DNA of 32,000 bases, taken from contig JBGQBI010000001.1 of NCBI GenBank assembly GCA_041494705.1, positions 180,001 through 212,000 on the forward strand. Reading direction: 5' to 3'. Below, in pieces: positions 1-32,000 of this stretch. The notes beneath the pieces are model-generated. The model worked only from the letters and a program-made list of their open reading frames with translations. It was not told the origin of the DNA and ran no database searches. Within the stretch, counting starts at the first letter, position 1. The number at the start of each line of letters is the position of its first letter. The DNA comes from Candidatus Methanoperedens sp. (GTDB lineage Archaea; Halobacteriota; Methanosarcinia; Methanosarcinales; Methanoperedenaceae). The translations under genes were made by a program, and so were the position numbers.

Positions 1-264
1 AACGAGAGAAACCATGTAGTGATAAATACTGATTCCAGTGTTCTTGAATTAACACAGATAGCAGGCATCCTGACGCGGCGCATCGTCTCGTACATCAGCG
101 TGGGAAGTCATGTTAAAAGGGGAGAGCGCATCGGGATGATACGTTTTGGCTCGCGTGTGGATGTAATAATTCCCGAAGGATATGTGTTTATCATCAAAGT
201 GAACGACAAAGTCAAAGCCGGATGCACGATAATCGCCAGGAAAAAAGAGAAAATAACGGGGTAA
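1..264 (+). CDS. psd: Archaeal-type phosphatidylserine decarboxylase proenzyme, C-terminal part (5' end outside the window)
   Basis: Frame 1 is open from nt 1 with no stop before 262-264. 'GERIGMIRFGSRVDVIIPEG' resembles the psd region containing the G-S self-cleavage site. It lies directly upstream of a phosphatidylserine synthase gene. Confidence 0.7.
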   Translation, partial: NERNHVVINTDSSVLELTQIAGILTRRIVSYISVGSHVKRGERIGMIRFGSRVDVIIPEGYVFIIKVNDKVKAGCTIIARKKEKITG

Positions 265-277
265 TAAGGAGATAAGA

Positions 278-961
278 ATGGGACAGAATATCCTGAAACT
301 TATAAAACCTGCTGATGTCATTACGCTTGTTAATGCGCTCCTCGGGTTTGCCTCGATAATAATGACGGTCAGGGGACAGTTCGATAGCGCGCTTGTGCTG
401 GTTCTCGTTGCAGTAATAGCAGACGGGGCAGACGGCGCAGTGGCGCGTTACTCAGGATTCGGGGTTCTTGGCGCAAATCTTGACTCGCTTGCTGATGTGA
501 TAGCTTTTGGTGTGGCGCCTGCGCTTTTAGCATTCGTTTTTCTTGCCAATACAGGATATATGGCATGGATTTTTTCAGGACTATTCCTTGCCTGCGGCAT
601 ACTGCGCCTTGCCAGGTTCAATGTCGCCGGGAAAAAGGACGGTTTTGAAGGGATTCCCATAACGGCGGGAGGGTTTGTTGTGGCTCTTTTCCTTCTCATC
701 AGGGATTATGTAGGTTATTTTGATTATGTTTTTATTCTTCTGCTTGTGAGCTTATCTTTGCTTATGATAAGCAACATAGATTATCCCAAATTGAAAAAAC
801 CCGTTATCCTTGCGCCAATGTCGATAGTGCTTGTTTTTGATATTGCGGTTTTTTATCTGGGTTATCCGGGTTTGGTAAAAGAAACGTCATTGCTCCTGTT
901 TATTATGATTTTTGCCTACATCCTGAGCCCGCTAGGAAGGAGATTCTATGTCAGAAATTAA
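278..961 (+). CDS. pssA: CDP-alcohol phosphatidyltransferase (archaetidylserine / phosphatidylserine synthase)
   Basis: Carries the CDP-alcohol phosphatidyltransferase motif 'DGAVARYSGFGVLGANLDSLAD' (DGxxAR...GxxxDxxxD). The protein is a polytopic hydrophobic one and is adjacent to psd. Confidence 0.85.
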   Translation: MGQNILKLIKPADVITLVNALLGFASIIMTVRGQFDSALVLVLVAVIADGADGAVARYSGFGVLGANLDSLADVIAFGVAPALLAFVFLANTGYMAWIFSGLFLACGILRLARFNVAGKKDGFEGIPITAGGFVVALFLLIRDYVGYFDYVFILLLVSLSLLMISNIDYPKLKKPVILAPMSIVLVFDIAVFYLGYPGLVKETSLLLFIMIFAYILSPLGRRFYVRN

Positions 962-1304
962 TGAACGCGATATAGCTGTGTTTGAAGCCGGTATCAAGCT
1001 CGGCGCGCTGTACCACCAGTTCATTGGAACGCCAATAAATGTCGATACCGTTGATGGTCTTGAAAGAATAATAGAGGATAGCATCGGAGTCCAGCCTCAT
1101 GTTAGAAGCGTGAGTGTTTCCATTGACCGCGAGATGGTCGGGAAAAAGCAGAATCCAAAATTTGGGTACTGTGAACTGGAAGGGCGGATGCTGCATGTGA
1201 GTTTGCAGGTATTGTATAAAAATATCATAGCCACGGTGGAACTGGCGTATGATGAGGGACTGGATTACCCGATGATGAGTGTTAAGAAGATTGAGAAAAT
1301 GTAA
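948..1304 (+). CDS. mptD: Probable archaeal dihydroneopterin aldolase (MptD-like, methanopterin branch)
   Basis: N-terminal 'FEAGIKLGALYHQFIGTP' matches my recollection of the archaeal COG2098/MptD family. The size (118 aa) is about right, and it overlaps pssA by 14 nt. The family call is from memory only. Confidence 0.5.
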   Translation: MSEINERDIAVFEAGIKLGALYHQFIGTPINVDTVDGLERIIEDSIGVQPHVRSVSVSIDREMVGKKQNPKFGYCELEGRMLHVSLQVLYKNIIATVELAYDEGLDYPMMSVKKIEKM

Positions 1305-1313
1305 GGTATAATT

Positions 1314-2141
1314 ATGGGAGAAAAACCAAAGGTTTTTCAGAAAAACAAAAAGATAAAACCCACAGAATTATTTGTCAGTGCCTCACCGAATGCCGTTGAT
1401 AAAGCTATGAAAGCCTCCAGTGACATTGATGAGGCAAAGCTGGGCAAAAATCGAGAAGATGAAAGTATGAAAAGCTTTGAAAAGATGAAAGGAATAGCGG
1501 AAATTATTGTTGGATTGGCGTCATTGTTTGCAATATTACAGTATGTATATTTATTTGCGAATCCACCAATAGCATTATCTATATCTCTTTCTGGAGAGCT
1601 TGGTGTTGATGGCAACAGTTCTGTGATAACGCCAGTCATAAAGTTGGAAAACTTAGGTAAGGAAGTGCCGATAAGATATAGCGTAGGGATTGCAAAAATT
1701 ACGAATCTTTCTGCGTTTGATTCATATTATTCAGAATCACCCACTTTAACAATAAATGCAGCCGAAATCAATACGTGTGGATTTACAAAGTGGTACAATA
1801 AGGGAGCTCTTATTTTTCCAGGTAGTGTTTCTGAGTATAATCTACATAGTGTTTGTTTGAGGGCTTTTCCAAATTTTGCACGTTATGAGATAACTTCAAA
1901 TATTGACATTACGTACAACAATGCAGATTATGATTATGTGATGAGGAGTTGTGATTACTCTGCTACTTATGTAATCAATACTGGAAATGGAAAGGGTTAT
2001 CCTGTAAATGAAAAAAATATTTGTTCTGTAAATATAGAAAATGTTATATTGAATGAGTTGAATGTTATCATAGTTTTGATTATCGTAGCCATTGCCATTA
2101 TTGCCATTATATCATATAGTAAATCGAGGAAAGAAAAATGA
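1314..2141 (+). CDS. Hypothetical membrane-anchored protein (two predicted TM segments flanking a ~170-aa domain)
   Basis: A 275-aa ORF with a Lys-rich N-terminus. Hydrophobic stretches are 'IAEIIVGLASLFAILQYVYLF' and, at the C-terminus, 'LNVIIVLIIVAIAIIAIISY' followed by 'SKSRKEK'. The gene is visibly AT-rich. I recognise no family. Confidence 0.5.
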   Translation: MGEKPKVFQKNKKIKPTELFVSASPNAVDKAMKASSDIDEAKLGKNREDESMKSFEKMKGIAEIIVGLASLFAILQYVYLFANPPIALSISLSGELGVDGNSSVITPVIKLENLGKEVPIRYSVGIAKITNLSAFDSYYSESPTLTINAAEINTCGFTKWYNKGALIFPGSVSEYNLHSVCLRAFPNFARYEITSNIDITYNNADYDYVMRSCDYSATYVINTGNGKGYPVNEKNICSVNIENVILNELNVIIVLIIVAIAIIAIISYSKSRKEK

Positions 2142-2373
2142 AATGGCTGAAAAGATTGATGAAATAATGTTGGGTAATTGTTGCCGATTTCTTTGCTTTG
2201 TTTGGGATAAGTCCTGCTTTACCCTGAATCACGTTTATTCATCCTCTCATAAACATACGCCAGCACCACGCCCATCACAAGCACATCGATAAGCCCTCCG
2301 AACAACCCTGAGCAATTATAGGGGCAGGCGAGCAAAACATAAAAGTGTTCAAGAAACGATTAAGTCTCAATAC

Positions 2374-3096
2374 ATGCCCTCACTTACCTTTCGCATAGTC
2401 CTCGTTGAACCTATCTATAGCGGCAATGTCGGCTCCGTAGCCCGTGTAATGAAGAATTTCGGATTCAGCAAGCTTGTACTCCTGAATCCATGCGAGCTTG
2501 ATATGCCCGCCCGCGTGATGTCGGTACATGCCTATGAAATAATAGAGAATGCCAGGATTGAATTCTCGCTAAAAGATGCGCTTTCCGGCTCAAATACAGT
2601 TGTTGGCATGACAGGGCTTCATGGAAAAACCGATAACAAGCACTTCCGGATGCCTGCTTATAGTCCCGGGCAGTTAAAAGATAAACTATCGGGAAAGAGC
2701 GGGATAGTCTCGCTCGTCTTCGGCAGGGAAGACGCCGGTCTTAGTAATGAGGAGCTTGAAATATGCGATATCATTGTAAATATCCCCACAAGCCCCGAAT
2801 ATCCAAGTATGAATCTATCCCATGCCGTAGCCGTTGTGCTTTACGAATTAAGCGATATCGAGGGCGGAGAAAGGTATCTTGCAGACCATTCTGATGTCGA
2901 GCTTTTATATGAGCACATTGATGAAGTACTCGATGATATCGAATACAAGGAACATAAAGAAGACAAGACAAAGCTTATGCTACAGAGAATATTAGGACGG
3001 GCTGAACTAACAGGGCGAGAGGTTCAGACATTGCGAGGTGTGCTGCGCCGCATTCAGTGGAAATTAAGAACTGGTGAATATGCAAAACCCGATTAA
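2374..3096 (+). CDS. trmJ: SpoU/TrmH-class RNA 2'-O-methyltransferase, TrmJ-like
   Basis: N-terminal 'IVLVEPIYSGNVGSVARVMKNFGF' plus C-terminal 'IVNIPTSPEYPSMNLSHAVAVVLYEL' are typical of the SPOUT knot motifs of TrmJ/LasT-type enzymes. Confidence 0.7.
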   Translation: MPSLTFRIVLVEPIYSGNVGSVARVMKNFGFSKLVLLNPCELDMPARVMSVHAYEIIENARIEFSLKDALSGSNTVVGMTGLHGKTDNKHFRMPAYSPGQLKDKLSGKSGIVSLVFGREDAGLSNEELEICDIIVNIPTSPEYPSMNLSHAVAVVLYELSDIEGGERYLADHSDVELLYEHIDEVLDDIEYKEHKEDKTKLMLQRILGRAELTGREVQTLRGVLRRIQWKLRTGEYAKPD

Positions 3097-3184
3097 ATTC
3101 ATACTCGGCTGCTTTTTCGGTACAAAACCAAAAATTGCAGAAAGCCAGCCCATTTTTCCTTCCGAACTCAAGGGAGACCTCAAG

Positions 3185-4585
3185 ATGGCTGAGTTCATCC
3201 CGTTCTTCATTGTGGCATCCATTGAAGTGGGAAACACTACAACCAAATGCATCCTGACAGCAACGAACATGAAGGACGGGCGCACGCGGCTTTTGAATAA
3301 GACCGTGAAAATGACACGGGATGTGAGGAAACCCAAACCGAATGAGAGGATTTTCGGCACAACCTTGAGCGGCGTGTCGCTGACGAGGGAATCGATATCT
3401 GAACTTGTCCGCGATACACTCCTCGAATCGCATAACGCTGTAAATCTTGATATAACAACAGACCTTGATTTCGCAGTGAGGTCAACGGGCGTTGTGGCTG
3501 GATTTTCATCGCCGCATGAAGTCGGGGAATTCATAAAAGCGCTTGCCGACGGCTGTCTTATTGCAGGCATCCCGCCAAAAAAGATGGTGCCTGCCATGTC
3601 TATTGATAACATACCTGTAAAATTTAAAGACCATACACTTATTGATAAGATTGTATTTACAGGAGCAGTAGGCGGTGTTCTCCCGCCAGTTGGTTCGACA
3701 GGGGTGGAAATCGTGGCAAACGAAATGGAAGGGGAACTTTCAACAGCGGGTATCAAAGAGGGCGCGAAATGGGCAGGCGTGGATTTCAGGAACCCTGTTT
3801 TTTCAATGGACTTCGGAACTACGCTGAAAGGGCGGATTACCAATAGCGATATACCGTATGCCAGGACTATCGCAAACCTGTGCGGTTATGCAGGCGCGAT
3901 TCCTGACGCCGTTATAAAAGGCACCGGGCTTGTGGATAAAAGATACGGGGCAGCGCTTGATTTATTTCATGACACGAAAGAACGAAGTATATGGCTTACA
4001 AAAAGCAGCGCCATTGAAAAATACGCAAAGAACATTCATGCGCTGATAACTATTGAAGTCGTGCCGGTGGACAGGAACAGGTACGGAAGCGTGCCGGTTG
4101 ACCCGGCGGCAGCGAAGGAAATAGGCGTTACACTTATCGGATGCGATGTGGGCGTGAACGGAAGCCTTATGCCAGAACTGACGGATATTGGTTCGGAAAT
4201 ATATTCAAAGCACGGATTAAAAACAATGTTCGCCACTCTCGACCTTGTCTCGGCTATGATGGTTGAACGGCTCGTGAAAATTGGTATGGATAATAACCTC
4301 ATCTCAGACAAAACATCCATAGGATTAACAGGAAGAGCTGCAATCACTGGCTGCAAACCTCACCTTATCCTGAAAAGCGTAGAAAAACTCGGGATTTTCA
4401 AAGAACCCAAAGACCACGTGGTGTTCGTGGACGACGGGCTGGCGCGGGGCGCGGCTGTGATGGCGCGCTGTATGAACTCGATGGGTGTACCGAAAAACCC
4501 AATCGGGGGGATACGCGGCGGCGGGTGCGTCCTGAACCAGCGCATCGAATATTATAAGAAATCAAAGGAGAGGAATACGATATGA
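3185..4585 (+). CDS. Methanogenesis marker protein 14-like (function unknown)
   Basis: 'FFIVASIEVGNTTTKCIL' near the N-terminus and the ~465-aa length fit my memory of methanogenesis marker 14. I chose the ATG at 3185 (GGAG 9 nt upstream) over the ORF-track start at 3074, which overlaps trmJ. Confidence 0.65.
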   Translation: MAEFIPFFIVASIEVGNTTTKCILTATNMKDGRTRLLNKTVKMTRDVRKPKPNERIFGTTLSGVSLTRESISELVRDTLLESHNAVNLDITTDLDFAVRSTGVVAGFSSPHEVGEFIKALADGCLIAGIPPKKMVPAMSIDNIPVKFKDHTLIDKIVFTGAVGGVLPPVGSTGVEIVANEMEGELSTAGIKEGAKWAGVDFRNPVFSMDFGTTLKGRITNSDIPYARTIANLCGYAGAIPDAVIKGTGLVDKRYGAALDLFHDTKERSIWLTKSSAIEKYAKNIHALITIEVVPVDRNRYGSVPVDPAAAKEIGVTLIGCDVGVNGSLMPELTDIGSEIYSKHGLKTMFATLDLVSAMMVERLVKIGMDNNLISDKTSIGLTGRAAITGCKPHLILKSVEKLGIFKEPKDHVVFVDDGLARGAAVMARCMNSMGVPKNPIGGIRGGGCVLNQRIEYYKKSKERNTI

Positions 4586-5034
4586 AAGCGCTTCTATTGA
4601 TGGGATGCCCTGAACTGCCTGTGCAGACGGCGGTAGCATTGTATATCGCCAACAAATTGAACCTCGAAGGTTTTGAGGTGACTGCCGCCGGGAATAAAGC
4701 CGCAATAAGCCTGCTCCTGAATTCTGACCCTGAAAAACATTATATCAAAAAGGTGATGGACCTTGACAGGTGCATCGGCGCTCTTGCCGAGAAGAAAATG
4801 GACTTTGACCTGTGCTTCGTGTTCATACACAGCGACAGCGGGATTTCGTATCTCGCCACAGTAAAATCCCTCTCAAAAGCAAAAACCGTGGCAGTTATCT
4901 TCGGGAAGGAAATCGAACCGCTCATCGAGGCAAGCGGGGATTCGGTTATCATTGCAGCAAGGGCTGTGCATAACCCAACGCCGCTGCGGGCGCAAATCGA
5001 CGGGGTGAAGTCATGGGCTGCATTGACGAGATGA
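4582..5034 (+). CDS. Conserved methanogen-specific small protein (DUF1890-like, from memory)
   Basis: ATGA start/stop overlap with the marker-14 gene. 'LLLMGCPELPVQTAVALYIANKL' resembles the methanogen-restricted DUF1890 family. The family name is recollection only. Confidence 0.55.
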   Translation: MKALLLMGCPELPVQTAVALYIANKLNLEGFEVTAAGNKAAISLLLNSDPEKHYIKKVMDLDRCIGALAEKKMDFDLCFVFIHSDSGISYLATVKSLSKAKTVAVIFGKEIEPLIEASGDSVIIAARAVHNPTPLRAQIDGVKSWAALTR

Positions 5035-5285
5035 ATTATGAGATTCTGCTGCCCAACAGTTCTTTTAAGGAGTGCGCCGAGTACATAAAGAAAAATTTCA
5101 AGGAGATATATTATGTCGAAGCGGGTTTTAAGATTTTTGATAATTATTTGGTAGGAGTGTCACCGATTCCGATAGCTGTGGATGGGGATTTTATCATCAT
5201 GCCGTATGTGAAGCCCTGCCACGGATGTTTTGTTCTCCGGATTCCGGGGAAGGAGGAAGTGGAGAGGATGAGGAAGGGGAAGTGA
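5031..5285 (+). CDS. Conserved methanogen-specific small protein (DUF1894-like, from memory)
   Basis: The ATG at 5031 forms a second ATGA overlap with the preceding stop (5032-5034). The ORF-track start at 5013 is the alternative. It is a small protein ending in a basic tail. Confidence 0.5.
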   Translation: MNYEILLPNSSFKECAEYIKKNFKEIYYVEAGFKIFDNYLVGVSPIPIAVDGDFIIMPYVKPCHGCFVLRIPGKEEVERMRKGK

Positions 5286-5390
5286 ATGGCGCAATTCAAG
5301 CAAATCATCCTCAAGCTTTTGCGCCGATGCCCTACTGAACCGATAGAATAAATTAATATACCATCAGTATCCAATTAATACTGATACTAA

Positions 5391-5630
5391 TTGATCGATT
5401 TTCATACAGCTCCAATAAAATACACGATACATGCTTCCAACCGATTAAAAGAACGTTTCCAGATGAAAACCGATGAAGTACGGCATTACCTGAAAATAGG
5501 TAAACAGATAAAAAAATGCAACAAAGATGGCGAGATCGGAATAATCCAGAGTGAAATTGGAGACGCAAGGATACGCTTCGTTTACACCGTTAGAAGCGGG
5601 ACGATTTATATATTGACAATAGAGGAATAA
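5391..5630 (+). CDS. DUF4258-like putative toxin
   Basis: The 79-aa ORF has 'IHASNRLKERFQM' (an HAxxRxxER-type motif near the N-terminus) and ends in 'IYILTIEE', like DUF4258 toxins. Only a TTG start (5391) lies upstream of the motif. It ends 3 nt before the antitoxin-like gene. Confidence 0.5.
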   Translation: MIDFHTAPIKYTIHASNRLKERFQMKTDEVRHYLKIGKQIKKCNKDGEIGIIQSEIGDARIRFVYTVRSGTIYILTIEE

Positions 5631-5633
5631 AAT

Positions 5634-5924
5634 ATGACGAAATGCCCCCTGTGCGAAACAGAGATGAGAAAAGAACGTAAGGAGATAGAAAAAGGCGTAT
5701 GGGCTACTGTTGAGGTCTGCCCTCAGTGCAAAGATGAATGGATAGATGAAAAAGAACATGACATGCTTGTAGATCTTTTCAAGCGCAAAACCTTCAACCT
5801 CGGAGGCAGTATCGCGGTCAGAATACCCAAGGAAATAGCCGATGCCCTTTCCATACGGGAAGGAACCGAAGTGAACTTCTCCGTGCAGGATAAAAAGATA
5901 ATAATATCCAGGGCAACCGCATAA
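5634..5924 (+). CDS. Putative antitoxin: YgiT/MqsA-type zinc ribbon fused to an AbrB/SpoVT-type domain
   Basis: N-terminal 'CPLCETEM...(x18)...CPQCKDEW' forms a zinc ribbon. C-terminal 'LGGSIAVRIPKEIADALSIREGTEVNFSVQDKKIIISR' is a typical AbrB/MazE/SpoVT swapped-hairpin sequence. Confidence 0.65.
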   Translation: MTKCPLCETEMRKERKEIEKGVWATVEVCPQCKDEWIDEKEHDMLVDLFKRKTFNLGGSIAVRIPKEIADALSIREGTEVNFSVQDKKIIISRATA

Positions 5925-6073
5925 GTTTACATTACCTCACCGCCATCAACATCTCCGCATCCAACTCCGTCGAGCATCTCCTTCCCATGCGTATCATCTC
6001 ATTCAAACCCGCCAACGCCTCCTATTTCGTCAGCAGTTTCAAACTCTATGCAGTTAAGTGACCGTTACTTTTA

Positions 6074-6331
6074 TTAAAACCCCAATGAACTCCAATCGAA
6101 ACCAATGTATTTTAACACCAGATAGATAACCACAATCACAACTATAATTGTAATCAAATAATAAAAAACCATTCCTGGTAATAACTTTGATGGTTTATAC
6201 AGTTCATCGTCCGGAGATGGCGAAAACAGAGCTTCATGAATCATTTTCAATATTTTAATTATTCTATTTTCTTTTTTTTCCTCTGTCATATTCTTAATAT
6301 AACTATCCATTAATCGCACACGTTGGCACAA
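6074..6331 (-). CDS. Hypothetical small membrane protein
   Basis: The 85-aa ORF has one strong TM segment, 'MVFYYLITIIVVIVVIYLVLKYI'. It is AT-rich and on the same strand as the upstream zinc-ribbon ORF. No family recognised, and the start is uncertain. Confidence 0.35.
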   Translation of the reverse strand: MCQRVRLMDSYIKNMTEEKKENRIIKILKMIHEALFSPSPDDELYKPSKLLPGMVFYYLITIIVVIVVIYLVLKYIGFDWSSLGF

Positions 6332-6352
6332 ACAAAAGAAGAAAAACCAATT

Positions 6353-6640
6353 TTAAAATGGAAGCCAACCCGAGCCATCACATTTGGGATGATGCTTGCA
6401 GACCCACCTGCCACTTTTTGGATCCCACTTTATTTCTTTTTCCTTATAGGTTTCACCACAATGTTTACAACGTACATGCTTTTCTGATTGCAAATCCGGA
6501 TGAAAAGGAGGTATTGTTCCATCTTTACGCGATTTCATATCCTCAGCTTGCTTACTTCCAGGTATCATACCCAAAAGATAACTTTTCAACCTTAAAAACG
6601 TTAGTACATGCAAGCCAGATTTATATCCCCTGACCGCCAT
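6353..6640 (-). CDS. Hypothetical small zinc-ribbon protein (start probably internal)
   Basis: Contains 'CKHCGETY...(x13)...CKHHPKCDGSG'. The ATG at 6640 would leave only 11 nt to the divergent dinB start, so M25 (6568) or M35 (6538) are more plausible starts. Confidence 0.4.
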   Translation of the reverse strand: MAVRGYKSGLHVLTFLRLKSYLLGMIPGSKQAEDMKSRKDGTIPPFHPDLQSEKHVRCKHCGETYKEKEIKWDPKSGRWVCKHHPKCDGSGWLPF

Positions 6641-6651
6641 TGCTTATATTA

Positions 6652-7734
6652 ATGCCCAACCCAAGAATCATCCTCCACGTTGACATGGACTATTTCTTCG
6701 CCCAGTGTGAGGAGCGGGAACACCCCGAACTCAAAGGCAAACCTGTGGTTATCTGCGTATATTCCGGGCGCGGCGGGGACAGCGGCGCCGTGAGCACGAG
6801 CAACTACGGGGCGCGCAAATTCGGGATAAAAGCAGGAATACCCATTTCCCATGCAAAAAAACTAAAACCCGATGCTATATTCCTGCCCGTCAATATGGAG
6901 CTTTACCGCAGTATCTCGGATGAAGTAATGGAGATAGTGCGCGGACATTGCATTTCGCTTGAACAGGAAAGCGTGGATGAGGCATTTTGCGACATCACAG
7001 GCAAAGTTACTGATTTTGATGAAGCGAAATTAGTCGCCCTGCGAATAAAAGAGGAAATCAGGCAAAAAGTGGGACTGACCTGCTCGGTCGGGGCTGCGCC
7101 GAATAAACTCATTGCCAAGATAGCATCGGATTTTCGAAAACCCGATGGATTGACAGTCGTGAAACCCGGCGAAATCCTGCAATTCCTGACGCCCCTTAAA
7201 ATCACAGACCTTACAGGTGTTGGCAAAAAGACCGGGGAGAGATTGAACGAACTTGGAGTAAAGACCATCGGCGAGCTTTCAAAACTCTCCGCGGATGAAC
7301 TCGTCCGGGAATTCGGGCAGGCAAAAGGAGTATGGCTAAAACAGGCATCACAGGGCATAGATGATTCGCCTGTTGTTGAACGTGAAGGCACGGAACAAAT
7401 CGGGCGCATAACCACGCTTAAGGAAGATACCAGGGATTTGAACCTCATTTATGAAGTTATCAATGAACTTTCGGATGAGGTTTATAAGAAATTGGAATTA
7501 AGGAAACTCAGCTTCAAATCAGTCACTTTTGTGGCAATTTCCACAGATTTTAAAACCCACACCAAAACCCATACGCTGGGCGCGCCTGCAAAAGACCCGG
7601 ATACTATTAAAGCGACAGCGCGTGAGCTAGCGACAGCCTTCATGGCGGAATATCATCTCAGTCTTCGAAGGGTAGGGGTAAGAGTGGCCAATCTTGTCGA
7701 GGATAAGGGGCAGAGAACGCTTGGGGAATTTTAG
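6652..7734 (+). CDS. dinB: Y-family DNA polymerase IV (Dbh/Dpo4-type)
   Basis: 'ILHVDMDYFFAQCEEREHPELKGKPVVI', 'GIKAGIP', 'LEQESVDEAFCDIT' and 'CSVGAAPNKLIAKIASDFRKPDGLTV' are all hallmark Y-family motifs. I prefer the ATG at 6652 to the TTG at 6640. Confidence 0.92.
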   Translation: MPNPRIILHVDMDYFFAQCEEREHPELKGKPVVICVYSGRGGDSGAVSTSNYGARKFGIKAGIPISHAKKLKPDAIFLPVNMELYRSISDEVMEIVRGHCISLEQESVDEAFCDITGKVTDFDEAKLVALRIKEEIRQKVGLTCSVGAAPNKLIAKIASDFRKPDGLTVVKPGEILQFLTPLKITDLTGVGKKTGERLNELGVKTIGELSKLSADELVREFGQAKGVWLKQASQGIDDSPVVEREGTEQIGRITTLKEDTRDLNLIYEVINELSDEVYKKLELRKLSFKSVTFVAISTDFKTHTKTHTLGAPAKDPDTIKATARELATAFMAEYHLSLRRVGVRVANLVEDKGQRTLGEF

Positions 7735-7799
7735 GTTAATCTCTAACTCCGCCTAAGCCAGATAAAGATTTAATATAATAATCAATCATAGAGATTCTC

Positions 7800-8018
7800 A
7801 TGGAATACCTGAATCTTCAGGGCAAGGTCTGCCCCTTTGTATTATTCTATACGAAGAAAAAACTGGAAACGGTACCATCCGGTGAAAAACTGGAAGTTAT
7901 AATCGATGATCCTACAGGAAAAGAGACTATTTCAGGCTGGTGCAAGACCCATCATCACGAGGTTCTGGAAATAACCGAGTCGGAAGGCCGCATCAAAGTC
8001 ATCATCAAAAAACATTAA
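7800..8018 (+). CDS. TusA/SirA-like sulfur-carrier family protein
   Basis: A 72-aa protein with 'LQGKVCPFVLFYTKKKLE'. This matches the CPxP-type active-site context, except that the second Pro is Val here. 'GEKLEVIIDDP' also fits the family. Confidence 0.65.
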   Translation: MEYLNLQGKVCPFVLFYTKKKLETVPSGEKLEVIIDDPTGKETISGWCKTHHHEVLEITESEGRIKVIIKKH

Positions 8019-8062
8019 TAAACTTTAAGTAGAAAACGTTCGTAATATTTCTAACGATAGTT

Positions 8063-9082
8063 ATGGATTTCGTAGAACTTGTACGGAAAAACCTCGAAGG
8101 GAAGCTGCGGATAGAGGACGGCAACTGCGGCACAACCCACAAGGTGTTAAAGGAGATTTCCAGGTTGGGAGGAAAAGCCGTGACATGGGAGCGGCCTGAC
8201 GGGGTTTATTCGAAGATAATTGATGACAAAGGGAATGTCGTGGGGGAGGGAGAAGGCATCACATGGCCGCCCGCAATCCTGTTCGCCATGGTAGAGGGAG
8301 GATTCTTCCCAAAACACATAGAATCCGAATTGACGAAGTCCCTGCAGTGCATTATAGATATGGAAAAAGTGGCTGACATCTATGGCTACGGCAGGGTGGT
8401 CACGCCTGTAGCTTCTGCGTATAACGAGGTCTGGAAAAACGGCGGCAGGGTGGCAATCAGGCGCAATTCATGGGGCGTAGAAGTGGCTTTCATAGACAAG
8501 GATGATAAGGAGATAGCAGTGGGTCCCATATCCTATTGCCCGACATGCGGGACAGCAGCAACCATCCCGCGGGCGCCCGAGCTTGCTGCGAAAATAAAAG
8601 AAGAGCTCAAGGACAAGAGAAATACGGGAAAGGAGAAATATGAGCGTGGGATTGAGAACTGGTTTTTCTTTAAGAATGACAGGGTGTGCTGCGAGATAAA
8701 GGAAAAAGGGGTCGTTCTGGGCAGGGCGCTGCGCTGCTGCATCGCCTACGCTGGTGTGGCAGCCGAAGTGCATGCAGGGATGGCAGGACCGAAATGGGGC
8801 GCATTATTCAAGGAATACTGCAGGATATGTCCTGTTAAGCTGTGCAGGAAAGGGAAAAATACCGGTGAAGAGGCGAATAACCTTCTAACCGCCCTTGAAA
8901 AAAAAGATATGAAAACCGATGTCGGGATAAACACTTATATCACCGCAATGGTGAAAAAGGACGGCGCGCTTATTGGAGAGGGAATCGGGACGGTTTGCGC
9001 TTTCTCATCGCTTCTTTATGCCGCTGCAAAATGCATACAGTTAAAGGCAGAAATCGAAGTGGTCAGGAGCGGCGATGCATGA
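8063..9082 (+). CDS. Cys-rich protein of unknown function with about four degenerate internal repeats
   Basis: A 339-aa ORF with 13 Cys, including the CPTC and CRIC pairs and two CC doublets. It is preceded by the TusA-like gene and overlaps hypA by 8 nt (ATGCATGA). I recognise no family. Confidence 0.65.
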   Translation: MDFVELVRKNLEGKLRIEDGNCGTTHKVLKEISRLGGKAVTWERPDGVYSKIIDDKGNVVGEGEGITWPPAILFAMVEGGFFPKHIESELTKSLQCIIDMEKVADIYGYGRVVTPVASAYNEVWKNGGRVAIRRNSWGVEVAFIDKDDKEIAVGPISYCPTCGTAATIPRAPELAAKIKEELKDKRNTGKEKYERGIENWFFFKNDRVCCEIKEKGVVLGRALRCCIAYAGVAAEVHAGMAGPKWGALFKEYCRICPVKLCRKGKNTGEEANNLLTALEKKDMKTDVGINTYITAMVKKDGALIGEGIGTVCAFSSLLYAAAKCIQLKAEIEVVRSGDA

Positions 9083-9440
9083 AATATCCATCGCCGGGGC
9101 CATTATAGATGCCGTACTTGATGCAGCCAAAAAAAATGATGCTAAAAAGGTGGAAGAGGTCTTCCTTGAGATAGGGGAACTTACTGCGCTCAATCCCGAC
9201 CAGTTGAAGTTCATTTTTGAAACAATTTCTGCGGGAACCGTGGCAGAGGGCGCAAGATATAATATCGAGATAGTCAAGCCTTTAATAAACTGCAAAAAAT
9301 GTTCATATAACGGCCCTATCGAATTCTTTGAAAAGCTTCATTTTTTCCTGCCCATAATAAAGTGCCCGGAATGCGGCGAGGCGGATATAGATATTATCGC
9401 AGGGCGCGAGTGCTGTGTTAAAAAAATAAAGATATCCTGA
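9075..9440 (+). CDS. hypA: Hydrogenase nickel-insertion protein HypA
   Basis: N-terminal 'MHEISIAGAII' is the MHE Ni-binding start. 'LEIGELTALNPDQLKFIFE' fits the family, and the zinc site is CKKC...CPEC. The 121-aa length also fits. Confidence 0.9.
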   Translation: MHEISIAGAIIDAVLDAAKKNDAKKVEEVFLEIGELTALNPDQLKFIFETISAGTVAEGARYNIEIVKPLINCKKCSYNGPIEFFEKLHFFLPIIKCPECGEADIDIIAGRECCVKKIKIS

Positions 9441-9441
9441 T

Positions 9442-9660
9442 TTAATCGCTTTCGCCTTTCAGGAGCTCGTTCACAATATCCTGCGTCCGAAGGCTTCCTT
9501 CTGCAACCCGCTTGACCATCGGATAAATATACCTGCAATCATCGATATTGTTCCAGACATCAGGACCGATGTCCCTTATGACCTTGTCCATTATCTTCGT
9601 GCATCCATCGCAAATTCCTTTTATGTTTGTCGTGGGTTTACCGCATATATCGCAATTCAT
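9442..9660 (-). CDS. Hypothetical small zinc-ribbon protein
   Basis: The 72-aa ORF begins 'MNCDICGKPTTNIKGICDGC' (CxxC-x10-CxxC). It is convergent with hypA, with a 1-nt gap. No family recognised. Confidence 0.45.
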   Translation of the reverse strand: MNCDICGKPTTNIKGICDGCTKIMDKVIRDIGPDVWNNIDDCRYIYPMVKRVAEGSLRTQDIVNELLKGESD

Positions 9661-9769
9661 AATTTTCCCCCTTACTTAATATCATCAAACTAAATAGATA
9701 AATAGATATTGCAGGCAACCTCCAAATCCTGCAAAACATTTATCAGGATTGCAAATAACAGGTAAAGCC

Positions 9770-10810
9770 ATGAAGCTCTTTGTCCCTTCGCCAGGGCACA
9801 TCAACAGCCTTAAAGAATTATTGACAGCAAAAGATAAGATATATTCCATATTCATGGCAGGCTCTCCTGACTATATCGGCACGGGCAGGAGCAATCTTGC
9901 ATCCCCGCAGCTTGAGGATATCGCGGCGCAGACAGAATATGCCCACAAGAACGGTGTGAGGATGGAGCTTGTACTGAATTCAAGCTGCATGGGCGGACGC
10001 CAGCTCACGCCTGAAGGTTACAGGATAAACCACTGGTACATAGAGAAACTGGTGGATATAGGGGTGGATTCCATTGTGGTTGCAGACCCGTATCTTGTGG
10101 AGATGATAGCAAGGGATTTTGATGTGAATGTGGTTGTCTCGGTGCTTGCTTTCGTGGACTCGCCGCAAAAGGCGGAATTCTTTGAGAATTTGGGCGCTGA
10201 TTCTATAGTCATCGATTCAAATGTAAACCGGCATTTTGATGTGCTTCATGCTATCCGAGACTCCGTGGATTGTGAACTCAAGCTTCTCGTGAACGAGGGT
10301 TGCCTCTATCGCTGCCCTTTCAGGTACGCCCATTTTAACTTTTTCTCACATGCTTTCGGACCAGAACCCAGACCCAACGTGCTGGACGATTATTATTACT
10401 ACAAATGCCTGGAATTAAGGATTGACAATCCTGAATTGATTATAAAATCCCCATGGATAAGACCTGAGGATATCAAGCTTTATAAGGATATCACGGACGT
10501 TTACAAGATTGGGGGCAGGACCCATTTTGTGGATTGGATCCTGAATTGCGTGAATGCATACCATAATGAGAGCTATGAGGGGAATCTCATGGATTTGCTG
10601 GACTGCCCCAAGGATTTAAAAGACCTGTTCTATATTCCCAATAAAAGCCTTGACGGTGTTCTTGAGAAGCAGTGGATGAACTGCAAGAAGGTTTGTAAAA
10701 AATGCGGTTACTGTAAGACTCTTACGAAGAAGGTCGCACAGGTTTATACAAAAGGCGGAACTGAGCTTGAGGCGCTTGCGCCATGGGAAACATATTCGGT
10801 GAAAGCATGA
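9770..10810 (+). CDS. Peptidase U32 family-like protein
   Basis: The layout matches U32 proteins. There is an N-terminal TIM-like region ('AQTEYAHKNGVRMELVLNSSC', 'GVDSIVVADPYLVEMI', 'LGADSIVIDS') followed by the Cys-containing segment 'LVNEGCLYRCPFRY'. I prefer the ATG at 9770 to the TTG at 9749. Confidence 0.65.
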   Translation: MKLFVPSPGHINSLKELLTAKDKIYSIFMAGSPDYIGTGRSNLASPQLEDIAAQTEYAHKNGVRMELVLNSSCMGGRQLTPEGYRINHWYIEKLVDIGVDSIVVADPYLVEMIARDFDVNVVVSVLAFVDSPQKAEFFENLGADSIVIDSNVNRHFDVLHAIRDSVDCELKLLVNEGCLYRCPFRYAHFNFFSHAFGPEPRPNVLDDYYYYKCLELRIDNPELIIKSPWIRPEDIKLYKDITDVYKIGGRTHFVDWILNCVNAYHNESYEGNLMDLLDCPKDLKDLFYIPNKSLDGVLEKQWMNCKKVCKKCGYCKTLTKKVAQVYTKGGTELEALAPWETYSVKA

Positions 10811-11190
10811 CAACATCAGAACTTTTAAAAAACAGAGCGGGATTTGAAGAAAAATTAAGGAAACTGATAGGCAGGCCAGTACTTTTAATCGAGCTTGACA
10901 TGTTCGCCCTGCCTTGCGGATGCGCGGGTATAACCGCGAACATGCGGGGGCTTGAGGTGGACGACCTTGATGTATTCGAGCCGCAGATACTGCCGTATCT
11001 TCAGGAAATGGCTGCAAACCTTAGTGTGAAACCAACCGTGACATTCGCAAGGCTTGTGCCCGGAAGTTCCATCGTTGCGTCGCTTAACTGGCGCACGCTA
11101 TGCAGCCGATGTTACCCTGAATTCGCAAGAGGCGAGGGGAAAACGCCGAGACCGGATTTGTATTTATTGCAGTTTGAGAGGAGAAAGTGA
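10807..11190 (+). CDS. Hypothetical protein coupled to the U32-like gene
   Basis: ATGA start/stop overlap with the U32-like gene (ATG 10807, TGA 10808-10810). It is 127 aa with Cys pairs 'LPCGCAG' and 'CSRC'. No family recognised. Confidence 0.5.
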   Translation: MTTSELLKNRAGFEEKLRKLIGRPVLLIELDMFALPCGCAGITANMRGLEVDDLDVFEPQILPYLQEMAANLSVKPTVTFARLVPGSSIVASLNWRTLCSRCYPEFARGEGKTPRPDLYLLQFERRK

Positions 11191-11191
11191 T

Positions 11192-11301
11192 TTGGATATA
11201 ACCTCGCTTCTAACAACCTTCGGGATTATCGCGCTTGCCGAATTTGGCGATAGACGTAGCTTACAGTAATCGCATTATCGGTTTGGCGGTGGATTTTATG
11301 A
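11192..11301 (+). pseudogene. Decayed N-terminal fragment of a UPF0016 (GDT1/TMEM165-like) membrane protein gene
   Basis: A TTG at 11192, with GGAG upstream, opens 'LDITSLLTTFGIIALAEFGD'. This matches the E-x-G-D-[KR]-[TS] motif context. It then reads 'RRSLQ*', while the +1 frame continues 'LTVIALSV', as expected after 'GDKTQ'. That pattern fits a 1-nt deletion plus a CAG-to-TAG change. No intact remainder is visible downstream. Confidence 0.35.
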
Positions 11302-11621
11302 AAACTGTGGAAAAGATATGTTTTTAAAATGACGGATAACCTTATATATTACATGTTCACGTATTGTTATATTGCAGGCATAATTATTATCATAACAATA
11401 AGCCTTATGTCCGAGCCCGAAACCTCCTACGGGTTGCTCCTCTGTTCGCTATTAGGGGGTGAAAATCCCCCCTCGGACAAAACTCTTCTGTTTTTAGAAC
11501 ATATTTCTTCCACGCCCAACCAACACTGCCATGAGGGGAGTGCAAAATATGTACTCATCATGTGCATCCGTTAGAACATCTTGAACGGTATAATAATTGT
11601 GGCAATAAAAAATAGAAGTGA

Positions 11622-11679
11622 TAACCGCAGATTAACTATAGATACAAGATAAGCCTACATCTATACGTATCTGCGGTTA
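11622..11679. terminator. Perfect 11-bp inverted repeat flanked by T-runs (possible bidirectional terminator)
   Basis: 'TAACCGCAGAT' (11622-11632) pairs with 'ATCTGCGGTTA' (11669-11679). 'CTTTTTCTTT' follows on the + strand, and a T-rich run follows on the - strand. It sits 9 nt beyond the stop of the minus-strand gltB-like gene. Confidence 0.4.
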
Positions 11680-11687
11680 CTTTTTCT

Positions 11688-13277
11688 TTACTCATCCAGT
11701 ATTGCTTCTGCCGTCTCTCGATATGCATTCATCACATAAGGAATGCCTGAAATCTTTGAAGCTTCTTCGGTCAGAGACATAACATCCTGGCGTCCGATAG
11801 TCGAAATATTGAACCTGCGCGAGCCTGCCATGAGCTGCTGCAAGCCTGTCCTGAACTTCTGGGCATAGGTGTAAATGCCTACTGCTCCCAGCGGGAGATT
11901 CTTCATGTCATCGCCGAATTTCTGGGCAAGCTCTTCATAGCATACGAATATCTCCTCAGGCCTGCTTCCGAACTCGGAAACCGTCTTTGGCAGATCGCCA
12001 TCTTTTATCCAGTTGCCGATATTCTTACCCACGAACCCGGGTATCATCAATGCCCTTCCCATGCATACCGCCTTGAAGTACGGCGAACCCATTGCCAGCG
12101 CTTTATACACGCCGTCCTCGCTTGAAAAGCCGCCTGCCATGGCAAGATCGGGTACTCTCATGCCTTTTTTGCTCAATTTTTCAGCGAACTCATATATCAA
12201 TGACTGGAGGTAGAATGTCGGTATTCCCCATTCTTCCATCATGGGCCAGGGGCTCATGCCAGTACCGCCGGGCGCGCCGTCTATTGTGAGCAGGTCTATC
12301 TTGGCTTCTGAGCAGTATTTTATTGCCATTGCAGCTTCAACCATTGAATAAGCGCCCGTCTTCAGTGTGACTCTCTTGAAACCAAGGTCACGCAAGCGGT
12401 CTACTTCTTCTAAGAATCCTTCCTTTGTGACAAATCCAAGTCTTGAGTGCCGCTCAAATTCCTTTATAGCTCCTTCCTTGTATGCAACCTTTATTGCCGG
12501 GTCTTCGGGGTCGGGCGTCACGATGTAACCTCTTTTCTTGAGTTCAACCGCGCGTTCGATGCTGTTGACTTTTATCTCGCCGCCTATGCATTTTGCGCCC
12601 TGCCCCCATTTAAGTTCGATTGTATCCAGGTCATGTTTCGAAGATACGTATTCGGCAACGCCGAGCCTTGTATCTTCAACATTCATCTGGACGAGGATTT
12701 CACCAAAACCTTCATAATATTTCTTGTAAGTGGTTATCCTGCGGTCCATTTCAGGTGAGCTCTTAATCTTCTTGTTGCTGTCAAGCACAAGTCCGGGGTC
12801 GATGCCGCACACGTTCTCACCGCATACAAGTGTAATTCCTGAAATTGCAGCCCCCGCTGCGAAGTGTTCCCAGTTCTTGCGTGCGATTTCGGTGGAGCCG
12901 AGCGCGCCTGTGAAAATCGGCACTTTCATGCGGACTTTCTTATCCCAGCCGTATTCGGTCTCTGTGTTTACTCTCGGGAATATAGCCGTATCCGGATTGG
13001 GCTCTTCTCCTTCAGGTAATCCCCATGCTCCAACTGCGTAGCCCTGTATGTTCAAATGGGAATAATCTACCGGATAGTTTTTGTCTGCGCCTGCGGTTAT
13101 GTTTCCAAAAGGGCCCGGATAAATCACTTCACGTCCCCTGAATGAGGATTTGAAGATTTCACAGTTGCCGCGGCAACCATCTATACACCGGGTGCATATC
13201 CCTGACATCGGGGATACGCTTTTTGAGCGATTAAAGGTCTGCGTCGCTTCATTCGCATTTGGTTGTCTAAGATTCAT
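11688..13277 (-). CDS. Glutamate synthase-related protein (GltB FMN-binding domain-2 homologue with an N-terminal Cys cluster)
   Basis: 'CTRCIDGCRGNCEIF' near the N-terminus suggests Fe-S binding. 'IDGAPGGTGMSPWPMMEEWGIPT' and 'LAMAGGFSSEDGVYKALAMG' are typical of the glutamate synthase FMN domain. GGAGG lies 7 nt upstream of the ATG. Confidence 0.85.
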   Translation of the reverse strand: MNLRQPNANEATQTFNRSKSVSPMSGICTRCIDGCRGNCEIFKSSFRGREVIYPGPFGNITAGADKNYPVDYSHLNIQGYAVGAWGLPEGEEPNPDTAIFPRVNTETEYGWDKKVRMKVPIFTGALGSTEIARKNWEHFAAGAAISGITLVCGENVCGIDPGLVLDSNKKIKSSPEMDRRITTYKKYYEGFGEILVQMNVEDTRLGVAEYVSSKHDLDTIELKWGQGAKCIGGEIKVNSIERAVELKKRGYIVTPDPEDPAIKVAYKEGAIKEFERHSRLGFVTKEGFLEEVDRLRDLGFKRVTLKTGAYSMVEAAMAIKYCSEAKIDLLTIDGAPGGTGMSPWPMMEEWGIPTFYLQSLIYEFAEKLSKKGMRVPDLAMAGGFSSEDGVYKALAMGSPYFKAVCMGRALMIPGFVGKNIGNWIKDGDLPKTVSEFGSRPEEIFVCYEELAQKFGDDMKNLPLGAVGIYTYAQKFRTGLQQLMAGSRRFNISTIGRQDVMSLTEEASKISGIPYVMNAYRETAEAILDE

Positions 13278-13502
13278 ATTTCCTCCAAGTTGGGTTTTTG
13301 AAGAAGACGGTGTCTATTTTTTCACGTTTCTTCTCATACATTGTAACAGTTTTTTCGCGTTCTCTCAAAAACGCTCGGAAGCGGAAGGGTGTTTCCTTTA
13401 TTTAAATCTTGCGAGATTCTCTTCTCTCGCTATTCTGTGCCATCTTACAACCTTTAAATTTAATCTCTCTGATAAAAAAGGTAAAAAAGCAGGAATCAAA
13501 TC

Positions 13503-14606
13503 CTACTTTTCTTTGCTGAATACCGCAGCTCTTGATATTGTTTCATGCGGGAAGGATTCTGCTAAGGCTTCCATTGCTTTTCTTATCGGTTTAACTACTT
13601 CCTGCGGTATGACAGGTGCGGGTTTTGCTTCTCCGGTGAGGAACGGGCATGTTACGCCTGTCAGCACAGCCATCACGCGCACCGCCCCGGTAAGCATCGG
13701 GTCAACCTTGGCTCCCCATATCACCCTTTTGGTATTCGGAACCTTATCCATTATCTGTTCTCCGGCTACAGCCACCTCTTCCAGCGTCAGGTCTTCGCCT
13801 CCCACGATGTGAATGAGTACACCGTATGCTGTCGATATGTCGGTGATATCGAGCAGGGGGGTCGATAACGCCTGCGAGACCGCTTTCTCCACGCGGTTCG
13901 CGCCGTCGCCTTCGCCAATTCCTATCGAGGAAATTCCTCCGCGTTCCATTATGGCGCGAAGGTCGGCATAATCCAGGTTAATAAGGCTCGGCTGGGTTAT
14001 GGCATCTGTCACGTTCTTGACAAAAGAACCTACAAGCGCGTTCGCTACGGCAAGCGCCTCTTTGAGGGGCAGGTTGCCTGCCACTTCCCTGAGTTTTGAA
14101 TTATCAATGACCACTATCGAATCGCAAACCTCGGCTAGTGCTCTTACGGCGTCACGCGCTTTTTCGCGCCTTGTCATTTCAATTGTGAATGGGATTGTAA
14201 CGCATGCAATTGTGAGAGCGCCCGCTTCTCTTCCAACGCCTGCAAAAACCGGGATTGCGCCTGTACCCGAGCCTCCTCCGAGACCTGCTACGAGGAATAG
14301 AAGATTGGTATCTTTCAAATCTTCCTTTATTTCGGCTAAATTCTCCTTTGCAGCTTCAGCTCCTCTTTCAGGGAATCCGCCGCAGCCGTGCCCTTTGCAC
14401 AGCTTCTCACCGAGCAGGATAATTTTATCTGCCCTTGTCATTGTGCTAAGATGCGAAGCATCCGTATTAGCACCGATTATTTTACCGCCGGCGAGTTTCT
14501 TGTCAGCAATCCATGTTACTATGTTGCAGCCAGCACCACCCAGGCCCACAACAGTCACAGATGGGCGTGATGTCTTTACCTTTTCCAATAATTCTTCTCG
14601 AGTCAT
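13503..14606 (-). CDS. ftsZ: FtsZ/tubulin-family GTPase (atypical FtsZ paralogue A)
   Basis: 'VVGLGGAGCNIV' is the T1 loop and 'AGLGGGSGTGAIPV' is the tubulin signature loop. 'NLDYADLRAIM' and 'VIWGAKVD' also fit. It aligns along its whole length with archaeal FtsZ as I remember it. Confidence 0.9.
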   Translation of the reverse strand: MTREELLEKVKTSRPSVTVVGLGGAGCNIVTWIADKKLAGGKIIGANTDASHLSTMTRADKIILLGEKLCKGHGCGGFPERGAEAAKENLAEIKEDLKDTNLLFLVAGLGGGSGTGAIPVFAGVGREAGALTIACVTIPFTIEMTRREKARDAVRALAEVCDSIVVIDNSKLREVAGNLPLKEALAVANALVGSFVKNVTDAITQPSLINLDYADLRAIMERGGISSIGIGEGDGANRVEKAVSQALSTPLLDITDISTAYGVLIHIVGGEDLTLEEVAVAGEQIMDKVPNTKRVIWGAKVDPMLTGAVRVMAVLTGVTCPFLTGEAKPAPVIPQEVVKPIRKAMEALAESFPHETISRAAVFSKEK

Positions 14607-14725
14607 AATCAGCCTCCGCTATTAACTCGTTTTGTTAGTATTTAAGTCTTTTTTTACAATAAAAAACATGAATGATACCACATTTTTATATATACCCAAA
14701 ACATAGAGAGAAAAAGGAGAAGCAA

Positions 14726-15046
14726 ATGATAGAAATTACAGAAGCTGCAGCAGCAGAATTAAAACAATTGCTTGAAAAAGAAAAAAAGACTGACCACGGA
14801 TTACGCGTATTCGCAGCCGGTTTTGGCTGCAGCGGAATACAGTATGGCCTGACGCTTGAAAAATCCCCAAAAAACGAAGATGTTGTTTCGGAAAGTAACG
14901 GAATAAAAATATTCTTCAATAAAGACATCCGGGATGATATCGATGAATTCAAAATCGATTACATCGATAATGAATATGGGAATGGGTTTGTTATAGATAA
15001 TCCCAATGCGGCAAAATGCGGTTCAGGCTGCAGTAGTTGCGGGTGA
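14726..15046 (+). CDS. HesB/IscA-family iron-sulfur cluster insertion protein
   Basis: 'MIEITEAAAAELKQLL', 'GLRVFAAGFGCSGIQYGL' and the C-terminal 'CGSGCSSCG' are typical of A-type carriers. The ATG at 14726 has a GGAG upstream. The ORF-track start at 14672 is probably too long. Confidence 0.85.
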   Translation: MIEITEAAAAELKQLLEKEKKTDHGLRVFAAGFGCSGIQYGLTLEKSPKNEDVVSESNGIKIFFNKDIRDDIDEFKIDYIDNEYGNGFVIDNPNAAKCGSGCSSCG

Positions 15047-15051
15047 GCTGA

Positions 15052-15405
15052 ATGTTCCCGGGTCTTGGCAGGGGCATAAATCCCCGAAAGATGGCTTCGA
15101 TGATGAAGCAGATGGGGATTGACGTAACTGAGATAGAAAATGTTGAAGAGGTGATTATCCGCACACCGCAGAAGGATATTATTTTTAAGGACGCAGAGGT
15201 CTCGATAATGGACGCCAGGGGTATGAAGACCTACCAGATAATTGGAACCCCGCAGGAAGTCATGCGTGAAATCAGGATACCGGATGAAGATGTAAAGCTT
15301 GTGATGGAGCAGGCAAAAACAAATGAGACCGATGCCATGAGCGCGCTTAAGGAATCAAAAGGGGATATTGCCGCAGCTATTTTGAAACTCAGTAGACCCG
15401 GTTAA
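15052..15405 (+). CDS. nac: Nascent polypeptide-associated complex protein (archaeal NAC)
   Basis: 'INPRKMASMMKQMGIDV' opens a NAC domain. The C-terminal UBA-like segment is 'EDVKLVMEQAKTNETDAMSALKESKGDIAAAILKL'. Confidence 0.85.
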   Translation: MFPGLGRGINPRKMASMMKQMGIDVTEIENVEEVIIRTPQKDIIFKDAEVSIMDARGMKTYQIIGTPQEVMREIRIPDEDVKLVMEQAKTNETDAMSALKESKGDIAAAILKLSRPG

Positions 15406-15925
15406 TTTTTAATTTTCTCATTAATGCCCTGATCCTTTGCTTAAAAATCAAAGGGGCAAGGGAACAAATAGAACCCAGAACCGCTCCTGCAATATCAGGC
15501 AGGCCCAATGTTTGTTTAAGGAATTCGTAAAGGGATATTCCCTGTTCGGAAGGCGGGAGAATATCTCCATGCGGGGAGGGAAGTTTTACAAAGTAAAAAA
15601 CAAAAATATATCCAAGAAATAAGGCTATTAAACCAAATAAAATATGTTCTCCGATATTCATTAAAGGTATGTCTTCATTGTATTTTTCATTTTCAGATAT
15701 ACTCCTGGAAAATAGGTTCTTTGCTCCAACGCCAAAGCCCCCGATCAAACCCGCGATGATTCCATCTGCGGGTGTAAAATAGTGGTAATCCAGCGATATT
15801 ATATAACTATAAGCAACCCCGCCATTCAATGAACCGGATAGGCCTAAAATAAGTGATGAACCTATAGATTTAATGAATCTGATTGATCTTGTGAAATAAG
15901 ATTTTTCTGTTATATTTTCTGCCAT
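15389..15925 (-). CDS. Hypothetical multi-pass membrane protein
   Basis: A 178-aa ORF with several Gly-rich hydrophobic segments, for example 'GIIAGLIGGFGVGA' and 'ILFGLIALFLGYIFVFYFV'. It is convergent with nac and overlaps it by 17 nt. No family recognised. Confidence 0.5.
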   Translation of the reverse strand: MAENITEKSYFTRSIRFIKSIGSSLILGLSGSLNGGVAYSYIISLDYHYFTPADGIIAGLIGGFGVGAKNLFSRSISENEKYNEDIPLMNIGEHILFGLIALFLGYIFVFYFVKLPSPHGDILPPSEQGISLYEFLKQTLGLPDIAGAVLGSICSLAPLIFKQRIRALMRKLKINRVY

Positions 15926-16484
15926 TTATTGCTAAACTCCTTTCCTCCAATTTAAACATATTGAATCCCAGGTTCTTCTTCGTTATTAATTCTTTTGAAA
16001 GAGCGTATCCGCAACTCTTATATACGATGGTGTGATAGTGGGGGAAGCCCGGTAATTAAGTTGCCAGGTATATGTAATGAACTTGTGTATAACGAAAACC
16101 ATACGCGAGGGAAAATAAAAACCAACATTTGGCTATTGTCTGATGAATAAACGCTAATTATACATACAAATTGTATAAATTAGAGAGGATTCTGGAAATC
16201 AGTGAATGTTCTGGTTTTTAGCAGTATATAATTAATTAACTCGCATATAAAAAACATATACGAGGGAAAGAGATATATACGGCAAAAAACATATTGTATG
16301 TTTCCTGTGTGATAGCAGGAAAATTGTATTGCAAAATACAAAAATTATTTATCACAATATTAATTCATGGTTAATATTTGGCGTCGGCCCAGATTGTAGG
16401 GAAAACCTGAATGTGAAGGGCTGTCTTCCAACCATGATACATGAAATGGAGACAAGAACGAAGGTTCTCGTCCGACATTGGCGT

Positions 16485-16511
16485 GACAGTTCGGTTAATT
16501 CCAATCGATAG
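16485..16511 (+). other. 5' strand of the 16S processing helix with a bulge-helix-bulge motif
   Basis: 'GACAGTTCGGTTAATTCCAATCGATAG' pairs with 18104-18130. The pairing gives a 13-bp perfect helix, then a 3-nt bulge (TAA, 16496-16498), a 4-bp helix (CGGT/ACCG), an opposite-strand 3-nt bulge (AAA, 18121-18123), and a 7-bp helix. Confidence 0.7.
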
Positions 16512-16604
16512 ATGGGAATTAACAAGGAACTATTGTACCTTATATAATAGTTCCTCCTAAAATTCCGATAGTTAAATACTTCAAACAAGTGTGTATAACA
16601 ATAG

Positions 16605-18074
<1,470 letters not shown>

Positions 18075-18103
18075 AAAGCAGCACACAAAAGTGTGCTAAA
18101 ATT

Positions 18104-18130
18104 CTATCGATTGGAAACCGAAAAACTGTC
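18104..18130 (+). other. 3' strand of the 16S processing helix (BHB partner)
   Basis: 'CTATCGATTGGAAACCGAAAAACTGTC' is complementary to 16485-16511, as described for that feature. Confidence 0.7.
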
Positions 18131-18177
18131 AAGCCAATAAAGAGAAAGATTCGTGGGCCATACGAGACCACGAGAAA

Positions 18178-18250
18178 GGGCTCGTAGATCAGTTGGAAGA
18201 TCGCCGCCTTTGCAAGGCGGAGGCCCTGGGTTCGAGTCCCAGCGAGTCCA
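18178..18250 (+). tRNA. tRNA-Ala (anticodon TGC) in the 16S-23S spacer
   Basis: The 73 nt fold as a cloverleaf. The acceptor stem is GGGCTCG/CGAGTCC with the G3:U70 alanine identity pair. The anticodon loop is TTTGCAA and the T-loop is TTCGAGT. No CCA is encoded. Confidence 0.95.
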
Positions 18251-18400
18251 TTAGACCCGGACTTAAGTCCGAGGACTTACCAATGCACTCAGCGGTGTAA
18301 TGCCGTTGCGGAAGGGTAGATTAGCGATTTTAGACCAAAATTATGCTAAATGAAACCGTGTATAAGCGCAACCCGGACGCTAACTGAATGTAGTGAAGCG

Positions 18401-21327
<2,927 letters not shown>

Positions 21328-21405
21328 GTTTCACTGCATTCGGGCGATATCCGGTGTTGCGCTTATATATGGAATTTTTCCATCCAAGAAGGATGGATTT
21401 TACCG

Positions 21406-21538
21406 TCATAAGCGAGTATAGCGGCCAAAGCGGCGGGGAAACACCTGTACCCATCCCGAACACAGAAGTTAAGCCCGCCTACGTTTTGCATTGTACTAAG
21501 ATGTGCGAACTCTCGGGAACTGTAGAAAGCTGCTATGC
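21406..21538 (+). rRNA. rrf: 5S ribosomal RNA
   Basis: The core is 'CCTGTACCCATCCCGAACACAGAAGTTAAGCCC'. A 10-bp helix I forms between GTATAGCGGC (21406-21415) and GCTGCTATGC (21529-21538), including G-U pairs. Confidence 0.85.
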
Positions 21539-21566
21539 TTACTTATTTCATCTTACTTTTTTATTA

Positions 21567-22325
21567 TTAAATTTTAAAAAGAATGTATTTCGTCAGCTCA
21601 AAAATCAAATCACCATAAAATATTGCCACAAAAAACCCGATAGTTATGGGAATCATAAAAGGCAATTTTGGCGTTACCCAGATTTCATCTTTTATCAAGC
21701 CTTTTTCTGACAGTTTCTTGAGCTTTTTGATAACAATCTCATCAATTTCCGTTCCCCCGCGTTTATAGCTGAATTTAACTTCACCGTTTACTTCTTCAAA
21801 ATCCTGGATCAACCTGATGTGTTTATTAGCAATCTGTGAAATCTTTGTTTTATACCCTATGAAAATATACAGGGGATTATCAATATGTAAACCCATTTTT
21901 ATTAAATTATATACGGCTAACCCGACAGGAACAATAATTGTAAGTAAGACAGCATTCCCGAATATGCCAAAGGCAAAAAGATTTATTAAAGATTTATTCA
22001 GGGGAAAAGTGAATCCATAAGCTTGAAATGCCGGATAAGCAGGAAGGATTATGGAAAGGAGAATTAGCGCTTTTGCATCTGCCCCGCCGAAGGTCCCGAT
22101 TTGAAAAAGGAAATATACAAACGCAAAAATGAACCCTGCTGAAAGTAATAAACGGAACAGGTATGCGATACCTGATGTTGAAATATCGTACAGGACGAAA
22201 AAAACGCCTCCTACAAACATAACCAACCAAACATTATTGGATACACGGCGCGTTTTAATATCAGAATAGCATGAATATAGTAGAAAAGGAGTACAGAATA
22301 ATATCTTCAAAATGTCTATTAGCAT
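21567..22325 (-). CDS. A24-family aspartic peptidase (archaeal preflagellin/prepilin peptidase, FlaK/EppA-like)
   Basis: A polytopic membrane protein carrying the two catalytic-Asp contexts, 'YSDIKTRRVSNNVW' and 'FGGADAKALILL'. It has a soluble insert before the last TM segments, as in FlaK-type enzymes. Confidence 0.75.
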   Translation of the reverse strand: MLIDILKILFCTPFLLYSCYSDIKTRRVSNNVWLVMFVGGVFFVLYDISTSGIAYLFRLLLSAGFIFAFVYFLFQIGTFGGADAKALILLSIILPAYPAFQAYGFTFPLNKSLINLFAFGIFGNAVLLTIIVPVGLAVYNLIKMGLHIDNPLYIFIGYKTKISQIANKHIRLIQDFEEVNGEVKFSYKRGGTEIDEIVIKKLKKLSEKGLIKDEIWVTPKLPFMIPITIGFFVAIFYGDLIFELTKYILFKI

Positions 22326-22422
22326 ATTACTTTAATTGCTTCATATACTTAAAAAATACTACCCTTGATAAAATTATTGAGTAAACTATTTAGACAAAAA
22401 TACAGATATACTGCTTTTTCAC

Positions 22423-22496
22423 GCCGTCGTGGCTTAGCTCGGTAAAGCGGCTGATTCGTAATCAGCAGATCGAGGGTTCAAATCCCTCCGACGGCT
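22423..22496 (+). tRNA. tRNA-Thr (anticodon CGT)
   Basis: A 74-nt cloverleaf. The acceptor is GCCGTCG/CGACGGC and the D-arm is GCTT/AAGC. The anticodon stem is GCTGA/TCAGC with loop TTCGTAA, and the T-arm is GAGGG-TTCAAAT-CCCTC. No CCA is encoded. Confidence 0.9.
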
Positions 22497-22597
22497 TATT
22501 AAATCACTTTATGGTTTCTGCGTCTCTGCGGTGTTACATACCGCTGAGGCGCGAAGGTCGCAAAGATTAAGTTGTTTAGTTCTTTCCATTAAATCTC

Positions 22598-23743
22598 ATG
22601 TCGCAATATCGAAAAAACCTTGGTTTAGCCGGACTTGTCAGCTTCGGCGTTGGTGGAACCATCGGCTCAGGCATATTCGTGGTTCCGGCAATAGCTGCTG
22701 GAATTGCAGGGCCGAGTTCTCTCCTTTCCTGGATTATCGTTGCAATCTCGGCAAGCTGCGTTATGCTATCGCTTGCCTGGGCATCATCAAAATACCCATC
22801 AACAGGAGCTTTTTATTCAATATTCACAAAAGTATTCAGCAAAAAATTATCGACCGTGGTCGTGCTGTTTTACGTGATAGCCTCGGTTTTCGGGGTTGCC
22901 ACCATCGCAGCAGGCATAGGACAGTATGTTTCTTTTTTTGGCTATCTTGATGTGCTCTGGCTTGAGATCGTAATTATTGTTTTATTCGGCATAATAAACA
23001 TTATTGGCGTAAGACCTTCAGGGAACATCGAAATCCTCCTGACCCTGTTGAAAACCATCCCCCTGGTTATTTTAGCCATCGTTTTATTTCCTTATATCCA
23101 GAAAGAAAACTTCACGCCATTTTTCACTGATAAAACTGATTTTTTAAAAGCAATAATCATCGTGTACTGGCCATTCACGGGTTTCGAGATAAGTGCAATA
23201 CCTGCTGATGAGACCAAAAATAAAAAGGACATATTTACATCACTGGTGATTGTGATTTTAATAACCACGGTCGTATACCTGCTTCTGAACATTGCTTTGA
23301 TTGGCAGCATTGGAAGCCAGTTACTGGCATCATCTTCCACCCCTCTTGCCCTCGCAGCATCAAGGGTTTTTAAGGCTTCAGGGAATATAATGGCTGTAAT
23401 CGGGATAATAGCTATGCTGTCCGCGCTTAATGCTTATCTCGTTGCGGCATCCAGAGTGGTCCAGAACATATCATTTGAACACAGGTTACCTCTGCTTCCT
23501 GATTTAAGCAAGAACGGCACTCCGTATATCGCAATAATAATCAGCACGGTTGCAGGCGCATCACTCCTCCTTTTCAGCAATCATTTCCAGGAGCTGGCAA
23601 CTATTTCTGTTATTGCAACGCTGCTGCCCTATATTTTTATATGCGCTTGCGCGATGAAGCTTTTTGACAAACCCAAAATCCGTATCGTCGCAGCCGTGGG
23701 ACTCGTGTCCACTTTTGCCATACTGGTTACTTCTTTTTTATAG
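22598..23743 (+). CDS. APC-superfamily amino acid / polyamine permease (short, 381 aa)
   Basis: N-terminal 'GLVSFGVGGTIGSGIFVVPAIAAG' is the typical APC TM1 motif. 'WPFTGFEISAIPADE' also fits, and the protein is hydrophobic throughout. Confidence 0.8.
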   Translation: MSQYRKNLGLAGLVSFGVGGTIGSGIFVVPAIAAGIAGPSSLLSWIIVAISASCVMLSLAWASSKYPSTGAFYSIFTKVFSKKLSTVVVLFYVIASVFGVATIAAGIGQYVSFFGYLDVLWLEIVIIVLFGIINIIGVRPSGNIEILLTLLKTIPLVILAIVLFPYIQKENFTPFFTDKTDFLKAIIIVYWPFTGFEISAIPADETKNKKDIFTSLVIVILITTVVYLLLNIALIGSIGSQLLASSSTPLALAASRVFKASGNIMAVIGIIAMLSALNAYLVAASRVVQNISFEHRLPLLPDLSKNGTPYIAIIISTVAGASLLLFSNHFQELATISVIATLLPYIFICACAMKLFDKPKIRIVAAVGLVSTFAILVTSFL

Positions 23744-25004
23744 AAAGTATCGTATCAGAGCACTCAAAACCAGCCTTGATCGAGCCGTTCATGCTCCTCT
23801 CAGGATAATTCGCCCCTGAGAACATGCCAGCCAGATAAAGTCCCTCAATATTTGTCTCATAAGGAAGGACTTTTTTACCATAGCCCACTTCATACACAGG
23901 CGCTGTGTCAATATCCCTGCGCAATCGCCACCATTTGACCTTTTTGCGAAATCCGGGGAAAAGTCTTTCAAGCCCTTTTTGATATAATTCGATGACGCCA
24001 TCGTCACTTGATTTCCACAATACACTGTCAGGATTCTGGAAGTACGAGGTAACGTACATCAAATGTTCCCCGTAATCAGAAACCGGGATAAAATTGGTAT
24101 GTTCTATCACGGCGCCGAAAGGAACTTCTTCCTTGATATTCAGCCAGTAAACATCATCCATGATTTTTTCGGTCAATCCAAAGAGGGCGCATGCAGTACC
24201 CTGATAACTGATGTTCATGACAAGCCCCAGAAGCTCTGGGTCTATTATTTTTTGAAGGATATGAGGTGAAACAGTCGAAATCACCATGTCACATTTAATG
24301 TTCTCGCCATCCACAACCACGCTTTTGACCGAACCATCGGCGACCTCTATTTTTGAGGCGTTGCCCTGTCTTATTATGCCTCCTTTTTTCCTGATACTCT
24401 GCGCCATTTTTTCGATGAGCGCATGAAAACCCCCGCGCATGTATCCCAGGCGCTCGCCTTTTGCGTCTCTGTTTGAGCGGATACGAACCCGGCCGAGGAG
24501 CCATGCCGCAGACACCCGTTCTTTGTTATCCCCGAATTTACTTTGAAGCAGTGGAAGGAAGAAATTATTATAAACAGATTCTCCTGCCGTGTCGAGTATC
24601 CATTGTTTTGCAGTAATATCGTCAAAGGGAGCGGTGTCTTTTATTCTTTTGGCTTTCAGCACAAGCAAGGTCAGCCTGATAACATCCGTGAGCGGCAGCG
24701 CTTTCAGGATTTCGATAGGCGTGTTCATCGGGTATATTTTGCCGTCAAAATAATAGCCTGTCGAGCCTCGCAGCCATTCAAGTTTGTTGCTCAGGCCAAG
24801 CTCATCTATAAGGGCTATTAGTTCTTTATCGCTTGAAAAAATATGATGATAGTATTTTTCGATATGGTAACTATCGATTTCATAACTTGAAGCCATGCCA
24901 CCAAGCTCAGGCTCTTTCTCGATGAGGATTATTTCGTCCCCGCCTGCGAGCCTGTAAGCTGCGGCAAGTCCTGCAAGCCCGCCGCCGATTATTATGGTTT
25001 TCAT
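23727..25004 (-). CDS. NAD(P)/FAD-dependent oxidoreductase (amine oxidase / phytoene desaturase-like fold)
   Basis: N-terminal Rossmann motif '[19 protein letters not shown]...[14 protein letters not shown]' and the C-terminal 'GLYLAGMF' FAD motif. The substrate cannot be told from the sequence. Confidence 0.75.
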
Positions 25005-25050
25005 GGTGTGGGGATATTGTTATGAGGGAATATAAAAAGGAGAGTAGCCA

Positions 25051-26184
25051 TCACTTCTCTATAATCGTCTCCTCAATCTTAATCCCGAAATGCCTCGCCG
25101 CCGCCTCAAAATACACCAGCACCTCATCGCCATCCTTGAGCGCGGTCACAGGCACTGGCTTCCCATCGGCGCCGACAAGCTTTATCGTCTCTGCATTCTG
25201 GAGCAGGGTCTTTATCTTCGTTCCTTCCACCTCAGCCTCCACAAGCATCAGCGGGCGGCGCTCTATCTTGACCCGTCCCACAACAGCAGGCCGCGTCTCG
25301 CCTTCAGAATCAATTATCAGCACTTCATCGCCCGAGGCAAGCTCTGAGAGGTAGCGCGTCTTCTCGCCAACTCTGATATAGGCATGAACCGCGCCTGCGT
25401 TCACCCTGAACGGGCGCGCGGCAACGTAGGGACTCTCCTCTGATTCCGAATGCACAAGGAAAAGCCCGTTGCTCTGCGAACCTATGAGCATCCCTTCACC
25501 GGGAACCATGAGAGATGCGGTATCCACGCAAACCCTGTCGCCCATGCCGACCTGTTTGACCTTCGTCACAGTGGCTTTTACGAGGGGTATTTTCTCCATT
25601 CCAGACCTGTCCCTGACAGCTATGACCTTCTTAATCTCGGAGAGATTATCGGTATCAAGCAGCACTCCATCCGAGCCGTGTTCCAGCGTCTCAAGCGCAA
25701 GTTTTGCCTCCTCTGCGTTCCGGACGCCGGCAATTATCTCCACGTCAATCTTCTGAAGCCCCGCAATCAGGTTCTCAAGCGGAATGACCTTCCAGTCCGT
25801 ACCTATCACAATCAGGTAATCGCATGATTTTCCAAGTTCGACCGCAAACTGCTCGTATTTCTTGTTCTTGATGACAACGTACCCTGCAACTGTTTTACCC
25901 TCTCTCGTAAGATGCTGCGCCTCGGCGATATCCTCGGAATCTGAAAAATCGGAAGGCAGTTTGGTTGTCCCGTCGCCTTCGCCGTCAATCCCAACGATTA
26001 CGATATCGGCATCCTCTGTTGGCGCGGCGGTTTTGATATTTCCCAGTTCTCTTACCCTTTCAACGTCCTCTGCCCTCAAAAGTATGGCATCGGCTCCTGA
26101 TTCAAGTCCTGTAGTAATAAGCGGTTTGTTAGCTTCCCATGTTCCGCCGTCAGCTTTTATCCAGACGGTTTTTTCTTTTTTCAC
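25051..26184 (-). CDS. aroB': 3-dehydroquinate synthase II (archaeal type)
   Basis: '[32 protein letters not shown]' and the ~375-aa length match the MJ1249-type enzyme as I remember it. It overlaps the ADH synthase gene by 4 nt. Confidence 0.85.
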
Positions 26185-27026
26185 CGCAGCGCCTCCATGG
26201 CATCGTCCACGCTTGCGCCTTTATGGACTACAAGCGTCAGAGCATGCGTCATTGCAGTGGGATTTTCGTGCTGGAATACATTCCTACCAATCGCGACGCC
26301 TCTTCCTCCGGCATCTACCGCGGCACGCACCATAGCGAGAAATTCCTCGTCCGTGTTTGCCTTTGGCCCTCCCGCCATCACAACAGGGACGGGGCAGCCT
26401 TCAACCACGGTCCTGAATGTATCGATATCGCCTGTGAAATTTGTTTTTATGATGTCTGCACCCAGCTCAGCGCCAACGCGCGCAACATGCGCCACAAGTT
26501 CGGTGTCGTTTGAGTTCTTGATATCCTTTCCGCGCGGGTACATCATAGCAATAAGAGGCATTCCCCAGTTATCGCATTGTTCCGCTACCGTTCCCAGTTT
26601 TTGAAGCTGGGCGGCTTCGGTTTCAGACCCGATATTGACATGAACGCTCACGGCGTCGGCTCCCATTTTTATGGCTTCTTCCACTGTGCAGACCTGCACT
26701 TTATCGTTGGGGTCAGGCCCGAGCGACGTGGATGCGCTCATGTGGATGATAAGCCCGATATCGCGCCCGTATCCGCGGTGGCCGTGCTTTGCCATTCCTT
26801 TTTGCAAAAGAACCGCATTTGCGCCGCCGTCGGCCACTTTGTTCACCATGTCTGCAAGATTGACTATGCCTCTTATAGGTCCCATGGATATACCGTGGTC
26901 CATAGGGATGATTACCATGTTCCTGCTTTCCCTGTCCATAATCCGTTCAAGTCGTATTTTTTTACCGATTTCTGACAATTTAATCACCTTATAATAAATT
27001 CGTGTTAGTATGTGACAGACTGACAT
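26181..27026 (-). CDS. aroA': 2-amino-3,7-dideoxy-D-threo-hept-6-ulosonate (ADH) synthase, class I aldolase family
   Basis: There is near-continuous similarity to MJ0400 as I recall it: '[27 protein letters not shown]', '[11 protein letters not shown]', '[13 protein letters not shown]', '[13 protein letters not shown]' and '[16 protein letters not shown]'. The true start is probably the GTG at 26987 or the TTG at 26978, not the ATG at 27026. Confidence 0.88.
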
Positions 27027-27165
27027 GGTTATGACGATATATATAATTTACGCAGGGTCGATTTTGTTAAGTTAAGGAGTATGGGGTAAAATCAAACTTG
27101 TTTTGTTATCGTTTCAAAGGCAGAGTGGTAGAGGGAAGAAAATTTTTAAGAAAATATAATGTTAT

Positions 27166-28119
27166 TTAATCTTCAAAACCTTCCAATATCCATTCTTTTT
27201 TCTCTTCTAAATTTATTTCGTTAATCGTGGTTGAGAACCTAAATTTAGCAGTAGTAAAAGTGTCCACACGTTTTTTCACTTCATTCGCCAAAGCTTCTTT
27301 GAATTTTCCCTTAATAATTGTTCCAGATTCATCAATTAAAAATCCAAAGGTAAAGTAAAATAAACTTATTTCCTTTATAAATCCTTTATACACAACAGAT
27401 TCCTCTGGAATATTTTCAGCTTGAAGGATAACGTCATATATTCTTTTAGCCAATTCGCTTGAAATTTTTTGTCTCTTAAAATTTCCAGTGGTAACTTTAT
27501 CATACATTATTATGTCAGCCTTGTTTTTATATAAACTCTCGAGAAAATCCCTATATTTAATTATCACTCTTTTTCCTAACTCGTCACTAACCTCCCTAAT
27601 TTTATCCTTATTATCCTCGCATTCAATTAAATCACTAAAGCGTTGAAAAGCCATTTTAGCCGACGAATCTGCAATTTGCGGTTCGTGGCTGGACACTATA
27701 AATCTAAATGACCCTGTTCCTGTAGCGACTAAGTCCAATTGTGATGCTCTAAGGATTTCGTTGGGTATTATTCCTTTGAATGTAGCTTTTCCAGACAAAG
27801 ACTGGGATATTGAGGACACAATATCTTGTAGATTGCCCATAAGATTCCCAAAGAACGATAGCGAAATTCTATGCCCTTCCACAGGAGCCCCATCTATAAT
27901 GAAGTCAAAACTATCGAATTGGAATCTTTCAAAGGAATTTCGTAATTCTAATAACAAGTATGCTTCTCTGTCCTTAAAATTTCGCTGTCGCACTCTTAAT
28001 GAAAATTTATTGGAATATTTTGATAGTAATATTTCATTTTCTCGTATCAACTCATATAAATCTGAGAGTTCTTCTAGAATTAAGGTGGGACGCCTCTGAT
28101 TATTATTCATGGCTTTCAT
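27166..28119 (-). CDS. Orphan 317-aa protein, last gene of the low-GC cassette
   Basis: A long uninterrupted ORF in an approximately 30% GC region. It overlaps the upstream NTase-like gene by 17 nt, or by 8 nt if M4 is the start. It has no TM segments and no motif I can assign. Confidence 0.7.
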   Translation of the reverse strand: MKAMNNNQRRPTLILEELSDLYELIRENEILLSKYSNKFSLRVRQRNFKDREAYLLLELRNSFERFQFDSFDFIIDGAPVEGHRISLSFFGNLMGNLQDIVSSISQSLSGKATFKGIIPNEILRASQLDLVATGTGSFRFIVSSHEPQIADSSAKMAFQRFSDLIECEDNKDKIREVSDELGKRVIIKYRDFLESLYKNKADIIMYDKVTTGNFKRQKISSELAKRIYDVILQAENIPEESVVYKGFIKEISLFYFTFGFLIDESGTIIKGKFKEALANEVKKRVDTFTTAKFRFSTTINEINLEEKKEWILEGFED

Positions 28120-28732
28120 CCCTTTGATAATTTTCTATGTAAGACACGGTATTCGATAAATCTATTTCAAGTATACCTTTCGGGTTGTTGTTTCTATCGT
28201 GCCCTAAATATTTTTTCCAAAATTCGATTTCTCTGACGCTAGCGACATAATCTTCTGGAGATTCGCTAGTATATACTACAATAGTTGCTAGAATGTGACA
28301 CATAAATTCAGATTTTACCCTTGTTTTATCAGTCACTCGCCAATAAGTATCCTGTCCCGCCTCATCAAGTTCATCGAGTTTATTTGCATCCAAATGGTTG
28401 ATAATATCTATATCTGTGGGGTCGTTCTTATTTGTCGTATAACTTCCATTGAGCCATTGCTTCGAGCAAATATTTAGAGAAACCAATTCTTTGCAATAAT
28501 TAACATAGCCATCGAATATCCTAGCACGAGTGGATGAACCATTGAAATTTAAAACACAGTGCTCTTCAATTTCAGTGGCATTTGTGACTACAATCCCTGG
28601 AGGCAAATTTCCATTACTGTCAAAATCAGGAATCATTATTTTCGACCATACCACAACATTATAACAAACAACTCTAATGTTTTTGTTATATAAATAATTG
28701 TACCCACTCCCACTAGCATATTTCAAGCTCAT
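28103..28732 (-). CDS. Minimal nucleotidyltransferase-like protein (pol-beta superfamily NTase fold; DUF6932-like from memory)
   Basis: 'NGSYTTNKNDPTDIDI' fits G-S-x9-D-x-D. 'MIPDFDSNGNLPPGI' and the C-terminal 'NPKGILEIDL' resemble an uncharacterised NTase-like family. That family usually starts at the 'MIPDF' position, so the ATG at 28636 is an alternative start. Confidence 0.6.
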   Translation of the reverse strand: MSLKYASGSGYNYLYNKNIRVVCYNVVVWSKIMIPDFDSNGNLPPGIVVTNATEIEEHCVLNFNGSSTRARIFDGYVNYCKELVSLNICSKQWLNGSYTTNKNDPTDIDIINHLDANKLDELDEAGQDTYWRVTDKTRVKSEFMCHILATIVVYTSESPEDYVASVREIEFWKKYLGHDRNNNPKGILEIDLSNTVSYIENYQRDESHE

Positions 28733-28735
28733 GTT

Positions 28736-28894
28736 TTATATATTATAAATCCCGCCATACTTTACTATGTTGTTTCTTACTGCCTCTTTTACAAATTCTT
28801 GGATTGAAACAAATCCAAGCCGTTTATCAGTTTCAATAATTCTCTTAGCTTCGTTTATCATCAGAATCCGCAGGGTCAGGATTAATAAAATCAA
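28736..28894 (-). CDS. Unlisted small ORF, ribbon-helix-helix (CopG/Arc-like) candidate
   Basis: My own translation of the minus strand gives '(M)ILLILTLRILMINEAKRIIETDKRLGFVSIQEFVKEAVRNNIVKYGGIYNI*'. 'LTLRI' would be the beta-strand and 'GFVSIQEFVKEAVR' looks like RHH helix 2. Candidate starts are the ATG at 28861 (41 aa) and a TTG at 28894 that overlaps the stop of the GXGXG gene (TTGA). The stop (28736-28738) lies 3 nt before the ATG at 28732. Confidence 0.35.
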   Translation of the reverse strand: MILLILTLRILMINEAKRIIETDKRLGFVSIQEFVKEAVRNNIVKYGGIYNI

Positions 28895-29853
28895 TCCACT
28901 TTTCTCACAACTACCGACCCATCCCTCATCCGTACCAGCCTCTCCCTCACGAGCCCATACTTGTGATAGCCCATAGCCTCAACATGCCCTATATCAAGAT
29001 ATTTCATCAACAGCTTCGCATCCTCCTGCGCCATCGCAAGCTCCTCCACAGGCGGCGCGGTCTTTACCTTCTTCTTAGCAAAAATCGCCCCGTCCTTCAT
29101 ATTCGCTCCCACGAAGCCTTTCGCATCCTTCAAAATCAGCACTCCTTTTTTCATGTACGCGCCTGCAAATTCGCCAGCCGTGCCTTCGACGATAACTGTT
29201 CCTCCGTCAAGATGCGCACCCGTGTTCATACCTGCGTCTCCCATGACATGAACCGTTCCTTTTTGCATCAACAGCCCCGTGCCGTTGTAAACATCCCCGT
29301 CCACAGCGACAAGTGCATCACAATTACACCGCGCCGCTATTGTACCGCGAAGCACTCCGTCATCAAGCAGCAAATGCTTTTCTCGCTCATCGAAGTTATT
29401 CTTAATAAGAACATCTTTTCCCAAACCCGCGCAGAGGCTGTCGGTTATTGAGCGGAACTTTCGATAACCAGGCTCATCAGACATAACCTCGACCACATTT
29501 CCGACAGGTTCTTCCACGACGCCTTTCACATATATTTCCCCGGAAACCATACCCATTCCCATTTCGGAAGAAACATCACCATCGACATACACTTTCCCGG
29601 CCTTTTCAGGCGCCCCGGTACCCCCGAAATGCGCAAGGTCAACGCCCATGCTGTAAGCAAGCCTTTTTCCTGCGCTGCCTGTAATATGCACATCGCGCGC
29701 ATTTCTTAATTCATTTACGAGGTCTTTATAGGTGTAATTTGTTCTTTTTTGGGACGGGATTGGGTTTTCCGGGCGAATCCTGGTGCCCTGCCATGTGAAA
29801 TTATAGGTATAATCGCAGAGGTTATCAATCCTTTCGGTCAGTTCAAGTTCCAT
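28891..29853 (-). CDS. GXGXG-repeat protein (glutamate synthase domain-3 / FwdC-like beta-helix)
   Basis: Repeated G-x-G-x-G strands: 'HITGSAGKRLAYSMG', 'VYVDGDVSSEMGMGMVSGEIYVKG', 'VHVMGDAGMNTGAHLDGGTVIVEGTAGEFAGAYMKKGVLIL'. It starts 2 nt after the stop of the upstream FtsZ-like gene. Confidence 0.8.
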   Translation of the reverse strand: MELELTERIDNLCDYTYNFTWQGTRIRPENPIPSQKRTNYTYKDLVNELRNARDVHITGSAGKRLAYSMGVDLAHFGGTGAPEKAGKVYVDGDVSSEMGMGMVSGEIYVKGVVEEPVGNVVEVMSDEPGYRKFRSITDSLCAGLGKDVLIKNNFDEREKHLLLDDGVLRGTIAARCNCDALVAVDGDVYNGTGLLMQKGTVHVMGDAGMNTGAHLDGGTVIVEGTAGEFAGAYMKKGVLILKDAKGFVGANMKDGAIFAKKKVKTAPPVEELAMAQEDAKLLMKYLDIGHVEAMGYHKYGLVRERLVRMRDGSVVVRKVD

Positions 29854-29855
29854 AC

Positions 29856-30833
29856 CTACGTTAATTTATTCGGGTCCATGACACACGTCAGTACAGCCGT
29901 AACCTTGACATGGCCAGCAAGAGATTCGTCCACATTCGCGCCCCAGACGATACGCCCTGTGTTCGGGGCTTTCTGGAGAATGATTTCACCGGCCTGTGTG
30001 ACCTCACCGAGTGTCATATCCTCGCCGCCTGAGATATGTACCAGCACCCCGTATGTTCCCGAGATGTCAGAGACATCAAGGAGCGGCGTGGAAAGCGCCT
30101 GTTCCATTGCCTTCTCAATGCGGTTTTCGCCTTCTGCCTCGCCTATGCCGATTGCGGATATGCCGCCCCGTTCCACAACGCTTCGCAGGTCTGAGTAGTC
30201 AAGGTTCACAAGGCTTGCCTGCGTGATTGTTTCGGTTATGTTCCTGATAAAATTGCCAACAAATTCATTCGCTACCGCAAAACCTTCACGGAGCGGGAGA
30301 GTGCCTGCAATGGCTCTCAGTCTTGAATTGTCTATAACTACCAGGGAATCGCATCTGTCAGCAAGAGCTTTTATGCCGAAAATCGCCTTCTTGCGCCTTA
30401 AAACTTCATAGCCGAACGGGAGGGTAACACAACCTATCGTCAGAATCCCGGCTTCACGTATGGCCTCGGCGATTACAGGCGCCGCTCCTGTTCCCGAACC
30501 TCCACCCATGCCTGCGATAATGAATACAAGGTTTGAATCCAAAAGTTCTTTTTTTATTTCGTTAAGGCTCTCCCGTGCAGCTTCAGTGCCTCGTTCTGCA
30601 AAACCGCCGCAGCCCTTCCCCTGATAGGTTTGCTCACCAAGGAGTATTTTCACATCGGCTTTTACAACCATCAAATGCGTTGCATCAGTATCAGCCGCAA
30701 TTATTTTACTTCCCACTATCTCTTTTTGCGCTATCCATGAAACGATATTGCATCCCGCACCGCCAAGACCGATTATTGCCACGGTGGGTTTTGCTGCGTT
30801 TGCAAGTTCGGAAATTCGTGAATCGAGTGTCAT
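29856..30833 (-). CDS. ftsZ: FtsZ/tubulin-family GTPase (atypical FtsZ paralogue B)
   Basis: 'IIGLGGAGCNIV', 'AGMGGGSGTGAAPV', 'NLDYSDLRSVV' and 'IVWGANVD' all fit the family. It is about 64% identical to paralogue A over the N-terminal GTPase region by hand alignment (66 of about 103 positions). Confidence 0.9.
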   Translation of the reverse strand: MTLDSRISELANAAKPTVAIIGLGGAGCNIVSWIAQKEIVGSKIIAADTDATHLMVVKADVKILLGEQTYQGKGCGGFAERGTEAARESLNEIKKELLDSNLVFIIAGMGGGSGTGAAPVIAEAIREAGILTIGCVTLPFGYEVLRRKKAIFGIKALADRCDSLVVIDNSRLRAIAGTLPLREGFAVANEFVGNFIRNITETITQASLVNLDYSDLRSVVERGGISAIGIGEAEGENRIEKAMEQALSTPLLDVSDISGTYGVLVHISGGEDMTLGEVTQAGEIILQKAPNTGRIVWGANVDESLAGHVKVTAVLTCVMDPNKLT

Positions 30834-30961
30834 TTATGTACCTCTTTTATATTTTTGTTACGAAGACCTACTTATATTATATCCTTCATAAGATTATATT
30901 TATCTCACTAATCCGCCATCATAAGATATATAACCCTTATTCAATAAGATTGCCAGGAACA

Positions 30962-32000
30962 ATGAGCAAAATAATCCTCGACCCCAACATCAAATACCTC
31001 GAAGGCACGCAGCGCGTCTTTGACCCGGAAACAACGCTTGCCAACACCACAAAGCTTCTTCCTGAAATCGGGGTGACGCGCATTGCGAACATCACAGACC
31101 TTGACCGCGTGGGCATTCCGGTTTTCTCAGCTATCAGGCCGAGCGCTGCGGCGGGAGCAATATCCATATACTCAGGAAAGGGAGCAACCGAGACCAATGC
31201 GAGGATATCCGCAATCATGGAAAGTTTTGAGCGCTGCCTTGCGGAGCAGCCCGAGGTCAGCATCAACCTCGGCGGAATTGAGCTTGGAACCGAAAGAGTG
31301 GCAGATACATACGAATCGCTCAGCGAGAGCTATCCCACATTATATCCGGATGCTCTTCTTTTGCCCCAGCCTCTGGCTGAGTTCACGAGCCTTGAATGGG
31401 TCAAGGGGGATGACATAATGAACGATGTTGAAGTGTTCGTGCCGGAAAATGCAGTTTTTCACCCATACAACCCACAAAACGGAAACAAGCTTTTCAGAAG
31501 CAACACCAACGGGCTTGCATCAGGAAATACAATTGAGGAGGCGGTGCTCCACGGCTTGCTTGAAGTAGTAGAAAGGGACGCGCTCAGCATTGCGGAATTC
31601 ACACGCAATCCCGGCAGGGAAATCGTGCTTTCTGAGAGCGATGGGCTGAATTACGAATTGAAACGGAAAATGGAAGAAGCAGGAATCAAGGTCAAGGTCT
31701 GGCTGCTTGGCTCTGATGTGGATATTCCCACAGTCGTTACCGCGCTTGATGATACTGTCCTGAAAGACCCCGCTTTGCTGGTCATGGGAGCAGGTGCGCA
31801 TCTCTCGCCTGAGATAGCGGTAACACGGGCGCTCACCGAGGCAGCGCAGAGCCGTGTGGTCCAGATACATGGCGCGCGCGAGGATACGGACAGGGAGCAG
31901 GTGGTGCGGACATTCGGCTATGACCACATGAAAAAGATGAACAGCTACTGGTATGAGGAGCTGGAGCCCGTCCGGATGGATGATTTGAAAGACGGTTCAG
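30962..32000 (+). CDS. ycaO: YcaO-domain protein (methanogenesis marker 1 type), 3' end beyond the window
   Basis: It is not in the ORF track because no stop is reached. My translation is open from the ATG at 30962 to nt 32000. It reads 'GVTRIANITDLDRVGIPVFSAIRP...GKGATETNARISAIMESFERC' and 'SNTNGLASGNTIEEAVLHGLLEVVERDALSI', which are classic YcaO motifs. Confidence 0.9.
   Translation, partial: MSKIILDPNIKYLEGTQRVFDPETTLANTTKLLPEIGVTRIANITDLDRVGIPVFSAIRPSAAAGAISIYSGKGATETNARISAIMESFERCLAEQPEVSINLGGIELGTERVADTYESLSESYPTLYPDALLLPQPLAEFTSLEWVKGDDIMNDVEVFVPENAVFHPYNPQNGNKLFRSNTNGLASGNTIEEAVLHGLLEVVERDALSIAEFTRNPGREIVLSESDGLNYELKRKMEEAGIKVKVWLLGSDVDIPTVVTALDDTVLKDPALLVMGAGAHLSPEIAVTRALTEAAQSRVVQIHGAREDTDREQVVRTFGYDHMKKMNSYWYEELEPVRMDDLKDGS

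Follow-up and report, generated by a model that had tools for sequence, protein, structure and literature searches.

A gene pair matching the phage defence candidate PDC-M63 in a horizontally acquired segment of an archaeal genome

The best-studied system with a minimal nucleotidyltransferase (MNT) is HEPN-MNT, in which the nucleotidyltransferase (NTase) is the antitoxin and the MNT gene lies upstream of the HEPN gene and overlaps with it. In AbiE and MenAT, an NTase-fold toxin is reportedly combined with a cognate partner. PDC-M63 is a "phage defence candidate" in PADLOC-DB v2 (cassette CAS_00189, FAM_00167>>FAM_00523) and one of 145 computational candidates obtained by "guilt-by-embedding", first picked up within loci of BREX, DISARM or RM type I (Payne et al. 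2024, 10.1101/2024.01.29.577857). When PDC-M63AB was deleted from a prophage of E. coli NILS69, infectivity was unchanged for all ten of the ten phages (PMC12409345). The DefensePredictor preprint and a BREX survey contained nothing specific, and a literature search returned nothing on DUF6932, the Pfam family that matches the smaller protein described below. PDC-M63 remains a candidate and has no solved structure, and its larger protein has no Pfam family.

The window (the whole stretch of 32,000 nucleotides that was analysed) carries a pair of genes that resembles this candidate, here called A and B, inside a low-GC segment located between an FtsZ-like/GXGXG operon and the genes aroA'/aroB' (Table 1). 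The earlier note had suspected foreign DNA at this position, and the block is indeed foreign because a related contig (L103) provides the empty site: DNA homology ends at position 28898 and picks up again at 27050, and L103 has 28 nt in place of the insertion, which leaves a gap of 52 nt between the GXGXG gene and aroA'. By the same comparison, the A-B pair is missing from the sister genome. In windows of 1847 nt, the G+C content of the island is 0.338 versus a mean of 0.463 (SD 0.039, z = -3.2), a dip that exceeds the local variation (lowest value elsewhere in the window, 0.378), and its tetranucleotide distance is the maximum of the whole window. GC3 is 0.30-0.34 in the genes of the island versus 0.49-0.59 in the flanking genes, and the G+C values that had been counted by hand (18/60 at 27181-27240, 28/60 at 26221-26280 and 35/60 at 29161-29220) proved exact. 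The segment is a horizontally acquired insertion in a Methanosarcinales-type archaeon. Neither direct or inverted repeats at its ends nor a target-site duplication, an integrase or a tRNA at its boundaries were found.

The insertion stands by itself amid housekeeping genes, outside any defence island. Copies of the module with 89-92% nucleotide identity are present in two other loci (L017 and L140), each with different flanks; the former adjoins the N-terminus of HsdM, the latter a gene with a SWIM zinc finger. In Methanosarcinales-type archaea, the A-B family travels as a 1.5-kb unit.

Table 1. Positions of the inserted segment and of the genes and putative signals within it
Feature	Position	Strand	Basis
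Inserted low-GC segment, 1847 nt	27051..28897	.	Empty site in L103 and deviant composition
Small ORF, 52 aa (TTG) or 41 aa (ATG 28861)	28736..28894	-	Inside the insertion, outside the conserved module
Second putative TATA-like box TTTATAAT	28742-28749	-	Read from sequence
Putative TATA-like box TTTATATA	28687..28694	-	Some 50 nt ahead of the likely start of gene A; read from sequence
Gene A, DUF6932 minimal nucleotidyltransferase, 177 aa from Met33	28103..28636	-	PF22014, PDC-M63A, starts of homologues
Gene B, PDC-M63B family, 317 aa (314 aa from Met4, 28110)	27166..28119	-	PADLOC, phrog, family HMM
T-rich tract attatattttcttaaaaattttcttccc	27133..27160	-	Just past the stop codon of gene B; read from sequence

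Three open reading frames on the minus strand (27166-28119, 28103-28732 and 28736-28894) had been proposed for this segment, and all were recovered exactly, including the overlap of 17 nt between the last two (28103-28119) and the 3 nt that separate the small ORF from the ATG at 28732. The claim that all three are tightly packed was borne out for A and B, whose overlap amounts to 8 nt if counted from Met4 of B, the conserved start. The longest ORF of gene A (28103-28732) would encode 209 aa, and its homologues start with MIPxFD, which most likely places the true start at Met33 (position 28636). With this start, about 99 nt separate the small ORF from gene A, and the packing claimed for these two does not hold.

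Gene A belongs to an uncharacterised family of minimal NTase-like proteins, as had been recognised from its motifs; the family is DUF6932 (PF22014; 4.1e-28 over the full profile). It is also matched by the PDC-M63A model of PADLOC (PDLC04744; E = 4.1e-24, positions 10-150 of 152) and by phrog_9194 (4e-30). The motifs NGSYTTNKNDPTDIDI (G-S-x9-D-x-D), FDSNGNLPPG and PKGILEIDL are the conserved motifs of the Pfam family. Judged by its sequence, A carries the hG[GS] motif followed by [DE]h[DE]h of the Pol-beta-like (minimal) nucleotidyltransferase superfamily, together with family-specific elements at the N-terminus (FDxNGNLPPG) and the C-terminus (DRxxNxKGI). In a set of 58 diverse DUF6932 sequences, G64 and S65 (NGS) and D75 and D77 (DIDI) are invariant (58/58), and the AlphaFold2 model of A (pLDDT 96) places them on strands E57-63 and E76-83. 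The third ligand position (114, at the start of strand E113-121) is occupied by Asp in 29, His in 23 and Glu in 6 of the 58 sequences; all three residues are able to bind metal, and the His present in the window's protein is non-canonical.

The top matches of the model in a Foldseek search of the PDB were minimal NTases (2rff, 1no5, 7ae2, 8xeo and AadA), which are statistically weak (best E = 0.027, TM 0.2-0.4). The MNT antitoxins 7ae2, 7ae9, 8xeh and 8xeo are among the best structural matches, likewise with weak E-values, and a profile of A searched against PDB sequences aligned only with the GS..DxD region of CD-NTases (E = 0.2). A looks active because the G-S...D-x-D residues are invariant, the third ligand is Asp, His or Glu, and the top folds are minimal NTases.

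The larger protein (B) had been considered an orphan, a view that is no longer tenable: it is matched by the PDC-M63B model of PADLOC (PDLC04747), weakly but near full length (E = 8.6e-8; residues 16-310 against profile positions 9-303 of 309), and by phrog_18731 (6e-12), and its family profile matches 1187 representative clusters (50% identity). Pfam has no family that covers B, neither for the protein of the window nor for 80 members of its family, and no relatives were found among PDB sequences with either a narrow or a broad B profile. The AlphaFold2 model (pLDDT 81) begins with a helical (coiled-coil) hairpin, continues with an alpha/beta domain and ends in an OB-fold-like barrel. The order of elements in the C-terminal domain (b1-b2-b3-a-b4-b5) is that of an OB fold, and its fold matches in PDB and BFVD include the OB domains of SSB, CusF and ExoVII. 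Family-wide conservation is restricted to Q98, G136-S137, G182, Y189 and G246, with Ser137 conserved in 98% and Tyr189 in 83% of the family; from sequence and model, B looks non-enzymatic, without a conserved catalytic constellation. DUF6575, which is fused to B-like proteins in relatives of about 400 aa, was considered as a possible A-B fusion and rejected by eye, as it has no GS/DxD motif.

The relationship of the archaeal B to phage proteins was obtained solely via A and by profile methods; a tblastn search of the phage collection with the archaeal protein and a scan of viral contigs with the archaeal alignment returned no match. A family HMM built without gp41 of phage mEpX1 nevertheless finds this protein at 100 bits, and hhalign aligns it with the archaeal B over 279 collinear columns (E = 5e-4) at 14% identity. 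In mEpX1, gp42 and gp41 match PDC-M63A and PDC-M63B at 2e-41 and 7.5e-45, respectively; nothing functional on these genes was found in the literature.

The linkage of the two families is strict. A is located directly upstream of B in 25 of 26 fetched B loci, the contig of the 26th stopping short of that position, and in all 25 complete loci the two genes keep this order and share a strand. The earlier note had proposed co-occurrence of the two families as a check of its reading, and they are linked in Methanosarcinales, Methanoculleus, Methanosarcina MTP4, Bacteroidota and lambdoid phages alike. The neighbours of the pair include AIPR and ParE; Gabija-like OLD-TOPRIM with UvrD, TIR/SEFIR and SLFN_AlbA_2; AAA_15/21, a transposase and RadC; HsdR and HsdM of RM type I; and an S24 repressor with HipA. 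In the phages mEpX1, vB_EhrS_59 (Erwinia) and PhiR30_1, it directly follows the cI repressor gene on the same strand, which is the position of rexAB. The genes upstream of the pair are variable or absent across loci, and no conserved linkage to any housekeeping pathway is apparent from these neighbourhoods.

The partner of A differs in cyanobacteria. Of about 78 bacterial loci, mainly cyanobacterial, 53 have a gene directly behind A that overlaps with it and encodes an XRE-HTH protein, an antitoxin-like regulator unrelated to B. The diverse alignment of A was too divergent for pattern-based retrieval of loci, and the narrower one skewed retrieval towards cyanobacteria. Calothrix sp. NIES-4105 has three chromosomal copies and one plasmid copy of such DUF6932-HTH pairs. 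The possibility that the HTH partner is a short version of B was rejected (hhalign probability, 1%).

By these profile matches, the A-B pair is a divergent archaeal member of PDC-M63. It shares with the candidate the same two families in the same order and on the same strand, overlapping genes, and the kind of setting, within or next to defence genes such as those of RM type I; it differs in its very divergent B and in its host, a Methanosarcinales-type archaeon. Since the pair is already listed as PDC-M63, it does not represent a new type of system, and the assertion that it matches no named system fails. Architecture of the toxin-antitoxin or defence type had also been proposed, and the contexts of the homologues are of this type; what had to be abandoned is that the system is undescribed.

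The likeness to other systems is more limited. As in the HEPN-MNT systems of Aphanizomenon and Shewanella (PDB 7ae2, 8xeh), the gene of a small Pol-beta-type NTase with G-S...D-x-D lies just before that of its partner, and MNTs rank among the top fold matches of A. In contrast to these systems, B is not a HEPN RNase but is modelled as an alpha/beta protein with an OB fold, and A has its own terminal elements and pairs also with XRE-HTH proteins; a HEPN domain was found neither in B nor in 80 members of its family with Pfam or PADLOC, as the earlier note had anticipated for the partner. The proposed combination of an NTase-fold toxin with a cognate partner in an abortive-infection or toxin-antitoxin module would resemble AbiE and MenAT. 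Unlike those, A matches DUF6932 alone in Pfam, not DUF1814, and PDC-M63A alone in PADLOC; it is about half as large, the NTase gene comes first, and the partner has no AbiEi-type wHTH. The resemblance to RexAB of phage lambda is a purely positional analogy in the three lambdoid phages, without similarity in sequence or fold (no match to RexA or RexB in Pfam and PDB fold searches). No CBASS model was matched in PADLOC, and A (177 aa) lacks the C-terminal lobe of CD-NTases.

The best reading of the insertion, with a probability of roughly 0.55, is a conflict module of the PDC-M63 family in which A is the effector and B its regulator or sensor, and to which the small ORF does not belong. The genomic context of the homologues suggests a toxin-antitoxin or abortive-infection type of system, which would shield the host or a prophage residing in it from viruses. 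Counting against this reading are the negative deletion experiment in E. coli NILS69, the solitary position of the insertion among housekeeping genes, the weak fold matches and the non-canonical His of A, and the antitoxin role of the NTase in HEPN-MNT. The roles of the two proteins are assigned by partner-swapping logic only: B depends strictly on A, while A exchanges it for XRE-HTH regulators in other loci, which would fit an effector A and a regulator B. In the predicted mechanism, the least certain part of this reading, B would act as an A-specific regulator or sensor that keeps A in check until it perceives a cue of infection, plausibly single-stranded nucleic acid bound to the modelled OB fold. 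The activated A, predicted to be a catalytically competent NTase and the effector, might then act like the toxins MenT and AbiEii and transfer nucleotides to tRNA or some other macromolecule of the cell.

A bolder version of this reading is tentative and less likely than not. PDC-M63 may be a real and mechanistically new immune module, in which an OB-fold sensor (B) controls a DUF6932 NTase toxin (A) that is wired to XRE-HTH antitoxins in cyanobacteria. If so, the module would be common to lambdoid prophages, Bacteroidota, and methanogenic or methanotrophic archaea, DUF6932 would form a third lineage of NTase-fold toxins beside DUF1814 (MenT/AbiEii) and the MNT/HEPN partners, and the window would contain an archaeal representative of PDC-M63. 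If validated, such a module would establish a defence lineage of NTase toxins across bacteria, phages and archaea, and its occurrence in the rexAB slot of lambdoid phages suggests how and where the pair can be tested.

The roles of A and B might also be reversed. Following the logic of type VII systems, B would be the toxic effector and A the antitoxin that neutralises it by nucleotidylylation, for example of Ser137 or Tyr189, until infection or the loss of A sets B free. The gene order speaks for such an arrangement, as A is upstream of and overlaps with B in the same way as MNT with HEPN, and so does the presence of MNT antitoxins among the best structural matches of A. B also offers a highly conserved Ser and Tyr in the absence of obvious catalytic residues, and it was never encountered without A in the complete fetched loci, as expected of a toxin that needs its antitoxin. 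However, B has neither a HEPN nor any other recognisable toxin domain, and its predicted architecture (coiled coil, alpha/beta domain and OB fold) resembles a binder rather than an enzyme. The wide association of A with XRE-HTH partners, which are not toxins, is a poor fit to a dedicated antitoxin, and this reversal of roles is considered unlikely.

A purely selfish function is quite unlikely as well. As an addiction module acting by post-segregational killing, the pair would stabilise itself and the mobile DNA that carries it, with no antiviral role. The movement of the pair between contexts as a compact unit, the multiple copies of DUF6932-HTH pairs in cyanobacterial genomes and plasmids, and the negative outcome of the one phage-defence test (PMC12409345) point in this direction. 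These observations have to be weighed against the repeated placement of the pair next to AIPR, TIR and Gabija-like genes and those of RM type I, its location behind cI in three lambdoid phages, where the rexAB slot is a classical site of exclusion genes, and the original discovery of PDC-M63 within BREX, DISARM or RM type I loci. An addiction module may at the same time serve in defence.

That A and B are the subunits of a nucleic-acid-modifying enzyme outside any conflict (RNA or DNA repair or tailing), with the OB fold of B bringing the substrate to a catalytic A, would agree with the combination of an NTase with an OB fold, the strict co-occurrence of B with A, and the precedent of HI0073/HI0074, first read as a two-protein NTase and represented by 1no5 among the fold matches of A, but is very improbable given the patchy and mobile distribution of the pair, its foreign composition and absence from the sister genome, its presence in prophage immunity regions and defence islands, and the lack of a conserved link to a housekeeping pathway.

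The preferred two-gene conflict module also departs from the earlier note in the status of the small ORF, which had been counted as the first gene of a three-gene cassette. It is absent from all homologous modules, and whether it is a real gene is doubtful; the JGI annotation calls its 41-aa version. Its assignment as a ribbon-helix-helix (RHH) protein found no backing: a Pfam search gave no match at E <= 10, no meaningful match was obtained among the sequences of solved structures (PDB), and there is no conserved operon association. Among 147 fetched loci, homologues occur nowhere except on contigs of the same organism, and the homology of L017 and L140 to the module ends before the small ORF, which by these comparisons is outside the conserved system. 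A three-gene system, with a small RHH repressor autoregulating an operon of the NTase and a large orphan effector, is therefore hardly credible, even if the small ORF lies within the insertion, immediately ahead of the pair and with the same orientation, is called as a gene by JGI, and has a C-terminal half (GFVSIQEFVKEAVRNNI) that by eye resembles the second RHH helix: it accompanies no other A-B pair, not even those with 89% and 92% identity, the upstream neighbours of A-B are variable or absent, and about 99 nt with TATA-like boxes separate the small ORF from the start of A that is conserved in the family.

The two TATA-like boxes may be archaeal promoter elements, a kind of match that AT-rich DNA also yields by chance; the region upstream of gene A (28652-28728) retains 76% identity in L017. 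The T-rich tract behind gene B is a possible archaeal oligo-T terminator.

The window belongs to a JGI metagenome contig of 2.07 Mb. Its segment 27051-28897 (1847 nt) is an insertion flanked on both sides by housekeeping genes, which encode an FtsZ-like protein, a GXGXG protein, and a DeoC-type AroA'; the gene downstream of aroA' matches Pfam DHQS (JGI annotation). An uninterrupted version of the site is present on L103, a contig recovered when the GXGXG protein was used to scan metagenome contigs. At the protein level, L103 is 76-90% identical to the window, and its genes follow the order FtsZ-like, GXGXG, aroA', aroB', with just 52 nt between GXGXG and aroA'. DNA homology between window and L103 ends at 28898 and restarts at 27050; L103 has 28 nt at the position of the 1847 nt. 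The insertion exchanged the final codons of the GXGXG gene together with its stop, from ...RKVGE* (L103 2286-2300) to ...RKVD* (window 28891-28898). The resulting TGA shares bases with the TTG from which the small ORF is counted (TTGA). Terminal repeats, an integrase, and a tRNA were looked for at the insertion ends, and none was found. Within the window, the module is a solitary insertion.

The low GC content of the segment (0.338) exceeds local noise: same-length sliding windows elsewhere have a mean of 0.463 (SD 0.039) and a minimum of 0.378, no other stretch of the window is as distant from the remainder in tetranucleotide composition, and GC at the third codon position is 0.30-0.34 in its three ORFs vs 0.49-0.59 in four flanking genes. 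These figures also speak against the dip being normal variation, a possibility raised in the earlier note. A recount of the 60-nt GC values in that note gave exactly the same numbers (18, 28, 35), and the sequence also shows the three minus-strand ORFs, with their 17-nt overlap and 3-nt gap, as well as the motifs quoted there. The feature is real and was correctly described, but its interpretation had to be corrected with respect to gene number, the RHH assignment, the orphan status of the 317-aa protein, and the novelty of the pair.

Features of the window and of the predicted structure of protein B
Feature	Location	Strand	Remark
Protein B, ORF	27166-28119	-	317 aa
Protein A, longest ORF	28103-28732	-	209 aa
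Small ORF	28736-28894	-	52 aa counted from TTG
TATA-like box 1	28687-28694		putative; between small ORF and ATG 28636
TATA-like box 2	28742-28749		putative; between small ORF and ATG 28636
B, helical hairpin	residues 11-65		AF2 model
B, alpha/beta middle domain	residues 70-235		AF2 model
B, C-terminal b1-b2-b3-a-b4-b5 barrel	residues 240-316		AF2 model
rRNA operon	16606-21538		archaeal, complete
SSU	16606-18074
tRNA in rRNA spacer	18178-18250
LSU	18401-21326
5S	21417-21538
Further tRNA	22423-22496
178-aa ORF	15389-15925	-	no Pfam match
275-aa ORF	1314-2141	+	no Pfam match

The conserved unit consists of the genes of a minimal nucleotidyltransferase (NTase; protein A) and its 317-aa partner (protein B), and not of the three genes proposed in the earlier note. 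Related modules on two other metagenome contigs, L017 (89% DNA identity; beside an HsdM N-terminus in divergent orientation) and L140 (92%; next to a SWIM zinc-finger gene), are homologous to the window only from 28652 (weakly from 28728) down to 27168-27181, a span that comprises A with a leader of ~90 nt and B but excludes the small ORF. Genes upstream of the pair in other loci vary or are missing. Among the 147 fetched loci, homologs of the small ORF are confined to contigs of the same organism, and searches yielded zero Pfam matches (E <= 10) and nothing meaningful among PDB sequences. There is little to support the small ORF as a gene or member of the module. In view of these results, the label "RHH-like" has no basis other than that GFVSIQEFVKEAVRNNI looks to the eye like a helix of RHH proteins. 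The start of A is most likely Met33 (ATG 28636), because its homologs begin at MIPxFD; for B, the probable start is Met4 (28110), which is conserved in the family. In line with the proposed start of A, the small ORF and ATG 28636 are separated by ~99 nt with two TATA-like boxes, which may represent promoter elements.

Protein A matches DUF6932 over the full profile (PF22014; 4e-28), PADLOC family PDC-M63A (4e-24), and phrog_9194, and a profile search recovered > 750 homologs in archaea and bacteria. Among 58 diverse members, G9, R37, G64-S65, P73, D75, and D77 are invariant, and conservation reaches 90% or more at K70, D147-R148, and K153-G154; where a third metal ligand would be expected, the residue is D (29), H (23), or E (6). 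The window protein has His at this position and keeps all family-invariant NTase residues. Its AF2 model, of very high confidence (pLDDT 96), has a strand order compatible with a minimal NTase, and its top PDB fold matches are minimal NTases (2rff, HI0073, MNT antitoxins, AadA), albeit with weak statistics (E >= 0.027). No papers mentioning DUF6932 were found in the literature.

Protein B had been regarded as an orphan but is not one: an exhaustive profile search (E <= 1e-3) recovered 1187 clusters at 50% identity, of which 411 reach E <= 1e-10. Lengths are mostly 305-335 aa. It matches PDC-M63B (8.6e-8; positions 9-303 of 309) and phrog_18731 (6e-12); neither B nor the core regions of its relatives have a Pfam family. 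With an HMM built on 110 of these sequences, phage sequences left out, the counterpart of B in phage mEpX1 (gp41) scores 100 bits; its match to PDC-M63B has an E-value of 7.5e-45. Residues 62-146 of gp41 are a stretch common to PADLOC PDC-M32A. The AF2 model (pLDDT 81) has no full-length structural relative in PDB, but its predicted C-terminal barrel resembles OB folds (SSB, CusF/SilF, ExoVII, cold-shock proteins). Only Q98, G136-S137-F138, G182, Y189, and G246 stand out as conserved in the family, a set of residues that does not resemble the active site of an enzyme. Several relatives of ~400 aa (P0202, P0236, P0247, P0264, P0274; BFVD A0A8S5QA00), part of them encoded in phage genomes, carry an N-terminal DUF6575 in place of the helical hairpin.

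The pair, which the earlier note could not match to any named system, is thus already catalogued as the two-gene candidate PDC-M63, to which it is a divergent archaeal addition. PDC-M63 (FAM_00167>>FAM_00523) is one of 145 computational "phage defence candidates" drawn from genes that lie within BREX, DISARM, or RM type I loci (Payne et al. 2024, 10.1101/2024.01.29.577857). It is functionally unvalidated, and its sole experimental mention is negative: when PDC-M63AB was deleted from an E. coli NILS69 prophage, the infectivity of ten phages stayed the same (PMC12409345). FAM_00167, from the cassette order presumably the DUF6932 component, also occurs in the commoner cassette CAS_00073 (FAM_00167>>FAM_01519), which was rejected by Payne et al. 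(supplement file 8); the flattened supplement table has 269 or 259 beside CAS_00073 vs 45 or 43 beside PDC-M63.

A and B form a mobile, strictly linked pair. A is located immediately upstream of B in 25 of the 26 fetched loci that contain B, and the remaining contig stops short of that position. Seven distinct loci were retrieved via B and are unbiased as to A; four others (mEpX1, Methanoculleus bourgensis, Labilibaculum, and Methanosarcina sp. MTP4) were retrieved via A. The neighbors are typical of conflict loci and comprise AIPR and ParE; a Gabija-like OLD-TOPRIM/UvrD pair, TIR/SEFIR, and SLFN_AlbA_2; AAA_15/21 ATPases, a DDE transposase, and RadC; UPF0175 and a ResIII helicase; and an S24 repressor and HipA. 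RM type I HsdR/HsdM are also found next to the pair. Three different lambdoid phages (mEpX1, Erwinia vB_EhrS_59, and PhiR30_1) carry the pair immediately downstream of the cI repressor gene and in its orientation, a slot occupied by rexAB in lambda. Among complete E. coli genomes, 18 of 5426 contain a pair of the mEpX1 type. Contigs of ~2 kb from several independent assemblies hold little beyond A and B (L011, 1939 nt; L017, 2071 nt; L140, 2096 nt; P0001 contig, 1961 nt), as would be the case if assemblies broke at the module borders because the flanks vary within populations.

This context suggests a function in conflict, of the toxin-antitoxin or abortive-infection defence type. The comparative data supply concrete hypotheses on the mechanism. 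With lower confidence, we infer that A would act as effector or toxin under the control of B, a dedicated regulator or sensor, because A is the constant element, elsewhere paired with XRE-HTH proteins (a classic antitoxin type), and because B is never seen on its own, has no conserved residues of catalytic appearance, and has a C-terminal fold predicted to be of a nucleic-acid-binding type. The main alternative, which we consider unlikely, follows a HEPN-MNT-like logic: B would be toxic and silenced by A through nucleotidylylation, with the conserved Ser137 and Tyr189 of B as candidate acceptor residues. Membership of the pair in HEPN-MNT, AbiE/MenAT, CBASS, and RexAB was tested in each case and rejected; the pair resembles them in function or position alone.

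In the absence of B, A has other partners. In 53 of ~78 bacterial loci retrieved via A, mainly cyanobacterial, the next gene overlaps that of A and encodes a single-family protein of 140-210 aa with a C-terminal XRE-type HTH, unrelated to B. DUF6932 genes are numerous in cyanobacteria (L020-L097; e.g., L043, L076, L085, and L094 of Calothrix sp. NIES-4105), each followed by an overlapping gene for an XRE-HTH protein of ~175-190 aa, and several genomes have multiple copies on chromosome and plasmid. These pairs look like an undescribed toxin-antitoxin-like family, and CAS_00073 may represent such a DUF6932-HTH pair. A third partner arrangement is found in Streptococcus phage MissE1 (L099, 2204-3511), where a 55-aa ORF and the gene of an ImmA/IrrE metallopeptidase come after the DUF6932 gene; the locus adjoins a RelE/ParE toxin and an integrase.

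Elsewhere in the window, the 275-aa ORF lies in another low-GC patch (0.35 at 1501-2000). The second-lowest GC content (0.378) is that of 14568-16414, which contains the 178-aa ORF along with one gene for Fe-S biosynthesis and one for a NAC-domain protein. Just downstream is the rRNA operon, which could be used for taxonomic placement of the organism.

What the first reader, a model, noticed from the sequence alone, without database searches (positions are those of the whole stretch)
28891..30833. Two FtsZ-family paralogues, each directly upstream of a different glutamate-synthase-domain gene
Paralogue B (29856-30833) is followed after 2 nt by a GXGXG beta-helix protein, a homologue of GltB domain 3 / FwdC (28891-29853). 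Paralogue A (13503-14606) lies on the same strand about 16 kb away. After a 225-nt spacer it is followed by a homologue of the GltB FMN domain 2 that carries an extra Cys cluster (11688-13277).

The two FtsZ-like proteins are about 64% identical over the GTPase domain by hand alignment. They look like a lineage-specific duplication rather than the deep FtsZ1/FtsZ2 split.

Having two FtsZ genes is normal for euryarchaea. I know of no described functional link between a cytoskeletal GTPase and split glutamate-synthase-like modules. The linkage occurs twice, each time with a different GltS domain, which argues against coincidence. It suggests an uncharacterised complex, for example a filament-scaffolded redox or amidotransferase-type enzyme.
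Basis: partly seen in the sequence, partly recalled or inferred. Interest (0 to 1): 0.7.

Follow-up and report, generated by a model that had tools for sequence, protein, structure and literature searches.

The report
Extra FtsZ copies, coincidental enzyme neighbours
A methane-oxidising archaeon carries two recently duplicated, unusual copies of the cell-division protein FtsZ, but their position next to two "glutamate-synthase-like" genes reflects local genome history and not a conserved FtsZ–enzyme machine.

Summary
Two FtsZ genes, 62% identical, lie on the minus strand. FtsZ-B is 2 nt upstream of a GXGXG β-helix gene. FtsZ-A is 225 nt upstream of a GltB-domain-2-like gene.

The proposed FtsZ–GltS complex is not supported.
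- FtsZ-A pairing: 0 of 16 FtsZ-A orthologue loci carry the domain-2-like gene, and 0 of 7 loci of that gene carry an FtsZ, including three Methanoperedenaceae contigs. The gene is 77–80% identical in other methanogens and in bacteria. The spacer holds two T6 runs, a TATA box and a separate ribosome-binding site.
- FtsZ-B pairing: FtsZ-B lies within 700 nt in 23 of 38 Methanoperedenaceae loci. The other loci, and Methanohalophilus, keep the β-helix gene without it. That protein resembles FwdC more than glutamate synthase.

What is really there is a Methanoperedenaceae-specific expansion of a divergent, FtsZ2-leaning subfamily. A and B are monophyletic in 50/50 bootstraps. The paralogues differ in their C-termini: tail-less (B), a conserved peptide (A), or a transmembrane-like anchor (a third type). 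None has the canonical SepF-binding tail.

Interest is modest.

The parts
29856..30833 (-). FtsZ-B: tail-less (325 aa) paralogue of a divergent Methanoperedenaceae FtsZ subfamily
   Evidence: Pfam Tubulin 141.6 bits + FtsZ_C 92.6 bits. TIGR00065 311 bits against a 295.2 cutoff. More than 100 orthologue clusters, all exactly 325 aa. No residues follow the globular core. Motifs GKGCGGFA, GGGSGTG, VIDNSRL, SLVNLDYSD.
28891..29853 (-). FwdC-like GXGXG beta-helix protein (320 aa), probably co-transcribed with FtsZ-B
   Evidence: Pfam GXGXG 32.2 bits (cutoff 32.5). TIGR03122 FwdC 62.5 bits against a 130.65 cutoff. PDB profile hits FwdC at 54.7 bits and GltB at 12.9 bits. AlphaFold model pLDDT 75.5; best Foldseek matches are FhcC/FwdC, then GltB. 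2-nt junction with FtsZ-B.
13503..14606 (-). FtsZ-A: paralogue with a conserved C-terminal peptide (...KPIRKAME...ISRAAVFSKEK)
   Evidence: Pfam Tubulin 120.6 bits + FtsZ_C 96.4 bits. TIGR00065 320.3 bits. The tail is conserved across about 25 orthologues. Motifs GHGCGGFP, GLGGGSGTG, VIDNSKL, SLINLDYAD.
13278..13502 (-). Spacer between FtsZ-A and the domain-2-like gene. It holds two T6 runs (13488-13483 and 13479-13474), a TATA-like TTTAAATA (13406-13399) and GGAGG (13286-13282).
   Evidence: Read directly from the sequence. Reading these as an archaeal oligo-T terminator, a TATA box and a Shine-Dalgarno site rests on established knowledge of archaeal transcription and is an inference.
11688..13277 (-). 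Stand-alone FMN-binding glutamate-synthase-family protein (GltB domain-2-like, 529 aa) with an N-terminal CxxCxxxCxxxC cluster
   Evidence: Pfam Glu_synthase 58 bits over residues 284-412. No NCBIfam or PDB sequence hit. Homologues are 77-80% identical in Methanothrix, Methanolobus, Methanoregula, Methanolinea and bacteria. Cys cluster present in 116/116 members.
30962..32000 (+). ycaO (5' part; runs off the window), transcribed divergently from FtsZ-B. tfuA follows outside the window. The ORFs at 30937-31266 and 31520-31927 on the minus strand are its shadow ORFs.
   Evidence: Orthologous ORF in L001: Pfam YcaO 280 bits, with the next gene TfuA at 155 bits. Gene calls in the source contig L142 and in L143. 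Start codon read.
30834..30961 (.). AT-rich divergent intergenic region between ycaO and FtsZ-B (presumed promoters)
   Evidence: Sequence. A-rich and TATA-like stretches, with AGAGGT 7 nt before the FtsZ-B ATG. Promoter function is inferred, not tested.

Best explanation
The window comes from a Candidatus Methanoperedens genome that carries several paralogues of one divergent, FtsZ2-leaning FtsZ subfamily. FtsZ-A and FtsZ-B are two products of duplications inside Methanoperedenaceae. Both keep the GTP-binding and T7 catalytic motifs, so both are most likely polymerising GTPases (inferred). The paralogues differ mainly in the C-terminus. B has no tail. A has a conserved peptide that probably docks an unknown partner. 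A third type (A') ends in a hydrophobic, transmembrane-like helix. None carries the canonical GID tail that binds SepF. My best guess, which is an inference, is that tail-less B co-assembles with its tailed relatives as a modulator. The two 'glutamate-synthase' neighbours have separate, historical explanations. FtsZ-B occupies a fixed site between the divergent ycaO-tfuA pair and an older FwdC-like beta-helix gene. It is probably co-transcribed with that gene, and the arrangement has been inherited by descent in part of the family. FtsZ-A is a stand-alone gene with its own terminator-like signal. In this strain a rearrangement placed it upstream of an independently transcribed, very highly conserved FMN enzyme gene. 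No FtsZ-GltS complex needs to be invoked.
For: Shown. (1) A+B monophyly in 50/50 bootstraps; the nearest outside neighbour is in the DNxxL (FtsZ2-like) group in 46/50. Tree and tails. (2) FtsZ-A orthologue loci: 0 of 16 with at least 1 kb downstream carry the domain-2-like gene; their neighbours are ThiC (convergent), FAD-oxidoreductase/tfuA/ycaO and others. (3) Domain-2-like loci: 0 of 7 with DNA have an FtsZ, and two further gene tables without DNA list none. These include Methanolobus, Methanoregula (next to glnA/amt/P-II) and three Methanoperedenaceae contigs. (4) The spacer holds T6/T6, TTTAAATA and GGAGG. (5) GXGXG loci: FtsZ-B lies within 100 nt upstream in 20, within 100-700 nt in 3, further away in 2, and is absent in 13 of 38 Methanoperedenaceae loci. 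It is absent in 3 of 3 evaluable outgroup loci. M. nitroreducens ANME-2d (L010) has ycaO | GXGXG with no FtsZ. (6) Sampled from B's side, B always sits beside ycaO-tfuA. (7) In L058 and L063, A and B lie only about 4 kb apart, consistent with a local duplication. (8) One Methanoperedens MAG has at least 7 ftsZ-annotated genes (PMC12138975 Suppl. Table 7). Multi-copy FtsZ1/FtsZ2 is reported as frequent in archaea (PMC8178401). A Crenarchaeota+Halobacterota FtsZ2 sub-group was already noted (PMC9871819).
Against: The FtsZ-B/GXGXG pair is tight (0-54 nt in 20 loci) and has persisted while B diverged to about 70% identity, which is also what a functional operon would look like. Placement in the FtsZ2 branch is only moderate: A and B are about 38-40% identical on average to all three FtsZ families, and the wider 8-member 'GCGG' clade was not recovered in bootstraps. 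I could not show that this genome also has canonical FtsZ1 and FtsZ2. Polymerisation, co-assembly and transcription units are inferred, not measured.
Confidence: 0.75

Rival explanations
1. FtsZ-B and the FwdC-like beta-helix protein form a genuine lineage-specific two-gene module. They would be translationally coupled, with the beta-helix protein acting as a binding partner or regulator of tail-less FtsZ-B. FtsZ-A next to the domain-2-like gene would still be coincidental.
For: A 2-nt junction with no room for a promoter. FtsZ-B lies within 100 nt upstream in 20 of 38 Methanoperedenaceae loci. The pair is retained across B identities of 70-100%. B-type is invariably 325 aa and tail-less, so it needs some other way to be localised.
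Against: The beta-helix family is older than B and does without it. It stands alone in 13 of 38 Methanoperedenaceae loci and in Methanohalophilus, ANME-2 and Methanosarcinales MAGs. A second paralogue pairs with a small NIR_SIR protein instead (L016/L017). IS elements or extra ORFs separate the pair in L002, L009, L011, L030 and L135 without loss of either gene. All B orthologues share one locus, so the synteny can be explained by descent alone.
Confidence: 0.15
2. One reading: FtsZ-like filaments scaffold a split glutamate-synthase-like redox or amidotransferase enzyme, with each paralogue dedicated to one GltS-derived module.
For: In this genome two FtsZ paralogues are each followed on the same strand by a gene with a domain also found in GltB. 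The junctions are reproduced in independent assemblies.
Against: FtsZ-A with the domain-2-like gene is seen in no other lineage sampled (0/16 and 0/7). Terminator-like and promoter-like signals lie between them. The domain-2-like family is 77-80% identical in bacteria and in methanogens where no FtsZ lies within 6 kb of it. The GXGXG protein is FwdC-like and not GltB-like. No GltB domain-1 (amidotransferase) gene is nearby. The two loci show no other shared components.
Confidence: 0.03
3. A and B are simply the ordinary FtsZ1 and FtsZ2 orthologues of this archaeon.
For: Both pass the generic FtsZ equivalog model, and having two FtsZs is normal for euryarchaea (PMC8178401).
Against: They are each other's closest relatives (62% identity; 50/50 bootstrap). 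Neither groups with the PDB-verified M. jannaschii FtsZ1. Both lack the nearly invariant GID C-terminal motif (PMC8178401). At least two further paralogue types of the same clade exist in related genomes.
Confidence: 0.02

Closest known systems
Archaeal FtsZ2 (e.g. Haloferax volcanii HVO_0581)
   Same: Tubulin/FtsZ GTPase domain plus FtsZ_C domain. DN(N/S)(R/K)L and SL(I/V)NLDY(A/S)D motifs around the T7 loop. The nearest outside relatives fall in this group in 46/50 bootstraps. A published FtsZ2 tree already showed a Crenarchaeota+Halobacterota sub-group (PMC9871819).
   Different: The T3 loop is GxGCGG(F) instead of GxGAGG. The G-box has Ser (GGGSGTG). There is no GID SepF-binding C-terminal motif. 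The tails are replaced by nothing (B), a novel conserved peptide (A) or a transmembrane-like helix (A'). No RHH/ParD-type neighbour is present. Mean identity to FtsZ2-like representatives is only about 39-40%.
Archaeal FtsZ1 (M. jannaschii MJ0370, PDB 1W58/1FSZ)
   Same: Same fold family. It is the best PDB hit for FtsZ-B (255 bits).
   Different: FtsZ1 has PN(D/E)(K/R)L and GL(I/V)N(V/L)DFAD motifs and usually sits with translation genes (PMC8178401). A and B do not cluster with it.
FwdC / FhcC (subunit C of formylmethanofuran dehydrogenase and of the formyltransferase/hydrolase complex)
   Same: GXGXG right-handed beta-helix in the C-terminal half. Best sequence-profile and Foldseek matches.
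   Different: It scores below the FwdC family cutoffs (62.5 against 130.65 bits). It has an extra, confidently modelled N-terminal region of about 170 aa. It is not in an fwd/fmd operon. TM-scores are only about 0.3.
Glutamate synthase large subunit GltB (FMN domain 2 and GXGXG domain 3)
   Same: The 529-aa protein matches Pfam Glu_synthase. The beta-helix protein shares the GXGXG fold with GltB domain 3.
   Different: The two genes are 16 kb apart, are not co-conserved and have no amidotransferase domain-1 partner nearby. The domain-2-like protein aligns over only about 130 residues and has no PDB sequence hit. GltB is a weak hit for the beta-helix protein (E = 0.45).

Membership tests
FtsZ (Tubulin/FtsZ superfamily, TIGR00065) | Tubulin/FtsZ GTPase domain followed by the FtsZ C-terminal domain | tested here: met
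   PF00091 and PF12327 both lie above the gathering cutoffs for A and B.
FtsZ (Tubulin/FtsZ superfamily, TIGR00065) | Score above the curated equivalog cutoff | tested here: met
   311.0 bits (B) and 320.3 bits (A) against 295.2. The margin is narrow.
FtsZ (Tubulin/FtsZ superfamily, TIGR00065) | GTP-binding G-box (GGGTGTG) and T7-loop catalytic NxDxxD | tested here: met
   GGGSGTG in both (Thr to Ser). NLDYAD in A and NLDYSD in B. The T3 loop is unusual, GxGCGG.
FtsZ (Tubulin/FtsZ superfamily, TIGR00065) | GTP-dependent polymerisation and localisation to a division ring | not testable with these tools
   Needs biochemistry or imaging.
Archaeal FtsZ1 | Clusters with reference FtsZ1 (M. jannaschii 1W58) and carries PN(D/E)(K/R)L / GLxNxDFAD motifs | tested here: not met
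   MjFtsZ1 falls in the PN group, and A and B do not.
Archaeal FtsZ2 | Phylogenetic placement within the FtsZ2 family | tested here: inconclusive
   The nearest outside neighbour is in the DNxxL group in 46/50 bootstraps, but mean identity is about equal to all three families. No verified FtsZ2 reference was available.
Archaeal FtsZ2 | C-terminal GID-type SepF-binding motif (nearly invariant in archaeal FtsZ1 and FtsZ2; PMC8178401) | tested here: not met
   B has no tail. The A tail ends ...ISRAAVFSKEK. A' ends in a hydrophobic helix.
Glutamate synthase GltB domain 3 / Pfam GXGXG | Score above the Pfam GXGXG gathering cutoff and closest to GltB | tested here: not met
   32.2 bits against 32.5. 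The PDB profile gives GltB 12.9 bits (E = 0.45) against FwdC 54.7 bits.
FwdC (formylmethanofuran dehydrogenase subunit C) | Score above the TIGR03122 / NF042910 cutoffs and location in an fwd/fmd operon | tested here: not met
   62.5 against 130.65 bits, and 52.2 against 340 bits. The neighbours are ftsZ, ycaO-tfuA, DUF6932 and aromatic amino-acid genes.
Glutamate synthase FMN domain (Pfam Glu_synthase PF01645) | Score above the Pfam cutoff | tested here: met
   58 bits against 20.4, but only residues 284-412 align. No NCBIfam or PDB sequence hit. Glutamate-synthase activity itself was not tested.
Conserved functional gene pair (FtsZ + GltS-domain gene) | Adjacency conserved across independent lineages | tested here: not met
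   A with the domain-2-like gene: 0/16 and 0/7 loci. B with GXGXG: 23/38 loci within Methanoperedenaceae only, and 0/3 evaluable outgroup loci.

The most novel reading that the evidence does not exclude
Tail-less FtsZ-B and the FwdC-like beta-helix protein are a dedicated, translationally coupled two-component cytoskeletal module peculiar to Methanoperedens. The beta-helix protein would bind or regulate FtsZ-B filaments. This module would belong to a wider, undescribed division of labour among three or four FtsZ paralogues that are tail-less, peptide-tailed or self-anchored by a transmembrane helix.
Probability: 0.12. Interest if true: 0.6.

Novelty: new variant of a known kind. Interest (0 to 1): 0.3.

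Why it matters
As proposed, a cytoskeletal GTPase scaffolding a split glutamate synthase would have been a new kind of enzyme organisation, but the comparative evidence does not support it. What remains is smaller. Methanoperedenaceae, which are key anaerobic methane oxidisers, have diversified one divergent FtsZ lineage into paralogues that have dropped the canonical SepF-binding tail. In its place they have no tail, a new conserved peptide, or a transmembrane-like anchor of their own. That bears on how FtsZ filaments are tethered and regulated in archaea, and it gives concrete candidates for localisation studies. It does not overturn current views, since multi-copy FtsZ is already documented.

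Tried and rejected
(1) I suspected a third, canonical ftsZ1 at 6640-7734 because related contigs place ribosomal L1-L10-L12 genes beside the domain-2-like gene. Pfam shows it is a Y-family DNA polymerase.

(2) The ORFs 'U109' and 'U135' upstream of FtsZ-B looked conserved by tblastn. They are shadow ORFs of ycaO on the opposite strand.

(3) I tried to label the FtsZ1 and FtsZ2 clades from source names of 20 representatives. The names only say 'FtsZ', and none came from Methanosarcinales.

(4) Pende et al. Supplementary Data 1 does not include Methanoperedens.

(5) An 8-member 'GCGG T3-loop' clade suggested by the first NJ tree was not recovered in bootstraps (0/50), so I do not claim it.

(7) I could not establish whether this genome also has canonical FtsZ1 and FtsZ2. 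The protein searches list only the best 120 hits, and these were saturated by Methanoperedens orthologues.

(8) A Foldseek match of the beta-helix model to MinC (rank 23, E = 4.8) is not significant and is not used as evidence.

(9) The sigma-70 promoter scanner was not used because it does not apply to archaea. I read the intergenic regions by eye instead.
Full report
OBSERVATION. The window is from a Candidatus Methanoperedens (ANME-2d) genome. The best hits of its proteins are 90-100% identical to Methanoperedens MAG proteins, and the FtsZ-B locus maps to a 2.07 Mb JGI contig (L142). FtsZ-B (29856-30833, 325 aa) and FtsZ-A (13503-14606, 367 aa) carry Pfam Tubulin and FtsZ_C domains and narrowly pass the NCBIfam FtsZ equivalog cutoff. 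They are 62% identical over 314 residues. FtsZ-B is followed after 2 nt by a 320-aa GXGXG protein. FtsZ-A is followed after 225 nt by a 529-aa protein with a partial Pfam Glu_synthase match and an N-terminal CxxCxxxCxxxC cluster. An archaeal rRNA operon lies between the two loci. No third FtsZ-like sequence is in the window. Both junctions are reproduced in other assemblies.

THE FtsZ-A / DOMAIN-2-LIKE PAIR IS STRAIN-SPECIFIC. The 529-aa protein belongs to a very highly conserved family, with hits 77-80% identical in Methanothrix, Methanolobus, Methanohalophilus, Methanoregula, Methanolinea and also in bacteria (Caldicellulosiruptoraceae, Omnitrophota, Syntrophales). All 116 full-length hits keep the Cys cluster. 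In Methanolobus zinderi, in Methanoregula (where it sits near glnA, amt and P-II) and in a third genome it is a stand-alone gene with no FtsZ within 6 kb. The same holds in three Methanoperedenaceae contigs whose protein is 86% identical and in two further places for which only gene tables were available. Conversely, a metagenome scan with FtsZ-A returned 80 loci. Of the 16 A-type loci with at least 1 kb of downstream sequence, none carries this gene. Their downstream neighbours are a convergent ThiC, or an FAD-oxidoreductase followed by tfuA-ycaO, or unrelated genes. In the window, the FtsZ-A stop is followed within 15 nt by two T6 runs. Further on there is a consensus TTTAAATA, and a GGAGG lies just upstream of the next ATG. 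By established knowledge of archaeal transcription, these signals suggest termination followed by re-initiation. This step is inferred.

THE FtsZ-B / GXGXG PAIR IS LINEAGE-RESTRICTED SYNTENY. I scanned one genome per GTDB species with an alignment of the GXGXG family, which gave 47 loci.
- Of 38 evaluable Methanoperedenaceae loci, FtsZ-B lies within 100 nt upstream in 20, within 100-700 nt in 3, further away in 2, and is absent in 13.
- The loci without it include M. nitroreducens ANME-2d (L010), L027, L028 and L031. There the beta-helix gene sits directly beside the divergent ycaO-tfuA pair with nothing in between.
- BLZ2 and METP1 have a second GXGXG paralogue preceded by a small NIR_SIR-type protein (L016/L017).
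- In Methanohalophilus (three species), an ANME-2 MAG and two Methanosarcinales MAGs the orthologue is 48-51% identical. The three Methanohalophilus loci, which have enough upstream sequence, show no FtsZ within 6 kb; the three MAG loci have under 1.1 kb upstream, and the ORF before the gene in two of them is not an FtsZ.
- B-type FtsZs sampled without reference to GXGXG always lie next to ycaO-tfuA. In one of these loci an IS110 transposase follows B instead of the GXGXG gene.

So B occupies a single inherited site. Its co-transcription with the beta-helix gene is likely, given the TAGgtATG junction. However, the beta-helix family predates B and functions without it.

THE PARTNERS ARE NOT CLEARLY TWO HALVES OF GLUTAMATE SYNTHASE. 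The beta-helix protein falls just under the Pfam GXGXG cutoff. By profile search of the PDB it hits FwdC at 55 bits and GltB at 13 bits (E = 0.45). An AlphaFold model (pLDDT 75.5) matches FhcC and FwdC first, then GltB, and only over the C-terminal half. It also fails the FwdC family cutoffs and is not in an fwd operon. I therefore call it FwdC-like and do not file it under either family. No amidotransferase (GltB domain 1) gene is near either locus.

WHAT THE FtsZs ARE. An exhaustive search of 50%-identity representatives found one close cluster (P0242, 64% identical, with degenerate GTP motifs). The next-best single-domain hits, at 45-50% identity, include Bathyarchaeota, Nitrososphaerales and Aenigmarchaeota MAGs where a source name was available. 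Among the best 150 representatives, motifs and tails define three groups:
- a bacterial group (PNQNL, with PAFLR tails);
- an archaeal PN(D/E)(K/R)L group, which contains the PDB-verified M. jannaschii FtsZ1;
- an archaeal DNxxL / SLINLDYAD group, many of whose members have GI(D/E)-type tails.

A, B and P0242 group together in 50/50 bootstraps, and their nearest outside neighbour is in the DNxxL group in 46/50. Their mean identity to all three groups is about 38-40%, so the FtsZ2 assignment is only moderately supported. This fits a published note of an odd Crenarchaeota+Halobacterota sub-group within FtsZ2 (PMC9871819).

A tree of 78 FtsZ ORFs from the fetched loci resolves three paralogue types inside the Methanoperedenaceae clade:
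- B: 325 aa, no tail;
- A: a conserved C-terminal ...KP(I/L)R(E/Q)AME...ISRAAVFSKE(K/R) peptide;
- A': a Pro/Glu/Lys-rich linker ending in a hydrophobic, transmembrane-like helix.

A fourth, tail-less type lies about 1.5 kb from sepF. None has the GID motif that is reported as nearly invariant in archaeal FtsZ1 and FtsZ2 and that binds SepF (PMC8178401). In L058 and L063, A and B are only about 4 kb apart, which suggests a local duplication. One Methanoperedens MAG has at least seven ftsZ-annotated genes, and multi-copy FtsZ1/FtsZ2 is described as frequent in archaea.

MECHANISM AND VERDICT. Shown: the duplication is lineage-specific; the A pairing is not conserved; the B pairing is conserved only within part of one family; the GTPase motifs are intact; the C-termini differ. 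Inferred: A and B polymerise; tail-less B acts by co-assembly with its tailed relatives; FtsZ-A and the downstream enzyme gene are transcribed separately; FtsZ-B and the beta-helix gene share a transcript. The double 'FtsZ next to a GltS domain' pattern is best read as coincidence produced by one inherited insertion site and one strain-specific rearrangement (confidence about 0.75). The main surviving alternative is a genuine B/beta-helix module (about 0.15). In terms of novelty this is a new variant of a known kind: divergent FtsZ paralogues with replaced C-termini. Interest is modest at 0.3.

Noticed in passing
L081-L106, L116 (e.g. L105:4992-6170; L088:4992-6182): A third paralogue type (A', 75-77% identical to FtsZ-A) has a PEPK-rich linker and ends in a hydrophobic, transmembrane-like helix (e.g. 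YIWYAIILLIILILVWYF). It looks like an FtsZ with its own membrane anchor. Its neighbours are SRP54/IleRS, or an MBL hydrolase, SAM hydroxide adenosyltransferase and flagellins.
   Followed up: partly
P0242 (representative protein, 405 aa): The closest representative to FtsZ-A (64% identical) has degenerate GTP-binding motifs (GLGGFGYT, GLEEGTEIG, HGYGNYP) and an 84-aa tail. It may be a catalytically dead FtsZ paralogue.
   Followed up: no
L140:2930-3907 (GCA_040961345.1): A fourth, tail-less 325-aa FtsZ type (64% identical to B) lies in an LSM-PUA-SepF-ZPR1 neighbourhood, about 1.5 kb downstream of sepF, and is not next to any GXGXG gene.
   Followed up: no
window 11688-13277; L048-L054: The 529-aa FMN 'glutamate synthase family' protein is 77-80% identical between methanogens and bacteria (Caldicellulosiruptoraceae, Omnitrophota, Syntrophales). 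It always carries CxxCxxxCxxxC and has no PDB or NCBIfam match. In Methanoregula it sits near glnA/amt/P-II. In L053 a second paralogue is in an operon-like row with NuoE-like, NuoF-like and ferredoxin-like genes. This conservation is remarkably high for an uncharacterised enzyme.
   Followed up: partly
window 30962-32000 (+); L001:2947-4918: ycaO-tfuA lies divergently next to the FtsZ-B/GXGXG site in most Methanoperedens genomes, and directly next to the GXGXG gene where FtsZ-B is absent. By my recollection, not checked here, this pair is the McrA thioglycine-forming system. The minus-strand ORFs at 30937-31266 and 31520-31927 are its shadows.
   Followed up: partly
L016:4282-6966, L017 (Methanoperedens BLZ2, METP1): A second GXGXG paralogue is preceded by a 325-aa small NIR_SIR (sulfite/nitrite reductase-like, 4Fe-4S) protein and a PNPOx-like protein. 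This hints at a redox role for this beta-helix family.
   Followed up: no
window 27166-28732 (-): A DUF6932 gene plus an unannotated 317-aa gene sit between the GXGXG gene and the DeoC-type aldolase/DHQS-II (archaeal aromatic amino-acid) genes, here and in L142/L143. A related genome (L136) has an HTH-CBS gene at this position, and in several others (L002-L005) the aldolase follows GXGXG directly. This looks like a small strain-specific insertion.
   Followed up: no
P0241 (826 aa), P0243 (744 aa), P0244 (840 aa); Several representative proteins contain two complete FtsZ cores in one polypeptide. These are either tandem FtsZ-FtsZ fusions or merged gene calls.
   Followed up: no
L135:5268-6515; L002:2077-5901: Mobile-element genes separate FtsZ-B from the GXGXG gene in some genomes: an IS110-family transposase in L135 and two large paralogous ORFs in L002. 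The junction therefore tolerates disruption.
   Followed up: no
window 3074-5285 (+): A DUF2114-DUF1890-DUF1894 gene trio (archaeal families of unknown function) is present. The same trio lies next to the ribosomal L1-L10-L12 genes and the domain-2-like gene in L052, which shows that this region has been rearranged relative to other Methanoperedenaceae.
   Followed up: no
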